Shown here: one piece after another, positions 1 to 64,000 of the stretch
How the letters are laid out: each line of letters begins with the position of its first letter
Numbering within the stretch: position 1 is the first letter of the stretch
Assembly (NCBI RefSeq): GCF_050920415.1
Contig: NZ_CP169309.1
Source: Escherichia coli
GTDB lineage: Bacteria; Pseudomonadota; Gammaproteobacteria; Enterobacterales; Enterobacteriaceae
Reading direction: 5' to 3' (one strand)
DNA length: 64,000 bases
Translations under genes and position numbers: made by a program
Notes under the pieces: generated by a model
Seen by the model: the letters and a program-made list of their open reading frames with translations, nothing else
The model's database searches: none
What the model was told of the DNA's origin: nothing

Positions 1-1
1 C

Positions 2-820
2 CGTCTGAATATTTCGCAACCACCGCTAAGTCAGCAGATTCAGGCGCTGGAGCAACAAATTGGTGCCCGACTGCTGGCAAGGACCAATCGCAGTGTATTG
101 CTGACGGAAGCAGGAAAACAGTTTCTTGCAGATAGTCGGCAAATCCTGTCTATGGTGGATGACGCTGCCGCTCGCGCTGAAAGGCTGCATCAGGGCGAAG
201 CGGGGGAGTTGCGCATTGGTTTTACTTCGTCCGCTCCTTTTATTCGGGCGGTGTCCGATACGTTATCGCTGTTTCGTCGTGATTATCCCGATGTCCATTT
301 ACAAACCCGCGAAATGAACACTCGCGAGCAAATCGCTCCGCTCATTGAAGGAACGCTGGATATGGGATTGCTGCGTAACACAGCGTTACCGGAGACGCTT
401 GAACACGCAGTCATCGTCCATGAACCGCTTATGGCGATGATCCCGCACGATCATCCCCTGGCAAATAACCCGAGTGTAACGCTGGCTGAACTGGCGAAAG
501 AACCCTTTGTCTTTTTTGATCCGCACGTAGGGACAGGGCTGTATGACGATATTCTCGGGCTGATGAGACGTTACAATTTGACGCCCGTCATCACTCAGGA
601 GGTGGGTGAGGCAATGACCATCATCGGTCTGGTTTCCGCTGGTCTGGGTGTTTCAATTTTGCCTGCGTCATTTAAACGTGTTCAGCTCAACGAAATGCGC
701 TGGGTGCCGATTGCTGAAGAGGATGCGGTTTCTGAAATGTGGTTGGTCTGGCCGAAACACCATGAACAAAGTCCGGCTGCGCGTAACTTTCGTATTCATC
801 TGCTGAATGCTCTCAGGTGA
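2..820 (+). CDS. ynfL: LysR-family transcriptional regulator, 5'-partial (start lies upstream of window)
   Basis: ORF 98..820 continues in frame to the window edge; upstream in-frame translation gives a LysR HTH (LSQQIQALEQQIGARLLARTNRSVLLTEAG); synteny with mlc. Confidence 0.8.
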   Translation, partial: RLNISQPPLSQQIQALEQQIGARLLARTNRSVLLTEAGKQFLADSRQILSMVDDAAARAERLHQGEAGELRIGFTSSAPFIRAVSDTLSLFRRDYPDVHLQTREMNTREQIAPLIEGTLDMGLLRNTALPETLEHAVIVHEPLMAMIPHDHPLANNPSVTLAELAKEPFVFFDPHVGTGLYDDILGLMRRYNLTPVITQEVGEAMTIIGLVSAGLGVSILPASFKRVQLNEMRWVPIAEEDAVSEMWLVWPKHHEQSPAARNFRIHLLNALR

Positions 821-954
821 GGGAAATTTCAGCGAAAAAGCCCGAAAAATGTGCTGTTAATCACATGCCTAAGTAAAAATTTGACGACACGTATTGAAGT
901 GCTTCACCATAGCCTACAGATTATTTCGGAGCGCGAAAATATAGGGAGTATGCG

Positions 955-2175
955 GTGGTTGCTGAAAACCAGCCTGGGCACATTGATCAAATAAAGCAGA
1001 CCAACGCGGGCGCGGTTTATCGCCTGATTGATCAGCTTGGTCCAGTCTCGCGTATCGATCTTTCCCGTCTGGCGCAACTGGCTCCTGCCAGTATCACCAA
1101 AATTGTCCGTGAGATGCTCGAAGCACACCTGGTGCAAGAGCTGGAAATCAAAGAAGCGGGGAACCGTGGCCGTCCGGCGGTGGGGCTGGTGGTTGAAACT
1201 GAAGCCTGGCACTATCTTTCTCTGCGCATTAGTCGCGGGGAGATTTTCCTTGCTTTGCGCGATCTGAGCAGCAAACTAGTGGTGGAGGAGTCGCAGGAAC
1301 TGGCGTTAAAAGATGACTCGCCATTGTTGGATCGTATCATTTCCCATATCGATCAGTTTTTTATCCGCCATCAGAAAAAACTTGAGCGTCTGACTTCTAT
1401 TGCCATTACCTTGCCGGGAATTATTGATACGGAAAATGGTATTGTACATCGCATGCCGTTCTACGAGGATGTAAAAGAGATGCCGCTCGGCGAGGCGCTG
1501 GAGCAGCATACCGGCGTACCGGTTTATATTCAGCATGATATCAGCGCATGGACGATGGCTGAGGCTTTGTTTGGTGCCTCACGCGGGGCGCGCGATGTGA
1601 TTCAGGTGGTTATCGATCACAACGTGGGGGCGGGCGTCATTACCGATGGTCATCTGCTACACGCAGGCAGCAGTAGCCTCGTGGAAATAGGTCACACGCA
1701 GGTCGACCCGTATGGGAAACGCTGTTATTGCGGGAATCACGGCTGCCTCGAAACCATCGCCAGTGTGGACAGTATTCTTGAGCTGGCACAGCTGCGTCTC
1801 AATCAATCCATGAGCTCGATGTTACATGGACAGCCGTTAACCGTTGACTCATTGTGTCAGGCGGCATTGCGCGGCGATCTGCTGGCAAAAGACATCATTA
1901 CCGGGGTGGGCGCGCATGTCGGGCGCATTCTTGCCATCATGGTGAATTTATTTAACCCACAAAAAATACTGATTGGCTCACCGTTAAGTAAAGCGGCAGA
2001 TATCCTCTTCCCGGTCATCTCGGACAGCATCCGTCAGCAGGCCCTTCCTGCGTATAGTCAGCACATTAGCGTTGAGAGTACTCAGTTTTCTAACCAGGGT
2101 ACTATGGCAGGGGCTGCGCTGGTAAAAGACGCGATGTATAACGGTTCTTTGTTGATTCGTCTGTTGCAGGGTTAA
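955..2175 (+). CDS. mlc: Mlc (DgsA) ROK-family global repressor of PTS genes
   Basis: 406-aa ORF with GTG start; N-terminal HTH and ROK sugar-kinase-like fold with Cys-rich zinc motif (CYCGNHGC); recognised as E. coli Mlc. Confidence 0.95.
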   Translation: MVAENQPGHIDQIKQTNAGAVYRLIDQLGPVSRIDLSRLAQLAPASITKIVREMLEAHLVQELEIKEAGNRGRPAVGLVVETEAWHYLSLRISRGEIFLALRDLSSKLVVEESQELALKDDSPLLDRIISHIDQFFIRHQKKLERLTSIAITLPGIIDTENGIVHRMPFYEDVKEMPLGEALEQHTGVPVYIQHDISAWTMAEALFGASRGARDVIQVVIDHNVGAGVITDGHLLHAGSSSLVEIGHTQVDPYGKRCYCGNHGCLETIASVDSILELAQLRLNQSMSSMLHGQPLTVDSLCQAALRGDLLAKDIITGVGAHVGRILAIMVNLFNPQKILIGSPLSKAADILFPVISDSIRQQALPAYSQHISVESTQFSNQGTMAGAALVKDAMYNGSLLIRLLQG

Positions 2176-2299
2176 CATTTTTTAACTGTTCTACCAAAAT
2201 TTGCGCTATCTCAATTTGGGCCAGGAAAGCATAACTTAGACTTTCAAGGTTAATTATTTTCCTGGTTTATATTTGTGAAGCATAACGGTGGAGTTAGTG

Positions 2300-2995
2300 A
2301 TGCTGAAGCGTTTCTTTATTACCGGTACAGACACTTCTGTAGGGAAAACGGTGGTTTCCCGCGCATTGCTACAAGCGTTAGCCTCCCAGGGAAAAACGGT
2401 TGCGGGATATAAACCCGTAGCGAAGGGGAGCAAAGAGACACCCGAAGGGCTGCGTAATAAAGATGCCCTGGTGTTGCAGAGTGTTTCAACCATCGAACTG
2501 CCTTATGAAGCAGTTAATCCTATCGCGTTAAGCGAAGAAGAAAGTAGCGTGGCGCACAGTTGCCCAATCAATTACACCCTCATTTCAAACGGCCTGGCAA
2601 ACCTGACCGATAAAGTCGATCATGTCGTGGTAGAAGGGACTGGCGGCTGGCGCAGTCTGATGAATGATTTACGTCCGCTCTCTGAATGGGTGGTGCAGGA
2701 ACAACTGCCGGTGTTGATGGTTGTCGGTATTCAGGAAGGTTGCATTAACCATGCACTGCTGACAGCTCAGGCGATTGCCAACGACGGGCTGCCGCTCATT
2801 GGCTGGGTGGCTAACCGAATCAACCCAGGACTGGCGCATTATGCGGAAATCATTGATGTGCTGGGTAAAAAACTTCCAGCACCGCTCATTGGTGAACTGC
2901 CTTATTTACCGCGCGCCGAACAGCGTGAACTGGGGCAATACATCCGCTTAGCTATGCTGCGCAGTGTGCTGGCGGTAGATAGAGTCACGGTGTAA
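2300..2995 (+). CDS. ynfK: dethiobiotin synthetase paralog (BioD-like)
   Basis: 231 aa from ATG at residue 5 of ORF 2288..2995; P-loop GTDTSVGKT; GGAG 7 nt upstream. Confidence 0.9.
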
Positions 2996-4204
2996 CGTCC
3001 GCGAAATTACCGACGCAATTACGCAGGCAATCAATAAACCGGGGAGTAGCTGATACTCGCCGGTCATTTCACATATCATCAACGTCGACATAATCGGCGC
3101 GTGCGTGGTTGCCGCCAACAGTGTCGCCATCCCGGTTAATCCGAGTAAGAGTGTAATTTCTTCGCCGTCAGGAAACCATAACCCCAGGCTACGTCCATAC
3201 AACATGCCAATGGCAAGACCGATAAAGAGTGTCGGTGTAAACACACCACCAGGCGCGCCGGAACCGCTACTTGCCAGAACGGCAAACAGTTTGCAAAGGA
3301 AGATCCCGCCAATGATCATAAACAGTGGCGGGGCGGTTAAAAAGGATTGTACGGTGCTATAGCCGTTGCCCCACACGGCGGGGGTGAACAGGGAAAGCAG
3401 ACCCACGATCAACCCGCCGAGTGCCAGTTGCCAGGGGGGCGCAAGTTTGAGAATAACAAATCCTCGATGACTGGCGTTCATTAACGTTAACAACACTGGT
3501 CCGCATAGACCTGCCAGCACACCTGTACTGATAATCAGCGCATAGTCACGAGCCTGAACCGTCACTGAGAGTTGTACGCTGTAGAGTAACGCGTCGCTAT
3601 GATTAATCAGATTGCTAACCAGCAACGCCACGACGGCGGAAATAATCACCGGGCCGAGAGAGGCCAACATCATAGTGCCAAACAGCACTTCGGCTATAAA
3701 TAAACTGTCAGCAAGCGGGGCGCGGTAAGCCGCAGCCATTCCCGCCGCAGCTCCACAGGCAATCCATAATTTCCACTCCTGGCGTGGCGTAAAACGCTGA
3801 GCAAAACAGGAGGCGGCAAGGGCAGCTAAAAGAATCATCGCACCTTCGCGACCAATTGCGCTGCCGCTAGTTACTACCAGCAGAGAGGCAAGCGATTTAA
3901 CCAGGCTTGCTGCGTAATCGAATTTACCATCGGTTTGCAACGCTTCCATGTAATCGGTCGGCGCATGAGGGCGTTGCTGGGTAAATTTCTGCCAGCCCAT
4001 CAACAACAAACCCGCCGCCAGTCCGCCGAGCGCCGGAGTTAGCAGCCGTCGCCACGGAGAAAGATTCGTCGCTGCATTGACCAGACTGCCGGAGTCATTA
4101 TTGAGGAACAGCCATTCCAGTAGCAGCATCGCGTGACGAAACGCGGCAACGGCAAAGGCCGCAAGAATACCGACTATTGTTGCGATAAGCAGACGGCGAA
4201 ACAT
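2948..4204 (-). CDS. clcB: ClC-family voltage-gated chloride channel
   Basis: 418 aa from Met21 of ORF 2948..4264; multi-TM protein with ClC selectivity motifs (GSGIP-like, GREG); 3' end overlaps ynfK convergently. Confidence 0.9.
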
Positions 4205-4397
4205 AGTACGCAGATCCGGATAGCTGTGTAGATGGTGCATGAGCAGAAATGGACAATGAAACACGAGCGACTATTTTGCGGCAAAACAGGTTATCGGCAA
4301 AAGCAGTGCGTGCTTAAAGCGATAAAATACGTGACGTTGTAACGTATTATTGCCGAATGACGCGTGATTGTCGCCATTCGGCAATATTGCGGCAACT

Positions 4398-5012
4398 TTA
4401 TCGAAACAGTGGTTTAACCGCGACAGGAATCAACAGTTGTGATTGCCATTGCGCCAGCGTTAAGCGAGCCAGTTCACCCAGCGCACGGTAGAAAGGGTGT
4501 TCTGCTTTTTCGATAAAAACGTCGAGAAAACGTGTTGACCACGGAAAAAGATGCCATGCCAGCAATTCTTCACATTCTGTTTGGCGACCATTCTCCGCCA
4601 ACCACGCAGCCATCAACAGCAGTGAACCAAAATGATCTTCCGGTTCGTTTTGCTTCATTTCGAACTGAATGCCTTTCTCGCGCATCCATTGACGAAGTGC
4701 CAATGTTGAATCGCCAAACAGCACAGATTCGCGATCCAGCCAGACCGACCCCCACGGCGGAGACGGCAGTGCCCACGGGCCGACAAACAAACGCTGCCAG
4801 GCCTGGGCGCGAGTCTCTTCACTCTGTGCCTGAAAAGCCGTCACCAGCGGCGCTAATGACGCTTCTGGTAGAGGCCACTGAGTTTCCCAGCCGTCACTGG
4901 TGAGTACCGCAACCAGAGGTGCGGCTTCCGCACTCTCTGGAGCGTAATAAAACAGCGCGCCCAACACGCGCGCCGCGACAGAAAAATTATCTTGCTGTGA
5001 AAAATGGGTCAT
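4398..5012 (-). CDS. dmsD: Tat proofreading chaperone DmsD
   Basis: 204 aa from Met4 of ORF 4398..5021; recognised DmsD/TorD-family sequence; sits downstream of ynfEFGH. Confidence 0.9.
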   Translation of the reverse strand: MTHFSQQDNFSVAARVLGALFYYAPESAEAAPLVAVLTSDGWETQWPLPEASLAPLVTAFQAQSEETRAQAWQRLFVGPWALPSPPWGSVWLDRESVLFGDSTLALRQWMREKGIQFEMKQNEPEDHFGSLLLMAAWLAENGRQTECEELLAWHLFPWSTRFLDVFIEKAEHPFYRALGELARLTLAQWQSQLLIPVAVKPLFR

Positions 5013-5054
5013 TCCTAACATCCTGAAATGTGCGGGTTGCCCCGCACCAATTTG

Positions 5055-5909
5055 TTAACCTGCAATAGCCATTCCTACTGTCATGTGCAGGCCATAAAAG
5101 AGCACACGCCCGATCATCTCACCGCCAAGTATGAGGATTAGCCCCAGAATAAGTCCGGCAACGTGAGGTTCGCGGCGACGAATGAGCGGGCAAAGCCAGC
5201 ATCCAAGACCTGCGCATAACAATACCACACGCCAGACCTGTAAGGAGGCGTAATCTGGTACCAGTGCGCTGGCTTGTTGCACGGATGAGTGAATAGACGC
5301 CAGAGACAAACCTTGCAGCACAATCACCCCGGCACAAGCGATCAGCGCCAGAACGCTAATGATGGCAAATGGTGTGGTATTAAATGTAACGCGAGCTGCC
5401 CGCAGAATTGCGGCAGCAAGTATTGGACCGCTCAACAATACCGTCAGGAAGAAAGCTAGCGTAGTGTAACCGTTATGCCAGGTTGGCACGGTGTCGATTT
5501 GATACACGCAGGTCATCATCCAGACGAAAATGACGCCGAGCGCCATGCTGACAAGTAACCAGAGTTTCCCCAACGCTTGCGGCATTTTACCGATGACCGC
5601 CACCAGCCACCATAGTCCGCCAACGGCAAAAAATATGGAACCGGCAGCAATCTCGTTACTCAGACCAGAAGCTCCGATTCGATTCAGCGAGTTAAACGCT
5701 CGCAGTGGCGATCCCAGGTGCATGACAGAGGCAATAAACCCGATGCCCATCAACAGCCAGAGGAAAAACATGCCACGGACAATACGCTGACGGTCTGCGT
5801 CATTTTTGGCGGCGAACCAGCCAATTCCGCTAACAATCAGCGCGCCTACTACGCATTGACCCAATACGGTAAAGATAACCAGTGGCCATTCATGCCATCC
5901 ATTTCCCAT
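5055..5909 (-). CDS. ynfH: DMSO-reductase-type membrane anchor subunit (DmsC paralog)
   Basis: 284 aa starting at internal MGNGWHEWPL of ORF 5055..6524; hydrophobic multi-TM protein. Confidence 0.85.
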   Translation of the reverse strand: MGNGWHEWPLVIFTVLGQCVVGALIVSGIGWFAAKNDADRQRIVRGMFFLWLLMGIGFIASVMHLGSPLRAFNSLNRIGASGLSNEIAAGSIFFAVGGLWWLVAVIGKMPQALGKLWLLVSMALGVIFVWMMTCVYQIDTVPTWHNGYTTLAFFLTVLLSGPILAAAILRAARVTFNTTPFAIISVLALIACAGVIVLQGLSLASIHSSVQQASALVPDYASLQVWRVVLLCAGLGCWLCPLIRRREPHVAGLILGLILILGGEMIGRVLFYGLHMTVGMAIAG

Positions 5910-5910
5910 T

Positions 5911-6524
5911 TTACACTTCCTCCGGATTAGCCAGATAACCAGTGGTATCGCCGGTCGGCTGTTGGCGTTAGGTTTGATAACGATATTGGGTTTTGTGAAA
6001 TGCGCGCGCGGCAGTGGCGCGACGGCAGCCAGAGTGCCGTGCTTCTGGCGCAGCTCTTCAATTGGACCGAACTCAAGTGCACGCAGCGGGCAGGATTCGA
6101 CGCATATGGGTTGTTTCCCCTCGGCGACGCGCGAATAACAACCATCGCACTTCGTCATGTGCCCTTTTTCAGCATTGTACTGTGGTGCGCCGTACGGACA
6201 AGCCATGTGGCAGTAGCGGCAGCCGATACAAACATCTTCATCAACCACCACAAAGCCATCTTCACGCTTATGCATTGCGCCGCTGGGGCAGACTTTTGTA
6301 CATGCGGGGTCATCGCAATGGTTACAGGAGATGGAGAGATAATAAGCGAACACGTTCTGGTGCCAGACGCCATTATCTTCCTGCCAGTCGCCGCCAGCGT
6401 ATTCATAAATACGGCGGAAACTGACTTCCGGGCCAAGATCTTTAAAATCTTTGCACGCCAGTTCGCAGGTTTTACAGCCTGTACAGCGGCTGGAATCGAT
6501 AAAAAATCCATATTGTGTGGTCAT
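5911..6524 (-). CDS. ynfG: 4Fe-4S ferredoxin subunit (DmsB paralog) with apparent C-terminal frameshift that fuses the reading frame to ynfH
   Basis: Four CxxCxxCxxxCP clusters; ORF track reads through into ynfH (489-aa fusion ORF); the alternative frame from about 5950 encodes the expected tail ...DTTGYLANPEEV and stops at a TAA overlapping the ynfH ATG. Confidence 0.7.
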
Positions 6525-6534
6525 GGGCTACTCC

Positions 6535-8961
6535 TTAAACCTTTTCGATCTGGACGAGATTGCTGTGCGACGGGTTTCCCTTTGCCAGCGGTGAAGGGCG
6601 GTGAGAGGTCAGAATATTGATACTGCCGCCGTGATCGACCCGGTCACCAAACATATCCGCTTTAAGCCACGCACCTTGCCCGATGGCGGTAACGCCAGGC
6701 AGAATACGCGGAGTCACTTTTGCGGCAATCAGCATTTCTCCATTATTGTTAAATACCCGCACGGTATCGCCATGACGGATACCGCGTGCCTGAGCATCAA
6801 TGGGGTTGATCCACACCTCTTGTGGGCAGGCCTGCTGTAACACATCAATATTGCCGTAGCTGGAGTGGGTACGCGCTTTGTAGTGGAAGCCCGTTAACTG
6901 CAGTGGATAGGTTTTCCGCAGGGGATCGTCCCAGCCATCAAAACCTGGGGTATACGCAGGAAGGGGATGAATAATTTCATCTTTTTTCAATTCCCAGGTA
7001 TCTGCAATCTTCGCCAGTCGTTCAGAATAAATTTCGATTTTCCCCGAAGGTGTTTTCAATGGGTTTGCCTGTGGATCTTCACGGAATGCGCGGAAAGCGA
7101 CGTAATGTTCTTCCGGGCATTTTTTCTTAAAGATCCCGGTCGTTTTCATCTCCTCGTAGTCCGGCATCTCAGGGTTACGTTCCTTCGTTTTCGCATGGAG
7201 ATATTTGATCCATTCATGCTGACTGCGACCTTCAGTAAAGGTTTGATAAACGTCTGGTCCTAAGCGTTTCGCGACTTCACTCAGCATCCAGTAGATGGGT
7301 TTGCGTTCAAATTTTGCTGAGGTTGCGGGTTGGGCGAGGATCACATAGCCCATATTCCCTGCAGATTCATGAGAGATAAGGTCTTCTTGCTCTGTTGGCA
7401 TCAGGTCGGGCAACAGGATATCGCAATACTTAGCCGAGGCCGTCATGAAGTGGTCAATGCCAACAATCATCTCGCACTTGCTGTCATCCTGAAGCACCTC
7501 ATGGGTGTGATTGATGTCGCCATGTTGATTGATCAATGTGTTACTGGCGTAGCACCATAAAAACTTGATGGGGACATCCAGTTTTTCTTTTCCACGAATA
7601 CCATCACGGGTCGCGGTCATTTCCGTACCGTGGTCGATGGCATCTGTCCATGTAAAGACGGAAATCTGCGTTTTAACAGGATTATCAAGCATCGGGAACC
7701 ATTCGACCCCCAGATCCCAGCTACCTTCGCGTACACCTGAGTTGCCGCCGTTTATGCCGACGTTACCGGTGAGAACGGAAAGCATGGCAATAGCGCGGGA
7801 CGTTTGCTCGCCGTTGGAGTGTCGTTGTGGCCCCCAACCCTGACAAATATAAGCAGGTTTTGCTGAACCGATCTCTCGTGCCAACTGGATAATTTTTTCT
7901 GCCGGGATGCTGGTGATTTTTGCTGCCCATTCCGGCGTTTTAGCTATGCCGTCAGGCCCTTCGCCCAGAATATAGGCTTTATAATGCGCGTTACGTGGTG
8001 CGTTGGCGGGCAGCGTTTTTTCATCGTAACCAACACAATATTTGTCGAGAAATGGCTGATCGACCATGTTTTCCGTAATCAGTACCCAGGCAATCGCACA
8101 GGCCAGTGCGCCATCGGTGCCAGGGCGAATGGGCAGCCATTCATCTTCACGCCCGGCAGCTGTGTCGTTATAACGTGGATCAATGACGATCATGCGTGCG
8201 TTTGAACGTTCGCGGGCTTGCTCGACGTAGTAAGTGACACCACCGCCGCTCATCCGGGTTTCTGCCGGGTTATTTCCGAACATAACGACCAGCTTCGTAT
8301 TGGCGATATCATCCGGGCTGTTGCCATCATTGGCACCGAACATATAACTCATTGCGGCACTGATCTGTGCGGTACTGTAGCTGCCATAGCGACTGAGAAA
8401 ACCACCACAAGAGTTCATCAGACGGTACGGGACGTTTGAGTTGGTGATGTTTCCGCCATCTACGCCTGTTCCATAGAGAACATGTACAGCCTCATTGCCG
8501 TAATCTTTTAGGATCCGCCGAAGATTATCACTGATGGTCTCCAGGGCTTCGTCCCAACTTATCCGTTCAAATTTACCTTCACCGCGCTTGCCGACGCGCT
8601 TCATGGGATATTTCAACCTATCAGGATGATTCATCCGTCGGCGGATAGAGCGCCCGCGTAAACAGGCGCGAACCTGATGATTACCGTAGACGTCGTCACC
8701 TGTCGTATCAGACTCCACCCAGTACACAGTGTCATCTTTCACATGCAAACGTAACAGACAGCGGCTCCCGCAGTTAACGGTGCAGGAACTCCAGACCGCT
8801 TTCTCTTCTACCGGAGCCTCTGCCGCTCGGACCATTTGGGAAAATGGCAGAGTGAAAGCACTGCTTGCCAGCGCGAGACTGCCAAGTGCGGAGGTTTTCA
8901 TCAGACTTCTACGGCTGATTTCAGCCTTCATGAGCGCCTCTGTGGTATGGATTTTCATCAT
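6535..8961 (-). CDS. ynfF: Tat-exported molybdopterin oxidoreductase catalytic subunit (DmsA paralog)
   Basis: 808-aa ORF; twin-arginine signal (SRRSLMKTSALGSLALA); N-terminal Cys cluster; Mo-bisPGD domain. Confidence 0.95.
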   Translation of the reverse strand: MMKIHTTEALMKAEISRRSLMKTSALGSLALASSAFTLPFSQMVRAAEAPVEEKAVWSSCTVNCGSRCLLRLHVKDDTVYWVESDTTGDDVYGNHQVRACLRGRSIRRRMNHPDRLKYPMKRVGKRGEGKFERISWDEALETISDNLRRILKDYGNEAVHVLYGTGVDGGNITNSNVPYRLMNSCGGFLSRYGSYSTAQISAAMSYMFGANDGNSPDDIANTKLVVMFGNNPAETRMSGGGVTYYVEQARERSNARMIVIDPRYNDTAAGREDEWLPIRPGTDGALACAIAWVLITENMVDQPFLDKYCVGYDEKTLPANAPRNAHYKAYILGEGPDGIAKTPEWAAKITSIPAEKIIQLAREIGSAKPAYICQGWGPQRHSNGEQTSRAIAMLSVLTGNVGINGGNSGVREGSWDLGVEWFPMLDNPVKTQISVFTWTDAIDHGTEMTATRDGIRGKEKLDVPIKFLWCYASNTLINQHGDINHTHEVLQDDSKCEMIVGIDHFMTASAKYCDILLPDLMPTEQEDLISHESAGNMGYVILAQPATSAKFERKPIYWMLSEVAKRLGPDVYQTFTEGRSQHEWIKYLHAKTKERNPEMPDYEEMKTTGIFKKKCPEEHYVAFRAFREDPQANPLKTPSGKIEIYSERLAKIADTWELKKDEIIHPLPAYTPGFDGWDDPLRKTYPLQLTGFHYKARTHSSYGNIDVLQQACPQEVWINPIDAQARGIRHGDTVRVFNNNGEMLIAAKVTPRILPGVTAIGQGAWLKADMFGDRVDHGGSINILTSHRPSPLAKGNPSHSNLVQIEKV

Positions 8962-9018
8962 TACTCACTTATTGCTTTTCAAACAAAATGTCATGCCAGA
9001 ATTTATGGTTGTAGTGGG

Positions 9019-11206
9019 TTATATTTTTTCGATCTCGACCAGATTAGTGTGCTGCGGGTTTCCCTTCGCCAGTGGTGAAGGGCGCAGAGTGGTTAGCGTA
9101 TTCACACAGCCGCCGTGGTCGATTTTATCGCCAGACATATTGGCCTCGTGCCAGGCTCCCTGGCCCATAGCGCTAACTCCAGGGAGAATGCGTGGTGTCA
9201 CTTTGGCTGGTAGCCGAACTTCGCCACGATGGTTAAACACCCGCACCATATCGCCGTTGGCAATCCCACGTTTCTGTGCATCTATAGGGTTGATCCACAC
9301 TTCCTGACGGCAGGCTGCCTTCAGGACATCAATGTTGCCGTAGGTCGAGTGAGTACGAGATTTGTAATGGAAACCAAACAGTTGTAGCGGGAAGGTACTA
9401 CGTTCAGGGGCGTCCCAGCCTTCGAAGGTTGAGGCATAAACCGGCAGTGGGCTTATTACTTCATCTTTTTCGAGTTCCCAGGTACGGGCAATTTCCGCCA
9501 GTTTGCTGGAATAAATTTCGATCTTACCGGAAGGCGTTTTAAGTGGATTTGTCTCGGGGTCGTCACGAAATGCTTTGTAGGCGATAAAATGACCATTAGG
9601 ATCCTTACGCTTATAGATACCCATTTTTTTCAGTTCGTCGTAAGACGGTAATGCCGGATCTTTGGCAAGCATTTTGGCGTACAGATGTTGTAACCATTGT
9701 TCCTGAGTGCGGCCTTCAGTGAATTTTTGATAGACGTCAGGGCCAAGACGTTTCGCGACTTCACTTAGGATCCAGTAAATCGGTTTGCGTTCGAATTTTT
9801 CGCTGGTGACTGGCTGGAGGAAAATGAGATATCCCATGTTACCGGCGTAATCGTTAGGAATAATATCTTCCTGCTCAACGGTCATCAGGTCTGGCAGCAG
9901 AATGTCGGCATATTTTGCCGATGAGGTCATAAAGTTTTCGATGACCACAATCATTTCGCATTTCGATTCGTCCTGCAGAATTTCATGCGTTTTGTTAATG
10001 TCAGAATGCTGATTAACCAGGGTATTTCCCGCGTAGTTCCAGATGAACTTAATGGGCACATCCAGTTTATCTTTGCCGCGGACGCCGTCGCGGATTGCCG
10101 TCATTTGCGGGCCATGATCGATAGCATCCGTCCAGCTGAAGCAGGAGATTGATGTTTTGACCGGATTATCCAGCACCGGCAGGCGTTCTATGGTAATGGT
10201 ATAGGTGGATTCACGCGCGCCACTATTTCCGCCGCTGATGCCGACATTGCCCGTCAGAATAGGCAACATCGCAATAGCGCGTGCGGTCAGCTCACCGTTT
10301 GCCTGGCGTTGCGGTCCCCAACCCTGGCAGATATAAGCGGGTTTTGCTGTGCCGATTTCACGCGCCAGTTTGATGATACGGTCCACCGGGATACCGGTAA
10401 TTTGCGAAGCCCACTGCGGCGTTTTCGCTGTGTTATCATCACCTTCACCAAGAATATAGGCTTTATAGTGGCCATTTTTTGGTGCATCTGCGGGTAAGGT
10501 TTTTTCGTCATAACCGACGCAGTATTTATCGAGAAAAGGTTGATCAACGAGATTTTCGTTAATCAATGCCATCATTACTGCCGTAGGTGTAGGGCATGGC
10601 ACAGGAAATTTGCGCGGTGCTGTAGGAGCCATACTGGTTGAGTGAACCGCCGTAGCAGTTCATCAGGCGTTTGACCGCCGAGGCTGATGGCGAAGAGCGG
10701 GTCATATTGCCGCCAACGATCCCCGAAGAGTACTGAATATATACAGCCTCATTGCCATATTGTTCGACGGTTTTTTTCAGACTACTGGCGATAGTATCCA
10801 GGGCTTCATCCCAGCTAATCCGTTCGAATTTGCCTTCGCCGCGTTTGCCCACGCGTTTCATTGGGTAATTCAAGCGATCGGGATGATTAATACGCCGACG
10901 GATGGACCGACCGCGCAAACAGGCGCGTACTTGATGATTGCCATACTCGTCGCTGCCGGTGTTGTCAGTTTCCACCCAGGTGACTTCATTATCTTTAACA
11001 TGTAGACGAAGTGCACAGCGGCTACCACAGTTGACGGAACAGGCACCCCAGACCACTTTTTCGCTGGCCTGTTGTACCGCTGCCGCTGCACTGCGCAGGG
11101 TGAACGGTAAAGAAAAACCGCCTGCAGCCAGCGCCAGAGAACCTATCGCGGTAGATTTAACGAGTGTTCTGCGGCTGATGCCCACCATTTGTTCATTTTT
11201 GGACAT
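9019..11206 (-). pseudogene. ynfE: DmsA paralog ynfE disrupted by an internal deletion of about 240 bp with frameshift
   Basis: Two ORFs (10559..11206, 215 aa with Tat signal; 9019..10632, 537 aa) in different frames; alignment to adjacent paralog ynfF shows about 80 residues missing between ...YTYGSNDG and LINENLVDQPF; junction near 10560-10570. Confidence 0.8.
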
Positions 11207-11404
11207 AACTCACTCCCTGTTCTTTATCGTTATATAAAAGTTTATATATTGAATATTTAGCGCGCTAACAATAGAGGGAGTCTACCCATTTTGGGTTAAG
11301 AATTATTAATCCATATCAATAGAAGGGTATGAGTAATAAGGCGGGATTATGTTGTATGTTCATATCGCCGGACCTGTTGAATCCGGCGTTTAGTCAATAA
11401 TGTG

Positions 11405-11710
11405 TTACTGCGGTTCGGCAGGCGCGCCATCCTGAGTAGACTGCGCGGGGGCAGAGACGTTACCGCTGGTGGTGCGGGTGTAAAGAATTTTATGCGTATC
11501 ATTGGCGCAATGCCCGACGACCTGGGAATCAGGCTGATCAACCTGGTCATTGGGTACAATACTTAACGTGAAGCTGCTTTCGGGTACGCCATTATTGATA
11601 ATACGCTGTGATATATCGCTCTTTATGCGCTCACAGGATCCCGGCGCGGCGAGTACCGCGGGTGAGGTGAGTGCGAGCAGAAGCGCGGCACAGCAAGTTG
11701 AGAGTTTCAT
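11405..11710 (-). CDS. ynfD: small secreted protein (DUF1161 family)
   Basis: 101 aa from Met15 of ORF 11405..11752; signal peptide MKLSTCCAALLLALTSPAVLA. Confidence 0.85.
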   Translation of the reverse strand: MKLSTCCAALLLALTSPAVLAAPGSCERIKSDISQRIINNGVPESSFTLSIVPNDQVDQPDSQVVGHCANDTHKILYTRTTSGNVSAPAQSTQDGAPAEPQ

Positions 11711-11817
11711 CATAAGCTCCTTTCGCGAATATAACTTCTTTAAGCATAGCATTTAACGTGTAAAGTACTGTATTTGCTACTATGATTGAGAATCATCTCT
11801 ACTGTCTGGTGACTGTT

Positions 11818-12528
11818 GTGAAATACAAATTACTACCATGCTTACTCGCGATATTACTCACAGGATGTGACCGCACAGAGGTAACACTTTCATTTACCCC
11901 TGAGATGGCTAGTTTCTCTAATGAATTCGATTTTGATCCGCTGCGTGGTCCGGTAAAAGATTTCACTCAGACATTAATGGATGAGCAAGGGGAAGTAACG
12001 AAGCGTGTTTCGGGGACTTTGTCGGAAGAAGGCTGTTTTGATTCACTCGAATTATTGGATCTGGAAAATAATACCGTGGTTGCCCTGGTATTGGACGCCA
12101 ATTATTACCGTGATGCCCAGACGCTGGAGAAAAGAGTACGTTTACAGGGAAAATGCCAGCTAGCAGAATTACCTTCTGCCGGGGTGAGTTGGGAAACCGA
12201 TGATAATGGCTTCGTGATTAAAGCCAGCAGCCAACAAATGCAGATGGAATATCGCTATGATGATCAGGGTTATCCGCTGGGTAAAACCACGAAAAGTAAC
12301 GACAAAACATTATCTGTTAGCGCTACGCCATCAACGGATCCGATCAAAAAATTAGATTACACAGCGGTTACTTTACTGAATAATCAACGGGTTGGTAATG
12401 TAAAACAGAGCTGTGAATATGACAGTCACGCCAATCCGGTAGACTGTCAGCTAATCATTGTTGATGAAGGAGTAAAACCCGCCGTCGAACGGGTTTATAC
12501 CATCAAAAATACTATCGATTATTATTAA
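11818..12528 (+). CDS. ynfC: UPF0257 lipoprotein
   Basis: 236 aa from GTG within ORF 11782..12528; lipobox LLTGC. Confidence 0.85.
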   Translation: MKYKLLPCLLAILLTGCDRTEVTLSFTPEMASFSNEFDFDPLRGPVKDFTQTLMDEQGEVTKRVSGTLSEEGCFDSLELLDLENNTVVALVLDANYYRDAQTLEKRVRLQGKCQLAELPSAGVSWETDDNGFVIKASSQQMQMEYRYDDQGYPLGKTTKSNDKTLSVSATPSTDPIKKLDYTAVTLLNNQRVGNVKQSCEYDSHANPVDCQLIIVDEGVKPAVERVYTIKNTIDYY

Positions 12529-12530
12529 TG

Positions 12531-13091
12531 CTATTGTGCGGTCGGCTTCAGGAGAGTCTGACCCGGTGTTTTGTGCTCTGCCAGATACTGATGCTGGAAT
12601 ATGCACATGCGAATGGCATTCCGATATTGACCATTAATAAAGAACTCATGCATCAATTCACCTTCAACCGTAAAGCCAAGCTTGCGGTAAATGTGAATCG
12701 CTTTTTCATTCTCTTTATCGACGATCAGATACAGCTTATAGAGATTGAGAACGGTGAAGCCATAGTCCATTGCTAATTTTGCAGCACGCGTTGCCAGACC
12801 TTTCCCCTGATATTCCGGGGAGATAATTATCTGAAATTCTGCGCGGCGATGAACATGGTTAATTTCCACCAGCTCCACCAGACCGGCTTTTTCGCCGTCA
12901 CATTCCACCACAAAGCGCCGTTCGCTCTGATCGTGAATATGCTTATCGTACAGATCAGAGAGTTCAACAAAGGCTTCGTAGGGTTCCTCAAACCAGTAAC
13001 GCATCACACTGGCGTTATTGTCGAGTTGATGTACATAGCGTAAATCTTCACGCTCCAGCGGGCGTAGCTTAACACTGTGGGCGCTTGGCAT
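12531..13091 (-). CDS. speG: spermidine N1-acetyltransferase
   Basis: 186-aa GNAT acetyltransferase; recognised SpeG sequence. Confidence 0.95.
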
Positions 13092-13125
13092 AACGTGTCC
13101 TTACATTCCTTAAATCAATAACAGG

Positions 13126-13467
13126 TTAGGGGGTAATAACGCGGCCAGTTCGACGGTCCAGGCAGCGCAAAGTATTTGGCTCCCAGTAGGCATTGATATT
13201 GGCGCTTTGCTCACATTTATCGCGGTTATCAAAAGCGGCGTCGGCTTTATCCCACTCTTTTTCAGTGCGTTTATTCACTTTCTGGCGCAGATTGCGCGTG
13301 TCATTCCATTGCTCTTTTTCCATAGCGGCGTGCTGGCGGCTTTGTGCACTGTCGCCAGACTCAATCACCAGTTTGTTAGTTTCGGCATGAACAGTTGTGC
13401 TCAATGCCAGTGCGCAAGGCAGCAGAAAAGCGAGCAGGCCAATTCGTTTGCTGAGAGTAATTTTCAT
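13126..13467 (-). CDS. ynfB: UPF0482 secreted protein
   Basis: 113-aa ORF with signal peptide; synteny. Confidence 0.85.
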
Positions 13468-13601
13468 AATTCATTCCCTGTATGAATGATTAAAGGTGAT
13501 TCTACACCATCCACTGCGAACGCAAAACGTACCAGGAGGATGTTTATATTGATGATATTATGTCGTCCTATAACTATACATGATGTCAATAAGTGACAAA
13601 G

Positions 13602-13928
13602 ATGATTAAAACAACGTTACTATTTTTTGCTACTGCGCTGTGTGAAATTATTGGATGCTTTCTGCCCTGGTTGTGGTTGAAACGAAACGCCAGTATCTGG
13701 CTGTTGCTTCCGGCGGGGATTTCTCTGGCACTGTTTGTCTGGTTGTTAACGTTGCATCCTGCGGCGAGTGGGCGTGTTTACGCGGCTTATGGTGGCGTTT
13801 ATGTCTGCACGGCGTTGATTTGGCTGCGCGTTGTGGATGGCGTGAAACTGAGTCTTTATGACTGGACGGGGGCGTTGATTGCGCTTTGCGGCATGTTGAT
13901 CATTGTTGCGGGCTGGGGGCGCGCGTAA
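13602..13928 (+). CDS. ynfA: UPF0060 small membrane protein
   Basis: 108 aa from Met4 of ORF 13593..13928; four hydrophobic segments. Confidence 0.85.
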
Positions 13929-14133
13929 GGACATAAATCCATTTTATCAATAAGATACAAGGAAGTGTCAGCTGACAAAAGGTATTCTATTTCATCTTTT
14001 GTCAACCATTCACGGCGCAAATATACGCCTTTTTTTGTGATCACTCCGGCTTTTTTCGATCTTCATACTTGTATGGTAGTAGCTCAGTTGCGTAGATTTC
14101 ATGCATCACGACAAGCGATGCAAGGAATCGAAC

Positions 14134-15348
14134 ATGAAGATCGTAAAGGCTGAAGTTTTTGTTACCTGTCCGGGGCGTAATTTCGTCACATTAAAAATCA
14201 CCACTGAGGACGGTATTACGGGCCTTGGGGATGCCACCCTCAATGGACGTGAGCTTTCCGTGGCCTCTTATTTGCAGGATCACCTTTGTCCGCAGCTTAT
14301 TGGTCGCGATGCACAGCGTATCGAAGATATCTGGCAGTTTTTCTATAAAGGTGCTTACTGGCGTCGCGGTCCGGTGACGATGTCGGCCATTTCAGCGGTT
14401 GATATGGCGTTGTGGGATATTAAAGCCAAAGCTGCCAACATGCCGCTTTACCAGTTACTCGGCGGCGCGTCTCGTGAAGGGGTGATGGTTTATTGCCATA
14501 CCACCGGTCACAGTATTGATGAAGCTCTGGATGATTATGCCCGTCATCAGGAGCTGGGATTCAAAGCCATCCGCGTGCAGTGCGGAATCCCTGGTATGAA
14601 AACCACCTACGGCATGTCGAAAGGCAAAGGTCTGGCTTATGAACCCGCAACCAAAGGACAGTGGCCGGAAGAGCAGCTGTGGTCGACGGAGAAATACCTC
14701 GATTTCATGCCGAAATTGTTTGACGCGGTACGTAACAAGTTTGGTTTTAATGAACATTTGCTGCATGACATGCACCATCGCTTAACGCCTATTGAAGCGG
14801 CGCGCTTTGGTAAAAGCATTGAAGATTATCGCATGTTCTGGATGGAAGACCCGACGCCTGCGGAAAACCAGGAATGCTTCCGTCTCATTCGCCAACATAC
14901 CGTCACACCCATCGCGGTGGGTGAAGTCTTCAACAGCATCTGGGACTGCAAACAGCTGATTGAAGAACAACTTATCGACTATATCCGCACCACGCTGACT
15001 CACGCGGGGGGGATTACCGGTATGCGCCGGATTGCCGATTTTGCTTCGTTGTATCAGGTACGTACTGGCTCACACGGTCCTTCCGATTTGTCACCAGTCT
15101 GCATGGCTGCGGCGCTGCACTTTGATCTGTGGGTCCCCAATTTCGGTGTCCAGGAATACATGGGCTATTCCGAACAAATGCTCGAAGTCTTCCCGCACAA
15201 CTGGACTTTCGATAACGGCTATATGCATCCGGGAGACAAACCGGGTCTTGGCATCGAATTCGATGAAAAGCTGGCGGCGAAATATCCCTATGAACCTGCT
15301 TATCTGCCAGTCGCACGTCTGGAAGATGGCACGCTGTGGAACTGGTAA
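14134..15348 (+). CDS. rspA: starvation-sensing protein RspA (enolase-superfamily mannonate dehydratase-like)
   Basis: 404 aa from Met12 of ORF 14101..15348; recognised RspA sequence. Confidence 0.95.
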
Positions 15349-15359
15349 GGAGTAAGATA

Positions 15360-16379
15360 ATGAAAAGCATTTTAATTGAAAAACCGAATCAACTGGCAAT
15401 TATCGAACGCGAAATACCCACCCCGTCAGCGGGTGAAGTTCGAGTAAAAGTGAAACTTGCCGGAATTTGTGGTTCAGATAGCCATATTTATCGTGGGCAT
15501 AATCCTTTTGCGAAATATCCGCGCGTCATTGGACATGAATTCTTTGGCGTCATTGATGCAGTGGGTGAAGGCGTGGAAAGCGACAGAGTCGGTGAACGCG
15601 TTGCTGTCGATCCGGTGGTCAGCTGTGGGCATTGCTATCCGTGCTCTATAGGTAAGCCGAACGTTTGTACGACACTGGCTGTATTAGGTGTGCACGCTGA
15701 CGGTGGTTTCAGTGAATATGCCGTGGTGCCGGCAAAAAATGCGTGGAAAATTCCTGAAGCAGTGGCCGATCAATATGCGGTGATGATCGAACCTTTTACC
15801 ATTGCGGCTAACGTTACCGGTCATGGTCAACCGACTGAAAATGATACCGTTCTGGTTTACGGTGCAGGTCCAATCGGCCTGACGATCGTTCAGGTATTAA
15901 AAGGCGTCTATAACGTTAAGAATGTGATTGTTGCCGATCGCATTGATGAACGACTGGAAAAAGCGAAAGAGAGCGGGGCAGACTGGGCGATTAATAACAG
16001 CCAGACACCGCTTGGCGAGATTTTCGCTGAAAAAGGCATAAAGCCGACATTAATTATCGATGCGGCTTGTCATCCTTCAATCCTGAAAGAAGCCGTAACG
16101 CTGGCTTCTCCAGCGGCACGTATTGTATTGATGGGCTTCTCCAGTGAACCGTCTGCAGTGATTCAGCAAGGAATTACCGGAAAAGAACTCTCTATTTTCT
16201 CTTCACGCTTAAATGCAAATAAATTCCCGGTCGTTATCGACTGGTTAAGTAAAGGGTTAATTAAACCAGAAAAACTAATTACCCATACGTTTGATTTCCA
16301 GCATGTTGCTGATGCCATTAGTTTATTTGAACAGGATCAAAAGCATTGCTGCAAAGTCTTACTCACTTTTTCTGAATAA
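15360..16379 (+). CDS. rspB: starvation-sensing protein RspB (zinc-dependent alcohol dehydrogenase family)
   Basis: 339 aa from Met9 of ORF 15336..16379; GHE...CGxC zinc motifs and Rossmann GAGPIG. Confidence 0.95.
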   Translation: MKSILIEKPNQLAIIEREIPTPSAGEVRVKVKLAGICGSDSHIYRGHNPFAKYPRVIGHEFFGVIDAVGEGVESDRVGERVAVDPVVSCGHCYPCSIGKPNVCTTLAVLGVHADGGFSEYAVVPAKNAWKIPEAVADQYAVMIEPFTIAANVTGHGQPTENDTVLVYGAGPIGLTIVQVLKGVYNVKNVIVADRIDERLEKAKESGADWAINNSQTPLGEIFAEKGIKPTLIIDAACHPSILKEAVTLASPAARIVLMGFSSEPSAVIQQGITGKELSIFSSRLNANKFPVVIDWLSKGLIKPEKLITHTFDFQHVADAISLFEQDQKHCCKVLLTFSE

Positions 16380-16436
16380 TACCAATAACGGCGAGTAAGT
16401 AGTACGCATCTTACCTCTTTTTTAGAGATAACCATT

Positions 16437-16544
16437 ATGACAATAGAAAAACACGAAAGAAGCACTAAGGATTTGGTGAAAGCAGCAGTATCGGGATGGC
16501 TGGGCACTGCGCTTGAATTCATGGATTTCAAGAGTCATGAATAG
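16437..16544 (+). pseudogene. ydfJ: 5' fragment of an MHS/MFS-family transporter gene truncated by prophage insertion (attL junction)
   Basis: ATG then MTIEKHERSTKDLVKAAVSGWLGTALEFMDF (MHS signature G-x3-E-F/W-x-D-F), then reads into phage DNA and stops after 4 codons; integrase gene lies immediately beyond. Confidence 0.6.
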
Positions 16545-16566
16545 TAACCATTTGATAATTAATAAA

Positions 16567-17847
16567 TTAATTTTTCACCACCTCGTTTTGGGGCATGGTT
16601 GGGGCAAACTCGCTTAGCTGTGTATTTAACAGGGCTACCTGTGCATTATTGTTTTCAGACATCCATTTCCCGTATACCTGAAACACCATTTGCGCATCTG
16701 CATGTCCCATCTGGTTTGCTATGAATGCCGGGTTGGCACCGGCTGTCAACGACCAGCAGGCATAAGTATGTCTCGACTGATATGATTTGCGGTGGCGGAG
16801 GCCAGCGCGCTTTATCGCTGCGTCCCACATCTGCCTTATTGAGTCAACGGTAAAATGGTCACCATAATTTTTTACTCTCGCTGACACTTCAGGTTGAAAA
16901 ACAAAGGTGCATTTTTGTTTTTCTGTTCTGCCGAACTCTCTGAGGTGAACGTCAATAATATGTTCTTTGCTCAGCCTCGTTAGTGTCATCTGACTCCTGA
17001 GAGCGTCGATTGCAGGCTTGATAAGGTGAATTACCCGATTGGTACCAGCCTGTGTTTTCGGTACCGTAAAACGATCTTTTGCTAAATTTCTCCTGATCAT
17101 CATTGTTCCATTTTTCAGATCTATGTCCTCCCACCCAAGCGCACACAGTTCACCAGGGCGAATGCCTGTATAAACAGAAACACACCATAAATTTTTGGCC
17201 TGCTGATTTCTGCAGGCGTCGATAAGACGGATAAATTCCTCCCGTGAAAGAGGATCAGGAATGGTTCTTGATTCCTTTAATGGCGAGATCCCCTTAAACG
17301 GATTATCTGCCAGGTAACCGTTATCAACACCAAACTGGAACACGGCGTTAAGATTTGTCATGTAATTATTTACAGTTACAGCCGATCTCCCTGGTTGTGT
17401 AACAATATAGTTACTTTTGGGGATCTGGTATCCAGTCAGTAGCTCTTTACGAACCTCCAGTAATTTTTCTTTATTAATCGATGAGGCAAGATTTTTTTCA
17501 CCGATTATGCTCAGGATATTTTTGATGACGGCACGGTATGTGTTGAGTGATGCTTTGGCGACTTCAGTTTCTTTCAGTGCCAGAAATTTTTCAGCCAGTT
17601 CTTTTATGGTTAAATCTTGTCGGGCCTCACCAAATTTTTCCAGATTGCGTGAGGAGGGAAACTGTTTTGCATAGTCGAAAACACCAGTTTTTATTGCGTA
17701 ACAAACAGAGGAGCGTAGTTCACCTGCAACGCGCCTGTTTTTTGCTGTGTCAGGAACCCCCAGATTTTCCCTGACTCTTACGCCTTTATAAACAAACCAG
17801 ATACGTAATTTCCCTCCATGGTTTTCCACGCCTGTCGGATATTTCAT
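16567..17847 (-). CDS. int: phage integrase (tyrosine recombinase)
   Basis: ORF 16567..17862; start taken at second ATG (MKYPTG) preceded by purine-rich RBS; C-terminal catalytic domain with conserved R...H-x-x-R...Y; adjacent to att junction. Confidence 0.9.
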   Translation of the reverse strand: MKYPTGVENHGGKLRIWFVYKGVRVRENLGVPDTAKNRRVAGELRSSVCYAIKTGVFDYAKQFPSSRNLEKFGEARQDLTIKELAEKFLALKETEVAKASLNTYRAVIKNILSIIGEKNLASSINKEKLLEVRKELLTGYQIPKSNYIVTQPGRSAVTVNNYMTNLNAVFQFGVDNGYLADNPFKGISPLKESRTIPDPLSREEFIRLIDACRNQQAKNLWCVSVYTGIRPGELCALGWEDIDLKNGTMMIRRNLAKDRFTVPKTQAGTNRVIHLIKPAIDALRSQMTLTRLSKEHIIDVHLREFGRTEKQKCTFVFQPEVSARVKNYGDHFTVDSIRQMWDAAIKRAGLRHRKSYQSRHTYACWSLTAGANPAFIANQMGHADAQMVFQVYGKWMSENNNAQVALLNTQLSEFAPTMPQNEVVKN

Positions 17848-17881
17848 TTCAACTTCTCTCATTAGTTAGTGTGGCTTTTAG

Positions 17882-18133
17882 TCAAGTAAGATGACGTCTT
17901 GGTCTCGCTGATGCCTGGCGCTCAATCCAGCGATCAATTTCTTCCAGGTTGTAAAAGCATGGACTGTTATCCCATGGCATACCGTCATGAGCGACATGCT
18001 TATATTCCCTTCCTTCCATAAACGATTTTTCCCGGGCCTTTTTTAACGTACCTTTTTTTATTCCTTTCAGCGCAATTAACTGCTCTTCGGATACCCATTT
18101 GCCGGGAGAGACAATCATGATTACTTCGCTCAT
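17882..18133 (-). CDS. xis: excisionase-like small DNA-binding protein
   Basis: 83-aa ORF immediately upstream of int in the same orientation. Confidence 0.55.
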   Translation of the reverse strand: MSEVIMIVSPGKWVSEEQLIALKGIKKGTLKKAREKSFMEGREYKHVAHDGMPWDNSPCFYNLEEIDRWIERQASARPRRHLT

Positions 18134-18205
18134 CGATTTCTTTATCTCTTACATCAGACGAGCGCCGGTTGCAGAATACCAGTCACAACCGGCGACAGTT
18201 GAACA

Positions 18206-20677
18206 TTAAGAATCAGCCTGACTCGGGATCAGTTTTTGCCAGATAACTGAAACGTATTTTGCCTGGTAACGGGCGTCATCAAGTGCATTATGGCGCTCAC
18301 CTTCGAATGGAATAGCCGTTCTGGCATCGAAGTCTATGGCTTTCCCCAGCTCAACGATTGTGCGTACATCGCGATCGTTGTAGTAACGCCACGGGCAGGG
18401 GATCCCCTGCCGTTCGTATGAACGGCGCAAAATCGTGTTGTCGAAGTTGGCTCCATTTCCCCAGACCTGAACAAAAAATTCACCGGAGTTTTCGTCGATA
18501 AATTCCCGCAATTGTAACAGTGCATCATCTAACGGGATTTCATCGGTCATAATGGCAGATTGCGCTTCGCGTGATTGCTTAAGCCACCATTTAATGGTGT
18601 CCCGATCAATGACTCCGCCAGCAGTTTCCAGATCGATAGTCTTACTAAATTCCGGTCCCATATCTCCGGTTTGCGGATCGAAAAATATTGCACCTATTGA
18701 GATAATCGGGGCATCAGGATTTTTTCCCATGGTTTCAAGGTCGATCATTAGATGGTCACACGTCCTGCTGGTGGATGTGATAACGTGATGACCGTTCACC
18801 GCAATTAAGGGATCTGCCGTCTCGCCAGTTTCATTATTGCTGGCGTGGTCCTGAGCGCTGCCAGCATTCTCCTTGTGTGGATGTTCAGCGCCTTCCATTT
18901 CCTCCGGATCATTTTCCTGAACTTCAACCTGATTCTCTTCATCGAATGTTTCTTGGTATGTTGCGTCGCCCATCACCGCACCACAATCAGGGCAGTTGCC
19001 GCCGCCGGTCTGACCGCATGCGGTGCAGACTTTTTCCGCTTCCTGTTGCGCTACTGGCTCAGGTTGTTTCGTTTCTGGCTCGTTTTGTAACGCATTTGGG
19101 CTGTTTTGTTCTGCTTTCTGGTCGTTCTGTTCCGTTTCTTGCTGGTTCTGATTCACTGAATCGCGGGTTTCAATCCCCTTCACCCATTTCGGATCATTCG
19201 GGTCGCTAATCCCTGCAACAAATTCACCACGTGATACAGCAAGCAACTTATCGGCGTCAGGCTGGCTGATATTGGCTGCCTGCATAATTTTGTTTACTTC
19301 GTCAGCGGTAACTTTTACCGGCTCTGGTTGTGCGGTCGTGTCAGATGCACCAGTATTTTGTTGTGAACCTGAGTATGTACCGTTTTTACGGGCAAAATAT
19401 TCTTCTTTCGTGATTTCAGTAGCCCCTGCAGTCAGCGCCTTATTCAGACCAGAAAGTTTGTTTGCGCGACCATATTTTTCGCCATCCTTGTCGGTGAAGA
19501 GGAAGTAGAACGGCCCCTCACGCTCTACAGATGGTTCGACTTCCACTTTGCATTCGGTTTTTTCGTTGTCCGGAATTGCCGTTTCCACTGCATCAGTTTC
19601 TGGTACTGGCGACGAGAGAGTATCAGTTGCGCTCTGATTTCTTCCTTCATCTTCAAACACGCCCTTTGTAGTCAGGTATTCAGTAATGTATTTGTTCAGT
19701 GTCACAGGGTCTTTGTGAATGTCGATCGGACGTTCACGGACAAGGCCAAAAATAGTCTGGCGGTCGTAGCGAAGGGCATCAGGCTGTTTGCGCATTGATG
19801 CCGAGATACGCTTCCAGTCTTCGCGGTCGTTGTCGATAACTTCATTTTTTGCCCAGCGATGGATGCTGCCGTCAATGTTTCCGGCATCCACATCACCAGG
19901 CCAGAGAGCGTAGGCCAGTTCGTCATCCAGTGTTTTCCATGTCTGCTTGTATTCGCGATGAGTGGCAGCAATGACCGGGCTGATTTTTCCTGTTGAATTG
20001 TCAGTGTACTGTTGATTGGCTCTGGCGCGGGCGAGATCAACAACAGACGTGTATTTTCCGGTTTCCTTGCGTTCACCTTCGCGACGTTTTTTCCAGATGC
20101 GCATCTCTGCCTGAATTTCGGGCCATTTAGCACCAGGAATACATTTATGCTTAACCCACCCAATGGCGTGCAACTTAAGCTCCGGATACATGGCGTTAAC
20201 TTCTGGCATTTTCATCAACGCTTCAACGATATGTCCGTCGAATGTTGCCATGTCTTCCTGCAACAATTCCTGTGCGCTAATAACCATATCAACGGTGATG
20301 TTTTCACATGTGTCGAACTTAACCAGGACCGCGTTCTGTACTTCAGGGGACAGCTTGTCAAAATTGACGTTCATCGGATCGGATTCTGGTTCGACCGGGA
20401 CAAAGGAAGCGCCTTCCTCATCCCAGCGGTTTTCCAGCATATATTCGGTATCCCAGGAGTCGATGGCAGGGCGGGGCATGCCGGGTTTATCCTCGCAGAC
20501 AAGAAATTTATAAGCGCAGTCCTGAGCAGCCGGATATTGCTCCAGGAATTGCCAGGTAAATTTGGCTCGGGCGCGACGTTCGTCGCCGGCTTCAATGGCA
20601 GTGGCTACAGCGACTGCACCTTCTTCCTTTATTGCCTGTTCGTCCGGAATGGCGGCGCAAATAAAGACTTTACTCAT
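18206..20677 (-). CDS. large prophage early protein with C-terminal DnaQ-like DEDDh 3'-5' exonuclease domain and CxxC zinc-ribbon
   Basis: 823-aa ORF; C-terminal motifs DLETMG, WGNGANFD, HNALDDA; CTACGQTGGGNCPDCG zinc-ribbon-like segment; acidic linker. Confidence 0.75.
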   Translation of the reverse strand: MSKVFICAAIPDEQAIKEEGAVAVATAIEAGDERRARAKFTWQFLEQYPAAQDCAYKFLVCEDKPGMPRPAIDSWDTEYMLENRWDEEGASFVPVEPESDPMNVNFDKLSPEVQNAVLVKFDTCENITVDMVISAQELLQEDMATFDGHIVEALMKMPEVNAMYPELKLHAIGWVKHKCIPGAKWPEIQAEMRIWKKRREGERKETGKYTSVVDLARARANQQYTDNSTGKISPVIAATHREYKQTWKTLDDELAYALWPGDVDAGNIDGSIHRWAKNEVIDNDREDWKRISASMRKQPDALRYDRQTIFGLVRERPIDIHKDPVTLNKYITEYLTTKGVFEDEGRNQSATDTLSSPVPETDAVETAIPDNEKTECKVEVEPSVEREGPFYFLFTDKDGEKYGRANKLSGLNKALTAGATEITKEEYFARKNGTYSGSQQNTGASDTTAQPEPVKVTADEVNKIMQAANISQPDADKLLAVSRGEFVAGISDPNDPKWVKGIETRDSVNQNQQETEQNDQKAEQNSPNALQNEPETKQPEPVAQQEAEKVCTACGQTGGGNCPDCGAVMGDATYQETFDEENQVEVQENDPEEMEGAEHPHKENAGSAQDHASNNETGETADPLIAVNGHHVITSTSRTCDHLMIDLETMGKNPDAPIISIGAIFFDPQTGDMGPEFSKTIDLETAGGVIDRDTIKWWLKQSREAQSAIMTDEIPLDDALLQLREFIDENSGEFFVQVWGNGANFDNTILRRSYERQGIPCPWRYYNDRDVRTIVELGKAIDFDARTAIPFEGERHNALDDARYQAKYVSVIWQKLIPSQADS

Positions 20678-20757
20678 TTTGTTTTAACCTCATTACAGAT
20701 TTAAGGGTGAACAAATCCCTGCCATTGCTGGCATATAAAAATGAAACCGGATATTAA

Positions 20758-20961
20758 TTACGGTGCTGTTTTAAGTCCTGCCGGGATTTCGTTATTGTCC
20801 ATGCGAATAACTTTCTCAACCGGATAACAGTTGCCGGGAATTTTCTGTTCCGCTGCGGCAGCCATGCATTCTTTCATTGAGTCATGTATACCAATAACAA
20901 GATCAACTGGCTCGCCCGTATTAAGAAAAACCGTCAGAACGAGTGCAAATGCTGTATTCAT
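20758..20961 (-). CDS. ydfD: YdfD-like small protein (lysis-associated protein of Qin-type prophages)
   Basis: 67 aa from MNTAFALVLTVFL within ORF 20758..21015; hydrophobic N-terminus; directly downstream of dicB as in Qin. Confidence 0.55.
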   Translation of the reverse strand: MNTAFALVLTVFLNTGEPVDLVIGIHDSMKECMAAAAEQKIPGNCYPVEKVIRMDNNEIPAGLKTAP

Positions 20962-21146
20962 TGCCAGTATCCTTTTTGCATCAGACGTAAACGGGCCAGC
21001 ATTGATACAATGCATATTTGATTTAATAGCTCCCGTTCGTGTTTTCTCTTATTAATGGCATCTTCAGTAAATACAGGGTTACTGATTCTGACACCAATTT
21101 CAAAACAACCTTCAGACGTATTAACGTTTGGTAATAACGTTTCCAT
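20958..21146 (-). CDS. dicB: cell division inhibitor DicB
   Basis: C-terminal 62 aa of ORF 20958..21242 (METLLPNVNTSEGCFEIGVRISNPVFTEDAINKRKHERELLNQICIVSMLARLRLMQKGYWQ) closely match the recalled K-12 DicB sequence. Confidence 0.85.
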   Translation of the reverse strand: METLLPNVNTSEGCFEIGVRISNPVFTEDAINKRKHERELLNQICIVSMLARLRLMQKGYWQ

Positions 21147-21334
21147 TATCGCGTCCTCAACAATGAATTTTGTGATACGGTGCCTGGTGCCTCCAGGTGA
21201 CGTTAACCAGTTAACAATTAACGCCGGATACAGAGAACCCACCCATAAGAACCAATACGGAAGTCAACTGGCCTTTTTAACTGTTCCGCGTGCGCTTAGC
21301 CGCATTCACCGCATCACAAAATTCACTTTAAAAA

Positions 21335-21387
21335 GGGCGGCAGAGCAGTCACGGAGTAAAACTGATACCGCCAAACGTCACCAGAAA
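21335..21387 (-). ncRNA. dicF: DicF small regulatory RNA (ftsZ-targeting sRNA)
   Basis: Minus-strand sequence TTTCTGGTGACGTTTGGCGGTATCAGTTTTACTCCGTGACTGCTCTGCCGCCC matches the 53-nt DicF followed by a T-run; about 190 bp upstream of dicB as in Qin. Confidence 0.8.
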
Positions 21388-21898
21388 ATTGATAACAGAG
21401 GGCGTTGCAGCGGGGTTGCCACTTAAGCGTATGGTCAACCTGACAACCCGGTGTCCTCAACGGGGAAGGAATAACCCCGCCATACTTACCGCCGCGCCAT
21501 TTCGCGGATTGCCACAACCGGAAGCGCACAGACGAAGATGTCAGTGGTACACAACAAAGGGAGGAATGACTTCGCCGTGCGCTTTCGCGTTATGCCCTGA
21601 CTTTTCAGGGATATATCCTTTCAGTAAACTGTTTGTGCCGGATTCTTATCCGTGTCCGGCGCACGACCACGCGCTGTCACGTGTGGTCTCCATTCTCAAC
21701 CAGTAACCTCAATGGAGGATAAAATTAAAATGGTCAGCAAACTAAATTAGACTCGCTGGAAGATTCATTATTAAACAGCGCGTTTAAATTATATTCTTGA
21801 ATGTTTTGGGGATAACCTTGCTGCTGAGGAAGGCTATCCAAACCATGTCGATGGTTTCGAAGCGATATATCTTTATCTATCCCGTAAACATGGATGGA

Positions 21899-22300
21899 CT
21901 ATTTCACAGTGTCGTTTAATGCCACTGGATGATATTCGCCTTGCTCTTTCGTTAGAGCTATCAGGGTGGCGACTCCCTGATGATGCAAAGATTGACGACC
22001 ATCATTCTCACGATGATATAAGTTGTTAAGTTCCAGTAGTTTGGCTTTTGCAATGGCCTCTACAGATTTCCAGAATTTGTGGGGGTCTGTACTCTCTTCC
22101 TGTTCGTCAGGAATGTTATTGTCCTCAACAGAAACAGAATACAGTCCGGTAAACGCATCGCGCACATTACGAGCCATATTATCAATGTCTTTTTTCGTTT
22201 CAGCTTCTAATGCAACTTCGTTCAGACGTTGACGAAGTGTATGTGCTGCAATTTCTTGGATTTCTTTTGGTAACTCTTTAAATTCCATAGTCAACCTCAT
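21899..22300 (-). CDS. hypothetical prophage early protein (pL operon)
   Basis: 133-aa ORF between the immunity region and dicF; no recognised motif. Confidence 0.45.
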   Translation of the reverse strand: MRLTMEFKELPKEIQEIAAHTLRQRLNEVALEAETKKDIDNMARNVRDAFTGLYSVSVEDNNIPDEQEESTDPHKFWKSVEAIAKAKLLELNNLYHRENDGRQSLHHQGVATLIALTKEQGEYHPVALNDTVK

Positions 22301-22530
22301 CAGTCAGTGTTTCTGGCTAACCAGCGATGCGCGCCAGTTTCGGTTTTAAACGTTTTGCTTTTGGTATATGTCATCGCGGTGAACGTACCGTCCTGGTTGG
22401 GGAACACGCCACATACCAGAGATTCGCTGTTGCCAAGATCGATAGTATCCATGCTGACCTCATTTCCCCTTAACGCCGGGGTGGCGGAACAAAAACCTGC
22501 TGCATAGTTAAAGTTGAACCCTGCCGTCAT
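22300..22530 (-). CDS. hypothetical prophage early protein (first gene of leftward operon)
   Basis: 76-aa ORF directly downstream of the putative pL/OL region. Confidence 0.4.
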   Translation of the reverse strand: MTAGFNFNYAAGFCSATPALRGNEVSMDTIDLGNSESLVCGVFPNQDGTFTAMTYTKSKTFKTETGAHRWLARNTD

Positions 22531-22620
22531 GTTCTTACGCCTCGGGCTGGCTACTTAACCCCTGACCACTGCCTGGTAACTCGAAGTATTGCCCTGCGTT
22601 CTGTGGGGCGGGGTGGTATA

Positions 22621-22650
22621 CTATAAAACTAAATCTATTTAGTTTTATAG
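22621..22650. promoter_or_regulatory. 30-bp near-perfect palindrome, candidate OL operator for the CI-like repressor (approximate coordinates)
   Basis: CTATAAAACTAAAT-CT-ATTTAGTTTTATAG with 14-bp arms; shares the TTTTAG/CTAAAA half-site with inverted repeats in the cI-cro intergenic region; preceded by TATACT. Confidence 0.4.
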
Positions 22651-22673
22651 TCAAGCGCGATCTAGATATATTT

Positions 22674-22697
22674 AAAAAAAGGTCGACAAAGCCGACC
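22674..22697 (-). terminator. rho-independent terminator downstream of the repressor gene (approximate)
   Basis: Minus-strand hairpin GGTCGGCTTTGTCGACC followed by a 7-T run, about 25 nt after the cI stop. Confidence 0.5.
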
Positions 22698-22721
22698 TCT
22701 GATTGAAAAACAAAGTGGAAG

Positions 22722-23366
22722 CTATAGGCTGAACTGCACACCTTTTGCTACAGCAACAATTTTACATTCAGGTGTCAGTAAGGACGATTGATAGCGAGGA
22801 TTGAGGGGGCTTAAATACACGAGTTTTCCGTCGATGACTAATTTTTTTATAGTCATAGATGGTTCGTTTGTAAGCGGATCTGGGACTATTACAGCGACGA
22901 TACTACCATTTTTATATTTTTCTCTAGGCCTCATGATCACTGTGGCACCAACCGGAATGCTTGGCGACCCTGATGGGTTGTGCATAGTGTCATCAGGCAT
23001 TGAAACGGCAAAATCCCCCTCCTTGACGTCAAAGAATGTGGTGATTCTGTCGGCATTTCCCATAGTTTTCTCTCCTTCTAAAATTAGGAAAGAAATTGCT
23101 TCCCCCCATGAAAGATAGGGGATTTGGGTGCCTGAATTGTTCTGCACAAGGGTAGGTTCAGTAGACGATACTCCATATAGGAGATAGGACTCAGTAGTTC
23201 CTAGTGCTTGGGCTAATTTACTAAGAGCTTTGCTACCGGGTTCGTTTAGGTCTTTCTCCCAGTACCCTATAGTTACCCCTGTTACGCCAGAAAGCTTGCC
23301 CAGTTCGACTTGGGTCAGTCCCTTGTCTTTTCTGAGTCTCTTAAGCCTAATGCCAAGGCTTTCCAT
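22722..23366 (-). CDS. cI: CI-like prophage repressor (HTH_XRE plus S24 LexA-like autopeptidase)
   Basis: 214 aa from third ATG (RBS GGGAG); N-terminal HTH (LTQVELGKLSGVTGVTIGYWE); C-terminal S24 fold with Ser in GDFAVSM and Lys in TIKKL; divergent to cro-like gene. Confidence 0.9.
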   Translation of the reverse strand: MESLGIRLKRLRKDKGLTQVELGKLSGVTGVTIGYWEKDLNEPGSKALSKLAQALGTTESYLLYGVSSTEPTLVQNNSGTQIPYLSWGEAISFLILEGEKTMGNADRITTFFDVKEGDFAVSMPDDTMHNPSGSPSIPVGATVIMRPREKYKNGSIVAVIVPDPLTNEPSMTIKKLVIDGKLVYLSPLNPRYQSSLLTPECKIVAVAKGVQFSL

Positions 23367-23372
23367 CATCAT

Positions 23373-23464
23373 CTCCCGTGAATTGAATATAAATTATTTT
23401 AGATTGCATTGACCTAAAAAAAATTATCCTTTAATCTAAAAATACTTAGTTTTAGGAGGGTGAA
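23373..23464. promoter_or_regulatory. divergent pRM/pR promoter-operator region (OR)
   Basis: TTGACC-17 nt-TAATCT promoter reading into cro; inverted repeats TTTTAG...CTAAAA and CTAAAA-N8-TTTTAG; AGGAGGG RBS before cro ATG. Confidence 0.6.
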
Positions 23465-23692
23465 ATGCGAGTTGATGAACTTGTCCAGTTTTTTGGCTCT
23501 GTTCAGAGAGTTGCCGATTTTTATGGGATAACCCGTGAAGCTATATACATGTGGCGCAAACGTCCTGGTGAAATAGTTCCCAAGGGGAGGGCCGCGGAAG
23601 CTGCCGCATACTCCAAGGGAAAATTATCTTTGAACCCAGAACTTTACAAAAAGAAGGATAACACCTTGAACGAAGGAAAGAATGATTCATGA
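23465..23692 (+). CDS. cro: Cro/DicC-like small repressor
   Basis: 75-aa ORF with strong RBS, divergent from cI; HTH-like segment (VADFYGITREAIYMWRK). Confidence 0.8.
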   Translation: MRVDELVQFFGSVQRVADFYGITREAIYMWRKRPGEIVPKGRAAEAAAYSKGKLSLNPELYKKKDNTLNEGKNDS

Positions 23693-24114
23693 AAATCAAG
23701 CATGAACACATCCGCATGGCTATGAATGCCTGGGCGCGTCCGGATGGTGAAAAAGTTCCGGCGGCCAAGATAACCAGGGCTTATTTCGAACTGGGAATGA
23801 CGTCCCCGGAACTGTACGACGACAGCCATCCAGAAGCCCTGGTTCGTAATACTCAGAAAATTTTCCGCTGGGTGGAGAAAGACACCACTGATGCGGTTGA
23901 AAAAATTCAGGCGTTGTTACCAGCAATCGAAAAAGCAATGCCACCTCTGCTGGTGGCCCGGATGCGCAGCCACAGTTCAGCCTATTTTCGGGAGTTGGTG
24001 GAGACGCGGGAACGACTGGTGAGAGACGCTGATGATTTTGTCGCAGTGGCAATCGCCGGTTTCAATCAGATGAATCGTGGTGGCCCGGCAGGAAATGCTG
24101 TGGTGATGCACTAA
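23689..24114 (+). CDS. YdaT-like (CII-position) regulatory protein
   Basis: 141-aa ORF start-overlapping the cro stop; position and size match the Cro(YdaS)/YdaT pairs of Rac-type prophages. Confidence 0.55.
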   Translation: MKIKHEHIRMAMNAWARPDGEKVPAAKITRAYFELGMTSPELYDDSHPEALVRNTQKIFRWVEKDTTDAVEKIQALLPAIEKAMPPLLVARMRSHSSAYFRELVETRERLVRDADDFVAVAIAGFNQMNRGGPAGNAVVMH

Positions 24115-24964
24115 AAGCACGGTGTTCGGGGTTTTTTATGAGCAGCAAGCTTCATGGTCTTGTCTGGGAAGGGTGCGCCTTCACCGGCATGATCTTATCC
24201 AGGGTGGCAGTAATGGCTCGCCTTGCAGACTACAGCAATGACGAAGGTGTGTCATGGCCTGCAGTGGAGACCATTCGTCGTCAGATTGGGGCAAAGAGTG
24301 AATCAACGGTTAAAGCGGCGATAGCGGAACTGGAAAAGAACGGCTGGCTGACGAAGGAGGAGCGTAAGGTCGGTGGGCGTAATGAAAGCAATATCTACCG
24401 CCTTAATGTGGAAAAACTCGAAGCAGCAGCTGAGGCGGCGCGTGAGGCATATAAACCGAAAAGAAAAATTAGCCCGGCAAAAAATGACCCGTTAACAGTT
24501 GACCAGTCAAATATTGCCCCCTCAACGGTTGACCCGTCAAATTTTGATGGATCAACCGTTGGTAAAAAACAGCCGGTTAGGGGGGCGATGGTTGGCCCCG
24601 ATCCGTCAGTATTAAAACCTGATCCGTCAGATAAAAGATCTTTTCGTCCGGAAGCTTCGCAACCGGACCCGCAGACGGCTGAACAGGATTTTTTAACCCG
24701 ACATCCTGATGCGGTTGTGTTTAGTGCAAAAAAACGTCAGTGGGGAACTCAGGAGGATTTGGCATGCGCACAGTGGATCTGGGGGCGAATCGTGAGTCTT
24801 TACGAACAGGCCGCCAGCGATGATGGCGAGATCACCCGACCGAAAGAACCCAACTGGACAGCATGGGCCAATGACGTGCGCATAATGCGGATGCTGGATG
24901 GCAGAACTCACAGACAAATCTGTGAACCGCCCCGGGTTTCCTGGAGAGTGTTTTATCTGTGAAC

Positions 24965-25831
24965 TCAGGCTGCCAGATCATTGTTTCCGATGGAAGCATA
25001 ATAAGCTTTTTCTGCTTCTGCCGGAGGAGTATGGCCCAGCCTTCCCAGCAATCGTCGATTGTTATACCAGTCCACCCACGTGAGTGTGGCCAGTTCCACT
25101 TCTGCACGGTTTTTCCAGCTCTTACGGTGTATTACCTCCGCTTTGTAAAGACCATTGATGCTCTCAGCCATCGCGTTGTCATACGAGTCGCCTGTACTCC
25201 CTGTTGATGCCAGCAGTTTTGCTTCTTTTAGTCGCTCCGTATAGGCCAGTGACACATACTGAGAGCCTTTATCGCTGTGATGGATGGTGCCAGACGGACG
25301 ACGGGCCCACAACGCCTGCTCCAGCGCATCCAGCACGAATGTCGTTTCCATAGACGATGAGACCCGCCACCCCACGATGTATCCGGCAAACACATCAATG
25401 ATGAACGCCACATAGACGAAGCCCTGCCATGTGCTGACGTAAGTAAAATCAGCCACCCACAGCTGGTCAGGACGTTCTGCCACGAACTGACGGTTTACGC
25501 GGTCACCTGTGGCAACGGTTTTCCGGCTGACGGTAGTGCGGACCTTTTTACCCCGGAGAACACCGGCAAGTCCCATAACCGCCATGAGGCGCGCCACTGT
25601 ACATCTGGCCACCCTGATTCCTTCCCGTAACAACTGACGCCAGACTTTACGCACACCGTACACCTGATGATTTTCATCGTATACGCGCTGTATCTCTCTC
25701 TTCAGCCAGTCATCGCGCTGCGCACGGGCACTGCGTTTATCAGGATGATGCCGCTGCTGCTGACAATGGTAATACGTTGACGGGGCAATATGCAGTTCAC
25801 TGCATACCGGTCCGACCCCCGTACTGCTCAC
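24965..25831 (-). CDS. IS3-family transposase OrfB (DDE integrase domain)
   Basis: 288-aa ORF with DDE catalytic region; expressed as OrfAB by -1 frameshift. Confidence 0.85.
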   Translation of the reverse strand: MSSTGVGPVCSELHIAPSTYYHCQQQRHHPDKRSARAQRDDWLKREIQRVYDENHQVYGVRKVWRQLLREGIRVARCTVARLMAVMGLAGVLRGKKVRTTVSRKTVATGDRVNRQFVAERPDQLWVADFTYVSTWQGFVYVAFIIDVFAGYIVGWRVSSSMETTFVLDALEQALWARRPSGTIHHSDKGSQYVSLAYTERLKEAKLLASTGSTGDSYDNAMAESINGLYKAEVIHRKSWKNRAEVELATLTWVDWYNNRRLLGRLGHTPPAEAEKAYYASIGNNDLAA

Positions 25832-25852
25832 GCAGCTTATCCAGCAGTGGCA

Positions 25853-26179
25853 TTATTTTTTCCAGAGGCGGTCGAACTCCGCCTTCGCAAAATAAGCGGA
25901 AGCCTGGCGAAGGATATCGTTACTGCGGCGCAGTTCACGATTTTCACGTTCCAGCTCTTTCAGACGCTGACGTTCAGCGGTGGTGAGCCCACCATCACCG
26001 CTCCCGGTATCCCTCTCATGCTGGCGAACCCAGACACGCAGAGTCTCTGGCGTACAGCCAATCTTTGGAGCAATGGAACAAATTGCCGCCCATTGTGAGT
26101 CATATTCGCCCTGACTTTCCAGAACCATACGAACTGCGCGTTGACGGACTTCGGGGGAAAAACGAGTATTTTTAGTCAT
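25853..26179 (-). CDS. IS3-family transposase OrfA (HTH and leucine zipper)
   Basis: 108 aa, [19 protein letters not shown]...; recognised IS629-type OrfA. Confidence 0.85.
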
Positions 26180-26454
26180 CCTGTTTACCTCTTTCTCAGG
26201 AAGTTTAGTCTCCAGGATTTCCGGGGCGGTTCACTGCGAAATGTTTGGTCGGGTACAGCGGGATCCATTCTGGGTAAAAAACATCATGAGCCCGTCAAAA
26301 CTTCGCGATAAATGGGATGAGCTGGTTATCCGTCTGGGGCGTTCGCCTGTACAGCGTTGTGTGAATCATATTTCTGAACCTGACACCGAAATTCCACCAG
26401 GGTTCAGGGGGTAGGTATTGATTTCAGATCATGAGGTAATTTTCAGGAGGACTT

Positions 26455-26877
26455 GTGGCAAAAGTTTTTACACAAGAAGAGCGGGAAAAAATTAAGGGAC
26501 AGGTTGTTGCACTCGTACGCCAGAGTGGGCGCGAGACGTTACGACAGCTGGAAGCTAAAACAGGTGCGACAAGATATCTGATTAGCGTTCTTGCCTGGGA
26601 GCTGGTTGCCAGTGGCGATGTATACAACTCTGGCTATGGGTTATTCCCGTCAGAACAGGCTCGTAAGGACTGGCAAAACGCCCGCAAAAAACTATCGAGG
26701 GCAAAGGGGAAGAAACCGTCTATGGTTGATCCGGACCTTATCTGGTCATTACCTGACGGAGAAATTCGTCGCTACGATAGTCGCCATAACATGGTTTGTC
26801 GCGAGTGTCTGGAAAGTGAAGTAATGCAGCGAGTGTTGGCATTTTATCAGGGAAATGTTCGCTATTTATTGAAGTGA
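26455..26877 (+). CDS. hypothetical protein, possible DNA-binding regulator
   Basis: 140-aa ORF, GTG start with AGGAGG RBS; sits where a helicase loader would be in lambda. Confidence 0.45.
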   Translation: MAKVFTQEEREKIKGQVVALVRQSGRETLRQLEAKTGATRYLISVLAWELVASGDVYNSGYGLFPSEQARKDWQNARKKLSRAKGKKPSMVDPDLIWSLPDGEIRRYDSRHNMVCRECLESEVMQRVLAFYQGNVRYLLK

Positions 26878-27341
26878 CGAGATTAAAGAGCATTAATACA
26901 TATGTGAATTGACATTTCTGTGGCACAGGGCTAGAACTATTCTCATTGTCAGCGTTGTGCCAGAGTCTGATGTTTGTTGTACATTTGGACGAATAGACGG
27001 CGTTGTTAACTTTAAAAATAACACAGGAACACTTTGAGAAAGTGAACAGGCGTATTTATTTTTTGCTGATGAAGGAGAGTAACTTTAATTTGGGTAATTA
27101 GATTGATAATAGGCCAGACGAAAATAACATTCTGGCACACTTTTGGTCGCTACAGTCATTAGTTAATTTTAAGTGATAAATTTTTATCCATAAGTTAACA
27201 CTAGTGTGTCATCTAGCGAAACCGAATCGCTTTAATCCATAACTTAAAGTTGAATCAGTGGGGTAGCAGTAGGTATGCCGGAACTGATAAACTGTGCAGA
27301 AGGCTAAACATTCATTCACTCGTGAGATAGTAGCATAAATT

Positions 27342-27686
27342 ATGCAAAGAATTATTCCTGATAAAAATTGGTGGGAAAAAGAGCGTATTAATCGTAAAGC
27401 ATCATCAAAATGCCCATATGCTAGTTCATACAGATGTCCTCGGTACTATCAGAGTGTAGTTTTGCTCTCAAGCATCAATATGATAGCTGGTATGGCAACT
27501 AGGAAAGAAAAAGAGTTGGGCGAATTTGGGGAAAGAACTAGTTTCTCATATTTATGTGATGAAGAAGTCCCAACAGTTACTACAAAAGAATATGGCGGCC
27601 TTGCATCAGTTAGTAATTTTTGCCCAGAAATATCATTTAGATATTTACACTATTACGCCGATTATATGTGTAAATATGTTGATTAG
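27342..27686 (+). CDS. hypothetical Cys-containing protein (low-GC cassette A, gene 1)
   Basis: 114-aa ORF in markedly AT-rich DNA after a 460-bp AT-rich non-coding leader; Cys pairs CPY...CPRY. Confidence 0.4.
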   Translation: MQRIIPDKNWWEKERINRKASSKCPYASSYRCPRYYQSVVLLSSINMIAGMATRKEKELGEFGERTSFSYLCDEEVPTVTTKEYGGLASVSNFCPEISFRYLHYYADYMCKYVD

Positions 27687-27755
27687 ATAGATCAGGATAC
27701 TGGCAGGCGTAGTGCGGAAAAAGATAATTTAGAAAATGATTGGAAATATACATGG

Positions 27756-28208
27756 ATGTCAGTCAATCCTAAATTTTATTTAGATTGCGATGTTTTTGAA
27801 AGTGTCAAAAACTTCAATGAAGAATTGGCTAGTGATTACTTAAAGAGATTGCATCCAAATATCATTCAGCAAATAGATAGAATGAATAATTGCTTGGATA
27901 ATAATGACCCTGCGGGTGCACTGCACGCAGCCTCTAATATTCTAGAAACTATGGCGAAGGAAATCACTCAAAACCCGAATGTGGCAAATGAGTCATTGGG
28001 TGGTTTTTTTAAACAGTTCGAAAAAATGTCAAAATTACCTAAGAATCTTATTGATATTGTTAAAGATATTTATGATTTACGCAACAAACTACCTACTGCT
28101 GGACACGGAAGCTTGAACAGGCCTGAATTAACTATGGTAGAAGCTATAACTATTGCGGCAATGACAAAGGCGATTTTAGAAATTGAATATCGAAGCAAAG
28201 CCATCTAA
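27756..28208 (+). CDS. hypothetical protein (low-GC cassette A, gene 2); C-terminal R-N-x5-G-H-G segment possibly HEPN/Abi-like
   Basis: 150-aa ORF; predicted mostly helical; DLRNKLPTAGHGSLNRPE near C-terminus; no confident family assignment. Confidence 0.45.
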   Translation: MSVNPKFYLDCDVFESVKNFNEELASDYLKRLHPNIIQQIDRMNNCLDNNDPAGALHAASNILETMAKEITQNPNVANESLGGFFKQFEKMSKLPKNLIDIVKDIYDLRNKLPTAGHGSLNRPELTMVEAITIAAMTKAILEIEYRSKAI

Positions 28209-28705
28209 CAAACATAAATTATGTGGTTCAAATTCCCGCTATACTTCTGTGTTATTGCCGCCAGCGTCTACTTATCGCTGTGAGTTCAACGGGGCGATGA
28301 TGCGTTAGAGATCTCTGAATCGATTGAAGTCTAAGGTTGTCAGGGCTGTAACAGTAGCCCTGTGTCATGAAAGGATTGCATATTAATTAACGAAGAACAG
28401 ACCAATAGCATTGATAGTTGTTTTCAAAAATAGACCAATAACAAACACGACTGGCCATCTCATCGATTTTCGACAGTATGCAGAAATGGGCGGGATCCAC
28501 ACGCAGTACCAGCTTGCTAAGATAAACGAAAAGGAGACTTTAACCAGTCAGTGGCTGCATGCTGATGGTGATCCGCTATGGGCCGTAGATGTTGTTTGAT
28601 GTACGCAGAAAGAGACGACGAAGGGCACTATGCCGAAAACTAAATCGGTTTTAGAGATTAACCGCGCTGGTGAGCTGGAGTGATTGACTTTTAGAACGCC
28701 AGAAA

Positions 28706-28733
28706 GCAAAAACCTCACAATCGAGTGAGGTTT
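28706..28733. terminator. bidirectional rho-independent terminator between the two accessory cassettes (approximate)
   Basis: Hairpin AACCTCAC-aatcgag-GTGAGGTT flanked by an A-run upstream and T-run downstream; immediately 3' of the minus-strand cassette. Confidence 0.5.
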
Positions 28734-28746
28734 TGTTAAGGGCTTA

Positions 28747-29379
28747 CTATTTTTTGGCAATTAGTGCATGCATCGCCATTTCATGACCTTTTCTGCGAAG
28801 TTTTTTCACACGGGGCTTGAGCCTAGTGAAAGAACTTGGGCTAATTGTCGACTCAGCTTCAACTATATCATTGCGGGGAGCACCCGTTTTAGCATCTTCA
28901 TAGCGGATAAGTATTTTAAACGTGCCCTCATCAACTCCGACACCTTGCAAGTGATGAAGTTTAGATGAAACAGCACCGATTAAATAATCATGAATTCCTT
29001 GCAGGCCCGTTTTACCGATTGGTGAATAGGTATGCAACATATTTGCACCTACAGGAAGGAACTGGCGAAAGTCAGGAACATGCATCTTGTTAACTTCAAC
29101 AGAAGTGTATGCTTTCATGTCAAAAGAAACTCCAGGTTTCCGTGCATTGACTTCTAGCCATTGAGGCAAATCGAGAATATATTTGCTCTCAGCAGTTACT
29201 TCCAGTTTCTTCCTAGACGATAATGTCACGTCCATTACCTGAGCCATATCAGCCATAGAAAGCTCAGCGGCCTTCCGGTTGATGGCTTGTACCCGCTCGC
29301 TCACGTTAGGTCCGAATGCATCGAACAACGAAATTTCAGCAGCTGGTTTAATGGCTTCAGTTTTAACAGACATATACAC
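28747..29379 (-). CDS. hypothetical protein, partner of zeta-like kinase (cassette B, gene 2)
   Basis: 210-aa ORF about 19 nt downstream of the kinase gene on the same strand; no recognisable motif. Confidence 0.5.
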   Translation of the reverse strand: MYMSVKTEAIKPAAEISLFDAFGPNVSERVQAINRKAAELSMADMAQVMDVTLSSRKKLEVTAESKYILDLPQWLEVNARKPGVSFDMKAYTSVEVNKMHVPDFRQFLPVGANMLHTYSPIGKTGLQGIHDYLIGAVSSKLHHLQGVGVDEGTFKILIRYEDAKTGAPRNDIVEAESTISPSSFTRLKPRVKKLRRKGHEMAMHALIAKK

Positions 29380-29398
29380 TCCTTAGATAGGACACTTA

Positions 29399-30097
29399 TT
29401 ATACACCTAAATGCGCTAGATCGCTAACGTCTGAATATGGGCAGCTATGGGAGGTAGTCCAGTTTTCAAGGGTCACGTTAGGAGTATAGTCGACCACGAA
29501 CTGACCATCATTTTCAGGATCTTCCCGTCGATGATAAACATTGAGTGTAAATAGGCCTGCATATTTCGCGAGCATATGTTCAATGGTCTCTCTGCTCTTG
29601 AAAAAGTTCGCTTTAAGAACCTCTAACGGAACCTTACGAGAGCGGGCTTGGGCAAAAACCCACGCGTAAGCCGGATCAAAATAGACGTAATTCAGTGCTA
29701 CCTGATAACCAGCCTTCAGGGCCAGATCAAAGTTTCTCTCCGCAATACCTATACTGGAGAAAGTAGAGTCCATAACAATGGGATAGCCTTCAGATAGCGC
29801 TTTTTTGTAGATAAAATCGACCATTCTGGAGGCAGGTCTCTGATAGTCCACAGAGTTCTCTTCATTGTAGTAGGGGAACCACCAGCGAAAATCATCAGCA
29901 TCAATTCGAACAATGTTTGTGATGCCATGTTGTTCTAAAAGACGATTTAAGAGCTCGGTTTTACCTGCAGCAGGCGAACCAGCCATAAACAGGACGTGCT
30001 TGGCATTGGCATTTTTGTTTGCTGTTACGTAACTATAAACGTAAGGGCGAATTGCCTCACCAAACTCAGGCAGTATGGTTTCAAGTTCTTTTTTCAT
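29399..30097 (-). CDS. zeta-toxin-like P-loop kinase (cassette B, gene 1)
   Basis: 232-aa ORF; Walker A FMAGSPAAGKTEL followed about 20 residues later by RIDADDFR, the arrangement seen in zeta/PezT/AvrRxo1-type kinases; low-GC context. Confidence 0.6.
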   Translation of the reverse strand: MKKELETILPEFGEAIRPYVYSYVTANKNANAKHVLFMAGSPAAGKTELLNRLLEQHGITNIVRIDADDFRWWFPYYNEENSVDYQRPASRMVDFIYKKALSEGYPIVMDSTFSSIGIAERNFDLALKAGYQVALNYVYFDPAYAWVFAQARSRKVPLEVLKANFFKSRETIEHMLAKYAGLFTLNVYHRREDPENDGQFVVDYTPNVTLENWTTSHSCPYSDVSDLAHLGV

Positions 30098-30261
30098 CGG
30101 TAAATCATGCCGTGGTAGTTTTAGTTTTATTTAACAATATCATAAACGTTTAAAGATGGTTACAAATTAGCTAGATTTGTGAGCGCTTTAACCTCTAAAA
30201 CCCTCTGGAACCCAATACCGCTTTTCTGGCTGTCTTTTCAATACGGCATCCAGCGCATCAC

Positions 30262-30600
30262 TTACTCGGTCTGTATGCGGTTCATTGCTGAAGTCGCCAG
30301 TTGCGGGTAAATCTGCATCTCTGCGCCGTTTAAGATTCGCGTATTTACGCGCAAGCGCTCGATGGCTTCATTTTGCTGGTGGCTTTCCTTCCTCGCGGCT
30401 ATTCTAGCTATCTGATTGGCTGCTATGGCCTTTGCCGCTGTCATGGAATGCGCCAGAGTCTTATCCGTCATCATTACACGCTGCGTTTCCAGCATGCTGG
30501 AATGATCTCTTTTTGTTGTTCTTGAAGAAGAACTCTTATTCTTCGGTATATCATTTTGACAGGGGGCAGTGTAAGTATCCCTGCAAAACGAACCATTCAC
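30262..30600 (-). CDS. hypothetical protein (weak call)
   Basis: 112-aa ORF; the C-terminal 70 aa look protein-like, the N-terminal part may be spurious. Confidence 0.3.
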   Translation of the reverse strand: MNGSFCRDTYTAPCQNDIPKNKSSSSRTTKRDHSSMLETQRVMMTDKTLAHSMTAAKAIAANQIARIAARKESHQQNEAIERLRVNTRILNGAEMQIYPQLATSAMNRIQTE

Positions 30601-30610
30601 TTTAACAGAT

Positions 30611-30907
30611 ATGTCAATTTCCGCTCATCGTTCAAAGCGGACTAGAAGGTTAGCTTGCGTCGGACTTGGCGTTTTTAAAGAAGTGCTGGTGGTGACTGGT
30701 TGTTGTGTTCCATTTCTACAGAACAAAATCACAGAAACTATTCCCAATAGTTTTATTGAATCAATGATGAGACAGCCTCATATTTATCAGGACTGGTGTA
30801 CGTCCAATACAGGAGGTTGTCGTGCTGGTTCTCAAATGTGCGCTCGCTATTGCGGCTGTAATGGCAATTTATTGTCTTGCTGTTGTTCTTATGGATCGCC
30901 TTTCTGA
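30611..30907 (+). CDS. hypothetical Cys-rich small protein (weak call)
   Basis: 98-aa ORF; C-terminal 45 aa contain 9 Cys (CRAGSQMCARYCGCNGNLLSCCCSYGSPF); no RBS evaluated. Confidence 0.25.
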   Translation: MSISAHRSKRTRRLACVGLGVFKEVLVVTGCCVPFLQNKITETIPNSFIESMMRQPHIYQDWCTSNTGGCRAGSQMCARYCGCNGNLLSCCCSYGSPF

Positions 30908-31122
30908 TTGATTTTATATTGGCGAGGTGACGGGAGTTAAGTAGGATTGCTGCGGGTGCTTGAGGCTATCTGTCTCAGGCATGAATACCAACGGCAGATA
31001 GAGAAAAGCCCCAGTTAACATTACGCGTCCTGCAAGACGCCTAACATTAATCTGAGGCCATATCTATGACTTGCACACGTAGGTTAGCCTCTTACGTGCC
31101 GAAAGGCAAGGAGAAGCAGGCT

Positions 31123-31353
31123 ATGAAGCAGCATAAGGCGATGTTAATCGCCCTGATTGTCATCTGTTTAACTGTCATTGTGACGGCACTGGTAACGAGG
31201 AAAGATCTCTGTGAGGTACGAATCCGAACCAGCCAAACGGAGGTCGCTGTCTTCACAGCTTACGAACCTGAGGAGTTAGAGACCAGGCGAGGGAGAAATC
31301 CCTCGCCACCTCTGATGAGTCAGGCATCCTCAATGCACCCACACTTAACTTGA
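31123..31353 (+). CDS. hokD: Hok/Gef-family type I toxin (HokD/RelF-like) with C-terminal extension
   Basis: MKQHKAMLIALIVICLTVIVTALVTRKDLCEVRIRTSQTEVAVFTAYEPEE matches the Hok family; the expected stop after EPEE is TTA here and the ORF continues 25 codons; GC-rich hairpin GGCGAGGGAGAAATCCCTCGCC within the extension; in frame with an upstream mok-like ORF from 31066. Confidence 0.8.
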   Translation: MKQHKAMLIALIVICLTVIVTALVTRKDLCEVRIRTSQTEVAVFTAYEPEELETRRGRNPSPPLMSQASSMHPHLT

Positions 31354-31737
31354 TTCGGCGGGTTTATTTTATCTGTAAATATTTTTATAAAAATAATGCC
31401 CACACACAGCATAAAACAAAAAGTATCACAGATAAAAAAGGAGCGTAATGTGCAGATTTGTTGTTTTCCATATTTACTCGCTTTAACATAATCAATATTG
31501 ATATGGTTGTTATTTCGGTGGTTTCAAACGAGATATTATGGTGATCTGGCAAATTTGCATAACATTAAAATTTAATTTATCTAATCGCTTTTAATAATAA
31601 GCGTTGTGTTTTATCCCAGCAATCTGTTGTTTGATTTTTATTTCATTAATGTAGGGGCTTTACACTGGAACCAGTTTATTTATACTTTATACGCCAGCCT
31701 GAACAACTGGCACCTGCTGCGCCAGCAGAGACAACCG

Positions 31738-32016
31738 ATGGCGCACGATACCAAATTACACAATTCTGATGATTCTGCCGTCTTTGCCAGCAGGTGCGGA
31801 CGGCGTTTTCACGCATTCAAATCGGACTGGTTCCAGCATTCTCCATGCACTGAAGAACAGGCTGAATGGTTAATTCATTGCTACCGCAGACGCGGATACG
31901 AGATTAAGAAAGCCCTCAGCCCCGATTATCGTCACTGGATAATCTACGTCAGGCTTCCTTATTCCGAACGCCCACCGCGTCAGTCCCGCACATTCCAGCA
32001 ACGGATCTGGAGGTAA
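31738..32016 (+). CDS. hypothetical protein
   Basis: Internal Met of ORF 31606..32016; between hok and ydfU as in Qin (rem position). Confidence 0.35.
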   Translation: MAHDTKLHNSDDSAVFASRCGRRFHAFKSDWFQHSPCTEEQAEWLIHCYRRRGYEIKKALSPDYRHWIIYVRLPYSERPPRQSRTFQQRIWR

Positions 32017-32017
32017 C

Positions 32018-33067
32018 GTGCGGGTATTACTTCGACCTGTACCGGTACCGGAACTCGGGGTGGTTATCGTTAAGCCAGGCCGTGAATCAATGTCGGTATT
32101 CCATAACGACAGAGTACTGGTGGAGCCGGAACCAAAAAGCATGCGCGGTCTGCCGTCCGGAGTCGTCCCTACCGTTCGCCAGCCGCTGGCGGAGGATAAA
32201 TCATTACTGCCGTTTTTCAGTAACAAACGAGTGATTCGTGCTGCTGGCGGCGCTGGTGCACTGTCTGACTGGTTACTGCGCCATGTCAAATCCTGCCAGT
32301 GGCCTCATGGTGATTACCACCATAGTGAAACCGTTATTCACCGTTACGGTACCGGCGCGATGGTATTGTGCTGGCACTGCGACAACCAGCTGCGCGACCA
32401 GACATCGGAATCACTCGAGCAACTTGCTCAACAAAATCTGACAGCCTGGATGCTTGAGGTTATACGTCACGCAATGAATGGCACGCAGGAGCGGGAATTA
32501 TCGCTGGCTGAATTATCCTGGTGGGCGGTTTGCAATCAGGTGGTGGATGCTCTACCTGAGGCAGTATCACGTCGTTCGTTGGGATTACCGGTGGAAAAAA
32601 TCCTCTCTGTGTATCGCGAGAGCGACATCGTACCGGGAGAACAGACAGCCACCAGCATACTGAAGCAGCGCACAAAAAATATTGCGCTACCGCCTCACGT
32701 CCACCAGCAACAAAACTCACCACAGGAAAAGGCGGTGGTAAGCATCGCCGTTGATCCTGAGTCCCCGGAATCTTTCATGAAGCGACCTAAACGTCGCCGT
32801 TGGGTAAATGAGAAATACACACGCTGGGTAAAGACACAGTCGTGTGCGTGCTGTGGTAAGCCAGCTGACGATCCCCATCACCTGATAGGTCATGGTCAGG
32901 GCGGAATGGGAACAAAGGCCCACGATATTTTCACGTTACCGTTGTGTCGTAAACATCATAACGAGCTTCATGCAGAACCGTTGGCGTTCGAAGAAAAGCA
33001 TGGTTCTCAGGTTGATTTAATTTTTCGTTTTCTTGATCACGCCTTTGCAACCGGCGTGCTCGGATAA
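32018..33067 (+). CDS. ydfU: DUF968-family prophage protein YdfU-like
   Basis: 349-aa ORF; C-terminal Cys/His cluster (CACCGKPADDPHHLIGHGQGGMGTKAHD...CRKHHNELH); same length and position as K-12 Qin YdfU. Confidence 0.85.
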   Translation: MRVLLRPVPVPELGVVIVKPGRESMSVFHNDRVLVEPEPKSMRGLPSGVVPTVRQPLAEDKSLLPFFSNKRVIRAAGGAGALSDWLLRHVKSCQWPHGDYHHSETVIHRYGTGAMVLCWHCDNQLRDQTSESLEQLAQQNLTAWMLEVIRHAMNGTQERELSLAELSWWAVCNQVVDALPEAVSRRSLGLPVEKILSVYRESDIVPGEQTATSILKQRTKNIALPPHVHQQQNSPQEKAVVSIAVDPESPESFMKRPKRRRWVNEKYTRWVKTQSCACCGKPADDPHHLIGHGQGGMGTKAHDIFTLPLCRKHHNELHAEPLAFEEKHGSQVDLIFRFLDHAFATGVLG

Positions 33068-33076
33068 AAGAGGTTA

Positions 33077-33439
33077 TTGATGGGGATAGAATTTGTTTTG
33101 CCTTACCCGCCGACGGTAAATACCTACTGGCGTCGTCGTGGCAGCACATATTTTGTATCAAAAGCAGGGGAGCGTTATCGCCGGGATGTGGCGCTTATTG
33201 TTCGCCAGCAGCGGCTGAAATTAAATCTGTCCGGAAGGCTGGCAATAAAAATTATTGCAGAGCCACCGGATAAGCGCCGTCGTGACCTGGACAATATTCT
33301 GAAAGCACCACTGGATGCACTGACACATGCGGGACTGCTTATCGACGACGAGCAGTTTGATGAAGTTAATATTATGCGCGGTCAGGTTGTTCCCGGTGGT
33401 CGGCTGGGGATAAAAATCACAGAACTGGAGTGCGCATGA
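33077..33439 (+). CDS. rusA: RusA-family Holliday junction resolvase
   Basis: 120-aa ORF; RusA catalytic core with RRRDLDNILKAPLDAL. Confidence 0.9.
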   Translation: MMGIEFVLPYPPTVNTYWRRRGSTYFVSKAGERYRRDVALIVRQQRLKLNLSGRLAIKIIAEPPDKRRRDLDNILKAPLDALTHAGLLIDDEQFDEVNIMRGQVVPGGRLGIKITELECA

Positions 33440-34101
33440 ATAACCAGTATTTACAGTTTGTGCGTGAGCAGCTCACGATCGCCACCGCTGATTTGAGTGG
33501 AGCAACAAAAGGTCAGCTTGAAGCCTGGCAGGAGAATGCCATGTTCAATACAGGGCGTTACAGACGTAAAAAAATCCGGTACCGCGATAAGGTCACTGGA
33601 AAAATAGTAACGCTGGATAATCCACCGATCCCGGGAAAGCAATCGCTGGCGAAAGGTTCATCAATTGCCCTGGTCAGTCCGGTTGAGTTTTCGACATCAT
33701 CATGGCGACGCGCCGTTCTGTCTCTTGAAGAACATCATAAAGCCTGGCTGCTGTGGTGTTACAGCGGTAGCATTTGCTGGGAGCATCAGATCGCGATAAC
33801 GCAGTGGGCGTGGATTGAATTTAATGCTCAATCCGGTACCAGAAAAATTGCAGGAAAAACTCTGGTGCGCCTGAAGACGTTGAGCTGGTTGGCGGCGCAG
33901 GCGGTAAAAGCTGAGCTTTTTGGTGGGGAAGGTTACGAATACCAGGAACTGGCGTTACTGGTGGGAGTAACAACCAAAAACTGGTCCAAGACATTTACTG
34001 GTCACTGGGTTGCAATGAAACACATTTTTCATCGGCTGGATAGTGAAGCTTTATTGTTAGTGGAGAGAACACGTTCAAAACAAAAGGCGGCATTTTCATA
34101 G
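33436..34101 (+). CDS. putative late-gene antiterminator (Q-like, QuuQ-type)
   Basis: 222 aa immediately downstream of rusA and upstream of a promoter plus terminator pair typical of pR'/tR'; assignment by position, not motif. Confidence 0.6.
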   Translation: MNNQYLQFVREQLTIATADLSGATKGQLEAWQENAMFNTGRYRRKKIRYRDKVTGKIVTLDNPPIPGKQSLAKGSSIALVSPVEFSTSSWRRAVLSLEEHHKAWLLWCYSGSICWEHQIAITQWAWIEFNAQSGTRKIAGKTLVRLKTLSWLAAQAVKAELFGGEGYEYQELALLVGVTTKNWSKTFTGHWVAMKHIFHRLDSEALLLVERTRSKQKAAFS

Positions 34102-34108
34102 CAAAGTA

Positions 34109-34137
34109 TTGCAAAAGTAGATTAAAACGCATATATT
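34109..34137 (+). promoter_or_regulatory. candidate late promoter pR' (approximate)
   Basis: TTGCAA-17 nt-TATATT just after the Q-like gene and about 55 nt before the tR'-like terminator. Confidence 0.45.
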
Positions 34138-34190
34138 TCGTGTAAATCTGATATTTTGCCGTTTTTATACGTGATGGCAAAGCTAGTAAA

Positions 34191-34215
34191 ACCCGCGACC
34201 GAGCGGGTTTTTTAT
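34191..34215 (+). terminator. tR'-like rho-independent terminator (approximate)
   Basis: CCCGC-gaccga-GCGGG followed by TTTTTT. Confidence 0.6.
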
Positions 34216-34355
34216 CCCCCCAAAAAATGGCATAGACATTAAACGTGATGACGATTGTGCCAATACTTTCTCCATCAATGACGCCCCTTGACTGCATGGA
34301 ATCCAATTTGTTATGTAATATGTGTTGATATTTTTGAGTTGTTAATGGTGTTACT

Positions 34356-35069
34356 ATGAATGACAGTGCTCTGCTCAGAAACTCTTCACTTTTTGTTGCT
34401 TATATGGGCTGTCTAGGATGGGGAAGCGCTTATTTCTATGGATGGGGTACTTCATTTTACTATGGCTTTCCATGGTGGGTTGTCGGGGCTGGTGTCGATG
34501 ATGTTGCACGAAGTTTGTTTTATGCTGTGACAGTTATCGTTATATTCCTTATTGGATGGGGAGTTGGTATTGTTTTCTTTTTGGGCATAAAACAAAAGCG
34601 CAATATACAAAATTTGAGTTTTATCCGGCTTTTTCTCGCGATATTGCTGCTTTTTATTCCACCTGTTCTGGAGTTTTCGGTAATTCATCAGCATGTTGAG
34701 CCAGATGTACTGATTTTCTGCATTCTTGCTGCCTTTACAATCACGCTTTTTGTCAGGTCTGGAAGAAGACTTGTTTCAGTCAAATGTTTTTCGGAAATGT
34801 CTTTTATTCGCCATCACCGAATTGAGTTCATGATGGCTGGGTTTATGATTTATTTCTGGGCATTCTCTCTTATTGCCGGTTGGTACAAACCACAGTTTAA
34901 GAGGGAATATCAGGCGATCCACTATGAGAATGTATGGTATTACATTATTGCGCGTTATGATGATCGTCTGGTGTTATCGAAATCATACAGGAGTGGGGGT
35001 AAGAAATTCGTTATATTTAATAGCGGAAATATTAATGATTTTGAAATTAATACTATCAGAGTGCGTTAA
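34356..35069 (+). CDS. polytopic membrane protein (moron downstream of Q)
   Basis: 237-aa ORF in AT-rich DNA; about 6 hydrophobic helices; own promoter-like TTGACT-17-TTATGT upstream; T-rich terminator downstream. Confidence 0.55.
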   Translation: MNDSALLRNSSLFVAYMGCLGWGSAYFYGWGTSFYYGFPWWVVGAGVDDVARSLFYAVTVIVIFLIGWGVGIVFFLGIKQKRNIQNLSFIRLFLAILLLFIPPVLEFSVIHQHVEPDVLIFCILAAFTITLFVRSGRRLVSVKCFSEMSFIRHHRIEFMMAGFMIYFWAFSLIAGWYKPQFKREYQAIHYENVWYYIIARYDDRLVLSKSYRSGGKKFVIFNSGNINDFEINTIRVR

Positions 35070-35243
35070 AATTTCTTGAGTAATGAAGATTTTTACTGCC
35101 CGGCATTGAGCGGTTTTTTTATGCCAGAAAAATGGTGTGGTACATAAAATGTGCTGGTGGTTATTAATACCGGTCTTTCAGCTTGCTGGCTTTTTCGACA
35201 AGAGTTATTGGTATGTCACGTTAACCAATAAAGAGAAAAAGAC

Positions 35244-35441
35244 ATGCTAAAACAGCAGGATATGACCGAAACAGCCAGAGTGGTGTTTAATGAATTAAGC
35301 GTCACTGAACCGGCAACAGTTGGGGAAATTGCGCAGAATACTTACCTTTCACGCGAACGCTGCCAGTTAATACTGACCCAGCTTGTGATGGCGGGTCTGG
35401 CAGATTATCAGTTCGGTTGTTACAGACGCCTTCCGCAGTGA
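35244..35441 (+). CDS. small hypothetical protein, possible winged-helix
   Basis: 65-aa ORF upstream of the methyltransferase gene. Confidence 0.4.
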   Translation: MLKQQDMTETARVVFNELSVTEPATVGEIAQNTYLSRERCQLILTQLVMAGLADYQFGCYRRLPQ

Positions 35442-35591
35442 AGGCTTTTTACTTTGTGGTAATGGGCGGCTGGTGGGTGTTAGCGGCACCTGCCAGCCAT
35501 CTGCTCATGTGTTGAGGTCACAAGCAAACCTCAGGCCCATCTGCTTTGCGCAAAAGCGGTATGAGCCTATCAGAGAAGTGCTTATTGATCT

Positions 35592-36677
35592 ATGGCTAAT
35601 ACTGTAAAAATATCCAGTTGTGAGTTAATCAACACTGATTGCCTGGAATTTATCCAGACCTTATCGGAAAACTCTGTCGATCTTATAGTCACAGACCCGC
35701 CATATTTTAAAGTGAAGCCCGAGGGCTGGGATAACCAGTGGAAGGGCGACGATGATTACCTAAAATGGCTGGACCAGTGTCTGGCTCAGTTCTGGCGGGT
35801 ACTGAAGCCTGCCGGAAGTCTTTACCTGTTTTGTGGTCATCGCCTGGCATCTGATATCGAAATCATGATGCGTGAGCGCTTTAATGTGCTGAACCACATT
35901 ATCTGGGCGAAGCCGTCCGGACGCTGGAACGGGTGCAACAAAGAAAGCCTGCGGGCGTATTTCCCGGCAACAGAGCGCATTCTGTTTGCCGAACATTATC
36001 AGGGGCCATATCAGCCAAAAAATGCCGGCTATGCGGCAAAGGAGCGCGAGCTTAAACAACACGTCATGGCCCCGCTGATTTTTTACTTTCGTGATGCGCG
36101 TGAATCACTGGGAATAACGTCCAAACAGATAGCGGAAGCCACCGGAAAGAAAAACATGGTGTCGCACTGGTTTGGTACCAGTCAGTGGCAGTTACCGAAC
36201 GAAGCTGATTACAGAAAACTGCAGGCGCTGTTCGCGCGTGTTGCAGAAGAAAAACACCAGCGTGGGGAGCTGGCAACGCCACACCAACTGCTGGTCAGCA
36301 CATACAGTGAACTGAACCGGCAATATGCCAGTCTGCTTGAGGAATACAAATCTCTGCGGCGTTATTTTTCTGTATCGGCCGCCGTTCCTTATACGGATGT
36401 CTGGACGCATAAGCCCGTACAGTATTATCCGGGTAAGCATCCCTGCGAAAAACCGGCGGATATGTTGCGTCAGATAATTTCTGCCAGCAGTCGTCCGGGG
36501 GATGTGGTTGCGGATTTTTTTATGGGATCGGGGGCAACAATAAAAGCAGCAATGGGATTGGGGCGTCGCACGATTGGGGTTGAACTTGAGTCCGGGCGTT
36601 TTGAACAAACAGTTGGTGAAATATTGGTGCTGAACGATAAATTGCGAAATGCACAATTAGATAAGAACAGGAGCTAA
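35592..36677 (+). CDS. beta-class DNA methyltransferase (N6-adenine or N4-cytosine), orphan
   Basis: 361-aa ORF; motif IV DPPY near N-terminus (LIVTDPPYF) and motif I near C-terminus (DVVADFFMGSGAT); no adjacent restriction gene. Confidence 0.85.
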   Translation: MANTVKISSCELINTDCLEFIQTLSENSVDLIVTDPPYFKVKPEGWDNQWKGDDDYLKWLDQCLAQFWRVLKPAGSLYLFCGHRLASDIEIMMRERFNVLNHIIWAKPSGRWNGCNKESLRAYFPATERILFAEHYQGPYQPKNAGYAAKERELKQHVMAPLIFYFRDARESLGITSKQIAEATGKKNMVSHWFGTSQWQLPNEADYRKLQALFARVAEEKHQRGELATPHQLLVSTYSELNRQYASLLEEYKSLRRYFSVSAAVPYTDVWTHKPVQYYPGKHPCEKPADMLRQIISASSRPGDVVADFFMGSGATIKAAMGLGRRTIGVELESGRFEQTVGEILVLNDKLRNAQLDKNRS

Positions 36678-37197
36678 TCCTCGATTAATATCTAAGCCAA
36701 GCAGGATGCTTGGAAGTTCTGATATATTCTTATCGTTTTTCGGTATTTAAAACTGATTTTCGCTGGTTGCGAAAGCACGTGGTCGGGCACTGCGTTCACA
36801 CATGCAGGAGGGTGTGAAGTCAGCTTTTTTTCTGTGTATTCAGATGGCGTTCTGATTCTATAACGAGTTACGTGGACATCAGGGATGGAGAGAATAGGAA
36901 CGCCATCTTAATACATTTTCCCCGTTTATTTGATATATCTTCCGGATAAGGGATTAGGTCTGGTTTTTTATGTCATTCAATAACGCTCTTCTATACTGTA
37001 TACAATACTTTATCCTGGCAGTGTGTTTAAAACCTGAACTTATCCTTTGTTTCGTTTATAGACAGAAGGGTTAATATCGACTTATCATCAGCAGGATGGC
37101 AACAGATGTGTAAGCAGCTGGTCACCAGTTATACTTCAGTGGTACTTCTGAGTGCTTCTCTCCGTGAAATGATTATCATCCAGATGACAGGAGTAGA

Positions 37198-37476
37198 GTG
37201 AATATTGATGATATTTCCAGGTGCTCCAGCTTGTTGCAGCGTATTGAGGATGTTAATGCTGAACGAGCCAGGGCCTTTAGTCGTTTGACAGTTATATTTT
37301 CTACCCCTGATCGCCTTTCAGGAAAGAACATTGTTTTATTAAACAGTGATGCCATCCATAAGGTTTTTGAAGAGTTCATGGCTGCTAATTCAGAATTGCT
37401 GGCTCTTGTTGAGGAATACAACGAGATAGCCAGCCGTGTCGGTATGGATGAATTCAACGTCATACTTCGTGGATAA
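37198..37476 (+). CDS. hypothetical protein
   Basis: 92-aa ORF followed by a strong terminator. Confidence 0.4.
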   Translation: MNIDDISRCSSLLQRIEDVNAERARAFSRLTVIFSTPDRLSGKNIVLLNSDAIHKVFEEFMAANSELLALVEEYNEIASRVGMDEFNVILRG

Positions 37477-37499
37477 AAACATGCTTCATATTTTCTGTT

Positions 37500-37524
37500 A
37501 GCTCGCTACGGCGAGCTTTTTTTG
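37500..37524 (+). terminator. rho-independent terminator (approximate)
   Basis: AGCTCGC-tacg-GCGAGCT followed by a T-run. Confidence 0.55.
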
Positions 37525-37657
37525 TATCTGAGCCACACCTGGCGCACATCAAAAACACAGAGCCTTTCAGGAGGTGCTTACGGGATTGTCAGTGTGACTT
37601 TCACTGTGGGCTGGTAACCATCTGGCGCAGGCTCGTCTACGCAAAGGAAAAGTCACG

Positions 37658-38083
37658 ATGTTAGGTATTTTCAAAAAGAAAACCCGCAAGGCCATCACAG
37701 AAGTGAAGAAGATGGAGAACCGTGATGCGGTGGAGGCGACCGTCTGGGGCGCATATTCCATTGCATATGCCGACGGCACCTGCGATGCGAAAGAAATCGC
37801 AGTACTGGAGAAAACTATTGCTGCGCTTCCTGCTTTTGCACCGTTCTCTGGTGAGATTGCCCAGATGAGCGCCAATATCCGCGCCCGTTATGAAGCGTCA
37901 CCGCGTAGTGCGAATGCGCATGCATTGCGTGAGCTGGCTGATGTGGCGGGGACAACTGAGGCGGTTGACGTGCTTTGCCTCTGTCTGGATATCGCTGATC
38001 AGGATGGCATTGGTCCGGATGAAGAAGCGCAGCTCAAGAAAATTGCACAGGCGCTTCAGTTACCACTGGAGCAGTATCTGTGA
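37658..38083 (+). CDS. TerB-like (tellurite-resistance TerB family) protein
   Basis: 141-aa ORF; two D-G-x-x-D-x-x-E-like segments (YADGTCDAKEIAVLE, DQDGIGPDEEAQL). Confidence 0.5.
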   Translation: MLGIFKKKTRKAITEVKKMENRDAVEATVWGAYSIAYADGTCDAKEIAVLEKTIAALPAFAPFSGEIAQMSANIRARYEASPRSANAHALRELADVAGTTEAVDVLCLCLDIADQDGIGPDEEAQLKKIAQALQLPLEQYL

Positions 38084-38232
38084 AAAGTGCGGGCCTTGTG
38101 CTGGCTGCCATCCTGTTGTTTCTGGTAGTGGCAGTGGATTTCACTGGATGGCTGATGTCGGTACTGGCTGATGGTGTGCTGGTGGCGATGGTAACGGTCT
38201 TACTCTGGCCTTTACTTCGCAAATCTGAATAA
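38080..38232 (+). CDS. small hydrophobic protein (about 50 aa), possible lysis-associated membrane protein (weak call)
   Basis: GTG overlapping the stop of the TerB-like gene; VKSAGLVLAAILLFLVVAVDFTGWLMSVLADGVLVAMVTVLLWPLLRKSE; below ORF-track size cutoff. Confidence 0.3.
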   Translation: MKSAGLVLAAILLFLVVAVDFTGWLMSVLADGVLVAMVTVLLWPLLRKSE

Positions 38233-38317
38233 ACAGCCTACAAAAGGTATCTGCGGGTACCTTTGATAAAGTTTTTTAGGGCCGCTGATGGTCCTTTTTA
38301 TTTACAGGAGAATAAAT

Positions 38318-38710
38318 ATGTCTGAACCCTTATCCGGTTCCGGCACTGCTGTGGCGCTCGGCGGGGCGACGGTATTCGGGCTGTTTACCGGGACGGATTT
38401 CGGGATTGTATTTGGTGCGTTCGCTGGTGCGTTATTTGTGGCAACAATGCCGCAGACACTTTCAGCCTGGCGTGTGGCTGCACATTTTCTGGTGTCCTTT
38501 ATTGTTGGTGTGCTTGGGGCCCGTGGTGTGGCCGGTTACATGGCGGAACGTATTGGGTTTAACAGTGCTTCCGTTGATGCGTTGTGTGCGGTCCTGGTGT
38601 CGGTGCTCTCAGTAAAAGTCCTGTCATTCATCCACCAGCAGGAGATTACATCACTGGTATCCGGTCTGTTCTCCCGTCAGCGTGGAGGAGGTGGTGGTAA
38701 TGACAAATAA
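38318..38710 (+). CDS. putative holin (multi-TM lysis protein)
   Basis: 130 aa from Met11 of ORF 38288..38710 with GGAGA RBS; Gly/Ala-rich TM helices; directly upstream of endolysin. Confidence 0.6.
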   Translation: MSEPLSGSGTAVALGGATVFGLFTGTDFGIVFGAFAGALFVATMPQTLSAWRVAAHFLVSFIVGVLGARGVAGYMAERIGFNSASVDALCAVLVSVLSVKVLSFIHQQEITSLVSGLFSRQRGGGGGNDK

Positions 38711-38978
38711 TCTTCCAGGATTACTGAATGCGGCGTTATGTACGGTTATCGTACTGACGCTTTTTTTCTACCGCAGAAAAGAGTCCCGACACAAACCGCT
38801 GATATCGTGGTGCGCCTGGTGTCTGATGCTGTTGTATGCGATAACGCCGTTAAGTTATCTCTGTGGTCATCCGTTGCCGGCAGACTGGCTGGTAGTGATG
38901 CTGAACCTGGTGTTTGGTGTCATGGTAGTGCGTGCGCGCGGTAATGTTTCAAAAATTTTTGCTTTCCTGAGTGGCTGA
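38700..38978 (+). CDS. second lysis-cassette membrane protein (holin or antiholin-like)
   Basis: 92 aa from Met7 of ORF 38682..38978; GGAGGAGG RBS; three hydrophobic segments; overlaps the holin stop and endolysin start. Confidence 0.5.
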   Translation: MTNNLPGLLNAALCTVIVLTLFFYRRKESRHKPLISWCAWCLMLLYAITPLSYLCGHPLPADWLVVMLNLVFGVMVVRARGNVSKIFAFLSG

Positions 38979-38979
38979 T

Positions 38980-39525
38980 ATGAAATCGAGAGATGAAATT
39001 TTTGATGAAATCCTCGGAAAAGAGGGGGGGTATGTCAGTCATCCTGACGATACAGGCGGAGCGACGAAGTGGGGAATTACTGAAAAAGTGGCGCGCGCGC
39101 ATGGTTACCGTGGTGATATGCGTGATTTGAGCCGCGGGCAGGCTCTGGAAATCCTTGAGGCAGACTATTGGTATGGACCTCGTTTTGACCAGGTGGCAAA
39201 CCTGTCTCCTGATATTGCTGCAGAACTGTGTGATACCGGGGTAAACATGGGGCCGTCGGTAGCCACAAAAATGCTTCAGCGCTGGCTGAATGTGTTTAAT
39301 CAGAAGGGAATGCTGTATCCGGACATAGTTACAGACGGGGGGATCGGGCCGCGAACCATTAATGCGTTACGTTCTTATCTGAAAAATCGCGGCAGGGATG
39401 GCGAACTGGTACTGGTGAAAGCCCTGAACTGTACGCAGGGTGAGCGTTATCTGGCGCTGGCAGAGAAACGCGAGGCTAACGAGTCGTTTGTCTATGGCTG
39501 GATGAAAGAGCGCGTTGGTTTATAA
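38980..39525 (+). CDS. endolysin, glycoside hydrolase family 108 N-acetylmuramidase with C-terminal peptidoglycan-binding domain
   Basis: 181 aa; GH108 signature EGGYVSHPDDTGGATKWGIT near N-terminus. Confidence 0.8.
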   Translation: MKSRDEIFDEILGKEGGYVSHPDDTGGATKWGITEKVARAHGYRGDMRDLSRGQALEILEADYWYGPRFDQVANLSPDIAAELCDTGVNMGPSVATKMLQRWLNVFNQKGMLYPDIVTDGGIGPRTINALRSYLKNRGRDGELVLVKALNCTQGERYLALAEKREANESFVYGWMKERVGL

Positions 39526-39537
39526 ACTCATCGAAAA

Positions 39538-39562
39538 GGTCACTTCGGTGGCTTTTTTATTG
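39538..39562 (+). terminator. rho-independent terminator after endolysin (approximate)
   Basis: GGTCAC-TTCG-GTGGC with UUCG tetraloop followed by TTTTTT. Confidence 0.45.
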
Positions 39563-39726
39563 TTCAAAAAACGAAAGAACGGAGGTACGTATGTACGCAC
39601 TGAAAAAGATTACGGTAACTGAAGATGGTCGTCAGTAGACTGGCCCCCTGAATCTCCAGACAACCAGTATCACTTAAATAAGTGATAGTCTTAATACTAG
39701 TTTTTAGACTAGTCATTGGAGAACAG

Positions 39727-40092
39727 ATGATTGATGTCTTAGGGCCGGAGAAACGCAGACGGCGTACCACACAGGAAAAGATCGCAATTGTTCAGCAGAG
39801 CTTTGAACCGGGGATGACGGTCTCCCTCGTTGCCCGGCAACATGGTGTAGCAGCCAGCCAGTTATTTCTCTGGCGTAAGCAATACCAGGAAGGAAGTCTT
39901 ACTGCTGTCGCCGCCGGAGAACAGGTTGTTCCTGCCTCTGAACTTGCTGCCGCCATGAAGCAGATTAAAGAACTCCAGCGCCTGCTCGGCAAGAAAACGA
40001 TGGAAAATGAACTCCTCAAAGAAGCCGTTGAATATGGACGGGCAAAAAAGTGGATAGCGCACGCGCCCTTATTGCCCGGGGATGGGGAGTAA
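39727..40092 (+). CDS. insC: IS2 transposase InsC (OrfA)
   Basis: 121 aa from [18 protein letters not shown]...; recognised IS2 InsC. Confidence 0.9.
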
Positions 40093-40955
40093 GCTTAGTC
40101 AGCCGTTGTCTCCGGGTGTCGCGTGCGCAGTTGCACGTCATTCTCAGACGAACCGATGACTGGATGGATGGCCGCCGCAGTCGTCACACTGATGATACGG
40201 ATGTGCTTCTCCGTATACACCATGTTATCGGAGAGCTGCCCACGTATGGTTATCGTCGGGTATGGGCGCTGCTTCGCAGACAGGCAGAACTTGATGGTAT
40301 GCCTGCAATCAATGCCAAACGTGTTTACCGGATCATGCGCCAGAATGCGCTGTTGCTTGAGCGAAAACCTGCTGTACCGCCATCGAAACGGGCACATACA
40401 GGCAGAGTGGCCGTGAAAGAAAGCAATCAGCGATGGTGCTCTGACGGGTTCGAGTTCTGCTGTGATAACGGAGAGAGACTGCGTGTCACGTTCGCGCTGG
40501 ACTGCTGTGATCGTGAGGCACTGCACTGGGCGGTGACTACTGGCGGCTTCAACAGTGAAACAGTACAGGACGTCATGCTGGGAGCGGTGGAACGCCGCTT
40601 CGGCAACGATCTTCCGTCGTCTCCAGTGGAGTGGCTGACGGATAATGGTTCATGCTACCGGGCTAATGAAACACGCCAGTTCGCCCGGATGTTGGGACTT
40701 GAACCGAAGAACACGGCGGTGCGGAGTCCGGAGAGTAACGGAATAGCAGAGAGCTTCGTGAAAACGATAAAGCGTGACTACATCAGTATCATGCCCAAAC
40801 CAGACGGGTTAACGGCAGCAAAGAACCTTGCAGAGGCGTTCGAGCATTATAACGAATGGCATCCGCATAGTGCGCTGGGTTATCGCTCGCCACGGGAATA
40901 TCTGCGGCAGCGGGCTTGTAATGGGTTAAGTGATAACAGATGTCTGGAAATATAG
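40050..40955 (+). CDS. insD: IS2 transposase InsD (OrfB, DDE)
   Basis: 301-aa ORF; recognised IS2 InsD; overlaps insC for -1 frameshift fusion. Confidence 0.9.
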
Positions 40956-41236
40956 GGGCAAATCCAGTCAGGTTGAGGAAGTGCATGTCCTGGGGGGATA
41001 TGTATCGTATGGAGTTTTACCCGCGTAATACCCATCTGGCAGCAAAAATTGAGTATTGCCGGAACGGGAATATTTCATGTTTGCAGGTAGAGAAAACGGA
41101 TGAGGCTTATATCACTACGCTGAACGGCGATACGATGTCAGCGCCAATGATATAAGACAGTAATTCACCATTTGGATTGTCCGCTCCACCCAACATGTTG
41201 TTTCCTTAAGGTTCCTACACCACAAAGGGAACACTC

Positions 41237-43202
<1,966 letters not shown>

Positions 43203-43419
43203 TGACCAATAGCGGACATTAAAAATGGCGAAAAACGGCCAATAATCTTGGCGTTGACAACGATGCGTTGCATCTGTCGCGGCGACAGTAAAGCCCGGAA
43301 TGAAATGGCCAGATGTCGTACTCATACCAGTGAATAACAAGTAAAACCCCGGCGGCTGAAACAACCAAGGGGTTAACAGTGTAAATAAAACTGCCCATAT
43401 TGATGGGCAGCGCATGTAA

Positions 43420-43713
43420 TTATTGTGAGCAATAGACCCGAGCTTCAAGCGGAGTATAAATGCCTAAAGTAATAAAACCGAGCAATCCATTTACGAATGT
43501 TTGCTGGGTTTCAGTTTTAACAACTTTATCTGCGCCACCACAAATTTTGGCTGCATCGACAGTTTTCTTCTGACCAATTCCTGAAACGAAGAAATGATGA
43601 GTGATGGTTTCCTTCGGTGTTACTGTTGTAGGTTTGTTTTCAACTGTAAACGTCTGTTGAGCACATCCAGAGATAAGCAGCGCCAGTGTGAAAGTGAGTA
43701 GCGTTTTTTTCAT
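43420..43713 (-). CDS. bor: Bor lipoprotein (serum-resistance protein of lambdoid phages)
   Basis: 97 aa; lipobox LLISGC; near-identical over most of its length to recalled lambda Bor. Confidence 0.9.
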   Translation of the reverse strand: MKKTLLTFTLALLISGCAQQTFTVENKPTTVTPKETITHHFFVSGIGQKKTVDAAKICGGADKVVKTETQQTFVNGLLGFITLGIYTPLEARVYCSQ

Positions 43714-43937
43714 CGTGTGATTCCCGTTGTGTTTTTAAGTTTGGTGCATCGTATTTGTGGAAATTTAAACAAAACCTAAACAATGAGTTGAAATCTCATA
43801 TTGTTAATGTTTATTAAAGTATGCCAGATGTGCTGTATCTTTACTGTATACCCAGATTAACTATGGCCACAGCACCGACTGGTAACTCCTGTGTGGGAGT
43901 GCCGGCTACTGAGGCGGATCAAACCGGACGTTATGGT

Positions 43938-44348
43938 TTAGCGTGGAAAAATTTGAGTCGTGTTCTGGATGCTTTCGGTAAACAATAATGAGTTGTCAAA
44001 GGTATAGTAATATCTTTTGTGTTCGTGGATATTTGTAACCCATCGGAAAACTCCAGCTTTAGCCAGATTTACCCTGTATTCATGAAATGTGATTTCTCTT
44101 GATTTCAACTTATGAAGGTAAGTTTCTATAAGTCGCGTGTCTCTGCAAAAGCTAACATGAATAACATCATGGAAACCTTTTATTAACACCGTGTTATCGC
44201 TCTCAAATACAATGTGAATATTACCTGTGGCTAAATAGTAAATGTAATGTGAGACATTGTGGCGTTTTAGTTCAGAGTAAAACCGGTCACAGTTTAAATC
44301 TTTCCGCACTTGATCAAATATTTCTTTAAAAATGGCAACCTGAGCCAT
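43938..44348 (-). CDS. DUF1398-family protein (YbcV-like)
   Basis: 136-aa ORF adjacent to bor, same arrangement as borD-ybcV in DLP12. Confidence 0.65.
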
Positions 44349-44908
44349 CAGTATCCCCTTGTATATGATATGAGGGGCGTAGTCTGCATGAGTGCTTTTA
44401 ATACTGCAATCTGGTCAGATGTCTTTATCGTATATTGATGATTATTGTCGGATAGTATGAGGTTTTCTCAACTCATGGAAATACCGGAAGGTGCGAAAAT
44501 TACTAAGTAAGAAGAGTTACATAAGCCCTTCATACAGTGAAGGGCTTATGTAATCTTAGAAATAAAAAACCGGTCATAGGGAGCTACACAGAACCGGTCG
44601 GCGAAGACCGCCAATACCACCCATGCATCGATGCAACATACTAATGACAATAGCTGCTATTGATGTAAATGCAATGTTATGCATCGACGAAAATAAAAAA
44701 CCGGCAGGGGAAATCCATTGAAGACTTGCCGGTGGCAAAAGTTGCCAATGCTTTTATAACCGTAGTCACAGAGTTACGAAGTGCAACACCGACTGCTGCT
44801 GGTATATGGATGAATGGCGTTTCAATGATGTGCATCATTCAAATCACAAATAGTATTGATACTTATTCTCGGTTTTGCGGGTCCTTTCCGGTGATCCGGC
44901 AGGCTACG

Positions 44909-44920
44909 GGGCGGCGACCT
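44909..44920 (+). other. cos site: 12-nt cohesive-end sequence GGGCGGCGACCT (cosN), with cosB-like region extending toward nu1
   Basis: GGGGCGGCGACCTAGCGGGTTTTCGCTATTTA matches the lambda cos region; about 200 bp upstream of the small terminase gene. Confidence 0.75.
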
Positions 44921-45125
44921 AGCGGGTTTTCGCTATTTACGAGTTTTTTTGAGGTGATGGTTGTTGTTTTATCGTTTGATATATCTACTTGATAAGTAAT
45001 AAGAAAGAAAAATAAACACAACAACCTGATGATCTTTCTTATACGAAAAAGCATGTAAAATCAGAGGGTTTTACAAAAAACGTGGTTGTTGTATTGCTTT
45101 TTTGCCGGTGGTTTATGGAGGGGCT

Positions 45126-45603
45126 GTGGCCTTTTTATTGAATAAAAGCGACATGGCCTCCTCCATCGGTATCTCAGTACAGGCATTTGATAAATGGGGT
45201 GTTCCTCCTGTTGAGCGCCGGGGGAGAGAGGTTTTCTATGACGTTAAAACTGTACTGGAGATAGATCGCGAGCGACGTCAACAAAACCAGAAATCTTCAG
45301 GTGGTGAAAATGATCTTGAGGAAAGGCTACTTCAGGCCAGGGTTAACCTGACGGAAGAACAGGCTATTGCTCAGCGGTTAAAAAACCAGGTTGCAGAGCA
45401 TAAGGTGATTGATACAGCTTTCTCTATTTTTGCCCTGTCCCGGTTATCCGGAGAACTGGCATCTGTTTTGGACAGTATTCCGCTTTCGATGCAAAGAAAA
45501 TTCCCTGAATTGACAGGCAGACAATTGGCTTATCTAAAAGAGCTGGTTGCGAAGGGGGCTAATAAATGCGTTGAGTCCGCTGAAAAAATGAAGGAATTTG
45601 CGG

Positions 45604-45632
<29 letters not shown>
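45126..45632 (+). CDS. nu1: terminase small subunit (Nu1-like)
   Basis: ORF 45102..45632; central and C-terminal region aligns with lambda Nu1 (...TAFSIFALSRLSGELASVLDSIPLSMQRKFPEL); start uncertain (GTG 45126, TTG 45138 or ATG 45153). Confidence 0.8.
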
Positions 45633-49310
<3,678 letters not shown>

Positions 49311-49330
<20 letters not shown>

Positions 49331-50630
49331 TCTCCCGCATATTGCCAGCATGGCCTTTAATGAGCCGCTGATGCTTGAACCCGCCTATGCGCGGGTTTTC
49401 TTTTGTGCGCTAGCAGGCCAGCTTGGGATCAGCCGCCTGACAGATGCGGTGTCCGGTGACAGCCTGACTGCCCCGGAGACACCCGCGACGCTGGCGTTAT
49501 CTGGTGATGATGACGGACCACGACAGGCCCGCAGTTATCAGGTCATGAACGGCATCGCCGTGCTGCCGGTTTCCGGCACGCTGGTCAGCCGGACGCGGGC
49601 GCTGCAGCCGTATTCGGGGATGACCGGTTACAACGGCATTATCGCCCGTCTGCAACAGGCTGCCAGCGATCCGATGGTGGACGGCATTCTGCTCGATATG
49701 GACACGCCCGGCGGGATGGTGGCGGGGGCATTTGACTGCGCTGACATCATCGCCCGTGTGCGTGACATAAAACCGGTATGGGCGCTTGCCAACGACATGA
49801 ACTGCAGTGCAGGTCAGTTGCTTGCCAGTGCCGCTTCCCGGCGTCTGGTCACGCAGACCGCCCGGACAGGCTCCATCGGCGTCATGATGGCTCACAGCAA
49901 TTACGGTGCAGCGCTGGAGAAACAGGGCGTGGAAATCACGCTGATTTACAGCGGCAGCCATAAGGTGGATGGCAACCCCTACAGCCATCTTCCGGATGAC
50001 GTCCGGGAAACACTGCAGTCCCGGATGGATGCAACCCGCCAGATGTTTGCGCAGAAAGTGTCGGCATATACCGGCCTGTCCGTGCAGGCTGTGCTGGATA
50101 CCGAGGCTGCAGTGTACAGCGGTCAGGAGGCCATTGATGCCGGACTGGCTGATGAACTTGTTAACAGTACCGATGCGATCACCGTCATGCGTGATGCACT
50201 GGATACACGTAAATCCCGTCTCTCAGGAGGGCGAATGACCAAAGAGACTCAATCAACAACTGTTTCAGCCACTGCTTCGCAGGCTGACGTTACTGGCGTG
50301 GTGCAAGCGACGGAGGGCGAGAACGCCAGCGCTGCGCAGCCGGACGTGAACGCGCAGATCACCGCAGCGGTTGCGGCAGAAAACAGTCGCATTATGGGGA
50401 TCCTCAACTGTGAGGAGGCTCACGGACGCGAAGAACAGGCATGCGTGCTGGCCGAAACCCCCGGTATGACCGTGGAAACGGCCCGCCGTATTCTGGCCGC
50501 AGCACCACAGAGTGCACAGGCGCGCAGTGACACTGCGCTGGATCGTCTGATGCAGGGGGCACCGGCGCCGCTGGCTGCAGGTAACCCGGCATCTGATGCC
50601 GTTAACGATTTGCTGAACACACCAGTGTAA
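49311..50630 (+). CDS. C: head maturation protease / scaffold C
   Basis: 439 aa from GTG (VTAELRNLPHIASMAF...) with GAGGAGG RBS; S49 ClpP-like protease fold. Confidence 0.9.
50025..50630 (+). CDS. nu3: scaffolding protein Nu3 (in-frame C-terminal portion of C)
   Basis: In-frame internal ATG (MDATRQMF...) as in lambda, where nu3 shares the 3' end of C. Confidence 0.55.
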   Translation: MDATRQMFAQKVSAYTGLSVQAVLDTEAAVYSGQEAIDAGLADELVNSTDAITVMRDALDTRKSRLSGGRMTKETQSTTVSATASQADVTGVVQATEGENASAAQPDVNAQITAAVAAENSRIMGILNCEEAHGREEQACVLAETPGMTVETARRILAAAPQSAQARSDTALDRLMQGAPAPLAAGNPASDAVNDLLNTPV

Positions 50631-50639
50631 GGGATGTTT

Positions 50640-50972
50640 ATGACGAGCAAAGAAACCTTTACCCATTACCAGCCGCTGGGCAACAGTGACCCGGCTCATA
50701 CCGCAACCGCGCCCGGCGTATTGAGTGCGAAAGCGCCTGCAATGACCCCGCTGATGCTGGACACCTCCACCCGTAAGCTGGTTGCGTGGGATGGCACCAC
50801 CGACGGTGCTGCCGTTGGCATTCTTGCAGTTGCTGCTGACCAGACCAGCACCACACTGACGTTCTACAAGTCCGGCACGTTCCGTTATGAGGATGTGCTC
50901 TGGCCGGAGGCTGCCAGCGACGAGACGAAAAAACGGACCGCGTTTGCCGGAACGGCAATCAGCATCGTTTAA
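50640..50972 (+). CDS. D: head decoration protein D
   Basis: 110 aa, [26 protein letters not shown]... Confidence 0.9.
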
Positions 50973-51027
50973 CTTTACCCTTCATCACTAAAGGCCGCCT
51001 GTGCGGCTTTTTTTACGGGATTTTTTT

Positions 51028-52053
51028 ATGTCGATGTACACAACCGCCCAACTGCTCGCGGCAAATGAGCAGAAATTTAAGTTTGATCCGCTGTTTCTGC
51101 GTCTCTTTTTCCGTGAGAGCTATCCCTTCACCACGGAGAAAGTCTATCTCTCACAAATTCCGGGACTGGTAAACATGGCGCTGTACGTTTCGCCGATTGT
51201 TTCCGGTGAGGTTATCCGTTCCCGTGGCGGCTCCACCTCTGAATTTACGCCGGGATATGTCAAGCCGAAGCATGAAGTGAATCCGCAGATGACCCTGCGT
51301 CGCCTGCCGGATGAAGATCCGCAGAATCTGGCGGACCCGGCTTACCGCCGCCGTCGCATCATCATGCAGAACATGCGTGACGAAGAGCTGGCCATTGCTC
51401 AGGTCGAAGAGATGCAGGCAGTTTCTGCCGTGCTTAAGGGCAAATACACCATGACCGGTGAAGCCTTCGATCCGGTTGAGGTGGATATGGGCCGCAGTGA
51501 GGAGAATAACATCACGCAGTCCGGCGGCACGGAGTGGAGCAAGCGTGACAAGTCCACGTATGACCCGACCGACGATATCGAAGCCTACGCGCTGAACGCC
51601 AGCGGCGTGGTGAATATCATCGTGTTTGACCCGAAAGGCTGGGCGCTGTTCCGTTCCTTCAAAGCCGTCAAGGAGAAGCTGGATACCCGTCGCGGCTCTC
51701 ATTCCGAGCTGGAGACAGCGGTGAAAGACCTGGGTAAAGCGGTGTCCTATAAGGGGATGTATGGCGATGTGGCCATCGTCGTGTATTCCGGACAGTACGT
51801 GGAAAACGGCGTCAAAAAGAACTTCCTGCCGGACAACACGATGGTGCTGGGGAACACTCAGGCACGCGGTCTGCGCACCTATGGCTGCATTCAGGATGCG
51901 GACGCACAGCGCGAAGGCATTAACGCCTCTGCCCGTTACCCGAAAAACTGGGTGACCACCGGCGATCCGGCGCGTGAGTTCACCATGATTCAGTCAGCAC
52001 CGCTGATGCTGCTGGCTGACCCTGATGAGTTCGTGTCCGTACAACTGGCGTAA
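51028..52053 (+). CDS. E: major capsid protein E
   Basis: 341 aa from MSMYTTAQLLAANEQKFKFDP... Confidence 0.95.
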   Translation: MSMYTTAQLLAANEQKFKFDPLFLRLFFRESYPFTTEKVYLSQIPGLVNMALYVSPIVSGEVIRSRGGSTSEFTPGYVKPKHEVNPQMTLRRLPDEDPQNLADPAYRRRRIIMQNMRDEELAIAQVEEMQAVSAVLKGKYTMTGEAFDPVEVDMGRSEENNITQSGGTEWSKRDKSTYDPTDDIEAYALNASGVVNIIVFDPKGWALFRSFKAVKEKLDTRRGSHSELETAVKDLGKAVSYKGMYGDVAIVVYSGQYVENGVKKNFLPDNTMVLGNTQARGLRTYGCIQDADAQREGINASARYPKNWVTTGDPAREFTMIQSAPLMLLADPDEFVSVQLA

Positions 52054-52094
52054 TCATGGCCCTTCGGGGCCATTGTTTCTCTGTGGAGGAGTCC

Positions 52095-52493
52095 ATGACG
52101 AAAGATGAACTGATTGCCCGTCTCCGCTCGCTGGGTGAACAACTGAACCGTGATGTCAGCCTGACGGGGACGAAAGAAGAACTGGCGCTCCGTGTGGCAG
52201 AGCTGGAAGAGGAGCTTGATGACACGGATGAAACTTCCGGTCAGGACACCCCTCTCAGCCGGGAAAATGTGCTGACCGGACATGAAAATGAGGTGGGATC
52301 AGCGCAGCCGGATACCGTGATTCTGGATACGTCTGAACTGGTCACGGTCGTGGCACTGGTGACGCTGCATACTGATGCACTTCACGCCACGCGGGATGAG
52401 GCTGTGGCATTTGTGCTGCCGGGAACGGCGTTCCGTGTCTCTGCCGGTGTGGCAGCTGAAATGACAGAGCGCGGCCTGGCCAGAATGCAATAA
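52095..52493 (+). CDS. FI: DNA packaging protein FI
   Basis: 132 aa from MTKDELIARLRSLGEQ... Confidence 0.9.
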   Translation: MTKDELIARLRSLGEQLNRDVSLTGTKEELALRVAELEEELDDTDETSGQDTPLSRENVLTGHENEVGSAQPDTVILDTSELVTVVALVTLHTDALHATRDEAVAFVLPGTAFRVSAGVAAEMTERGLARMQ

Positions 52494-52504
52494 CGGGAGG
52501 CGCT

Positions 52505-52879
52505 GTGGCTGATTTCGATAACCTGTTCGATGCTGCCATTGCCTGCGCCGATGAAACGATACGCGGGTACATGGGAACGTCAGCCACCATGACATCCGGT
52601 GAGCAGTCCGGTGCTGTGATACGTGGTGTTTTTGATGACCCTGAAAATATCAGCTATGCCGGACAGGGCGTGCGCGTTGAAGGCTCCAGCCCGTCCCTGT
52701 TTGTCCGGACTGATGATGTGCGGCAGCTGCGGCGCGGCGACACGCTGACCATCGGTGAGGAAAACTTCTGGATAGACCGGATTTCGCCGGATGATGGCGG
52801 AAGCTGTCATCTCTGGCTTGGGCGGGGCGTACCGCCTGCCGTTAACCGTCGCCGCTGGAAGGGGGATGTATGGCCATAA
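52505..52879 (+). CDS. FII: head-tail connector FII
   Basis: GTG start, MADFDNLFDAAIA...; C-terminus slightly longer than lambda FII. Confidence 0.9.
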   Translation: MADFDNLFDAAIACADETIRGYMGTSATMTSGEQSGAVIRGVFDDPENISYAGQGVRVEGSSPSLFVRTDDVRQLRRGDTLTIGEENFWIDRISPDDGGSCHLWLGRGVPPAVNRRRWKGDVWP

Positions 52880-53448
52880 AAGGTCTTGAGCAGGCCGTTG
52901 AAAACCTCAGCCGTATCAGCAGAACGGCGGTGCCCGGTGCCGCCGCAATGGCCATTAACCGCGTTGCTTCATCCGCGATATCGCAGTCGGTGTCACAGGT
53001 TGCCCGTGAGACAAAGGTACGCCGGAAACTGGTAAAGGAAAGGGCCAGGCTGAAAAGGGCCACGGTCAAAAATCCGCAGGCCAGAATCAAGGTTAACCGG
53101 GGGGATTTGCCCGTAATCAGGCTGGGTAATGCGCGGGTTGTCCTTTCGCGCCGCAGGCGTCGTAAAAAGGGGCAGCGTTCAGCCCTGAAAGGTGGCGGCA
53201 GCGTGCTTGTGGTGGGTAACCGTCGTATTCCCGGCGCGTTTATTCAGCAACTGAAAAATGGCCGGTGGCATGTTATGCAGCGTGTGGCCGGGAAAAACCG
53301 TTACCCCATTGATGTGGTGAAAATCCCGATGGCGGTGCCGCTGACCACGGCGTTTAAACAAAATATTGAGCGGATACGGCGTGAACGTCTTCCGAAAGAG
53401 CTGGGCTATGCGCTGCAGCATCAACTGAGGATGGTAATAAAGCGATGA
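52870..53448 (+). CDS. Z: tail completion protein Z
   Basis: 192 aa. Confidence 0.9.
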   Translation: MAIKGLEQAVENLSRISRTAVPGAAAMAINRVASSAISQSVSQVARETKVRRKLVKERARLKRATVKNPQARIKVNRGDLPVIRLGNARVVLSRRRRRKKGQRSALKGGGSVLVVGNRRIPGAFIQQLKNGRWHVMQRVAGKNRYPIDVVKIPMAVPLTTAFKQNIERIRRERLPKELGYALQHQLRMVIKR

Positions 53449-53840
53449 AACATACTGAACTCCGTGCAGCCGTACTGGATGCACTGGAGAAGCATGACAC
53501 CGGGGCGACGTTTTTTGATGGTCGCCCCGCTGTTTTTGATGAGGCGGATTTTCCGGCAGTTGCCGTTTATCTCACCGGCGCTGAATACACGGGCGAAGAG
53601 CTGGACAGCGATACCTGGCAGGCGGAGCTGCATATCGAAGTTTTCCTGCCTGCTCAGGTGCCGGATTCAGAGCTGGATTCGTGGATGGAGTCCCGGATTT
53701 ATCCGGTGATGAGCGATATCCCGGCACTGTCAGATTTGCTCACCAGTATGGTGGCCAGTGGCTATGACTACCGGCGCGACGATGATGCGGGCCTGTGGAG
53801 TTCTGCCGATCTGACTTATGTCATTACCTATGAAATGTGA
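53445..53840 (+). CDS. U: tail terminator protein U
   Basis: 131 aa. Confidence 0.9.
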
Positions 53841-53847
53841 GGACGAT

Positions 53848-54588
53848 ATGCCTGTACCAAATCCAGCAATACCGGTGAAAGGTGCCGGGACCACCCTGTG
53901 GGTTTATAACGGGAGCGGCGACCCTTATGCGAACCCGCTTTCAGACGTTGACTGGTCGCGTCTGGCTAAAGTTAAAGACCTGACGCCCGGCGAACTGACC
54001 GCTGAGTCCTATGACGACAGTTATCTCGATGATGAAGATGCGGACTGGACCGCGACCGGGCAGGGGCAGAAATCCGCCGGAGATACCAGCTTCACGCTGG
54101 CGTGGATGCCCGGAGAGCAGGGGCAGCAGGCGCTGCTGGCGTGGTTTAATGAAGGTGATACCCGTGCCTATAAAATCCGCTTCCCGAACGGCACGGTCGA
54201 TGTGTTCCGTGGCTGGGTCAGCAGTATCGGTAAGGCGGTGACGGCGAAGGAAGTGATCACCCGTACGGTGAAGGTCACCAATGTGGGCCGTCCGTCAATG
54301 GCAGAAGATCGCAGCACGGTAACAGCGGCAACCGGTATGACCGTGACGCCTGCCAGCTCCTCGGTGGTGAAAGGGCAGAGCACCACGCTGACCGTGGCAT
54401 TCCAGCCGGAGGGCGCAACTGACAAGAGCTTCCGTGCGGTGTCAGCGGATAAAACAAAAGCCACCGTGTCGGTCAGTGGTATGACCATCACCGTGAAAGG
54501 CGTTGCTGCAGGTAAGGTCAACATTCCGGTTTTATCCGGTAATGGTGAACTTGCTGCGGTTGCAGAAATCACTGTCACCGACAGTTAA
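53848..54588 (+). CDS. V: major tail tube protein V
   Basis: 246 aa from [20 protein letters not shown]...; C-terminal Ig-like domain. Confidence 0.95.
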
Positions 54589-54603
54589 TCCGGAGAGTCA
54601 GCG

Positions 54604-55028
54604 ATGTTCCTGAAAACCGAATCATTTGAACATAACGGTGTGACCGTCACGCTTTCTGAACTGTCAGCCCTGCAGCGCATTGAGCATCTCGCCCTGATGA
54701 AACGGCAGGCAGAACAGGCGGAGTCAGACAGCAACCGGAAGTTTACTGTGGAAGACGCGCCATCAGAACCGGCGCGTTTCTGGTGGCGATGTCCCTGTGG
54801 CATAACCATCCGCAGAAGACAAAGCTGCCGTCCATGAATGAAGCCGTTAAACAGATTGAGCAGGAAGTGCTTACCACCTGGCCCACGGAGGCAATTTCTC
54901 ATGCTGAAAACGTGGTGTACCGGCTGTCTGGTATGTATGAGTTTGTGGTGAATAATGCCCCTGAACAGACAGAGGACGCCGGGCCCGCAGAGCCTGTTTC
55001 TGCGGGAAAGTGTTCGACGGTGAGCTGA
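54604..55028 (+). CDS. G: tail assembly chaperone G, disrupted by an apparent 2-bp insertion frameshift
   Basis: ORF 54604..54837 matches lambda G to ...FTVEDA then diverges; ORF 54783..55028 in the +2 frame matches the rest (AMSLWHNHPQ...KCSTVS); removing 2 bp near 54756-54760 restores EDAIRTGAFLVAMSLW. Confidence 0.8.
55004..55010 (+). promoter_or_regulatory. programmed -1 ribosomal frameshift slippery site GGGAAAG for the G-T fusion
   Basis: Heptamer GGGAAAG at the end of G, overlapping the start of the T frame, as in lambda. Confidence 0.6.
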
Positions 55029-55444
55029 GTTTTGCCCTGAAACTGGCGCGTGAGATGGGGCGACCTGACTGGCGTGCCATGCTTGCCGGGATGTCATCCA
55101 CGGAGTATGCCGACTGGCACCGCTTTTACAGTACCCATTATTTTCATGATGTTCTGCTGGATATGCACTTTTCCGGGCTGACGTACACCGTGCTCAGCCT
55201 GTTTTTCAGCGATCCGGATATGCATCCGCTGGATTTCAGTCTGCTGAACCGGCGCGAGGCTGACGAAGAGCCTGAAGATGATGTGCTGATGCAGAAAGCG
55301 GCAGGGCTTGCCGGAGGTGTCCGCTTTGGCCCGGACGGGAATGAAGTTATCCCCGCTTCCCCGGATGTGGCGGACATGACGGAGGATGACGTAATGCTGA
55401 TGACAGTATCAGAAGGGATCGCAGGAGGAGTCCGGTATGGCTGA
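55010..55444 (+). CDS. T: tail assembly protein T (made as G-T fusion by -1 frameshift)
   Basis: 144-codon ORF, lambda T-like. Confidence 0.8.
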   Translation: MFDGELSFALKLAREMGRPDWRAMLAGMSSTEYADWHRFYSTHYFHDVLLDMHFSGLTYTVLSLFFSDPDMHPLDFSLLNRREADEEPEDDVLMQKAAGLAGGVRFGPDGNEVIPASPDVADMTEDDVMLMTVSEGIAGGVRYG

Positions 55445-57998
55445 ACCGGTAGGCGATCTGGTCGTTGATTTAAGTCTGGATGCGGCCAGATTTGACGAGC
55501 AGATGGCCAGAGTCAGGCGTCATTTTTCCGGTACGGAAAGTGATGCGAAAAAAACAGCGGCAGTCGTTGAACAGTCGCTGAGCCGACAGGCGCTGGCTGC
55601 ACAGAAAGCGGGGATTTCCGTCGGGCAGTATAAAGCCGCCATGCGTATGCTGCCTGCACAGTTCACCGACGTGGCCACGCAGCTTGCAGGCGGGCAAAGT
55701 CCGTGGCTGATCCTGCTGCAACAGGGGGGGCAGGTGAAGGACTCCTTCGGCGGGATGATCCCCATGTTCAGGGGGCTTGCCGGTGCGATCACCCTGCCGA
55801 TGGTGGGGGCCACCTCGCTGGCGGTGGCGACCGGTGCGCTGGCGTATGCCTGGTATCAGGGCAACTCAACCCTGTCCGATTTCAACAAAACGCTGGTCCT
55901 TTCCGGCAATCAGTCGGGTCTGACGGCAGATCGCATGCTGGTCCTGTCCAGAGCCGGGCAGGCGGCAGGGCTGACGTTTAACCAGACCAGCGAGTCACTC
56001 AGCGCACTGGTTAAGGCGGGGGTAAGCGGTGAGGCTCAGATTGCGTCCATCAGCCAGAGTGTGGCGCGTTTCTCCTCTGCATCCGGCGTGGAGGTGGACA
56101 AGGTCGCTGAAGCCTTCGGGAAGCTGACCACAGACCCGACGTCGGGGCTGACGGCGATGGCACGCCAGTTCCATAACGTGACGGCGGAGCAGATTGCGTA
56201 TGTTGCTCAGTTGCAGCGTTCCGGCGATGAAGCCGGGGCATTGCAGGCGGCGAACGAGGCCGCAACGAAAGGGTTTGATGACCAGACCCGCCGCCTGAAA
56301 GAGAACATGGGCACGCTGGAGACCTGGGCAGACAGGACTGCGCGGGCCTTCAAATCCATGTGGGATGCGGTGCTGGATATTGGTCGTCCTGATACCGCGC
56401 AGGAGATGCTGATTAAGGCAGAGGCTGCGTTTAAGAAAGCAGACGACATCTGGAATCTGCGCAAGGATGATTATTTTGTTAACGATGAAGCGCGGGCGCG
56501 TTACTGGGATGATCGTGAAAAGGCCCGTCTTGCGCTTGAAGCCGCCCGAAAGAAGGCTGAGCAGCAGACTCAACAGGACAAAAATGCGCAGCAGCAGAGC
56601 GATACCGAAGCGTCACGGCTGAAATATACCGAAGAGGCGCAGAAGGCTTACGAACGGCTGCAGACGCCGCTGGAGAAATATACCGCCCGTCAGGAAGAAC
56701 TGAACAAGGCACTGAAAGACGGGAAAATCCTGCAGGCGGATTACAACACGCTGATGGCGGCGGCGAAAAAGGATTATGAAGCGACGCTGAAAAAGCCGAA
56801 ACAGTCCGGCGTGAAGGTGTCTGCGGGCGATCGTCAGGAAGACAGTGCTCATGCTGCCCTGCTGACGCTTCAGGCAGAACTCCGGACGCTGGAGAAGCAT
56901 GCCGGAGCGAATGAGAAAATCAGCCAGCAGCGCCGGGATTTGTGGAAGGCAGAAAGTCAGTTCGCGGTACTGGAGGAGGCGGCACAACGTCGCCAGCTGT
57001 CCGCACAGGAGAAATCCCTGCTGGCGCATAAAGATGAGACGCTGGAGTACAAACGCCAGCTGGCTGCACTTGGCGACAAGGTTACGTATCAGGAGCGCCT
57101 GAACGCGCTGGCGCAGCAGGCGGATAAATTCGCACAGCAGCAACGGGCAAAACGGGCCGCCATTGATGCGAAAAGCCGGGGGCTGACTGACCGGCAGGCA
57201 GAACGGGAAGCCACGGAACAGCGCCTGAAGGAACAGTATGGCGATAATCCGCTGGCGCTGAATAACGTCATGTCAGAGCAGAAAAAGACCTGGGCGGCTG
57301 AAGACCAGCTTCGCGGGAGCTGGATGGCAGGCCTGAAGTCCGGCTGGAGTGAGTGGGAAGAGAGCGCCATGGACAGTATGTCGCAGGTAAAAAGTGCAGC
57401 CACGCAGACCTTTGATGGTATTGCACAGAATATGGCGGCGATGCTGACCGGCAGTGAGCAGAACTGGCGCAGCTTCACCCGTTCCGTGCTGTCCATGATG
57501 ACAGAAATTCTGCTTAAGCAGGCAATGGTGGGGATTGTCGGGAGTATCGGCAGCGCCATTGGCGGGGCTGTTGGTGGCGGCGCATCCGCGTCAGGCGGTA
57601 CAGCCATTCAGGCCGCTGCGGCGAAATTCCATTTTGCAACCGGAGGATTTACGGGAACCGGCGGCAAATATGAGCCAGCGGGGATTGTTCACCGTGGTGA
57701 GTTTGTCTTCACGAAGGAGGCAACCAGCCGGATTGGCGTGGGGAATCTCTACCGGCTGATGCGCGGCTATGCCACCGGTGGTTATGTCGGTACACCGGGC
57801 AGTCTGGCTGACAGCCGGTCGCAGGCGTCCGGGACGTTTGAGCAGAATAACCATGTGGTGATTAACAACGAAGGCACGAACGGGCAGATAGGGCCACAGG
57901 CGCTGAAGGCGGTTTATGACGTAGCCCGTAAGGCGGCAATGGATGTTGTGACCGGGCAGATGCGCGATGGTGGTCTGTTCTCCGGAGGTGGACGATGA
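55437..57998 (+). CDS. H: tail tape measure protein H
   Basis: 853 aa, lambda H-like. Confidence 0.95.
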   Translation: MAEPVGDLVVDLSLDAARFDEQMARVRRHFSGTESDAKKTAAVVEQSLSRQALAAQKAGISVGQYKAAMRMLPAQFTDVATQLAGGQSPWLILLQQGGQVKDSFGGMIPMFRGLAGAITLPMVGATSLAVATGALAYAWYQGNSTLSDFNKTLVLSGNQSGLTADRMLVLSRAGQAAGLTFNQTSESLSALVKAGVSGEAQIASISQSVARFSSASGVEVDKVAEAFGKLTTDPTSGLTAMARQFHNVTAEQIAYVAQLQRSGDEAGALQAANEAATKGFDDQTRRLKENMGTLETWADRTARAFKSMWDAVLDIGRPDTAQEMLIKAEAAFKKADDIWNLRKDDYFVNDEARARYWDDREKARLALEAARKKAEQQTQQDKNAQQQSDTEASRLKYTEEAQKAYERLQTPLEKYTARQEELNKALKDGKILQADYNTLMAAAKKDYEATLKKPKQSGVKVSAGDRQEDSAHAALLTLQAELRTLEKHAGANEKISQQRRDLWKAESQFAVLEEAAQRRQLSAQEKSLLAHKDETLEYKRQLAALGDKVTYQERLNALAQQADKFAQQQRAKRAAIDAKSRGLTDRQAEREATEQRLKEQYGDNPLALNNVMSEQKKTWAAEDQLRGSWMAGLKSGWSEWEESAMDSMSQVKSAATQTFDGIAQNMAAMLTGSEQNWRSFTRSVLSMMTEILLKQAMVGIVGSIGSAIGGAVGGGASASGGTAIQAAAAKFHFATGGFTGTGGKYEPAGIVHRGEFVFTKEATSRIGVGNLYRLMRGYATGGYVGTPGSLADSRSQASGTFEQNNHVVINNEGTNGQIGPQALKAVYDVARKAAMDVVTGQMRDGGLFSGGGR

Positions 57999-58324
57999 AA
58001 ACCTTCCGCTGGAAAGTGAAACCCGGTATGGATGTGGCTTCGGCCCCTTCCGTCAGGAAGGTGCGCTTTGGTGATGGCTATTCCCAGCGTGCGCCTGCCG
58101 GGCTGAATGCCGACCTGAAAACGTACAGTGTGACGCTTTCCGTGACCCGGGAGGAGGCCCGGCATCTGGAGTCGTTTCTGGCAGAGCACGGGGGCTGGAA
58201 GGCCTTTCTGTGGACGCCGCCTTATGGTTACAGGCAGATAAAGGTGACCTGCGCAAAATGGTCGTCGCAGGTCAGTATGTTGCGTGTTGAGTTCAGCGCA
58301 GAGTTTAAACAGGTGGTGAACTGA
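57995..58324 (+). CDS. M: tail tip protein M
   Basis: 109 aa. Confidence 0.9.
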   Translation: MKTFRWKVKPGMDVASAPSVRKVRFGDGYSQRAPAGLNADLKTYSVTLSVTREEARHLESFLAEHGGWKAFLWTPPYGYRQIKVTCAKWSSQVSMLRVEFSAEFKQVVN

Positions 58325-59022
58325 TGCAGGATATCCGGCAGGAAACACTGAATGAATGCACCCGTGCGGAGCAGTCGGCCAGCGTGGTGCTCTGGGAAAT
58401 CGATCTGACAGAGGTCGGTGGAGAACGTTATTTTTTCTGTAATGAGCAGAACGAAAAAGGTGAGCCGGTCACCTGGCAGGGGCGACAGTATCAGCCGTAT
58501 CCCATTCAGGGGACGGGATTTGAACTGAACGGCAAGGGCAGTGCTGCCCGTCCGACACTGACGGTCTCTAACCTGTACGGCATGGTCACCGGGATGGCGG
58601 AAGATCTGCAGAGTCTGGTTGGCGGAACGGTGGTCCGGCGTAAGGTTTACGCCCGTTTTCTGGATGCGGTGAACTTCGTCAACGGAAACAGAGACGCCGA
58701 TCCGGAGCAGGAGGTGATCAGCCGCTGGCGCATCGAGCAGTGCAGCGAACTGAGCGCGGTGAGTGCCTCCTTTGTACTGTCCACGCCGACGGAAACGGAT
58801 GGCGCTGTTTTTCCGGGACGTATCATGCTGGCCAACACCTGCACCTGGACCTATCGCGGTGACGAGTGCGGTTATAGCGGTCCGGCTGTCGCGGATGAAT
58901 ATGACCAGCCAACGTCCGATATCACGAAGGATAAATGCAGCAAATGCCTGAGCGGTTGTAAGTTCCGCAATAACGTCGGCAACTTTGGCGGCTTCCTTTC
59001 CATTAACAAACTTTCGCAGTAA
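58324..59022 (+). CDS. L: tail tip protein L
   Basis: 232 aa; C-terminal Cys cluster. Confidence 0.95.
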   Translation: MQDIRQETLNECTRAEQSASVVLWEIDLTEVGGERYFFCNEQNEKGEPVTWQGRQYQPYPIQGTGFELNGKGSAARPTLTVSNLYGMVTGMAEDLQSLVGGTVVRRKVYARFLDAVNFVNGNRDADPEQEVISRWRIEQCSELSAVSASFVLSTPTETDGAVFPGRIMLANTCTWTYRGDECGYSGPAVADEYDQPTSDITKDKCSKCLSGCKFRNNVGNFGGFLSINKLSQ

Positions 59023-59027
59023 ATCCC

Positions 59028-59771
59028 ATGACACAGACAGAATCAGCGATTCTGGCGCACGCCCGGCGATGTGCGCCAGCGGAGTCGTGCGGCTTCGTGG
59101 TAAGCACGCCGGAGGGGGAAAGATATTTCCCCTGCGTGAATATCTCCGGTGAGCCGGAGGCGTATTTCCGGATGTCGCCGGAAGACTGGCTGCAGGCAGA
59201 AATGCAGGGTGAGATTGTGGCGCTGGTCCACAGCCACCCCGGTGGTCTGCCCTGGCTGAGTGAGGCCGACCGGCGGCTGCAGGTGCAGAGTGATTTGCCG
59301 TGGTGGCTGGTCTGCCTGGGCGTGATTCACAAGTTCCGCTGTGTGCCGTATCTCACCGGGCGGCGCTTTGAGCACGGAGTGACGGACTGTTACACGCTGT
59401 TCCGGGACGCTTACCATCTGGCGGGAATTGAGATGCCGGATTTTCACCGCGAGGATGACTGGTGGCGTCACGGTCAGAATCTCTATCTTGACAATATGGA
59501 GGCAACGGGTTTTTACCGTGTCGCACTGACAGAGGCGCAGCCGGGCGATGTGCTGCTGTGCAGCTTTGGTTCATCGGTGCCGAATCATGCTGCCATTTAC
59601 TGCGGCGACGGCGAGCTGCTGCACCATATTCCTGAACAACTGAGCAAACGAGAGAGGTATACCGACAAATGGCAGCGACGCACACACTCCCTCTGGCGTC
59701 ACCGGGCATGGCACGCATCTGCCTTTACGGGGATTTGCAACGATTTGGCCGCCGCATCGACCTTCGTGTGA
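59028..59771 (+). CDS. K: tail tip assembly protein K (MPN/JAMM plus NlpC/P60 domains)
   Basis: ORF 59028..59771; JAMM motif HSHPGGLPWLSEAD; lambda K is conventionally annotated from the internal ATG (here 59172, 199 aa). Confidence 0.85.
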   Translation: MTQTESAILAHARRCAPAESCGFVVSTPEGERYFPCVNISGEPEAYFRMSPEDWLQAEMQGEIVALVHSHPGGLPWLSEADRRLQVQSDLPWWLVCLGVIHKFRCVPYLTGRRFEHGVTDCYTLFRDAYHLAGIEMPDFHREDDWWRHGQNLYLDNMEATGFYRVALTEAQPGDVLLCSFGSSVPNHAAIYCGDGELLHHIPEQLSKRERYTDKWQRRTHSLWRHRAWHASAFTGICNDLAAASTFV

Positions 59772-60310
59772 AAACGGGGGCTGAAGCCATCCGGGCGCTG
59801 GCCACACAGCTCCCGGCGTTTCGTCAGAAACTGAATGAGGGCTGGTATCAGATACGGATTGCCGGGCGTGATGCAGGTGAAACCGAATTATCAGCCCGTC
59901 TGAATGAGCCGCTGGAAAATGGTGCCGTGATCCACATCGTGCCGCGTCTGGCGGGTGCTAAAAGTGGCGGTATTTTTCAGGCAGTGCTGGGGGCGGCTGT
60001 TATGGCAGTTGCTATATGGATGCCAGGAGTAGGAATTATGGCGAGTAATCTGCTGTTTTCTCTCGGTGCCAGTATGACGCTTGGCGGTGTTGCACAGATG
60101 CTGGCCCCTAAACCCAAAACCCCCCGCACACAGACAACGGATAACGGCAAACAGAACACCTATTTTTCTTCACTGGATAACATGGTTGCCCAGGGCAATG
60201 TCCTGCCCGTTCTGTACGGTGAAATGCGTGTGGGGTCGCGCGTGGTTTCTCAGGAGATCAGCACGGCAGACGAAGGGGACGGTGGTCAGGTTGTGGTGAT
60301 TGGTCGCTGA
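59669..60310 (+). CDS. I: tail tip assembly protein I
   Basis: 213 aa; N-terminus MAATHTLPLASPGMARICLYGDLQRFGRRIDLRV...; overlaps K 3' end. Confidence 0.9.
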   Translation: MAATHTLPLASPGMARICLYGDLQRFGRRIDLRVKTGAEAIRALATQLPAFRQKLNEGWYQIRIAGRDAGETELSARLNEPLENGAVIHIVPRLAGAKSGGIFQAVLGAAVMAVAIWMPGVGIMASNLLFSLGASMTLGGVAQMLAPKPKTPRTQTTDNGKQNTYFSSLDNMVAQGNVLPVLYGEMRVGSRVVSQEISTADEGDGGQVVVIGR

Positions 60311-60370
60311 TGCAAAATGTTTTATGTGAAACCGCCTGCGGGCGGTTTTATCGTTTATGGAGCGTGAGGA

Positions 60371-63300
60371 ATGGGTAAAGGCAGCAGTAAGGGGCATACC
60401 CCGCGCGAAGCGAAGGACAACCTGAAGTCCACGCAGCTGCTGAGTGTGATCGATGCCATCAGCGAAGGGCCGGTTGAAGGTCCGGTGGATGGATTAAAAA
60501 GCGTGCTGCTGAACAGTACACCTGTGCTGGACAGTGAGGGGAATACCAATATCTCCGGCGTCACGGTGGTGTTCCGGCCGGTGAGCAGGAGCAGACACCG
60601 CCGGAGGGGTTTGAATCCTCCGGCTCCGAGACGGTGCTGGGTACGGAAGTGAAATACGACACGCCGATCACCCGCACCATTACGTCTGCAAACATCGACC
60701 GTCTGCGCTTTACCTTCGGTGTACAGGCACTGGTGGAAACCACCTCAAAGGGTGACAGGAATCCGTCGGAAGTCCGCCTGCTGGTTCAGATACAACGTAA
60801 CGGTGGCTGGGTGACGGAAAAGGACATCACCATTAAGGGTAAAACCACTTCACAGTATCTGGCCTCGGTGGTGGTGGATAACCTGCCGCCGCGCCCGTTC
60901 AGTATCCGGATGCGCAGGATGACGCCGGACAGCACCACAGACCAGCTGCAGAACAAAACGCTCTGGTCGTCATACACTGAAATCATCGATGTGAAACAGT
61001 GCTACCCGAACACGGCACTGGTTGGCGTACAGGTGGACTCGGAACAGTTCGGCAGTCAGCAGGTGAGCCGTAATTATCATCTGCGCGGGCGCATTCTGCA
61101 GGTGCCGTCGAACTATAACCCGCAGACGCGGCAATACAGCGGTATCTGGGACGGAACGTTTAAACCGGCATACAGCAACAACATGGCCTGGTGTCTGTGG
61201 GATATGCTGACCCATCCGCGCTACGGCATGGGGAAACGTCTTGGTGCGGCGGATGTGGATAAATGGGCGCTGTATGTCATCGGCCAGTACTGCGACCAGT
61301 CAGTGCCGGACGGCTTTGGTGGCACGGAGCCGCGCATCACCTGTAATGCGTACCTGACCACACAGCGCAAGGCGTGGGATGTGCTCAGTGATTTCTGCTC
61401 GGCGATGCGCTGTATGCCGGTATGGAACGGGCAGACGCTGACGTTCGTGCAGGACCGACCGTCGGATAAGGTGTGGACCTATAACCGCAGTAATGTGGTG
61501 ATGCCGGATGATGGCGCGCCGTTCCGCTACAGCTTCAGCGCCCTGAAGGACCGCCATAATGCCGTTGAGGTGAACTGGATTGACCCGGACAACGGCTGGG
61601 AGACGGCGACAGAGCTTGTTGAAGATACGCAGGCCATTGCCCGTTACGGTCGTAATGTCACGAAGATGGATGCCTTTGGCTGTACCAGCCGGGGGCAGGC
61701 ACACCGCGCCGGGCTGTGGCTGATTAAAACGGAACTGCTGGAGACGCAGACCGTGGATTTCAGCGTGGGTGCTGAAGGGCTTCGCCATGTACCGGGCGAT
61801 GTCATTGAAATCTGCGATGATGACTATGCCGGTATCAGCACCGGTGGTCGCGTGCTGGCGGTGAACAGCCAGACCCGGACGCTGACGCTCGACCGTGAAA
61901 TCACGCTGCCATCCTCCGGTACCACGCTGATAAGCCTGGTTGACGGAAGTGGCAATCCGGTCAGCGTGGAGGTTCAGTCCGTCACCGACGGCGTGAAGGT
62001 AAAAGTGAGCCGTGTTCCTGACGGTGTTGCTGAATACAGCGTATGGGGGCTGAAGCTGCCGACGCTGCGCCAGCGACTGTTCCGCTGCGTGAGTATCCGT
62101 GAGAACGACGACGGCACGTATGCCATCACCGCCGTGCAGCATGTGCCGGAAAAAGAGGCCATCGTGGATAACGGGGCGCACTTTGACGGCGAACAGAGTG
62201 GCACGGTGAATGGTGTCACGCCGCCAGCGGTGCAGCACCTGACCGCAGAAGTCACTGCAGACAGCGGGGAATATCAGGTGCTGGCGCGCTGGGACACGCC
62301 GAAGGTGGTGAAGGGCGTGAGCTTCCTGCTTCGCCTGACCGTGGCAGCGGATGACGGCAGTGAGCGGCTGGTCAGCACGGCCCGGACGACGGAAACAACA
62401 TACCGCTTCAGGCAGCTGGCGCTGGGGCGGTACACGCTGACAGTCCGGGCGGTAAATGCGTGGGGGCAGCAGGGCGATCCGGCATCGGTATCGTTCCGGA
62501 TTGCCGCACCGGCAGCGCCGTCGCGGATTGAGCTGACGCCGGGCTATTTTCAGATAACCGCCACGCCGCATCTTGCGGTTTATGACCCGACGGTACAGTT
62601 TGAGTTCTGGTTCTCGGAAAAGCGGATTACCGATATCAGGCAGGTTGAAACCACAGCCCGCTATCTTGGTACGGCGCTGTACTGGATAGCCGCCAGTATC
62701 AATATCAAACCGGGCCATGATTATTACTTTTATATCCGCAGTGTGAACACCGTTGGCAAATCGGCATTCGTGGAGGCTGTTGGTCAGCCGAGTGATGATG
62801 CTTCCGGCTATCTGGATTTTTTCAAAGGAGTGATAGGGAAAACACACCTGGCTCAGGAGCTGTGGACGCAGATTGATAACGGTCAGCTTGCGCCTGACCT
62901 GGCTGAAATCAGGACGTCCATTACGGATGTCAGCAATGAAATCACACAGACCGTCAATAAGAAACTGGAAGACCAGAGTGCAGCGATCCAGCAGATACAG
63001 AAGGTTCAGGTTGATACAAATAATAACCTGAACAGCATGTGGGCTGTGAAGCTGCAGCAGATGCAGGACGGACGCCTTTATATCGCGGGTATCGGTGCCG
63101 GTATTGAGAACACCCCTGACGGCATGCAGAGTCAGGTGCTGCTGGCGGCGGACAGGATTGCGATGGTTAATCCTGCGAATGGCAACACAAAACCGATGTT
63201 TGTTGGTCAGGGCGATCAGATATTCATGAACGACGTGTTCCTGAAGCGCCTGACGGCCCCCACCATTACCAGCGGCGGCAATCCCCCGGCCTTTTCCCTG

Positions 63301-63849
63301 ACACCAGACGGAAAGCTGACCGCTAAAAATGCGGATATCAGTGGCAGTGTGAATGCGAACGCCGGGACGCTCAATAATGTCACGATTAATGAGAACTGTC
63401 AGATTCTGGGGAAACTGTCAGCTAATCAGATTGAAGGCGATATTGTTAAAACGGTGGGTAAGGCTTTCCCCCGTGACTCCCGGGCACCGGAGCGGTGGCC
63501 GTCAGGGACCATTACCGTCAGGGTTTATGACGATCAGCCTTTTGACCGGCAAATTGTCATTCCGGCGGTGGCATTCAGCGGTGCCAGACATGAGAGAGAG
63601 CATAATGACATTTATTCATCATGCCGTCTGATAGTGCGGAAAAACGGTGCTGAAATTTATAACCGTACCGCGCTGGATAATACGCTGATTTATACCGGTG
63701 TGATTGATATGCCAGCGGGTCGCGGTCACATGACGCTGGAGTTTTCGGTATCAGCGTGGCTGGTGAATGACTGGTATCCCACGGCAAGCATCAGCGATTT
63801 GCTGGTTGTGGTGATGAAGAAATCCACAGCCGGTATCAGTATCAGCTGA
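60371..63849 (+). CDS. J: tail tip/host-specificity protein J, with apparent 1-bp deletion frameshift near codon 70 and a divergent C-terminal receptor-binding region
   Basis: ORF 60371..60652 matches lambda J to ...VTVVFR then goes out of frame; ORF 60634..63849 matches the remainder; restoring one G in the GG run near 60574-60580 gives ...[28 protein letters not shown]; last 200-250 aa differ from lambda J. Confidence 0.85.
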
Positions 63850-63907
63850 ATGTTCAGAAACCAGACCGGGTGCCAGAAATGGCACCTTTTTTATTTGTGG
63901 AACGAAT

Positions 63908-64000
63908 ATGGCAGTAAAGATTTCAGGCGTGCTGAAAGACGGTGCAGGTAAACCGGTACAGAACTGCACCATTCAGCTGAAAGCAAAACGTAACAGTACC
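63908..64000 (+). CDS. stf: side tail fibre protein Stf, 5'-partial (continues beyond window)
   Basis: MAVKISGVLKDGAGKPVQNCTIQLKAKRNST matches the lambda Stf N-terminus; no lom gene between J and stf. Confidence 0.6.
   Translation, partial: MAVKISGVLKDGAGKPVQNCTIQLKAKRNST

Follow-up and report, generated by a model that had tools for sequence, protein, structure and literature searches.

The question raised by this locus is whether a Hok-family toxin gene that has lost its stop codon has been inactivated or has become a functional variant of the toxin. The gene lies in a stretch of 64,000 nucleotides of Escherichia coli (contig NZ_CP169309.1, assembly GCF_050920415.1), hereafter called the window. 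A sequence-only reading had proposed that the first 51 residues are of HokD/RelF type, that the stop codon was replaced by TTA and that the protein thereby acquired a 25-residue extension running through the downstream hairpin to position 31353. The elements concerned are the following.

31123–31353 (+): hok reading frame with lost stop, 51 Hok residues and a 25-residue tail (ORF list, alignments, PHROG 251).
31276–31278 (+): former stop codon, TAA to TTA, with T at 31277 (alignments A1 and A2, codon counts).
31066–31353 (+): mok-like leader reading frame of 95 aa, in frame with hok and sharing the lost stop (ORF list).

The hok reading frame has 76 codons. Its listed translation consists of the 51 residues MKQHKAMLIALIVICLTVIVTALVTRKDLCEVRIRTSQTEVAVFTAYEPEE (31123–31275), the HokD-type part, joined to the 25-residue tail LETRRGRNPSPPLMSQASSMHPHLT, in agreement with the proposed extension. 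The HokD-type part shows 94–98% identity to HokD and prophage Hok proteins, and all of the close homologues carry PF01848 (Hok/Gef toxin family). The profile PHROG 251 ('MokW-like host killing') matches residues 1–50 over its whole length (profile positions 1–50 of 50, E = 1.3e-30), which places the tail outside the family; the tail alone gave no protein family match in a search of NCBIfam. The extended protein scores 44.3 bits against NCBIfam NF007279 and a 51-aa control scores 45.9 bits, the cut-off being 73; as the control also falls below it, the shortfall does not come from the extension. The proposed HokD/RelF character of the first 51 residues is thus borne out by the translation, the identity to homologues and the PHROG 251 match. 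Termination after about 50–52 codons, as in Hok genes, is not found here, the frame running on to 76 codons. In sequence and layout alike, the locus is one of the hokD-type prophage hok/sok cassettes.

Codon 52 (31276–31278) is TTA in the window and TAA in the aligned intact hokD loci, which are those of strains 357900, 503025, MS 119-7, ETEC4088, O157:H7 86-24 and K-12. A single A>T change at 31277 accounts for the difference (alignments A1 and A2), so that the replacement of the stop is confirmed by comparison with other strains. No in-frame stop is read between 31276–31278 and 31351–31353; the readthrough path crosses a GC-rich hairpin (31286–31307) and the fbi element (31328–31340) before reaching TGA at 31351–31353. 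The ATG at 31066, which precedes the hok start by 19 codons in the same frame, opens the mok-like frame of 95 aa, so the lost stop is common to both. A mok in another frame, as in plasmid R1, was considered and rejected, the sole upstream ATG of the window being this one; by published coordinates the R1 mok lies in a different frame from hok, whereas here the two are in frame. Homologues of the mok-like frame with an intact stop are 70 aa long and are annotated as Hok family toxin or regulatory protein; this form and the canonical 51-aa form are each present in at least 1000 contigs.

The sequence-only reading had itself pointed out that Hok genes at this prophage position might carry the extension naturally. 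The IMG/VR collection was scanned with the 15 nt that precede codon 52 and the 6 nt that follow it, with the following counts for the codons covered.

Codon 52 TAA: at least 120 loci.
Codon 52 TGA, still a stop: 7 loci.
Codon 52 TTA: 3 loci, identical to the window.
Codon 52 with the first base changed: 0 loci.

A stop is therefore present in at least 127 loci, against a sense codon in three, all with the same allele; about 98% of the loci sampled keep the stop. Among complete E. coli genomes the allele is carried by three of 5,426. These codon counts reject a natural extension at this position. The closest prophages, those of MS 119-7 and ETEC4088, which also have zeta-toxin neighbours, carry an intact 156-nt hokD (51 aa).

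The three complete genomes, ARS-C301, MB07081 and MFDS1022581, originate from Texas, the Galapagos and Korea, and 551 bases around hok are 100% identical in them. RefSeq annotates the gene in all three as a pseudogene with 'missing C-terminus', because codon 52 is TTA and the frame has 76 codons. The exact 95-aa product occurs in 105 index blocks of public assemblies. The public protein collection lists it under names that include 'phage maintenance protein' and 'hok/gef family protein [E. coli M863]', and an entry identical to the 76-aa product exists there as well. Strain M863, of Escherichia clade I, also holds the allele. Flanking regions vary among the copies, some having a different downstream Q gene or an IS upstream. 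The cassette DNA itself is identical or one nucleotide apart among copies and has accumulated no secondary decay. A sequencing or assembly artefact could in principle produce a difference of one base. Nevertheless, the same sequence stands in the three complete genomes, in three prophages of IMG/VR and in assemblies, both draft and metagenomic, of separate projects, and because so many independent assemblies hold the identical allele this explanation can be set aside with near certainty. The allele is thus already known: it is in the databases, it is already flagged as a pseudogene and it has a direct experimental analogue (see below).

The cassette appears as a mosaic in the alignment. Its 5' half is that of MS 119-7 except for one leader position, its 3' half is that of strain 357900, and in both of these strains hokD is intact, with 51 aa. 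No difference other than the stop-codon base is private to the window, which indicates that TTA is the derived state. TTA is also found on another 5' background (P0125). Other codons replace the stop elsewhere: a TCA (Ser) allele in a K-12-like relBE-hokD context is represented by 34 index blocks, of which 24 contigs were read, and was confirmed in DNA (for example at positions 1501–1791 of locus L141, GCA_902848235.1), and CAA (Gln) and GAA (Glu) alleles also occur. These other alleles (TCA, CAA, GAA), and the TTA on the other 5' background, arose independently. Natural stop-loss hokD proteins include P0001, P0002, P0003, P0144 and P0151; with the canonical 3' end, readthrough gives a tail of 45 residues (P0144). 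All stop-loss alleles are rare relative to the canonical 51-aa and 70-aa forms.

Apart from the lost stop, the hok/sok cassette is recognisable, with promoter, tac, mok-like leader, candidate Sok, 3' stem-loop and fbi. Its sense-strand elements are listed here.

30919–30947 (+): putative hok promoter, with -35 TTGGCG (30919–30924), a 17-nt spacer and -10 TAGGAT (30942–30947).
30954–31128 (+): hok mRNA leader, from tac to the hok start codon (Rfam RF01794).
30954–30965 (+): tac element, 5' end of the hok mRNA, pairing with fbi (minimum-free-energy fold).
31286–31307 (+): 3' stem-loop directly behind the former stop, with a 9-bp GC-rich stem, GGCGAGGGA-GAAA-TCCCTCGCC, homologous to the terminal stem of the R1 hok mRNA (folds, conservation).
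31328–31340 (+): fbi element, pairing with tac, within the readthrough frame (minimum-free-energy fold).

The promoter site was called by the promoter scan in strain 503025, where the -10 box is TAGAAT (9/12 matches); with TAGGAT (8/12) the window copy lies below the scanner threshold and was not called. The TAGGAT box is shared by the window and MS 119-7, and TAGAAT is found in 357900, 503025, ETEC4088 and O157 86-24. The TAGGAT form may make a weaker hok promoter. The leader matches the full RF01794 model (1–157) with 108.1 bits against a gathering score of 59 (E = 1.3e-23). This Rfam family is named 'sok antitoxin' and matches the hok strand; the hit therefore covers the hok mRNA leader in sense and not the antisense Sok RNA.

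Folding of 30954–31372 gives a minimum-free-energy structure (-160.6 kcal/mol, z = -7.8) with a 12-bp pairing of 30954–30965 with 31328–31340. Across 104 unique cassettes tac and fbi are nearly invariant and the pairs of the 3' stem are kept, with G-C/G-U/A-U variation at 31290:31303. Little covariation was found for tac/fbi and the 3' stem in this set, the positions being almost invariant, and conservation is what supports them. The base change at the former stop also touches the RNA: U31277 pairs with G31314 (U.G) in place of the A.G mismatch found in 99 of the 104 unique cassettes, extending the lower stem and stabilising the full-length fold by 4.2 kcal/mol.

On the opposite strand, two elements are proposed.

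31003–31075 (-): candidate Sok RNA, about 70 nt (fold; ends predicted).
31081–31109 (-): putative sok promoter, with -35 TTGCCT (31109–31104), a 17-nt spacer and -10 TAACCT (31086–31081), read by eye.

The sequence-only reading had considered that Sok could not be delimited. The fold predicts an approximate minus-strand placement from about 31075 to 31003. The candidate has a single-stranded 5' tail, a long hairpin (31057–31010) and a UUUU tract, and it spans the mok start codon; it folds with -32.4 kcal/mol (z = -4.7), and none of 200 shuffled sequences folded as well. This shape, with ends predicted from the fold, fits that of the R1 Sok RNA, which is 64 nt long and has one stem-loop and an unpaired 5' tail (PMC1635323). 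The putative sok promoter, with a 7/12 match, is below the scanner threshold in the window and was not called, and its segment is invariant among full-length cassettes (alignments A1 and A2). The most variable part of the nearly invariant cassette is 31059–31080 (+), which includes the mok start and the predicted target of the Sok 5' tail; at least three sequence types are found there among the close relatives aligned. From these sequences, the variation would fit Sok/hok pairs with differing specificities in different prophages. Both the RNA control elements and the antitoxin side (Sok) appear intact in the window.

One further element of the 3' region is altered.

31347–31372 (+): degenerate intrinsic terminator after fbi (terminator scan, hairpin energy).

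The 5' arm of its hairpin has changed from AACCCGC to AACTTGA (AACCCGC-TTCG-GCGGGTT to AACTTGA-TTCG-GCGGGTT), which creates the TGA at 31351–31353 and so ends the tail after 25 residues. The hairpin has an energy of -3.8 kcal/mol in the window, against -11.8 kcal/mol in the intact form. No intrinsic terminator after fbi was called in the window; in strain 503025, AACCCGCTTCGGCGGGTT followed by a T-run was called. The terminator lesion is shared with strain 357900, in which the stop is intact, and is found at four of 127 loci in IMG/VR. The loss of the terminator and the additional U.G pair could displace the site at which the prophage hokD mRNA is processed at its 3' end.

The gene order around the cassette is that expected in a lambdoid prophage. 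Genes for Cro/CI, YdaT, a helix-turn-helix protein of the replication region, DUF977 and a zeta-toxin-family protein (on the other strand) precede hok, which is followed by a small hypothetical gene, DUF968 (ydfU-like), RusA and antiterminator Q. An IS3-family element with two transposase ORFs (24965–26179, -) is inserted in the helix-turn-helix replication-region gene; it contains the Rfam ALIL frameshift pseudoknot (25781–25898, -). This insertion, of about 1.3 kb, is absent from all three RefSeq genomes with the same hok allele, so that the window represents a fourth strain. The insertion and the lost terminator fit a decaying, cryptic prophage. The presence of a DicF small RNA gene (21335–21386, -; 76.7 bits) indicates a Qin-like dicBF immunity region in the prophage.

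Several other features lie in or next to the cassette. The zeta-toxin/PezT-like ATPase gene (29399–30097, -) constitutes a second toxin module of the prophage region, immediately adjacent to the hok cassette; upstream of it, on the same strand, lies a 77-codon ORF of unannotated function (30262–30495, -) that could encode its antitoxin. Just upstream of the hok promoter, a 29-codon hydrophobic ORF, VLVLKCALAIAAVMAIYCLAVVLMDRLSD (30822–30911, +), stands behind a strong AGGAGG ribosome-binding site. About 30 of 139 related loci retain this ORF with conservative substitutions, and strain 357900 has a frameshifted copy; neither NCBIfam nor PHROG gave a match. From its sequence it may encode an unannotated small membrane protein. 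Within hok itself, the Tyr47 codon in CTTACGAA (31258–31266, +), 12 nt ahead of the lost stop, is unaltered and stands in a TACG context, which we take to be the TadA recognition motif. A-to-I editing recodes a late tyrosine to cysteine in the hokB, hokC, hokD and hokE mRNAs (bioRxiv 10.1101/2025.08.07.668861).

The closest experimental evidence on the effect of such a change comes from the R1 hok gene. The R1 hok/sok system resembles the window in its tac/fbi end-pairing, its mok leader, its Sok with 5' tail and hairpin and its stem-loop after the stop. When R1 hok was subjected to saturating mutagenesis in the absence of Sok, the loss-of-function suppressors obtained included six substitutions that remove the stop codon; the resulting protein is 17 aa longer, and processed mRNA was still present in two of the mutants (PMC9841398). 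An 8-aa C-terminal FLAG tag also abolishes the toxicity of R1 Hok (PMC9841398). These laboratory mutants are the direct analogue of the natural allele in the window. By analogy with them, the loss of the stop here probably abolishes or strongly attenuates toxin activity, making this a pseudogene allele rather than a new functional variant. Of the two outcomes originally envisaged, inactivation is thus favoured over a functional variant, on the rarity of the allele, the RefSeq flag and the R1 precedent. Against loss of function stand the merely distant similarity of R1 Hok to HokD and to the Hok of the window and the length of the tail, 25 aa here compared with 17 in R1. The wide occurrence of the allele on differing flanks, the lack of secondary decay in its cassette and the possible shift of the 3' processing site also speak against it.

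Two mechanisms are likely, possibly acting at once. The A>T change at 31277 has destroyed the stop codon common to mok and hok, and a tail added to the Hok part beyond its membrane helix would abolish toxicity, as shown for R1 Hok and extended here by analogy. The second mechanism would act at the level of the mRNA. The terminal stem of R1 halts 3' trimming of the processed hok mRNA (PMC9841398, PMC1635323), and G345 and C358 have been placed in this stem (PMC9841398). In the R1-type sequence the stop is at nt 330–332, the terminal stem at about 343–359 and the readthrough stop at 381–383; being after the terminal stem, the latter lies beyond the processed end. The layout of the window matches, with the former stop at 31276–31278, the stem at 31286–31307 and the new stop at 31351–31353. 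The hok mRNA would be translatable only after 3' trimming to the stem-loop 31286–31307, and the processed form would end near 31308–31310, falling short of the new stop at 31351 by about 40 nt. Since the new stop would lie beyond the processed end, the processed hok mRNA would be a non-stop message. Non-stop messages are handled by trans-translation, which leads to tmRNA tagging and proteolysis. Ribosomes would thus be expected to reach the 3' end of the hok message without meeting a stop, with tmRNA tagging and degradation of the peptide, and in doing so to melt the protective stem and expose the message to 3' exonucleases. The same idea could explain why the stop-loss mutants of R1 hok are not toxic.

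It is improbable, though arguable, that the allele is a functional length variant whose extended product (76 aa, or 95 aa if read from the mok start) still acts as a membrane toxin. The Hok core is intact and 94–98% identical to active HokD forms, the RNA control elements are all preserved, the allele is widespread in cassettes free of further decay, and 42 of 45 natural Hok sequences tested were toxic (bioRxiv 10.1101/2025.08.07.668861). However, both stop-loss mutations and a short C-terminal tag abolish R1 Hok toxicity (PMC9841398), and the stop is kept in nearly all of the loci sampled (see above). Moreover, the tail, which lacks a protein family match, is translated 3' UTR; its sequence is conserved because of the RNA pairing in the stem and fbi.

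We also consider it unlikely that selection favoured inactivation of the toxin and that the cassette has been retained for its Sok RNA as a form of immunity. Sok could then act against related hok genes, whether these arrive on phages or plasmids or are further copies within the same genome. In agreement with this, the sok side appears intact, genomes with the allele hold two to four hok-like places, independent stop-loss alleles recur in nature and the allele persists across mosaic prophages. On the other hand, neutral persistence explains the same data; the strong variation of the Sok target segment (31059–31080) between loci points to narrow specificity and not to broad cross-protection. 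In these data neutrality, hitch-hiking and selection cannot be told apart as causes of the persistence of the allele. A more speculative idea, to which we give very little credence, is that the stop-loss is kept precisely because the processed hok mRNA becomes a non-stop message, making the cassette a sensor of trans-translation failure. The tmRNA-tagged product would then normally be destroyed, and the toxin would build up only if ribosome rescue or proteolysis broke down or were overloaded, as under phage attack or translation stress.

The preferred reading, a toxin disabled by the loss of its stop, can be set against the known systems of the family. HokD (RelF) and the prophage 'mokW/hokW'-type cassettes have the same leader, 3' stem and fbi as the window and likewise lie ahead of the small hypothetical gene, DUF968/ydfU, rusA and Q. 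The window differs from them in codon 52 and the tail, in the destroyed terminator hairpin and in its TAGGAT in place of TAGAAT. While K-12 hokD lacks the whole upstream control region, the window keeps the full upstream regulatory region. Natural hok loci disabled by mutation are also represented in K-12 by hokA, hokB, hokC, hokD and hokE; Pedersen and Gerdes reportedly found in 1999 that the K-12 hok loci other than hokD are disabled by IS insertions or point mutations. Compared with these inactivated loci, the lesion in the window is the loss of a stop codon in an otherwise complete cassette.

The locus is most likely a loss-of-function hok allele in a decaying lambdoid prophage. By itself the allele matters little, as a natural counterpart of the laboratory hok stop-loss suppressors. 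It bears on annotation, the same DNA being called a 95-aa 'phage maintenance protein', a 76-aa 'Hok/Gef family protein' or a pseudogene. For the biology of the family, it suggests that the type I toxin genes of prophages are sporadically disabled by single-base changes that leave the RNA control elements intact.

Follow-up and report, generated by a model that had tools for sequence, protein, structure and literature searches.

A TfpB/STM1630-family inner-membrane protein gene in a mobile cassette behind the late antiterminator gene of an Escherichia coli prophage

What does a 237-residue membrane protein do when its gene takes the first position of a lambdoid late transcript, in the interval that carries the Shiga toxin genes in related phages? 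The question is raised by a 64,000-nucleotide stretch of Escherichia coli DNA from contig NZ_CP169309.1, referred to here as the window. Roughly a fifth of complete E. coli genomes have a relative of the gene, as do the laboratory phage 434 and prophages of O157:H7 and O103:H2; other copies neighbour the LT toxin genes of an ETEC plasmid or, in Salmonella, are flanked by two SPI-2 effector genes. The locus itself is ordinary and adds another member to a catalogued but uncharacterised family; the central question is the function of the TfpB/STM1630 family rather than that of the window locus. Once assigned, this function would annotate thousands of "hypothetical protein" entries, and it might explain why pathogens retain orphan copies past the decay of the prophage. 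The features of the window on which the argument draws are as follows.

33436-34101, plus strand: Q82-type late antiterminator gene, the upstream anchor (phrog_304; RefSeq annotation; ORF 33430-34101)
34109-34137, plus strand: pR'-like sigma-70 promoter, TTGCAA-17-TATATT (promoter scan; alignment with 434)
34188-34217, plus strand: tR'-like intrinsic terminator with a 9-bp G+C-rich stem, a 6-nt loop and a T run (folding)
34192-34266, plus strand: left copy of a diverged direct repeat comprising tR' and post-tR' sequence (local alignment)
34288-34317, plus strand: promoter-like element, TTGACT-18-TGtTATGTA, earlier read as TTGACT-17-TTATGT (read from the sequence)
34356-35069, plus strand: TfpB/STM1630-family inner-membrane protein gene, 237 aa, WP_000999910.1 (ORF; phrog_1521)
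35099-35170, plus strand: right repeat copy, a decayed tR' whose T run remains but whose hairpin is gone (local alignment, folding)
35244-35441, plus strand: 65-aa HTH-like gene, the downstream anchor and first gene of the late-leader module (phrog_331)

The region upstream of the gene has the anatomy of a lambdoid late control region. In the stretch inspected (33300-35700), the end of a RusA gene precedes Q, whose product matches the PHROG profile phrog_304, "anti-termination protein Q-like", at 2.9e-104 and shares 77% identity with the Q82-like Q from phage 434. The RefSeq label "bacteriophage antitermination protein Q" comes from a genome that is 100% identical over 2.2 kb (33400-35600). 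Eight bases past the Q stop codon begins the TTGCAA-17-TATATT element, which is read as the equivalent of pR' because it can be aligned with the sequence behind the Q gene of 434. The hairpin that follows (34188-34211, with its T run) has a folding energy of -14.2 kcal/mol (z = -3.96), a value equalled by none of 200 shuffles, and homologous hairpins stand behind Q in 434, 1720a-02 and phiP27. A simple terminator scanner overlooked this structure, which was detected by folding against shuffled sequences. As judged from its sequence, tR' would terminate a leader RNA of approximately 70 nt. An initial annotation, made from the DNA alone, had proposed both a promoter-like element directly after the Q-like gene and a strong tR'-like terminator, and both proposals are borne out.

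The open reading frame behind tR' is a real gene under strong purifying selection. Nei-Gojobori dN/dS lies between 0.05 and 0.1 among close relatives, calculated for pairs with unsaturated dS, and 104 homologues are distributed over Escherichia, Shigella, Citrobacter, Enterobacter, Klebsiella, Cronobacter, Salmonella and Yersinia. The G+C content is 38.9% in the ORF but 48.4% in Q, 49.4% in the methyltransferase gene and 50.5% across the window, and the protein contains four clearly hydrophobic segments plus an aromatic- and glycine-rich N-terminal one, as expected of the polytopic membrane protein in AT-rich DNA that had first been described. DNA matches are present in 1196 of 5426 complete E. 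coli genomes (~22%), with at least 80% of the ORF covered in 459 of the 1196, and a single genome can harbor up to four matching places with divergent alleles. WP_000999910.1 and its arrangement already exist in public genomes, including that of phage 434.

By sequence, the protein is a member of the family known as TfpB (PF27470) in Pfam, as the "STM1630 family" at NCBI and as PHROG 1521. Residues 17-237 match phrog_1521, a family of unknown function, at 1.4e-85; precomputed annotations place PF27470 on 104 of 104 homologues, including one that is 98% identical; an 89%-identical copy bears the PGAP name "STM1630 family protein"; and a fragment from E. coli carries the annotation "protein tfpB". 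The assignment was made through these homologue annotations and PHROG. The copies of Pfam-A and NCBIfam that were scanned lack the PF27470 and STM1630 models; the former returned just a meaningless DUF2070 match (E = 5.7) and the latter no match. In BLASTP comparisons the window protein is 48% identical to STM1630 over the full length (E = 1e-79) and 29% identical to Moraxella bovis TfpB over 233 aa (E = 1e-26). It has the architecture of the family, which comprises ~235-260 aa, several membrane helices and a C-terminal YY(I/V)L beta module, and alignments show that it shares with its relatives the N-terminal block SS..AY..W..AYxYGWG..YYG(F/Y)PWW..ARSL. The earlier statement that the protein has no recognisable motif is superseded by the catalogued family and by this strongly conserved N-terminal motif. 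Literature, family and structure searches did not find a function for any TfpB/STM1630 member. The "TfpB" ATPase of Acinetobacter baylyi, which came up in the literature search, is unrelated and only shares the name.

The flanks of the gene record how it came to lie here. Local alignment identifies the stretches at 34192-34266 and 35099-35170 as diverged copies of each other, and both align with the single tR'/post-tR' region of the Stx phages 1720a-02 and phiP27. From 35099 on, the window is collinear with these two phages: the 65-aa HTH-like gene, also present in both and annotated as "TrmB family transcriptional regulator" in phiP27, is followed by a DNA methyltransferase gene. In 1720a-02 the 65-aa gene comes directly after tR' with nothing between them, and in phiP27 a GIY-YIG gene occupies the slot. 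The duplicated tR' brackets and the collinearity with the Stx phages thus delimit a cassette of ~830 bp that consists of the promoter-like element and the ORF. This would be a mobile accessory ("moron") cassette that recombined into the tR' region of a lambdoid prophage and probably left a diverged tR' duplicate on its right side.

Two hallmarks of a moron are evident, namely presence or absence at the same site among collinear genomes (1720a-02 and phiP27) and a deviant base composition (38.9% G+C against 48-50% in the neighbours). A terminator of its own is lacking, as the sequence at 35099-35126 forms no stable hairpin and folds like its shuffles (-6.2 kcal/mol, z = -0.38; 72 of 200 shuffles equal). 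The T-rich terminator that had been placed after the ORF is instead the decayed tR' duplicate, a T run without a stable hairpin, and the 237-aa gene is expected to be co-transcribed with whatever lies downstream, since no effective terminator intervenes. The initial annotation was right to describe an additional AT-rich membrane-protein gene that comes straight after Q, pR' and tR', and the gene is missing from the otherwise collinear Stx phages. Its equation with the stx slot holds in part: the site is an accessory one within the same Q-to-lysis interval, but stx itself is located further downstream, where the tRNAs and stx of Stx phages come after the 65-aa gene and the methyltransferase.

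An independent promoter for the 237-aa gene is plausible on sequence grounds. TTGACT at 34288-34293 is followed, after a 17-nt spacer, by TTATGT at 34311-34316, which agrees with the -10 consensus TATAAT at two of six positions; the better reading is an 18-nt spacer with the extended -10 element TGtTATGTA (34309-34317). This element is kept in 434-type relatives, though the proteins are only 56% identical. It is also kept in the orphan copy of an Escherichia sp., whose upstream sequence diverges from that of the prophage copies beyond ~95 nt before the start codon and whose ORF list contains no Q ORF. Upstream of the genes from Salmonella, Yersinia and Citrobacter the sequence is unrelated and lacks the element. 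A consensus promoter scanner made no call at the TTGACT-TTATGT element, and promoter-like sites are not enriched in the region (5 observed against 4.7 expected from shuffles). Of the second promoter in the initial annotation, the sequence and its conservation with the 434 lineage stand, but its -10 box is poor and the scanner passes over it.

Structural prediction gives an outline of the protein. An AF2 model built from a 48-sequence alignment (pLDDT 78.5, pTM 0.71), which replaced an earlier model from 24 sequences (pLDDT 59.5), predicts helices at residues 10-36, 47-78, 89-111, 116-138 and 155-181, and a five-strand beta module of ~55 aa at 184-235. Lysine and arginine are in excess at the N-terminus, in loop 2 and in loop 4 across the 48 sequences, so that loop 1 and the C-terminal module would be periplasmic under the positive-inside rule. 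The predicted topology is therefore N-in with five membrane helices and a C-out beta domain, the C-out placement being derived from the positive-inside rule only. Conservation is highest in helix 1 and the periplasmic-side loop 1 (AYxYGWGxSxYYGFPWW...ARSL) and lowest in helices 3-4 and loop 3, and the invariant residues of the family alignment do not form a set that looks catalytic. The Foldseek hits in AFDB50 were all family members or uncharacterised proteins, a BFVD structure search gave nothing below E = 0.098, and a sequence-profile search of the PDB gave no match; these three resources hold no informative structural or sequence relative. Because no catalytic motif is recognisable, the protein most likely binds or assembles with an envelope or inner-membrane partner, and it may be a non-enzymatic inner-membrane protein that acts via its periplasmic face. 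The structure and sequence searches yielded no candidate for the partner, for a ligand or for a structural analogue.

Members of the family are found in different genomic settings. A Q82-like Q precedes the gene in the window, in phage 434 and in the O157:H7 and O103:H2 prophages, lambda Q precedes it at two loci (L030 and L031), and a PF06530 Q precedes it in Yersinia. Another copy lies behind a 273-aa antitermination protein, which is different from the window Q, and is followed by tRNAs and a holin. The same gene thus follows several unrelated Q types, which demonstrates that it moves between late regions. Intact orphan copies without Q are located between sseJ and steB in Salmonella, next to lpxR in Citrobacter rodentium, near bioA and bioB in an Escherichia sp., adjoining eltAB (the LT toxin genes) on an ETEC plasmid, and on a 261-kb IS-rich plasmid. 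The members from Pasteurellaceae and Neisseriaceae are single genes amid housekeeping genes; in Pasteurella canis and a metagenomic relative the neighbours on both sides are identical housekeeping genes and not a variable island. Distant members lie beside SRAP genes, or beside ATPase genes in variable regions, and one is located at a prophage end. An exhaustive profile search returned 71 clusters, which come without organism names.

Moraxella provides a further setting. When one genome of each species was scanned, the family turned up in M. bovis, M. lacunata, M. equi and M. oblonga, and in all four its gene adjoins type IV pilin genes or is enclosed by them. The M. lacunata and M. equi copies are shortened to 195-197 aa, and each is next to an ORF of 322-328 aa that begins MSKTYIGIDIAKNTFD and is presumably the invertase gene piv. 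We take the Moraxella gene to be the tfpB of the pilin gene inversion region and the founder of PF27470. No pilin gene was found near any other examined member, so that the adjacency is confined to Moraxella, and no named members from Pseudomonas, Acinetobacter or Dichelobacter are among those found.

For the Salmonella member, expression and phenotypes have been measured. Its identity as STM1630 is confirmed by synteny with sseJ and steB, and a published STM1630 deletion primer encodes NSSMLLAYLGGLGWG, which is present in the Salmonella member. Alternative locus tags led to no further literature. STM1630 is described as a gene of unknown function in an H-NS-bound region (S1 Text of PMC6785131), and the same report describes a mapped promoter of its own, two SNPs in the -10 element that disrupt this promoter in ST313 strains, and expression both in SPI-2-inducing medium and inside macrophages (PMC6785131). 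In a separate study, STM1630 clusters with genes co-regulated with SPI-2 (PMC2639726). Signature-tagged STM1630 mutants are reported to be attenuated in calves and chickens (Morgan 2004, as cited in PMC6785131). Deletion of STM1630 in strain 4/74 raised intramacrophage replication and did not lower it (PMC6785131). A screen associated STM1630 with hypermotility (PMC4219756), which is not among the seven phenotypes confirmed by clean deletions (PMC4534456). Hypermotility was dropped as a functional clue, as the clean deletion failed to reproduce it.

Taken together, an envelope-level lysogenic-conversion factor that benefits the host bacterium is the most likely role of the protein, a reading held with moderate confidence. 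It is preferred because of the STM1630 data, the orphan copies kept in pathogens and the housekeeping neighbourhoods in Pasteurellaceae. We regard the anatomy, the family membership, the purifying selection and the mobility as established, and we infer the topology, the expression in the lysogen and the envelope or host-fitness role. In the proposed scheme, lambdoid phages would bring the accessory gene into enteric bacteria, where it must be read with the late genes from pR' once Q lets RNA polymerase pass tR'. By analogy with STM1630, it would probably also be expressed weakly or conditionally in the lysogen from its own promoter, under silencing by H-NS. The resulting lysogenic conversion would be a change of the envelope that helps the host bacterium in animals, and probably not one that serves lysis; the gene is proposed to be retained after decay of the prophage because the bacterium benefits. 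Several points weigh against this reading: the promoter fits the consensus poorly and is shared with the 434 lineage alone; the STM1630 phenotypes are modest and in part unreproduced, with intramacrophage replication going up on deletion; and the linkage to toxins and effectors may simply reflect a shared prophage ancestry.

The main rival, a live one though less likely, is superinfection exclusion or abortive infection, with the protein in the lysogen blocking the entry of incoming phage DNA or collapsing the membrane upon infection. A prophage membrane gene at a classic accessory position, with a possible promoter of its own, would suit such a device, as would the movement of the family gene between unrelated late regions, the divergent alleles at up to four places per E. 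coli genome, and the position of distant members, which lie at the ends of prophages or next to ATPase genes in variable regions. The protein itself is compatible with this role: helices 3-4 and loop 3 are highly variable against a conserved periplasmic face, and helix 1 has many small residues (G18, G21, G23, G29, G31), like membrane helices that oligomerise. However, none of the 5027 PADLOC models matched (PADLOC-DB 2.0; 0 families at E <= 1), and a phage phenotype has not been reported for family members. Exclusion also fits poorly with the Pasteurellaceae and Neisseriaceae copies amid housekeeping genes, with the same neighbours in two Pasteurella-type loci, and with an STM1630 that is regulated with SPI-2 and not constitutive.

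A helper of the lytic cycle, that is, a late protein that tunes the timing of lysis as an antiholin-like or membrane-conditioning factor or aids virion production, is unlikely. The gene opens the Q-dependent late transcript and precedes the lysis cassette, and the missing terminator allows its co-transcription with the late genes. Yet many members are chromosomal without nearby phage, orphan copies outlast the decay of the prophage, and collinear phages lack the gene altogether. With 237 aa and five predicted helices the protein does not resemble known holins, antiholins or spanins, and in PHROG it matches only families without an assigned function. The window carries separate holins and a GH108 endolysin at ~38288-39525, 3.2 kb downstream. 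Identity as a holin, antiholin or spanin is ruled out by size, position and family; the original remark that the protein is too large for a holin was correct, and the check for a holin or spanin family that it called for returned no match.

The weakest candidate, a very improbable one, is an accessory protein of type IV pili or pseudopili that acts with the E. coli ppdD/hof system or type II secretion pseudopilins and so alters piliation. It draws on the Moraxella members between or beside pilin genes near the presumed piv and on an outline like that of TfpY/FimB proteins, with N-terminal membrane helices and a periplasmic beta domain, but a general pilus link is rejected because the association with pilin genes is confined to Moraxella and absent from the other examined members (the window gene included). 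In addition, tfpB is shortened in M. lacunata and M. equi, the AF2 model has five helices and one five-strand module where TfpY has three helices and two modules, and Pseudomonas, Acinetobacter and Dichelobacter contribute no named members.

A broader idea, entertained tentatively, is that TfpB/STM1630 proteins form a new and widespread class of prophage-borne inner-membrane effectors, serving either as exclusion or abortive-infection devices or as host-colonisation factors. If this were true, the effectors would act via the conserved periplasmic face, and lambdoid phages would spread them, together with toxins and effectors, among E. coli, Shigella, Salmonella and Citrobacter.

Several known systems invite comparison with the window cassette. 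Bor/Lom and RexB of phage lambda are membrane morons expressed in the lysogen. The stx genes and the GIY-YIG gene of phiP27 are, like the window cassette, optional inserts in the late leader. The window protein has no sequence or fold kinship to the products of stx, the GIY-YIG gene, Bor/Lom or RexB, and the promoter and terminator of its cassette are far less clear than those of textbook morons. Another point of reference is the TfpY/FimB-like pilin accessory proteins, which promote pilus assembly and consist of three N-terminal helices and two beta-sheet modules (PMC11841053). They are set apart from the window protein by this described architecture and by their gene neighbourhood.

Within the family, STM1630 belongs to the same PHROG and Pfam family as the window gene and is likewise AT-rich; unlike the window gene, it is an orphan chromosomal gene without Q and with a different 5' region. 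The TfpB proteins of M. bovis and M. lacunata resemble the window protein in length class, helix pattern and N-terminal motif, but their genes lie in what we take to be the pilin gene inversion region and not in a prophage late region. In phage 434 the counterpart is CPT_434_68 ("putative membrane protein", OL657226), a different allele whose protein is 56% identical and whose copies in the O157:H7 and O103:H2 prophages are WP_001302581.1. Like the window gene, it stands directly behind a Q82-type Q, pR' and tR', and the two share the TTGAC...TGtTATG promoter-like element and similar post-tR' sequence. They part company downstream: the 434 type continues with a DUF3927 gene, a sialate esterase gene and a pinholin, whereas in the window the 65-aa HTH gene and the methyltransferase module known from Stx-type phages come next.

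Members of the TfpB/STM1630 family are also found outside the prophage setting, in company with virulence genes. For instance, on the enterotoxigenic Escherichia coli (ETEC) plasmid NZ_CP122717 (locus L048, 486-3213), a family member 79% identical to the 237-aa protein adjoins the heat-labile enterotoxin genes eltA and eltB in divergent orientation, and the group is surrounded by IS elements. Another example is STM1630 of Salmonella enterica (locus L040, 5001-5717), an orphan member, lacking Q upstream, which is 48% identical and flanked by sseJ and steB. STM1630 has a published promoter, is bound by H-NS and is induced in macrophages; its promoter is inactivated in African ST313 strains (PMC6785131). 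In Moraxella, tfpB of the pilin inversion region is intact in M. bovis (L013; 261 aa) and shortened to 195-197 aa in two type strains, M. lacunata (L016 5001-5588) and M. equi (L018 5001-5594). Distant family members (L042-L046; E = 1e-7 to 5e-4) adjoin SRAP (YedK-like) genes. One of them has umuDC and tail-fibre genes as neighbours at the end of a prophage, and another adjoins an AAA_21/AAA_23 ATPase gene pair resembling defence modules.

The lipid A deacylase gene lpxR (L001 666-1625, L050 167-1126, L052 166-1125 and L006 2863-3823) is found near several tfpB-like genes. Phage 434 and prophages of O157:H7 and O103:H2 carry it in reverse orientation within a broken Q gene, with ylcG-Q and the tfpB-like gene following shortly downstream. 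In Citrobacter rodentium, lpxR immediately adjoins the orphan tfpB-like gene.

Within the window, the stretch at 34141-34212 on the plus strand weakly matches the Rfam family of the Salmonella sRNA isrJ, scoring 23.4 bits where the gathering score is 37 (E = 0.38), and coincides exactly with the leader RNA predicted between pR' and tR'. IsrJ itself may be a prophage late-leader transcript. Upstream of Q, the window carries a Hok/Gef-like ORF (31066-31353); the annotation of a closely related genome has a partial Hok/Gef pseudogene at the corresponding position, and a zeta-toxin-family gene further upstream in the same prophage.

The slot between Q/tR' and the 65-aa HTH-like gene is filled in phage phiP27 by a GIY-YIG nuclease-family gene (L037 452-1681), which shows that insertions recur here. 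Beyond the slot, the HTH-like gene (phrog_331) is followed by a DNA methyltransferase gene (together 35244-36677), and between this module and the holins lie three further genes:

37198-37476, hypothetical gene
37658-38083, TerB-family gene
38080-38232, DUF3927 gene

The annotation of the closely related genome lists neither a tRNA gene nor stx after the module. In Stx2 phages, the same pairing of 65-aa HTH-like gene and DNA methyltransferase stands ahead of the tRNAs and stx, whereas the window carries the hypothetical, TerB-family and DUF3927 genes at that position, ahead of its holins.

Follow-up and report, generated by a model that had tools for sequence, protein, structure and literature searches.

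The window analysed here is a 64,000-nt stretch of Escherichia coli DNA that carries, in a lambdoid prophage, a cassette of two genes separated by a spacer of 150 nt (Table 1). The downstream gene encodes a DNA methyltransferase (MTase) and the upstream one a small protein; both open reading frames are present exactly where a first-pass annotation had placed them, and PGAP/RefSeq calls both in identical E. coli chromosomes (the MTase as WP_000024338.1, 'DNA-methyltransferase'; the small protein as WP_000917767.1, 'hypothetical protein'). The same annotation had assigned the cassette to the phage late region, and this is borne out by the antiterminator gene Q on one side, its product named 'bacteriophage antitermination protein Q' by PGAP, and by holins from position 38288 on the other. 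The order is Q, a pR′-like promoter, tR′, the cassette and the holins, all on the plus strand. Between Q and the cassette lies a gene for a membrane protein whose PHROG is of unknown function class and for which Pfam gives no match; a sigma-70-like site (TTGACT at 34289) is found upstream of it. Judging from its sequence and its site right after Q, we infer that the promoter and terminator at 34109-34214 form a lambda-like pR′-tR′ pair. In lambda, this pair (6S RNA) combines a constitutive late promoter with a terminator that lets through only polymerase modified by Q; the present locus has a further terminator before the MTase leader.

Table 1 Features of the methyltransferase cassette and its surroundings in the window.
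Feature	Position	Strand	Evidence and details
Antiterminator Q gene	33430..34101	+	PF06323 Phage_antiter_Q, E 3.6e-89; marks late-operon start
Candidate late promoter pR′, TTGCAA-17-TATATT	34109-34137	+	Promoter scan
Strong intrinsic terminator, CCCGCGACCGAGCGGG + T6	~34192-34214	+	Sequence and MFE fold
237-aa multi-pass membrane protein gene, moron between Q and cassette	34356..35069	+	PHROG 1521, E 1e-85
Conserved motif CTTGCTG (35182-35188) - N12 - AGAGTTA (35201-35207)	35182..35231	+	59 diverged upstream regions aligned
Inverted repeat TTATTGGT/ACCAATAA	35205-35212 / 35224-35231	+	Upstream of 65-aa ORF
65-aa winged-helix protein gene	35244..35441	+	PHROG 331, AF2 fold, Foldseek
Intrinsic terminator, GCCTTC-CGCAGT-GAAGGC then TTTTTACTTT	35428..35455	+	Terminator scan; MFE -9.5 kcal/mol
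Conserved structured leader RNA of MTase, ~140 nt, 5′ sequence UUGUG	35454..35591	+	Alignments, covariation, independent folds
P1 hairpin	35462-35508	+	Base AUGGGC/GCUCAU, 14-bp upper stem, loop AGC
Chi octamer GCTGGTGG in P1 5′ arm	35469..35476	+	Second copy 35153-35160
P4 5′ strand; P4 3′ strand (nt -13 to -2 from AUG)	35516-35526; 35579-35590	+	Long-range helix
P3 irregular hairpin	35533-35568	+	Conserved C.A mismatch
M.EcoGII-family beta-class N6-adenine DNA methyltransferase, 361 aa	35592..36677	+	PF01555, PADLOC, M.EcoGII identity

The cassette occupies the identical position after unrelated types of Q in phages phiP27, 1720a-02, SfV, mEp460 and cdtI and in Morganella phage IME1369_02, and at least part of the cassette-bearing stretch from Q to the holins matches 2,420 of 5,426 complete E. 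coli genomes. In sister phages, as in the window, the MTase has Q on one side and the lysis or stx genes on the other; since in many Stx2 phages the toxin genes come right after the cassette, its terminator and leader share a transcript with stx there.

The MTase matches Pfam PF01555 (N6_N4_Mtase) with 147.5 bits (cut-off 26.7; E 7.3e-43) and the PADLOC model MTase_II (PDLC03265) with an E-value of 2e-152; every NCBIfam match is far under its cut-off, and among solved structures only the two catalytic half-domains find relatives (best E 3e-23), the central ~165 aa having none. The beta-class motif order read from the sequence in the first-pass annotation is confirmed, motif IV (T34-D35-P36-P37-Y38) lying N-terminal to motif I (D308-F-F-M-G312-S-G314), and both DPPY (aa 35-38) and FMGSG (aa 310-314) are invariant across a six-member alignment. 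Against M.EcoGII (the sequence printed in PMC11551740) 295 of 345 residues are identical (86%; 2 gap positions), the central target-recognition region included, and against the reconstructed ancestor SUPREM, which retained non-site-specific activity, 70% are identical; as both references were machine-read from supplements, these identities are lower bounds. The enzyme is likewise 86% identical to that of phage 1720a-02, a close M.EcoGII homologue according to Murray et al. (PMC5778455). By sequence, the MTase is thus no novel orphan and already falls in the characterised M.EcoGII/M.EcoGI clade. With M.EcoGII and M.EcoGI of E. coli O104:H4 C227-11 (PMC5778455) it shares the DPPY...FxGxG order, carriage on a prophage and the orphan state. 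It differs in length (361 aa, compared with 349 aa in M.EcoGII) and at the C-terminus, where the last ~17 aa of the characterised relatives are replaced and 9 aa are added; the replaced residues sit after motifs I to III, and nucleotide homology to the Stx-phage copies stops near 36604. Any-context adenine methylation has been reported for M.EcoGII (PMC5778455) and for reconstructed ancestors. Because the enzyme belongs to this clade, it should methylate adenines in any sequence context, and the expected specificity is none; its activity is predicted from these relationships.

[quoted passage not shown] Within 34356-38978 the neighbours are the membrane protein, the winged-helix protein, a 92-aa ORF, a TerB-like protein, a DUF3927 protein and the holins; a nuclease domain was found in none of them, and PADLOC matches the MTase alone. 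A type II restriction-modification system was rejected, with no adjacent endonuclease gene in this interval and no other defence system called by PADLOC.

A further suggestion of the first-pass annotation was that the enzyme may alter host gene expression, and in its strongest form this would make it a site-specific orphan methylase, expressed in the lysogen and reprogramming the host. Some prophage methylases act in this way, such as M.EcoGIII in O104:H4 (PMC6602927), and the C-terminus found here differs from that of the characterised relatives. However, the 86% identity to M.EcoGII spans the entire central target-recognition region, the nearest site-specific relative that the literature names, M.PflMI, falls outside the clade, and lysogens keep clade members silent. 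M.EcoGII, a characterised non-specific N6-adenine methyltransferase, is silent in lysogens and toxic once expressed (PMC5778455), M.EcoMV in EC958 is transcriptionally silent by RT-PCR (PMC4659465), and in O111 lysogens no methylation was attributable to the clade member (PMC6602927). In the window, a terminator and a start site probably sequestered in the leader precede the MTase gene, and from these two features the enzyme is predicted to be silent in this lysogen as well. We regard a site-specific, host-reprogramming enzyme as extremely improbable, and altered host gene expression in the lysogen as unlikely given that enzymes of the clade are silent and toxic. Since the clade is non-specific and silent in lysogens, the comparison of lysogen and cured methylomes proposed in the first-pass annotation, and a REBASE motif search, would both be expected to come out blank, the former as a false negative.

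The spacer between the two genes, passed over in the first-pass annotation, is the most informative feature of the locus and is conserved at least as well as the genes on either side of it. It is 81% identical to that of mEp460 (small ORF 64%, MTase 78%) and 69% identical to that of Morganella (small ORF 57%, MTase 66%). Because 1-nt indels are present among the relatives, the spacer is non-coding; a hidden ORF was rejected on these indels and on the absence of a conserved frame. Instead of a protein, the spacer and its relatives encode a common architecture of a 5′ hairpin (P1), an irregular hairpin (P3) and a long-range helix (P4), of which P4 pairs the 12 nt directly upstream of the MTase AUG. 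In the MAFFT alignment, 84.5% of cells pair, whereas sliding the partners gives no more than 44.5%, and 125 double-change cells were counted compared with 52 ± 5 after shuffling, the observed value being reached in 0 of 500 shuffles. In the CM alignment, 86% of cells pair and 27 pairs show compensatory changes, again with 0 of 500 shuffles reaching the observed value. P3 forms a hairpin in essentially every member, with differing apical sequences; a register taken from the window sequence is off by one for most members (helix 5 is paired in only 55% of cells), and the register was settled by folding P3 alone. Five diverged members fold independently as P1 + P3 + P4 (z -3.6 to -5.8). An extra 5′ helix, P0 (UUGUG with CACAA), has moderate support (77% of cells pair; at most 43 of 500 shuffles reach the observed value) and is not claimed.

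The architecture is tied to the MTase and reaches far beyond E. coli. Copies of the P1 DNA pattern, retrieved independently of the MTase, have the MTase ~130 nt downstream in all 118 of the 118 assessable cases. Conservation extends to Vibrio (32-43 bits) with the architecture unchanged, and in the Providencia and Vibrio members P4 extends into the AUG; relatives in Xenorhabdus and Photorhabdus retain no more of it than a P1-like hairpin. The leader is unannotated in 59 phage records, the window and six diverged loci gave no Rfam 15 match at E ≤ 1, no tRNA or tmRNA was found, and in literature searches of incomplete coverage we found no description of the leader or of the regulation of the cassette.

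Conservation of the spacer could also arise at the level of DNA, as a Chi hotspot, a protein operator, a promoter of the MTase, or the recent spread of a mosaic joint. A Chi octamer does lie in the P1 5′ arm, with another 300 nt upstream, Chi being enriched 6-fold in the window; near-identical joints do occur among lambdoid mosaics; and TGTGAAAAT, present in many relatives, resembles an extended -10 element. Yet GCTGGTGG is lost in diverged leaders while the hairpin is kept, and these Chi-less leaders compensate in both arms of the stem (GGCUGG/CCAGCC, GACUGU/ACAGUC, GGCGUAC/GCACGCC and GACAGUG/CACUGUC), and Chi was rejected on these grounds as an explanation of the conservation. So was a sigma-70 promoter within the leader: the -10-like hexamer is variable (GGTAAT in the window), and a start there would leave out segment 'a', which covaries with segment 'b' and must be transcribed to pair. 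P3 and P4 covary too, and the range as far as Vibrio also speaks against a DNA-level cause. Finally, G.U pairs exceed A.C appositions by 196 to 39, or 5 to 1, and because this excess is strand-specific, the conserved structure is one of RNA. Conservation acting on DNA is hence very unlikely in our judgement, and the covariation shows, on comparative grounds, that the leader is an RNA structure under selection on the MTase-sense strand. The MTase clade was already known; the spacer as a conserved, covarying structured leader is the new result.

What this RNA does can be read in part from its relation to the start codon. If it were a positive element, it could serve as a stabiliser of the mRNA 5′ end, as an RNase III site, or as a fold in which P4 spaces a purine tract from the AUG. 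The P1 hairpin of ~20 bp is of a size suited to RNase III, for which the lambda N leader is an example of a processing site. Moreover, the MTase initiation region has no canonical Shine-Dalgarno sequence. Leaders of the E. coli type leave the purine-rich GAGAAG unpaired at a distance of 15-20 nt from the AUG, separated from it by the P4 3′ strand, such that P4 could bring GAGAAG nearer to the AUG and activate translation. Set against this, the P4 extension of the Providencia type pairs the GG of AAGG and covers the A and U of the AUG, the Vibrio P4 covers the whole AUG, and the invariant unpaired CCAU, AAACC and UAUCA exceed the needs of a stabiliser hairpin. We therefore hold a positive role to be unlikely, and a leader that restrains initiation is preferred.

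The small gene upstream of the leader has 334 homologous proteins, matches PHROG 331 ('unknown function'; E 1e-37) and is conserved down to ~45% identity in Morganella, Proteus and Xenorhabdus. The first-pass annotation had taken it for a putative winged helix-turn-helix protein, and the structural model agrees: AlphaFold2 predicts a winged helix with high confidence (pLDDT 92.8; three helices and a beta-hairpin wing), and Foldseek aligns it with winged helices of MarR, IclR and SelB type (TM 0.7-0.8). The NCBI label of TrmB family (PF01978) was rejected at 18.0 bits, below the cut-off of 25.6 (E 0.0026); what the model supports is a generic winged-helix fold and not TrmB membership. The controller (C) proteins of restriction-modification systems, which are Xre-type HTH proteins acting on C-boxes to control the restriction gene, resemble it in being small proteins of DNA-binding type whose gene comes right before one for modification or restriction. 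Such a role was also rejected here, as the protein is a predicted winged helix without an HTH_3 match and a restriction gene is absent.

The protein could still be a dedicated trans-regulator of the MTase, either as repressor or activator of the cassette or as a binder of the leader RNA, as Com binds mom mRNA. Among 115 pattern-retrieved loci, 99 have the small gene directly preceding the MTase, as do 205 of 245 loci overall, across Enterobacterales, and Vibrio has a distant analogue. The winged-helix fold is confident, with the WH domains of SelB, which bind RNA hairpins, among the structural matches, and the motif and inverted repeat upstream of its start (35182-35231) are a possible operator; they are a candidate promoter/operator or 5′-UTR hairpin of the small gene. 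Against a dedicated regulator, 17 of 44 species-level loci have the full leader and MTase without the small gene nearby, 24 loci carry the small gene without a detectable full leader, and near-identical small proteins occur with different P1 stems (L143 versus L145), co-variation between protein and P1 not being seen. A dedicated trans-regulator is thus somewhat unlikely. The protein appears instead to be a frequent, dispensable companion that may most plausibly regulate either the cassette or the conserved stretch in front of its own gene.

The terminator between the small gene and the leader, which overlaps the small-gene stop codon (35439-35441), has counterparts across the family. A G+C hairpin with a U-rich tail is found at the same place in most relatives other than those of the Providencia type, including loci that lack the small ORF; in the latter, the leader directly follows the hairpin and U tract, in some cases as part of a promoter-plus-terminator pair. 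In Providencia-type relatives the pre-leader terminator is absent.

The above analyses suggest that this is probably a late-operon cassette of a lambdoid prophage in which a non-specific m6A MTase is gated by a terminator and a leader until Q-driven read-through. The MTase would be kept silent in the lysogen, as reports on M.EcoGII and M.EcoGI and the anatomy described here indicate, by two barriers. The terminator over the small-gene stop codon would halt transcription that is not antiterminated, and leader helix P4 would pair the 12-13 nt directly upstream of the MTase start, where a good Shine-Dalgarno sequence is absent. We infer that the leader works as a translational lock and that this lock can be opened. 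Upon induction, Q-modified RNA polymerase from pR′ would read through the terminators and the MTase would be made; it could then heavily methylate replicating phage DNA before packaging, such that progeny would escape restriction in new hosts. The best reading of the locus is accordingly worded as a multi-layer lock, of terminator and leader, on a toxic anti-restriction enzyme, the mechanism being deduced from this arrangement.

The leader may further represent a hitherto undescribed kind of cis-acting regulatory RNA that serves specifically the M.EcoGII family in prophages of Enterobacterales and Vibrio. The invariant UGGGC can pair either with its P1 partner or with the likewise invariant GCCCA in P3, a possible alternative that suggests a conformational switch: with the start held in P4, such a switch would sense a cue of late infection and license translation. 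This is a tentative reading, plausible and somewhat short of probable; candidate cues would be a protein, SAM/SAH or another metabolite, or how fast Q-modified polymerase travels. Riboswitch-like and protein-responsive leaders in Rfam share the multi-helix 5′ leader that ends at the start codon, and are also alike in their invariant unpaired nucleotides and possible alternative pairing. Within the Stx2 phages, StxS is a terminated small RNA made from a late promoter-terminator pair. Unlike StxS and lambda 6S, which are terminated small RNAs, the present RNA is a 5′ leader; the terminator precedes it, and it contains none itself.

A parallel is offered by phage Mu, in which the toxic DNA-modifying enzyme Mom is made late, once a small Zn-ribbon protein, Com, has opened the mRNA structure that blocks its translation. 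Common to Mu and, by prediction, to the present locus are a late, toxic adenine-modifying enzyme and a start buried in mRNA structure, and both have a small gene directly upstream. In contrast to Mu, the present cassette has a predicted winged-helix protein upstream and a SAM methyltransferase in place of Mom, and its leader has ~140 nt and three helices where com-mom has a single stem-loop pair. The Vibrio relatives L163 and L165 carry a Com-type zinc ribbon between leader and MTase (PF10122; 24.6 bits against a cut-off of 22.9), which ties the cassette family to known post-transcriptional control of toxic DNA-modifying enzymes. In the window, no Com zinc-ribbon gene was found in 35442-35591, where indels are present and a conserved frame is absent.

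M.EcoGII is a widely used tool for chromatin and RNA footprinting whose natural role and control have not been described; in the words of one paper on the clade, its 'precise biological function is unknown', and in published work on M.EcoGII and M.EcoGI the upstream terminator, the leader RNA and the small gene are not described. For annotation, our results replace the labels 'site-specific DNA methylase' and 'TrmB family regulator' by better-founded ones. The covarying, previously unannotated leader provides a testable way into the question of what restrains a prophage's genome-wide adenine methylase from doing harm before lysis, and bears on the spread of regulatory RNA modules together with toxic cargo genes. 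If the switch reading is true, late licensing of translation would spare the lysogen an enzyme whose earlier production would kill it.

The leader, the spacer of roughly 150 nt between the small winged-helix ORF and the methyltransferase gene, was more conserved than the small ORF in a cassette alignment of seven phages, and a 40-nt block of it shows no change at all, not even in a Morganella phage with a small protein of just 45% identity. Identities of leader, small ORF and methyltransferase gene were 81%, 64% and 78% to mEp460, 69%, 57% and 66% to the Morganella phage, and 83%, 78% and 72% to a Kluyvera locus. Single-base indels exclude a coding function for the spacer. An nhmmer profile of it matched 197 of the 245 collected loci, and among the species-level loci listed all full-length matches end at the methyltransferase start codon.

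Selection has maintained an RNA structure in the leader, and this structure engages the methyltransferase start region. We compared 59 representatives (<95% identity) from 17 genera (Escherichia, Citrobacter, Klebsiella, Enterobacter, Kluyvera, Mixta, Buttiauxella, Hafnia, Yersinia, Rahnella, Ewingella, Lonsdalea, Rosenbergiella, Tatumella, Providencia, Proteus and Morganella), in which the arms of a long hairpin co-vary (e.g., GGCUGG/CCAGCC, GACUGU/ACAGUC, GGCGUAC/GCACGCC, GACAGUG/CACUGUC, GGCAGAAG/CUUCUGCC, GAUCGG/CCGAUC). The structure model, with helices P1, P3 and P4, was drawn on the window sequence, and its P3 register is one off for most members. Standard pairs filled 84.5% of cells in the MAFFT alignment and 86% in the CM alignment, versus at most 44.5% and 45.4% when the 3' partners were slid by 1–3 columns. 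Cells changed on both sides numbered 125 (52 +/− 5 in shuffles) and 131 (41 +/− 6), with compensatory change at 18 and 27 pairs, respectively; the observed values were reached in 0 of 500 shuffles with either alignment. The excess of G.U over A.C (196 versus 39) places the structure on the + strand, in the sense of the methyltransferase mRNA. When P3 is folded alone, virtually all members give one and the same irregular hairpin, whose apical sequences differ and whose C.A mismatch is conserved. Independent folds of five diverged members (window, SfV, Providencia, Hafnia and Vibrio) gave the same architecture (z-scores −3.6 to −5.8).

In the window, P4 pairs nucleotides −13 to −2 before the methyltransferase AUG; it takes in the A and U of the AUG in the Providencia member and the whole AUG in the Vibrio member; no canonical Shine-Dalgarno sequence was found in the initiation region. 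The P1 base carries an invariant UGGGC that is also perfectly complementary to an invariant GCCCA in P3 (248/248 cells pair), and the match is changed in only two sequences, on both sides at once, from G-C to A-U. This is suggestive of a pseudoknot or an alternative conformer, without establishing either. The leader has no Rfam 15 family at E ≤ 1 (window and six diverged loci) and no PGAP feature. Among 40 listed of the 59 leader-bearing phage records, none has an RNA or regulatory annotation on it and two have a hypothetical CDS drawn over it. No description was found in the searchable literature on the enzyme, the coverage of which is incomplete, such that an earlier description is possible.

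A terminator-like hairpin precedes the leader, and leader and methyltransferase gene are tightly linked. At the terminator position, a G+C hairpin followed by a U-rich tail occurs in most relatives outside Providencia, and 17 species-level loci lacking the small ORF also keep it ahead of the leader; in some loci without this ORF a promoter-plus-terminator pair is followed directly by the leader. The hairpin being retained even without the small ORF, the constant unit is terminator, leader and methyltransferase gene. In 120 viral contigs retrieved by a P1-arm DNA pattern, independently of the methyltransferase, the gene starts ~130 nt downstream of the pattern in 118, and the other two reach the locus end. 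Exceptions occur elsewhere. Trabulsiella has a second, degenerate P1-only copy after another terminator and before an unrelated moron (terminator, UGUGAAGAUGGGC and P1 hairpin, then a 132-aa late-region ORF), which points to a possibly separable module in the leader's 5' half. The phage phiSTEC1575-Stx2k looks like a deletion derivative: it keeps the small ORF but matches only 70 nt at the start of the leader query, its P1 part, after which come an annotated 237-aa 'HTH domain' protein in place of the methyltransferase, possibly the C-terminal part of that enzyme, and then tRNAs and stx2k. Xenorhabdus and Photorhabdus loci (L115-L140) keep the small ORF with a spacer of only ~95 nt, in which only a P1-like hairpin (GGCUGGUG...CACCAGCC) is left and P3 and P4 are absent or beyond recognition.

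Coordinates of cassette, flanking and comparative features (window positions unless a locus is named)
Feature	Position	Remarks
DUF968 protein, RusA, antiterminator Q	Q 33430-34101	Upstream of cassette; Q is PF06323
pR' candidate TTGCAA-17-TATATT	34109-34137	Promoter-like site directly after Q
Rfam isrJ match	34141-34212	Weak, sub-threshold (E 0.37)
tR', CCCGCGACCGAGCGGG-T6	about 34192-34214	Strong intrinsic terminator ~55 nt past pR' candidate
237-aa multi-pass membrane protein (moron)	34289-35069	Includes upstream site; PHROG 1521, no Pfam match
Chi copy	35153-35160	+ strand
Motif CTTGCTG-N12-AGAGTTA	within 35182-35267	Nearly invariant
8-bp inverted repeat TTATTGGT/ACCAATAA	within 35182-35267	Nearly invariant
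First ~24 nt of small ORF, ATGCTAAAACAG..GATATGAC	within 35182-35267	Nearly invariant
Small ORF	35244-35441	+ strand, 65 aa
Terminator GCCUUC-CGCAGU-GAAGGC-UUUUU	35428-35455	Overlaps small-ORF stop codon
P1	35462-35508	
Chi copy	35469-35476	+ strand, inside P1 arm
P4	35516-35526 with 35579-35590	
P3	35533-35568	
Methyltransferase	35592-36677	+ strand, 361 aa
Recombination joint	36604-36677	Within 3' end of methyltransferase gene
520-nt stretch, no ORF of at least 40 aa	36678-37197	Where Stx phages have tRNA genes and stx
Promoter-like sites	36970-36997, 37059-37088	Among several in the 520-nt stretch
Three small cargo genes	37198-38232	Ahead of holins
92-aa ORF	within 37198-38232	PHROG 2873; terminator after it at 37500-37517
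TerB-like protein	within 37198-38232	PF05099, PHROG 632
DUF3927/TciB-like membrane peptide	within 37198-38232	50 aa
Trabulsiella second leader copy	L092:1526-1600, L092:1500-1671	P1-only copy; copy with terminator
phiSTEC1575-Stx2k locus	L246:2274-3345	
Hafnia SIB RNA	L149:3782-3928	
Vibrio leader and Com-type ORF	L163:2198-2438, L165:2192-2330	

The first-pass annotation had placed both ORFs correctly, and its reading of an orphan beta-class enzyme holds, with D35-P-P-Y38 near the N-terminus, F310-M-G-S-G314 near the C-terminus, no nuclease gene found around the cassette, and the methyltransferase as sole PADLOC match. The ORF scored 147.5 bits against Pfam N6_N4_Mtase (cut-off 26.7). The match spans 312 residues versus a 221-position profile and solved structures cover only residues about 8-114 and 281-340, which makes the centre a family-specific insertion, the target-recognition region. 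Cassette nucleotide matches (82–91% identity) occur in 39 phage records, mostly Stx2-converting, plus phiP27 and 1720a-02. Homology to Stx-phage methylase genes ends ~70 nt ahead of the stop at a recombination joint, beyond which the last ~17 residues differ and 9 are added.

M.EcoGII is a prophage-encoded, non-specific adenine methyltransferase, not expressed in its native strain and deleterious when expressed, and the 1720a-02 enzyme was named a very similar homologue (Murray et al., PMC5778455). The window enzyme is 86% identical to the latter, 86% (295/345) to M.EcoGII (sequence from the PMC11551740 supplement) and 70% to the reconstructed ancestor SUPREM, which is reported to be still non-site-specific (PMC11551740); it therefore lies well inside a clade with measured non-specific activity, and its gene lies in the late operon. 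Homologues of M.EcoGI/GII leave no detectable mark in O111 STEC lysogens (PMC6602927) or in an EC958 lysogen, where the gene is silent by RT-PCR (PMC4659465). Judging from this clade literature, the window enzyme would share non-specific m6A activity, silence in the lysogen, toxicity and an anti-restriction role. The earlier finding is thus correct but ordinary for an already characterised family, and the tests proposed with it would mislead: a clade of non-specific enzymes has no REBASE specificity, and a lysogen-versus-cured methylome would be uninformative because clade members leave no detectable mark in lysogens.

The small ORF is a real protein-coding gene, with 334 relatives in the protein collection, tblastn placements in 57 phage records, a match to PHROG 331 (unknown function) and a family signature (MLKQ.DMT ... 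RCQLILTQL.MAGL) kept from Escherichia to Xenorhabdus and Proteus at about 40–50% identity. The winged helix suspected earlier was recovered by AlphaFold2 (29-sequence alignment; pLDDT 92.8) as three helices and a beta-hairpin, and Foldseek matched it (TM 0.7–0.8) to MarR/IclR winged helices, the winged helix at the N-terminus of O-methyltransferases and SelB RNA-binding WH domains. The NCBI 'TrmB family' label was unsupported at the Pfam threshold (18 bits versus 25.6). The gene is frequent but optional (99/115 loci in one sample, 55/80 in another). Within 35182-35267, the CTTGCTG-N12-AGAGTTA motif, the inverted repeat and the start of the small ORF are nearly invariant in nucleotides across genera with small proteins only 45% identical, and could represent a second RNA element or a promoter/operator.

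The cassette lies in a lambdoid prophage of E. coli, and PGAP annotates identical genes in E. coli chromosomes 100% identical across 34100-38300. The promoter-like site and the terminator after Q form a lambda-type pR'-tR' arrangement, which would yield a short 6S/StxS-like transcript. Past tR' follow the membrane protein, small ORF, methyltransferase, ORF-free stretch, 92-aa ORF, TerB-like protein, DUF3927, two holins and lysozyme. The membrane-protein gene has its own TTGACT −35-like site, and sister phages carry different cargo at this position (phiP27, for instance, has a GIY-YIG nuclease). The cassette of phiP27 and 1720a-02 lies immediately ahead of the stx2 genes, and the phiP27 annotation has tRNA genes between the two; stx genes are absent from the window, and no tRNA genes were found in it, including the ORF-free stretch. 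The window has 15 Chi sites (GCTGGTGG) versus 2.6 expected, and the two cassette copies are oriented for RecBCD entry from the cos-proximal (right) end. In the Hafnia prophage the methyltransferase gene is closely followed by a SIB RNA (Rfam RF00113; full length, 105 bits), which acts as the antitoxin in a type I toxin-antitoxin pair.

Two Vibrio species have, between the leader and the methyltransferase gene, a 36–45-aa ORF that scores above the Pfam Zn_ribbon_Com gathering threshold. There is an 82-aa winged-helix-like ORF ~220 nt upstream, and the methyltransferase frame of L163 is split at 2785/2813. In phage Mu, Com binds the mom mRNA and opens a structure hiding the mom start site, a control by which a toxic adenine-modifying enzyme is translated late. 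Unlike Mu com-mom, the window has no Com gene; by analogy, the parallel supports post-transcriptional control of the methyltransferase family. From the anatomy of the region, tR' and the terminator ahead of the leader would be passed only by Q-modified polymerase, and the leader would then limit or time methyltransferase translation. The structured leader in the overlooked spacer is well supported and apparently undescribed, and is worth experimental follow-up.

Follow-up and report, generated by a model that had tools for sequence, protein, structure and literature searches.

A P1-type tciA/tciB pair as the 5' neighbour of a two-holin lysis cassette in a lambda-like Escherichia coli prophage

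Introduction

The lysis genes of a lambda-like prophage in Escherichia coli are preceded by a gene of the TerB family and a tiny overlapping membrane gene, which raises the question of what this gene pair is and whether it belongs to the lysis machinery. The initial annotation of the window (the whole stretch of 64,000 nucleotides analysed here, from contig NZ_CP169309.1) regarded the pair as an unusual neighbour for a lysis cassette. We found that the region is an ordinary, already annotated part of the prophage: a two-holin lysis cassette of a known type, with a P1-type tciA/tciB accessory pair on its 5' side, in the cargo position where related phages have Shiga toxin genes. RefSeq carries identical annotated copies, and one deposited phage is also annotated as such. 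Neither part is new: tciA and tciB received their names with the P1 genome, and cassettes of this type have been known since phiP27; the description of the type shared by phiP27 and the LT-II prophages reportedly dates from 2002.

We consider it likely that this is a Q late operon in which tciAB is cargo placed next to a phiP27-type lysis cassette, outside the lysis machine itself. The region would then form the promoter-distal end of the Q-antiterminated operon and consist of two independent modules, of which the first would be a cargo cassette made up of a terminator hairpin, a 140-nt leader, tciA and tciB. The features are collected in Table 1.

Table 1. Features of the lysis region and its surroundings, in window coordinates
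Feature	Coordinates	Strand	Remarks
Late antiterminator Q	33430..34101	+	Pfam Phage_antiter_Q, 3.6e-89
Promoter-like site	34109-34137		TTGCAA-17-TATATT, just 3' of Q
92-aa ORF, phrog_2873	37198..37476	+	RefSeq: hypothetical protein
Intrinsic-terminator-like hairpin	37500..37524	+	AGCTCGC-TACG-GCGAGCT and T-run
tciAB leader	37518..37657	+	140 nt, non-coding, conserved
tciA	37658..38083	+	141 aa, soluble all-helical full-length TerB-family protein
tciB	38080..38232	+	50-aa DUF3927 protein, two hydrophobic helices
Two hairpins between tciB and holin 1	38243..38300	+	38243-38264; terminator-like 38278-38295 with T-run
Holin 1	38318..38710	+	130 aa, Phage_holin_8, 79.5 bits; ATG after CAGGAGA
Holin 2	38700..38978	+	92 aa, Phage_holin_3_7, 75.2 bits; ATG after GGAGGAGG
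Endolysin	38980..39525	+	181 aa, GH108 and PG_binding_3; ATG at 38980
Terminator-like hairpin and T-run	39528..39561	+	Hairpin 39528-39551, after the endolysin
Remains of 95-aa ORF, phrog_33497	39591..41137	+	Soluble phage ORF, split by IS2
Second insertion, putative IS21-family	41138..43265	+	2128 bp, istA/istB-like ORFs; family as read from ORF translations
bor	43420..43713	-	Lipoprotein gene, sole lipobox ORF in window 16-64 kb

Results and discussion

A two-holin lysis cassette with a GH108 endolysin

All five open reading frames of the region are present on the same strand, and each scores above the gathering threshold of a curated Pfam family. The four small genes are under purifying selection, with dN/dS values of 0.05-0.40 against relatives. 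The hydropathy scan, which covered the membrane topology that the initial annotation had suggested for inspection, gave two helices for the DUF3927 protein, three segments for holin 2, three to four for holin 1 and none for the TerB-family protein and the endolysin.

The 130-aa multispanning protein put forward as a holin is indeed a member of Phage_holin_8, and its homologues include L28 of phiP27 and holin1 of Rac-SA53. The 92-aa membrane protein, whose gene overlaps that of holin 1 by 11 nt, turned out to be a second holin-family protein rather than an unknown, homologous to L29 of phiP27. A basic loop (RRKESRHK) following its first transmembrane segment predicts an N-out/C-in orientation. 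The attributes of the holin class, namely a small membrane protein with at least one transmembrane segment, a charged C terminus and an adjacent endolysin, were found by hydropathy, charge maps and Pfam. A longer, 140-aa version of holin 1 starting at 38288, which is not conserved in relatives, was rejected together with a 98-aa version of holin 2: relatives have GTG in place of the upstream ATG, in another frame, and a Shine-Dalgarno sequence is missing. In porcine STEC, a 130-aa "putative holin" (WP_032083190) is encoded downstream of stx2e, and its deletion abolished antibiotic-induced release of Stx2e, which was restored by expression from a plasmid (PMC12571312). Judging from size, family, position and primer sequence, and not from an alignment, this protein is probably a homologue of holin 1.

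The endolysin is a GH108 muramidase, as initially annotated, and of the N4 gp61 type, with matches to Glyco_hydro_108 (2e-25) and PG_binding_3 (9.5e-25) and the EGGY motif KEGGYVSHPDDTGG in its translation. It scored 74 bits against the NCBIfam equivalog "holin-associated N-acetylmuramidase", far below the cutoff of 240, and identity with that exact equivalog was rejected. The hydropathy scan revealed neither a signal peptide nor a SAR anchor, and the enzyme is therefore dependent on a holin. Holin 1 and the class-I-like, three-TM holin 2 would build up in the inner membrane and form holes that give the signal-less muramidase access to the murein.

A lipobox scan of ORFs of 25-250 aa over 16-64 kb of the window returned only Bor, leaving no candidate for an o-spanin or u-spanin, and there is no recognisable spanin gene next to the endolysin as in a complete cassette of the lambda type. 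In phiP27, very short spanins of its own are present (PMC6139136); none were found here. The GH108 versions of the cassette, in which no spanin is recognisable, offer a genetically tractable E. coli case for the study of spanin-less lysis.

The cassette stands where lambda has S-R-Rz/Rz1, with Q and pR' on one side and bor and the terminase genes on the other, and is built on the same principle of a holin and a cytoplasmic endolysin. The claim that it is not the lambda lysis region nevertheless holds: the holin families are unrelated to those of lambda, there are two holin genes instead of one dual-start S, a GH108 muramidase replaces the R transglycosylase, and Rz/Rz1 are missing. In contrast, phiP27 (L28-L29-L30), Rac-SA53 and SerU-LTIIb, according to their GenBank annotations, contain the same two overlapping holin genes in the same order, with about 79-80% nucleotide identity. 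These phiP27 and LT-II prophages also agree with the present one in what precedes holin 1, a terminator hairpin and the ribosome-binding region, and in having the cassette 3' of Q and a DNA methylase gene. Rac-SA53 and SerU-LTIIb encode the same GH108 endolysin as found here, whereas the phiP27 enzyme is an M15-type L-Ala-D-Glu endopeptidase. The two hairpins located here between tciB and holin 1 move together with the holin genes and also occur in phages without tciAB.

Identity of tciA and tciB

The assignment of the upstream gene to the TerB family was confirmed. The match of TciA to Pfam TerB reaches 30.9 bits (cutoff 24.4) and spans residues 11-57 only, but a profile of 96 family members aligned with the TerB structure 2JXU over residues 8-143 of 144 positions (E 1e-27), placing TciA in PF05099. 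TciA also matches phrog_632, annotated as "tellurite resistance" (2.5e-65). It has the same all-helical fold as TerB from the terZABCDE operon of Klebsiella pneumoniae, including the twice-repeated A-x-A-D-G...E motif. Unlike TerB in the ter operon, TciA has only a tiny membrane protein as its partner: terC, terD, terE, terZ and terA are absent from the RefSeq and ORF content at the locus, so the phenotypes of ter operons are not transferable to TciA.

The overlapping 50-aa hydrophobic ORF is likewise real, matching DUF3927 (1.1e-13, 51.3 bits, cutoff 25) and the "TciB-like" phrog_1470 (8.4e-22), and it shows a dN/dS of 0.17-0.40 against relatives. The gene begins with a GTG that forms part of a GTGA (38080-38083) together with the stop of tciA, and this overlap implies translational coupling of the two genes. 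A DUF3927 partner is retained beside TciA homologues of only 26-28% identity, a DUF3927 gene or a small transmembrane ORF overlaps the stop of homologues at 26-38% identity, and a natural fusion protein (P0054) exists. As judged from these sequence comparisons, the pair is ancient and coupled.

It had been left open initially that profile searches might not support TerB and that the small ORFs might not be translated. A chance origin of the DUF3927 and 92-aa membrane ORFs, combined with a spurious TerB match, would fit the modest and partial Pfam hit and the empty result of a phmmer search of the PDB with the single TciA sequence. We regard this as next to impossible, and ruled it out, as the family profile runs end to end on a TerB structure, all ORFs exceed the Pfam gathering scores and are conserved with dN/dS well below 1, and the DUF3927 partner is kept beside TciA homologues at 26% identity. 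None of the PADLOC defence models matched any of six proteins, and no NCBIfam model matched the small proteins.

In phage P1, tciA and tciB are found in the same order, adjacent and coupled, as a TerB-like gene followed by a DUF3927/phrog_1470 gene, and the proteins are 87% (TciA) and 43% (TciB) identical to those found here. The P1 pair belongs to the ban operon, which is under C1 control, and is flanked there by tRNA genes and accompanied by a third small gene, tciC, whereas the pair of this prophage lies directly 5' of the holin genes in what would be a Q-dependent late operon, with a leader. A CRISPRi screen scored the P1 tciABC genes as non-essential (PMC10695390), a result that fits a role as cargo and says nothing on mechanism.

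Leader and transcription

The promoter-like site just 3' of Q is probably the pR' late promoter, and late transcription of tciAB would take place through read-through. The lack of a consensus promoter closer to the pair suggests that it would be expressed late only. A second promoter-like site (37059-37088) is located upstream of the 92-aa phrog_2873 ORF, which looks like a separate small cargo gene. A hairpin with a T-run was found at the position before tciA in all lambdoid contexts inspected, with a sequence that differs among contexts.

The leader is 79-96% identical at the nucleotide level even where the proteins of the tciA alleles share no more than 43-45% identity, and its conservation exceeds that of the tciA coding sequence. 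In P1 and pJN2-26, tciA occurs without it. No sigma-70-like promoter was found in the leaders of the window, pPE4, Fostie and JLK-2012, at the standard threshold in the window or at a lenient threshold of 7 of 12 matches, and no sigma-54, sigma-E or sigma-32 consensus was seen in the leader by eye; a function as promoter was rejected on the sigma-70 results. A leader peptide was rejected too, the AGGAGG-like motif of the window's leader not being conserved in relatives. A search of Rfam over 33000-45500 gave nothing at E <= 0.1. The single-sequence fold has a z-score of -1.2 and the RNAalifold covariation term is only -0.65, while a hand-built structure of 23 pairs is 95% pair-compatible with 0 compensatory double changes and does not rise above column shuffles. 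On these values the leader was rejected as a demonstrated structured RNA and kept as a lead.

Terminator-like hairpins are located on both sides of tciAB, but no sigma-70-like site was found in the leader that could be the promoter of its own that a moron should have besides a terminator. The pair is probably cargo that occupies a moron slot rather than an autonomous moron of the textbook kind.

Distribution of the pair

Late operons of lambdoid phages classically carry their cargo in the slot between Q and the holin gene. In the phages with a related cassette this slot is occupied by stx2e (phiP27), the pertussis-like toxin genes eplBA (Rac-SA53) or tRNA genes (SerU-LTIIb), whereas tciAB is found here; ARAGORN detected no tRNA in the window, unlike in several sister phages. 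The pair lies between Q and the holins in the six Q-encoding phages inspected (pPE4, Fostie, Klebsiella 1 LV-2017, JLK-2012, PPyecE_EH1910 and Evi), and of 5426 complete E. coli genomes, 159 contain the intact tciA-tciB-holin1-holin2 block. Calling the pair an unusual neighbour is contradicted by this recurrence and by its identity with P1 tciA/tciB. Among E. coli genomes with any match, about half contain the holin pair only, as estimated by ranking position. Most of 80 close-relative IMG/VR loci, all at least 94% identical in TciA, show the same arrangement: tciAB stays directly attached to holin1-holin2, whereas the genes on either side differ, with at least five types of Q and two of endolysin.

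The pair is also found 5' of lambda-S-type holins in some phages. Furthermore, in P1, an N4-like phage, an SSU5-like phage-plasmid and an uncultured phage it is located among early or replication genes far from the lysis genes, which argues that tciAB is linked to the slot and not to lysis. As a cassette of two genes, tciAB is mobile cargo of this slot in the late operon. A 94-nt remnant of the 3' end of tciB is still present upstream of the holin gene of phiP27 (score 32.5, compared to 8.7 +/- 1.1 for shuffles). The presence of tciAB in the exact stx2e slot, together with this remnant, marks the tciAB-holin arrangement as older than the acquisition of the toxin.

Possible role of TciA and TciB

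TciA is a cytoplasmic six-helix protein with the TerB fold, and TciB, a two-helix membrane hairpin, would tether it to the inner membrane. The pair may act during lytic growth, either as a TerB-type buffer against envelope, ion or membrane-potential stress or as an exclusion factor, and would not be a component of the lysis machine. TciA and TciB are widespread, being found in P1-like, N4-like, jumbo, SSU5-like and lambdoid phages, and could be of modest interest to phage biologists.

Products of ter operons protect against pore-forming colicins and against some phages. Both are insults to the membrane potential, and depolarisation is what triggers holins. This lends some appeal to the speculation that TciA and TciB are a dedicated regulator of the two-holin system, antiholin-like, that times or inhibits lysis, for instance by holding the membrane potential against premature triggering, so that all four genes make up one module. 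The four-gene block is the conserved core of most of the 80 loci while Q and endolysin are swapped, which could reflect functional coupling, it is intact in the 159 genomes mentioned, and the phiP27 remnant suggests that tciAB-holin is the ancestral state of the cassette. Still, we find such a regulator unlikely: the holin pair does without tciAB in about half of the matching E. coli genomes and in phiP27, Rac-SA53 and SerU-LTIIb, with phiP27 keeping merely a decayed fragment of tciB, and tciAB in turn precedes unrelated lambda-S-type holins and, in P1, the N4-like phage, phage-plasmids and the uncultured phage, lies away from lysis genes altogether. The close similarity of the 80 loci also means that their linkage may reflect recent common descent. 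A determinant of lysogenic conversion or defence, expressed from the repressed prophage and directed, like ter operons, against colicins, tellurite or oxidative stress or superinfecting phages, appears quite unlikely as well. The homology to TerB and the terminators bracketing the cassette as in classical morons speak for it, and the tci genes of P1 owe their names to such an expectation. However, the leader offers no sigma-70-like promoter even at the lenient threshold and a terminator lies upstream, so the pair should stay silent in the lysogen; the other ter genes are missing, the defence models remained unmatched, and strictly lytic phages, in which conversion is impossible, also possess the pair.

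A more far-reaching speculation, which we think rather improbable, takes terminator, leader, tciA and tciB as a self-contained late unit. The leader might then be an undescribed cis-regulatory RNA, because it is more conserved than the protein that follows, and a membrane-tethered TerB complex might guard the membrane potential and set or protect the trigger time of the two holins, having been the ancestral occupant of the slot before stx2e in phiP27-type phages. If true, such a guarding complex would add a new class to the known accessories of lysis timing.

Insertions downstream of the endolysin

The phrog_33497 ORF is interrupted by IS2, which together with its 5-bp target duplication covers 39636-40971, and is cut off by the next insertion at 41138; it is frameshifted even in a relative without insertions. 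Being soluble and without a lipobox, it was rejected as a spanin. Both IS2 and the putative IS21-family element were inserted later, 110 bp and 1.6 kb 3' of the endolysin gene, respectively. The region delimited in the initial annotation ended at 39562, just beyond the terminator-like hairpin that follows the endolysin.

Gene content of the lysis region

All five open reading frames from tciA to the endolysin gene are real: each matched a Pfam family above that family's gathering score, the level required for a match to be counted, and the PHROGs annotations agreed in every case. The four small genes gave dN/dS values of 0.05–0.40 against relatives and are therefore real coding genes. Inspection of the sequence revealed that the GTG start of tciB overlaps the tciA stop codon as GTGA, that the holin 1 and holin 2 genes share 11 nt, with a GGAGGAGG motif ahead of holin 2, and that the endolysin gene begins 2 nt past the holin 2 stop. 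The AT-rich stretch at 36678–37524 (about 40% GC), with its promoter-like site, phrog_2873 ORF and terminator, resembles a separate textbook moron situated just 5' of the tciAB cassette.

Features of the lysis region and its surroundings, in window coordinates
Feature	Position	Strand	Size	Remarks
Late antiterminator Q	33430-34101	+		Pfam Phage_antiter_Q, 3.6e-89
Promoter-like site	34109-34137			directly 3' of Q
Unknown ORF		+	237 aa	between Q and bor
Terminator-like hairpin	35428	+		before methylase
DNA methyltransferase	35592-36677	+
Promoter-like site	37059-37088			10/12 matches
Unknown ORF	37198-37476	+	92 aa	phrog_2873
Terminator-like hairpin	37500	+		before tciA leader; clean terminator of the 36678-37524 segment, 37500-37517
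tciA leader	37518-37657		140 nt	non-coding
tciA	37658-38083	+	141 aa	Pfam TerB; PHROG tellurite resistance
tciB	38080-38232	+	50 aa	Pfam DUF3927; PHROG TciB-like
Terminator-like hairpin	38278	+		before holin 1
Holin 1	38318-38710	+	130 aa	Pfam Phage_holin_8; PHROG holin
Holin 2	38700-38978	+	92 aa	Pfam Phage_holin_3_7; PHROG holin
Endolysin	38980-39525	+	181 aa	Pfam Glyco_hydro_108 and PG_binding_3; PHROG endolysin
Terminator-like hairpin	39528	+		after endolysin
IS2	39636-40971		1331 bp + 5 bp	5-bp duplication GTCAG
IS21-family element	41138-43265		2128 bp
bor	43420-43713	-		inverted

The lysis cassette

Pfam and hydropathy bear out the multi-TM holin, the overlapping membrane protein and the GH108 muramidase originally described. 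Holin 1 has three to four hydrophobic helices and holin 2 three; an N-out/C-in topology is predicted for the latter, because its first helix is followed by a basic RRKESRHK loop. The endolysin showed no hydrophobic helix in the hydropathy scan, and so lacks a signal or SAR anchor. The two holins would build up in the inner membrane and perforate it, and the cytoplasmic muramidase would pass through the holes and degrade the murein.

To judge by its relatives, the cassette is of a known type. The holin pair is about 79% identical in nucleotide sequence to L28/L29 of the Stx2e phage phiP27, and the whole cassette, GH108 gene included, is about 80% identical to those of the LT-II prophages Rac-SA53 and SerU-LTIIb, whereas phiP27 and phage pPE4 encode an M15 endopeptidase in place of the GH108 endolysin. 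Porcine STEC deleted for a 130-aa "putative holin" encoded 3' of stx2e no longer released Stx2e upon induction with enrofloxacin, and expression in trans restored the release (PMC12571312). That gene occupies the position of holin 1. SerU-LTIIb (KU052038) carries a duplicated holin 1 (holin1a) and a partial holin 2 (2032-2456 and 3744-4395 of its locus), with tRNA genes parting the holin1a copy from the complete cassette; this duplication shows the region immediately around holin 1 to be recombinationally active.

TciA and TciB

The Pfam TerB match of TciA is partial (residues 11–57). A profile built from 96 full-length TciA relatives aligns end to end with 2JXU, the solved structure of Klebsiella TerB, at an E-value of 1e-27, and on this profile evidence the TerB assignment of the initial annotation is solid. 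The overlapping hydrophobic ORF noted there belongs to DUF3927 and encodes two hydrophobic helices; TciA has none. By tblastn, TciA shows 87% identity to its counterpart in phage P1, where tciA is followed by tciB and tciC, and P1 tciB is a DUF3927 gene 43% identical to the one in the window. By sequence and gene order, the pair is P1 tciA/tciB. The P1 tciABC genes were named by homology; in a CRISPRi screen they score as non-essential (PMC10695390).

The TciA family is small: of 1.84 billion representatives searched, 166 clusters matched at E ≤ 1e-3. In the N4-like phage TR2 (28% identity) and in an uncultured phage (26% identity), the TciA homologue is overlapped at its end by a DUF3927 gene, and the two-gene unit is old despite the small family. 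A natural TciA-DUF3927 fusion protein of 196 aa (P0054 in the protein collection) and an unannotated 73-aa single-TM ORF overlapping the stop of the TerB-like gene of Pseudomonas phage AF (3432-3653 of its locus) support the suggestion that phage TerB-like genes consistently have a small membrane partner.

A cargo slot upstream of the holins

Lambdoid late operons have a cargo slot between Q and the holin gene, as is known from Stx phages. In phages with the same holin pair, the stretch from Q (or the methylase) to holin 1 varies in content: phiP27 carries stx2e there, Rac-SA53 the pertussis-like toxin genes eplBA, and SerU-LTIIb tRNA genes. In pPE4, Fostie and Klebsiella phage 1 LV-2017 the slot contains tciAB and the same holin families follow; in JLK-2012, PPyecE_EH1910 and Evi it also contains tciAB, but the holins that follow are of the unrelated lambda-S type. 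Most of the 80 IMG/VR loci sampled (TciA at least 94% identical) have the order tciA, tciB, holin 1, holin 2 and then a GH108 or M15 endopeptidase gene; in about eleven the pair precedes an S-like holin, and the Q genes upstream are of at least five different kinds. The pair also occurs at a distance from lysis genes: P1, an N4-like phage, an SSU5-like phage-plasmid and an uncultured phage all have it among their early or replication genes. The association of tciAB is with the slot and not with a particular lysis system, since the pair precedes varied holins and elsewhere sits among early genes; it is probably also with lytic-phase expression.

Between stxB2e and the first holin gene of phiP27 (NC_003356, locus 4487-4579) lies a frameshifted 94-nt remnant of the tciB 3' end, matching window positions 38138-38231 with a local alignment score of 32.5 against 8.7 ± 1.1 for shuffled sequences. 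This remnant implies an older tciAB-holin arrangement, in which the stx2e operon took the place of tciA and of the 5' part of tciB.

A survey of 5426 complete E. coli genomes gave some match in 396 and the intact four-gene block in 159; roughly half of the matching genomes, as estimated by ranking position, carry the holin pair without tciAB. The initial annotation called the TerB-like gene and its small partner unusual neighbours of a lysis cassette, a view that does not hold for a P1-type cargo pair in a known slot. The locus is real and correctly annotated but ordinary, and the arrangement is already known, being RefSeq-annotated and carried by about 3% of complete E. coli genomes. What interest remains lies in the conserved tciA leader, the role of TciAB and a cassette with no recognisable spanin.

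We consider this architecture, with tciAB as cargo, a fairly probable reading. Tight linkage of the four genes would suit a dedicated lysis-timing regulator, but that is unlikely, since many holin pairs lack tciAB and since tciAB also accompanies other holins or lies in early-gene regions. A determinant of lysogenic conversion or defence is about equally unlikely: the pair lacks a promoter and has a terminator upstream, other ter genes are absent, PADLOC gave no match and lytic phages carry the pair too. That the ORFs or the TerB match arose by chance is hardly credible and is refuted by the DUF3927 partner kept beside a TciA homologue of 26% identity, by the 2JXU profile match and by the low dN/dS. 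With tciAB read as cargo, TciA would be a soluble protein of TerB fold that the coupled two-helix TciB tethers to the inner membrane, and during the lytic cycle the two may work as a membrane, ion or stress module of the TerB type or in exclusion, independently of holin type. Our confidence in any specific biochemical role is low.

The tciA leader

Conservation of the leader extends over 59 distinct upstream contexts, always with a terminator hairpin of variable sequence on its 5' side. It is 79–96% identical between lambdoid alleles whose tciA coding sequences share only 63–67% nucleotide and 43–45% amino acid identity, and it is absent upstream of tciA in P1 and in phage-plasmids, among them pJN2-26. 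The leader has no Rfam match and no covariation support, compensatory changes being absent. Even when the threshold was made lenient, a sigma-70-like promoter was absent from four divergent versions, from which we infer that tciAB and the holins are read as parts of one Q-antiterminated late transcript. The leader also contains variable poly-G and poly-C tracts. The PPompW prophages of O157-type strains, such as PPompW_132418 (LC567822, 4501-6026), lack tciAB and all of the lysis cassette and keep only the terminator and half of the leader, its first half; this is followed directly by the IS110-family element ISEc20 and then by terminase genes.

Spanin search and downstream insertions

No spanin, whether Rz/Rz1-like or unimolecular, was detectable adjoining the endolysin gene or anywhere in the 16–64 kb part of the window, where bor is the only lipobox ORF. 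Spanins are missing in about 13% of surveyed phages (PMC6139136). The ORF following the endolysin gene encodes a soluble 95-aa phrog_33497 protein and is frameshifted even in the uninterrupted relative. Both IS elements are inserted in this ORF, a short way past the endolysin gene and in a stretch of about 170 bp of original sequence, and are absent from the otherwise 100% identical prophage of E. coli MB07081. Both lie between the lysis genes on one side and bor and the terminase genes on the other.

Follow-up and report, generated by a model that had tools for sequence, protein, structure and literature searches.

The segment between the endolysin gene and bor in a lambdoid prophage of Escherichia coli is very probably a decaying part of the late operon, in which one gene of the phrog_33497 family was broken in three nested steps; no recoding is involved, and the spanins are missing separately. 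The analysis covered a stretch of 64,000 nucleotides, referred to here as the window. First, one G was inserted into a G5 run, probably by replication slippage, shifting the frame at codon 24 and introducing a stop after 33 codons. ISEc62 then inserted near codon 70, duplicating ACGA, and IS2 followed after codon 15, duplicating GTCAG; these two later insertions were probably selectively neutral. As a separate matter, a bor-DUF1398 module occupies the place of the membrane-protein/lipoprotein segment of sister prophages, leaving the lineage without spanins. Insertion and decay by known elements in this manner is ordinary prophage decay.

The prophage occupies the window from about 16.6 kb to its end. 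In the alignment it was colinear with the prophage of E. coli strain 357900, whose genes run in the order integrase, Q, lysis genes, terminase, head, and tail. A segment of ~3.6 kb (26962-30616) with several ORFs on both strands did not align to this otherwise colinear prophage and resembles a variable cargo region. The lysis cassette lies on the plus strand. Its first gene encodes a putative holin of the Phage_holin_8 family (38318-38710; PF16931, E = 3e-22; phrog_198 holin), for which the start position was taken from the RefSeq annotation of an identical relative. It is followed by a second holin gene of the Phage_holin_3_7 family (38700-38978; PF05449, E = 4e-21; phrog_217 holin) and by the gene for an endolysin with GH108 and PG_binding_3 domains (38980-39525; PF05838, E = 2e-25; PF09374, E = 9.5e-25), an assignment shared by the RefSeq annotation of relatives. 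The endolysin carries neither a signal sequence nor a SAR sequence. Just 5' of the holin genes, also on the plus strand, lies a moron pair (37658-38232) that recurs in many related loci and consists of a TerB-family gene (37658-38083) and a DUF3927/TciB-like gene for a 50-residue membrane protein (38080-38232). Downstream, the bor module comprises the bor lipoprotein gene (43420-43713) and a DUF1398 family gene (43938-44348; named after the RefSeq annotation of identical relatives), both on the minus strand. The genes for the small and large terminase subunits follow on the plus strand from ~45.1 kb. The slot after the two-holin/GH108 cassette appears to be a cargo hot spot because Rac-SA53 carries heat-labile enterotoxin IIa genes directly 3' of the same cassette (L014, 4815-5955).

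A terminator-like hairpin with a T run was found by consensus scan on the plus strand (hairpin 39528-39551, extending to 39561), between the endolysin gene and a gene of 93 codons. Comparison of 39528-39561 with the corresponding upstream regions of the related loci L003, L004, and L005, which are 86-88% identical at the DNA level, showed that the pairing is retained; a single compensatory change from A-T to G-C keeps it intact in the diverged relatives (GGTCAC/GTGGCT versus GGTCGC/GCGGCC). The 35 nucleotides separating the hairpin from the ATG are nearly invariant among the same three relatives. The 93-codon gene begins ~40 nucleotides past the hairpin with ATG 39591, which is preceded by a GGAGG ribosome-binding site. 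It points in the same direction as the lysis genes, and the consensus scan gave no promoter-like site of its own.

The gene lies in three pieces on the plus strand. The first (39591-39635) comprises codons 1-15 (MYALKKITVTEDGRQ), and its last five bases, GTCAG, are the target of IS2, a member of the IS3 family. As assigned by its ends, its target duplication, and its identity to annotated copies, IS2 spans 39636-40966 (plus strand, 1331 bp) and is flanked by GTCAG at 39631-39635 and again at 40967-40971. Its ends are canonical (TAGACTGGCCCC... and ...GGGGCAAATCCA), and over its full length it is 99.9% identical to copies annotated as "IS3-like element IS2 family transposase." It showed every hallmark of IS2, namely a length of ~1331 bp with terminal inverted repeats, a 5-bp duplication, and two overlapping ORFs, orfA (39727-40092) and orfB (40050-40955), with the A6G slippery site AAAAAAG for -1 frameshifting at 40044-40050. 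The original prediction that IS2 with a GTCAG duplication cuts a real short gene just after the endolysin terminator was thus borne out by the element ends, the duplication, and the start codon with its ribosome-binding site.

The second piece (40972-41135) runs from codon 16 to approximately codon 70 and contains a G6 run at 40992-40997. It ends at an ISEc62-type element of the IS21 family (41136-43259, plus strand, 2124 bp), identified by its identity to annotated ISEc62, its ends, and its duplication. The window copy shares 98.4-99.9% identity with copies listed in RefSeq as "IS21-like element ISEc62 family"; its ends (TGTCAGCGCCAA... and ...TTGGCGTTGACA) are of the TG...CA type with repeated TGTCCGCT-type motifs, and the 4-bp sequence ACGA flanks it at 41132-41135 and 43260-43263. 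Consistent with the IS21 family, terminal inverted repeats and a duplication in the range of 4-8 bp were accompanied by istA (41237-42283, plus a shifted remainder) and then by an intact istB for the helper ATPase (~42405-43202). Judged against three other ISEc62 copies, istA has lost 1 bp (42250-42262), and because this deletion, near 42257, frameshifts the gene and truncates IstA at 348 residues, the window copy is probably not autonomous. Either a genuine mutation or a mistake in the assembly could account for the deletion. The real gene resumes beyond the element with its third piece (43264-43337), in which a Met codon is completed across the ISEc62 junction and the last 24 codons (...MRCICRGDSKARNEMARCRTHTSE) are followed by the TAA stop codon at 43335-43337; this piece is colinear with the intact protein WP_160454477 of strain Ceylon31. 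ISEc62 was therefore inserted inside the same gene as IS2. An IS21-family element beside IS2 had been predicted correctly, but as merely adjacent to the gene, whereas its ACGA duplication places it within. Likewise, the proposed ORF of about 50 codons in the +1 frame follows a genuine protein frame, but its end at 41155 is not that of the gene: the last five codons, which close it as SAPMI*, are ISEc62 inverted-repeat sequence.

The two elements were excised in silico, each together with one copy of its duplication, and the resulting 937 bp were searched in complete E. coli genomes. Ten complete genomes contained this empty site, four with 100% and six with 99.4-99.9% identity, and in all ten it is annotated as a GH108 protein, a hypothetical protein, and Bor. 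GTCAG and ACGA are each present in a single copy at the IS-free site of the ten genomes. Because the empty site exists in these genomes, both insertions and their exact boundaries are confirmed; the comparison with IS-free relatives proposed at the outset thus located the gene exactly at the predicted position. Strain MFDS1022581 lacks IS2 but has the G6 run, and its ISEc62 copy sits at precisely this site between two copies of ACGA. Hence, IS2 was the last event. None of the 5,426 complete E. coli genomes in the search contained the IS2 junction. The data establish that G5 became G6 first, that ISEc62 followed, and that IS2 came last, and they likewise establish the IS boundaries, the duplications, the empty site, and the ancestral G5 state.

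When the rejoined gene was translated with the G6 run, frame 0 ended with TAA after 33 codons and the +1 frame after the run was open, exactly as had been described from the interrupted sequence. With a G5 run it encodes a 93-residue protein. This repaired protein matched phrog_33497 over its full length (E = 2.8e-50), its residues 1-92 aligning with positions 1-94 of the 95-position profile. No Pfam family was recovered, the only NCBIfam match was a chance one at E = 0.1, and PADLOC returned nothing. A sequence-profile search of the PDB yielded only chance matches to the Rubisco small subunit (E = 0.04 or worse). The protein is hydrophilic (GRAVY -0.69) and carries zero net charge, with 14 basic (K+R) and 14 acidic (D+E) residues and a pI of 6.8; no transmembrane or hydrophobic segment, signal peptide, or lipobox was detected in it. 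A confident AlphaFold2 model (pLDDT 85.5) predicted a seven-stranded antiparallel meander followed by a short, poorly conserved C-terminal helix, for which structural searches gave generic beta-sheet matches only and a Foldseek search against BFVD gave none at E = 1e-3 or better. The family is characterized by the conserved motifs MYALK..T...G..VE...LG..Y.LE and DEAYITTL.G.TVR..CRG. It forms ~30 clusters at 90% identity, the named ones coming from E. coli, Salmonella, Edwardsiella, and Xenorhabdus, and only 20 representative clusters were found among 1.84 billion proteins. The best statement is that the protein is a late-expressed soluble accessory protein of unassigned role.

The G run was compared among relatives at increasing distance. 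The sequence around the site reads CTGGGGGGATAT in the window, and the shift of frame begins at codon 24. Strain 357900 (100% identical) also has G6, and its gene is annotated as "frameshifted" in RefSeq; the run of strain Ceylon31 (99.4% identical) is G5, and its gene is annotated as intact, encoding the 93-residue WP_160454477. G6 was counted in nine of the ten empty-site genomes, for seven of the nine from the length of the 937-bp alignment and for 357900 by inspection, and altogether in 10 of the 11 complete genomes of the lineage and in all four bor-linked IMG/VR loci. Four homologues at 80-88% identity, one of them in phage phiSTEC1575-Stx2k, are all uninterrupted ORFs of 282 bp. Three of the four read CTGGGGGAT (L-G-D), in which CTG GGG GAT constitutes a G5 run, and the phiSTEC1575-Stx2k copy has a shorter run because Asn replaces Asp. 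Intact genes among 80 IMG/VR loci read GGGGGAT, GGGGAAT, GGGAGAT, GGGTCGC, or other variants, which indicates that the G run itself is not conserved. Within this collection, G6 was restricted to the four bor-DUF1398 loci. Pairwise dN/dS values of 0.08-0.21 were obtained in a single frame, with constraint on both sides of the run. Because intact homologues have G5 or broken runs, it is deduced that G6 is a +1 insertion inherited in one nearly clonal prophage lineage; the G6 genomes being nearly identical (99.4-100%), one inherited event explains the frequency of the allele. A tolerated or even favored loss would also make G6 as common in the lineage as it is.

These comparisons bear directly on two other explanations of the extra G. 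The original prediction had suggested that the gene may itself need a frameshift at the poly-G tract, and the run might accordingly be a programmed +1 ribosomal frameshift site or else a phase-variable (contingency) switch for the 93-residue protein. The +1 frame after the run is indeed the conserved protein frame, most members of the bor-linked lineage carry G6, and the rarity of GGA, a relatively rare Gly codon in E. coli, might favor slippage. A programmed site would be expected to conserve both its slippery sequence and a two-frame architecture, whereas neither Ceylon31 nor any of the diverged homologues examined requires a shift, a single continuous frame is under selection, and the run is G5 or broken, as in GGGGAAT, GGGAGAT, and GGGTCGC. 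By eye, no stop codon or other pause site lies beside the run, and RefSeq treats the allele as a pseudogene. A prfB-like +1 frameshift was considered and rejected by eye for want of a slippery codon beside a stop codon. Only two run lengths were seen, with G6 confined to near-identical prophages, which argues for a single event and against switching. A functional role of G6 is accordingly very improbable, and the run does not serve as a recoding signal, although some spontaneous +1 slippage on GGG-GGA at a low level would be compatible with the sequence. Alternatively, the extra G could be a homopolymer sequencing error in a gene that was intact before the IS insertions. Indels of this type are common in long-read assemblies, and the ISEc62 copies of MFDS1022581 show such indels, but the window shares G6 with four IMG/VR contigs and with 10 complete genomes that different laboratories produced independently. 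Moreover, truncated products of 51-58 residues, 86-98% identical to half of the protein, are called in other E. coli assemblies, as expected for a broken gene. We regard a sequencing error as extremely improbable and retain the reading of an inherited G insertion as the first break in the gene.

The contexts of the family were collected from the 80 IMG/VR loci and a few genome loci. Approximately 49 of the 80 contain, in this order, holin8, holin3_7, an M15 or GH108 endolysin gene, sometimes a small Cys-rich gene, the phrog_33497 gene, genes for a ~60-residue membrane protein and a 60-residue lipoprotein, and terminase. In two of these ~49 close-branch loci a lambda-like Rz gene follows the phrog_33497 gene instead of the membrane-protein/lipoprotein pair. 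In ~14 loci the gene lies 5' of holin and lysozyme genes, usually followed by an Rz-like gene; Rz1 was embedded in Rz in the one such locus inspected in detail. Fifteen IMG/VR loci have the gene between MuF-like head-morphogenesis and scaffold/capsid genes, away from lysis genes (L080-L093, L097, L098; e.g. L080, 3971-4246), and one copy adjoins PerC/ProQ/SSB genes. Rac-SA53 and phiP27 possess the same two holins without a phrog_33497 gene. The feature shared by these contexts is co-orientation in late operons and not the lysis step. A Cys-rich protein of 68-71 residues (...DHEVH...GC...CC..CHTS) is repeatedly encoded directly 5' of the phrog_33497 gene, in loci that include those of E. coli and Edwardsiella (L005, ~3216-3420, as an insert between the endolysin gene and the 93-codon gene; L011, 4717-4932; L013, 3332-3538). 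The literature on phiSTEC1575-Stx2k and Rac-SA53 yielded nothing relevant.

No Rz/Rz1-like gene was detected in the window by tblastn with lambda Rz and Rz1 and the phiP27 spanin calls, none of which gave a match with E < 0.1. A heuristic lipobox scan of window positions 16000-64000 returned Bor only, no homologue of the phiP27-type lipoprotein or of its small membrane-protein neighbor was found in the window, and no spanin is annotated in the whole prophage of the IS-free relative. An Rz/Rz1 remnant between the stop codon of the gene and bor was likewise rejected: the interval amounts to ~80 bp (43338-43419), in which tblastn finds nothing. An i-spanin has an N-terminal transmembrane segment and a periplasmic coiled coil; the repaired protein has no hydrophobic segment and is predicted to consist of seven beta strands and one short helix. 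As for an o-spanin, which is a small lipobox-bearing lipoprotein whose gene lies within or beside that of the i-spanin, the lipobox scan offered only Bor, and nothing in the window resembled Rz1 or the phiP27 o-spanin.

The phiP27 pair is listed as the shortest known two-component spanin, with o-spanin record coordinates of 20706-20861 (Kongari et al. 2018, PMC6139136). This o-spanin turned out to be the lipoprotein whose gene follows the phrog_33497 gene in sister prophages. In these sisters, a protein of ~57-60 residues with a C-terminal hydrophobic segment is encoded directly 5' of the 60-residue phiP27-type lipoprotein with lipobox LLVGC (L003, 3567-3924; L005, 3855-4376; L006, 6354-6711; L015, 5041-5229), and L005 additionally encodes a 44-residue protein with an N-terminal transmembrane segment. 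The i-spanin called for phiP27 by Kongari et al. is a different ORF, beginning with TTG and overlapping another on the antisense strand; which protein truly pairs with the very short phiP27-type "o-spanin" may therefore need re-examination. Homology between the window and the sister prophages ends ~25 bp past the stop codon of the gene, where the bor module begins. Because the bor-DUF1398 module holds its place, the spanin-like pair is, as read from sequence comparison, absent by module replacement and not displaced by the IS elements. Of the two possibilities raised originally for the lack of recognizable spanins, absence or displacement, the former was supported by tblastn, the lipobox scan, and the annotated relative, and the latter yielded to the bor-DUF1398 replacement. 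The designation of the site as the spanin position was apt in that most relatives have the gene between the endolysin gene and the membrane-protein/lipoprotein pair; in the window lineage, bor and DUF1398 occupy that place.

Given this neighborhood, the 93-residue protein might itself be a component of the lysis cassette that replaces spanins or else assists or regulates the outer-membrane step; its loss would then be linked to the loss of the spanin-like pair. The position directly after the endolysin gene in ~49 of the 80 loci, usually before the small membrane protein and the phiP27-type lipoprotein, would suit such a role, as would the orientation shared with the lysis genes and the missing promoter, and the lineage that lacks the lipoprotein pair is the one in which the gene decayed. 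Several observations argue against it. Transmembrane segment, signal peptide, and lipobox are all missing from the protein, which is neutral and predicted to be beta-rich, unlike spanins and the cationic phiKT disruptin; ~14 loci carry the gene 5' of complete holin-lysozyme-Rz cassettes; in the 15 head-gene loci and in the copy by PerC/ProQ/SSB it is placed elsewhere altogether; and Rac-SA53 and phiP27 manage the two holins without it. Because this soluble, beta-rich, neutral protein also occurs beside classic Rz/Rz1 cassettes or in head-gene modules, it is deduced not to be a spanin substitute, and a lysis-cassette function in general is unlikely. It is also quite unlikely that the phrog_33497 family supplies late-phase accessory factors with a functional link to envelope disruption by phiP27-type cassettes and that the gene decayed here because bor-DUF1398 had already replaced the membrane-protein/lipoprotein pair. 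Stepwise decay of the gene, with separate loss of the spanin-like pair, thus remains the preferred explanation.

A third insertion sequence of the IS3 family (24923-26233, minus strand, 1311 bp, 3-bp CTG duplication), which we take to be IS629-like from its terminal repeats and orfA, splits a replication-region gene starting at 24138, the product of which is a helix-turn-helix domain protein according to the annotation of the relative. Considering this element, the 3.4 kb of IS DNA within the late operon, and the spanin-less lysis cassette, the window prophage is most likely defective. The locus matters little biologically, but it provides a clean example of stepwise prophage decay with a reconstructable order of homopolymer indel, ISEc62, and IS2. 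Two practical lessons follow: when an ORF seems readable only by frameshifting at a short G run, relatives should be compared before recoding is proposed, and IS ends can supply false ORF ends. A minor lead is phrog_33497 itself, a small, narrowly distributed family under purifying selection that has no assigned function and whose genes belong to the late operons of enterobacterial phages, Stx2 phages among them.

In comparison with known systems, the window IS2 differs from known IS2 in its insertion site alone, and the ISEc62 copy measures 2124 bp against 2125 bp in known ISEc62. The window copy of phrog_33497 is a pseudogene in three pieces, in contrast to the full-length family profile; phage phiSTEC1575-Stx2k carries a homologue. 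The prophage resembles spanin-less phages such as phiKT in having no identifiable spanin and a gene for a small signal-less protein beside the endolysin gene. The phiKT gp28 "disruptin" is described as a cationic antimicrobial peptide (bioRxiv 10.1101/515445). Instead of a short, strongly cationic peptide, the 93-residue protein has as many acidic as basic residues, zero net charge, and a beta-rich model, and it coexists with Rz/Rz1 in other phages. The closest counterpart is the phiP27-type lysis cassette, which consists of two holins, an M15 or GH108 endolysin, and a very short "spanin" pair (Kongari et al. 2018, PMC6139136). The window holins belong to the same two families and are 76-80% identical at the DNA level to those of phiP27, phiSTEC1575-Stx2k, and Rac-SA53, and the window lineage carries bor and DUF1398 where its sisters carry the phiP27-type small membrane protein and lipoprotein.

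Follow-up and report, generated by a model that had tools for sequence, protein, structure and literature searches.

We propose that the Escherichia coli DNA analysed here, a stretch of 64,000 nucleotides that we refer to as the window, very probably carries a complete lambda-family cos at 44879-45125, made up of cosQ, cosN, an I2-like spacer and a tripartite cosB, and that the strong hairpin found to the left of it is a separate stem-loop that closes a cassette. The biology is not new: this is a lambda-family cos of a published specificity class, with a conserved hairpin in the adjacent accessory cassette. The cos lies in a lambdoid prophage that is integrated next to rspB in the E. coli chromosome, and positions 44350-45130 are 100% identical to strain MFDS1022581 (RefSeq). 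Its genes run in the order integrase, exonuclease, dicB, repressor/cro, Q, holins, endolysin, an IS21-family insertion, bor (-), a DUF1398 gene (-), small and large terminase, and lambda-like head and tail genes through J, and from this order we infer that the late operon crosses the cos region on the + strand; bor, the DUF1398 gene and two small units, A and B, lie antisense within it. The IS21-family element (istA/istB, frameshifted in the identical RefSeq genome) lies at 41237-43202, with the endolysin region on one side and bor on the other, and is adjoined by a frameshifted hypothetical gene. In the early region, coordinate mapping places the second-longest perfect palindrome of the window (22620-22651, ACTATAAAACTAAAT-CT-ATTTAGTTTTATAGT, AT-rich) inside the gene annotated as exonuclease.

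The left part of the cos follows lambda closely. cosQ (GGGTCCT, 44879-44885, + strand) occurs once in the window, agrees with lambda at 7 of 7 positions and starts 30 bp before the first cohesive-end base, a spacing that is the same in lambda (48473-48479). The cosN core, the 12-nt cohesive end GGGCGGCGACCT at 44909-44920 (+), is likewise exact and unique: it matches lambda at all 12 positions, as a preliminary description of this DNA had held, and nowhere else in the 64-kb window is there a similar site with fewer than two mismatches. When the block 44877-44941 is aligned with the circularised lambda junction (48472-48502 plus 1-34), 61 of 65 positions are identical and the four differences (44899, 44904, 44921 and 44941) all lie outside the 12-mer; a mismatch within the cohesive end, the one observation that the preliminary description had named as fatal to its claim, is absent from the alignment. 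The left flank of the 12-mer, ACG, is retained. To its right, the I2-equivalent spacer between cosN and R3 (44921-44955, +, placed by alignment to lambda) contains GGGTTTTCGCTATTTA at 44924-44939, identical to lambda bp 16-31, and similarity to lambda ends at about 44941. The segment between cosN and cosB, called I2 by Feiss and colleagues, is needed for efficient termination (PMC4669245). By analogy with lambda (PMC9026076), the nicks are predicted to fall at 44908/44909 on the top strand and at 44920/44921 on the bottom strand, and the predicted top-strand nick is consistent with the database record of the related phage cdtI, which ends at the base homologous to 44908.

In cosB the resemblance is of another kind. 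The core motif GGTTGTTGT occurs four times in the window, where 0.48 copies are expected, and three of the four fall in cosB, within 134 bp of one another, with cores at 44959 (+), 45018-45026 (-) and 45084 (+); the resulting layout, with R3 forward, R2 inverted and R1 forward, is that of lambda. R3 (GATGGTTGTTGTT, 44956-44968, +) is a putative small-terminase binding site of N15 type. The experimentally defined R3 of N15 is GAGGTTGTTGTT, at bp 48-59 (PMC4669245), and the window has GATGGTTGTTGTT at bp 48-60, so that the two match at about the same distance from cosN, with the R core of the window offset by +1 bp relative to N15. The inverted R2 (45015-45026, -) reads AACACAACAACC on the + strand, and R1 (GGTTGTTGTATT, 45084-45095, +) carries the GGTTGTTGT core. 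In strain SA53-3, cosB is 72% identical overall, with 10 bp inserted between R2 and R1, and all three R cores are intact in it, R1 being conserved and R2 keeping its core while its flanks diverge. Between R3 and R2, in a position that fits I1 of lambda, lies a candidate IHF site (44969-44994, -) formed by two adjacent one-mismatch matches to WATCAANNNNTTR; the stretch 44982-44994 is kept in SA53-3, and the motif itself is no more frequent in the window than chance predicts (58 found against 56 expected). Inside terS (45126-45632), a search of both strands for GGTTGTTGT with up to one mismatch found no R-like site. The R sites may be expected to be bound by the small terminase through an N15-type specificity.

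The terminase genes bear the same double signature. TerS (45126-45632, +) is a member of the Nu1 family (PF07471, E = 1.7e-21), with a GTG start that PGAP also chose in the identical RefSeq record. Among deposited phages it comes closest to gp1 of N15, at about 47-48% identity, compared with 37-39% for lambda Nu1 and about 26% for gp1 of phage 21. Over the first 44 residues, which comprise the N-terminal DNA-binding region, identity to N15 gp1 rises to about 84%, and the recognition-helix stretch GISVQAFDKWGV is identical in the two proteins; the C-terminal part is unlike both N15 and lambda. TerL (45604-47529, +), which has the GpA_ATPase and GpA_nuclease domains (PF05876, PF20454), is identical to lambda gpA at 622 of 641 residues (97%), and 16 of the 19 differences are crowded into its first 31 residues. 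The C-terminus of TerS contacts the N-terminus of TerL, and the divergence of exactly these two regions fits that contact, which suggests a second mosaic junction near terL codon 31, where the contact surfaces of the two proteins would have been kept together. Among relatives with common upstream DNA, the type of cosB and the type of TerS co-vary: four combine GGTTGTTGT sites with a terS of 507 bp, and two (phage phiSTEC1575-Stx2k and strain A2), in which homology to the window stops at about 44939, combine lambda-type CGTTTCC sites with a Nu1 gene of 546 bp. Judged by these alignments, cosB, TerS and the first 31 residues of TerL make up a separate module of N15/Monarch specificity, and cosQ, cosN, I2 and most of TerL are lambda-like. 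The preliminary description had called the 12-mer and the sequence adjacent to it lambda-like; it had missed that the likeness to lambda is confined to the cosQ-cosN-I2 block and that cosB and the small terminase are of N15/Monarch specificity.

In lytic growth, we would then expect the small terminase to bind the GGTTGTTGT R sites through its winged-helix domain of N15 type and thereby to place the lambda-type large terminase for nicking at 44908/44909 and 44920/44921; this would yield cohesive ends of 12 nt, and cosQ would be required when packaging terminates at the next cos. The earlier view that the region defines the ends of the packaged genome is thus borne out by the presence of cosQ, cosN, the I2-like block, a tripartite cosB and the Nu1 and gpA genes, by their lambda-like order and spacing, and by the end of the cdtI record at the equivalent of 44908. 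The finding locates the packaging origin of the prophage and the ends of its virion chromosome, and the assignment to the N15/Monarch class leads to a prediction of the helper phages or phage-inducible islands that might mobilise it. It also illustrates a known modular exchange, of cosQ-cosN-I2 and TerL on one side against cosB, TerS and the N-terminus of TerL on the other.

A single base complicates this account. The bottom-strand nick falls between bp 12 and bp 13, and base 13 (44921), which adjoins both that nick and the right edge of the cohesive end, is an A in the window. It is a C in lambda, N15, phi80 and 21, in all five relatives whose sequence spans 44921, and in four IMG/VR loci with window-type spacing, one further such locus having an A. 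The stretch 44872-44971 recurs identically in only one of 5426 complete E. coli genomes, and the eight next-closest genomes differ from it by one base each. The two base pairs that flank the cohesive end on each side have been described as rotationally symmetric parts of cosN (PMC9026076); in the window the symmetry of CG on each side is broken, as the right flank starts with A and not with C. The preliminary description, which took the adjacent sequence to be lambda-like, overlooked this atypical position. It is worth considering that the cos is a decayed relic, a cos by descent in a defective prophage that has lost packaging, with base 13 mutated. The C-to-A change is confined to the lineage of the window and touches one of the symmetric flanks; moreover, the IS21-family element (41237-43202) sits in the lysis region next to the frameshifted hypothetical gene, and the annotation of the identical RefSeq record includes no spanin gene, on which grounds the prophage may be lysis-defective. 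Yet cosQ, the 12-mer, the three R cores, terS, terL and the portal ORF are all intact, and a lysis-defective prophage would still be packageable by a helper phage. We consider the loss of packaging rather improbable, and regard it as possible that the prophage, given its base-13 A and the IS21 insertion in its lysis region, is no longer fully competent. The reading that we prefer remains that of a complete cos, with the hairpin as a separate element.

The DNA to the left of cosQ belongs to a different story. The gene that the preliminary description called ybcV-like is indeed a DUF1398 gene (43938-44348, -; PF07166, E = 1e-42), with a putative promoter-like site that matches the consensus at 44471-44444 (-) and begins 46 bp to the left of the hairpin. 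To its right, at 44480-44516 (+), lies a 3' remnant of a KilA-N/Rha-like ORF, recognised by sequence comparison with the locus L010 and homologous to the end of orf60 of cdtI, which matches phrog_10441 and phrog_129. In the window this remnant is still joined to the hairpin, which indicates, as far as the alignments go, that the bor-DUF1398 module displaced most of the KilA-N/Rha-like gene by recombination. Between the hairpin and cosQ lie the two small leftward units. Unit A (44677-44838, -) has an ORF of 53 codons (44838-44677), a CCGG...CCGG stem-loop at 44701-44732 and a U7 tract at 44690-44700; unit B (44560-44684, -) has an ORF of 36 codons (44684-44574), an ACCGGT stem-loop at about 44570-44599 and a U-tract at 44560-44569. 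The hairpin closes a cassette of one or two such units, each with its own terminator, and in cdtI-type phages unit A is followed by the hairpin with no unit B between them. Conserved copies of the two units occur in some 100 viral contigs and some 300 E. coli genomes, and the cassette is found ahead of no fewer than five different 12-mer cohesive ends and in company with two or more cosB specificities.

We note that the cassette is not an obligatory neighbour of cos. An alignment with lambda found nothing homologous to the hairpin upstream of its cosQ, and in a scan of viral contigs anchored on cosQ, nine of the 11 other lambda-type cos loci among the matches listed lack both unit A and a unit-like junction of T-run and CCGG, so that unit A appears optional upstream of cosQ within this set of cos-like loci. 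Since it is absent from lambda and most of these loci lack the cassette, the hairpin is, on this comparative evidence, not part of cos; it closes the neighbouring accessory cassette. In another IMG/VR locus (L176, 2531839178_000022), a canonical + strand terminator (GGCCGGAGAAATCCGGCTTTTTTTT) directly abuts the cosQ of a lambda-type cos, which indicates that the DNA upstream of cosQ is a variable slot for differing transcript-end elements.

The hairpin itself occupies 44517-44553 and consists of a perfect 16-bp stem (44517-44532 paired with 44538-44553; TTACATAAGCCCTTCA and TGAAGGGCTTATGTAA) around the 5-nt loop TACAG, with its end 356 bp before the 12-mer. The preliminary description was right that a hairpin is present here, but gave it a stem of 13 bp and a distance of about 370 bp. 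It folds at -26.5 kcal/mol on the - strand (z = -9.3) and at -28.2 kcal/mol on the + strand (z = -8.0), and no other perfect hairpin in the 64-kb window is as long; in first-order Markov simulations, perfect hairpins with 12 bp or more arise at 0.07 per 64 kb, and none reaches 16 bp. Its conservation was assessed on 103 sequences, namely the window and 102 IMG/VR loci retrieved through a conserved 41-mer of unit A. A homologous hairpin is present in 100 of the 103, directly beside the U-tract of the leftmost unit. In the 16 hairpin variants, 90.6% of cells are paired, as against 39-51% when the partner columns are slid; compensatory changes are seen at four pairs (C-G to U-A, G-C to U-A, C-G to A-U, and C-G to U-A), and the covariation score was reached by none of 500 shuffles. 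Because its pairing is conserved and covaries, we conclude from these alignments that the hairpin is under selection as a base-paired element. Homology between relatives breaks at 44517, 44542 and 44549, at or inside the hairpin, which therefore marks a module boundary, and a hybrid variant exists that has one arm of each type.

These breakpoints and the hybrid variant could also be taken to mean that the hairpin acts at the DNA level, as a palindromic site for a protein, as a cruciform, or as a linker that promotes recombination between modules. We think this very unlikely: compensatory changes at four symmetric positions fit base pairing better than recognition by a protein, and homologous recombination would be expected to leave breakpoints at a conserved island even if that island had no dedicated role. 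A role for the paired element in RNA is favoured instead, and the difficulty lies in the strand on which it would be exerted. The + strand fold is at least as stable as the - strand fold in 15 of 16 variants, part of the energy gap arising from the loop alone; in the commonest variant, C-A mismatches on the - strand correspond to G-U pairs on the + strand, but in one common variant a wobble pair favours the - strand, and the wobble pattern gives no unambiguous strand. The sequence that follows the stem is no more decisive. On the - strand it is CTCTTCTT / CUCUUCUU in the window, with U at five of eight positions, and passes a loose terminator scan; in most other variants it is TGCCTGCT or TGCCGCAA (UGCCUGCU or UGCCGCAA), which is not U-rich. 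On the + strand the stem is followed by the A-rich AAATAAAAAA, and across variants by UCUUAGAA or UGUGAGAA. Across the variants examined, a conserved U-tract 3' of the stem is absent on both strands.

It is plausible, as far as such patterns can tell, that the hairpin is a two-way transcript-end barrier acting at the RNA level. Leftward, it would serve as a back-up stop or insulator against read-through before the DUF1398 promoter; rightward, it would block 3' exonucleases on transcripts of the upstream gene. The more familiar alternative, a Rho-independent terminator for leftward (minus-strand) transcription, draws on the terminator-like scan of the - strand (16 pairs and then CTCTTCTT) and on a position that, in the direction of leftward transcription, comes after the leftward units and before the DUF1398 promoter-like site. 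We regard it as somewhat unlikely, since the units already end in stem-loops with U7 tracts about 10 nt earlier, the hairpin following a canonical leftward terminator (stem-loop and U-tract), since most variants continue with TGCCTGCT or TGCCGCAA, neither of them rich in U, and since the mismatches of the commonest variant are C-A on the - strand and G-U on the + strand. A purely rightward function, as a 3' stabiliser or processing barrier for the mRNA of the upstream gene or the lysis region, where exonucleases would halt at the hairpin after cleavage in the A-rich stretch that follows, gains from the placement of the hairpin 12 nt after the stop codon of the rightward KilA-N/Rha-like ORF (orf60) in cdtI-type phages, from the ORF-end remnant still attached to it in the window, from a fold that in 15 of 16 variants is no less stable on the + strand than on the - strand, the commonest variant having G-U pairs there, and from the stem being followed by AAATAAAAAA. 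As the energy difference is owed in part to the loop alone and the wobble of one common variant favours the - strand, this too is rather unlikely as the whole explanation.

The two-way barrier that we favour would thus, we infer, not be a classical terminator, and the suggestion in the preliminary description that the hairpin may terminate convergent transcription can be kept in part. The structure is real and selected, and in related phages it does lie between convergent units. But it has no conserved U-tract; leftward, it would be at most a back-up after the canonical terminator, and rightward it lies in the late operon, where read-through is required to reach the terminase genes. The ybcV-like gene of the window, moreover, is not convergent with the hairpin and runs away from it. 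The hairpin may be compared with the bidirectional or intrinsic terminators and 3' stem-loops of moron cassettes, such as that of lambda bor, which likewise have a perfect, GC-containing stem between opposite-strand units, and like them it stands beside minus-strand accessory genes (bor, DUF1398) within the late operon; it differs in having no conserved U-tract, in following a canonical terminator, and in the unusual length of its 16-bp stem.

The nature of units A and B is a separate matter. That they form a hitherto undescribed prophage family, of small RNAs or of very small proteins, is distinctly unlikely in our estimation. In some variants the ORF of unit B is truncated, and in the commonest one the terminator stem of the unit looks weak by eye. 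In the ORF of unit A, a 2-nt indel shifts the frame of the C-terminal half between variants and one variant has a premature stop; pN/pS over the first 29 codons is 0.64 in the reading frame, compared with about 1.0-1.15 out of frame, in pairs that are non-independent, which is a weak hint of coding constraint. Scans of the unit ORFs against Pfam and PHROG gave no match, and an exact look-up returned only entries named 'hypothetical protein' from E. coli. Between 43300 and 45700, a region that includes both units and the hairpin, there is no Rfam 15 covariance match at an E-value of 1 or below; a promoter scan found none for either unit; and a full-text search of the literature found no paper with the unit sequences, and a search of the supplement of the Pas preprint did not find them either. 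We rejected an identity with the Pas sRNAs of EPEC, because PasB maps between the tail genes I and J in E2348/69, PasA, PasC and PasD1 lie beside the holin/lysozyme operon, and prophage PP6 of E2348/69 carries an HNH/terminase module that is HK97-like and lacks a lambda-type cos; the AgvB/AsxR class was rejected as well, its sRNAs lying downstream of PR' (PMC4104026). The units do resemble prophage-encoded Hfq-dependent sRNAs (AgvB/AsxR, Pas, Esr41) in being short, intergenic, prophage-borne and antisense to the late operon and in ending with a stem-loop and a U-tract, but differ from them in location, none of those sRNAs (AgvB/AsxR, PasA, PasB, PasC, PasD1) having been described at cos. In lambda, the right end is the last part of the virion chromosome to be packaged and the first to enter the cell. 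If the units were such a family, they would be encoded at the very right end of the virion chromosome and hence be among the first sequences transcribable after injection.

The cos that we describe can be placed among known systems with some precision. It shares with lambda a cosQ that is identical at 7 of 7 positions and at the same spacing, a cohesive end that is identical at 12 of 12, the GGGTTTTCGCTATTTA block of I2, the succession of R3, inverted R2 and R1 (with a candidate I1 between the first two), and a TerL that is 97% identical; it departs from lambda in its R sites, which are of the GGTTGTTGT and not of the CGTTTCC type, in a longer spacing between R2 and R1, in a TerS that is 39% identical and has a different recognition helix, and in base 13, which is A rather than C. 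With N15 it has in common the core of R3 (GGTTGTTGTT) and the recognition helix of TerS, identical to that of gp1. In contrast to the window, whose cosB is tripartite and without rR2, N15 has one R site and a remote rR2 inside gene 1, and its cohesive end, GGGCGGCGTCCG, differs by two changes from that of the window, which is lambda's. The start of terS lies at bp 218 in the window, at bp 191 in lambda and at bp 89 in N15. The Monarch group, as described by Feiss et al. (2015), combines an N15-like R3 and recognition helix with three R sites and an IHF site and has no rR2 (PMC4669245), and the window agrees with it in its tripartite cosB and in the absence of an rR2 inside terS, and has a candidate IHF site as well. 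By these features the cos of the window is of the tripartite, N15-specificity type of the Monarch group, an assignment that was matched to the published description of the group and not to a Monarch sequence. As that group has been described already, the type of cos was known before, and what the window carries is an ordinary lambda-family cos of the published N15/Monarch class.
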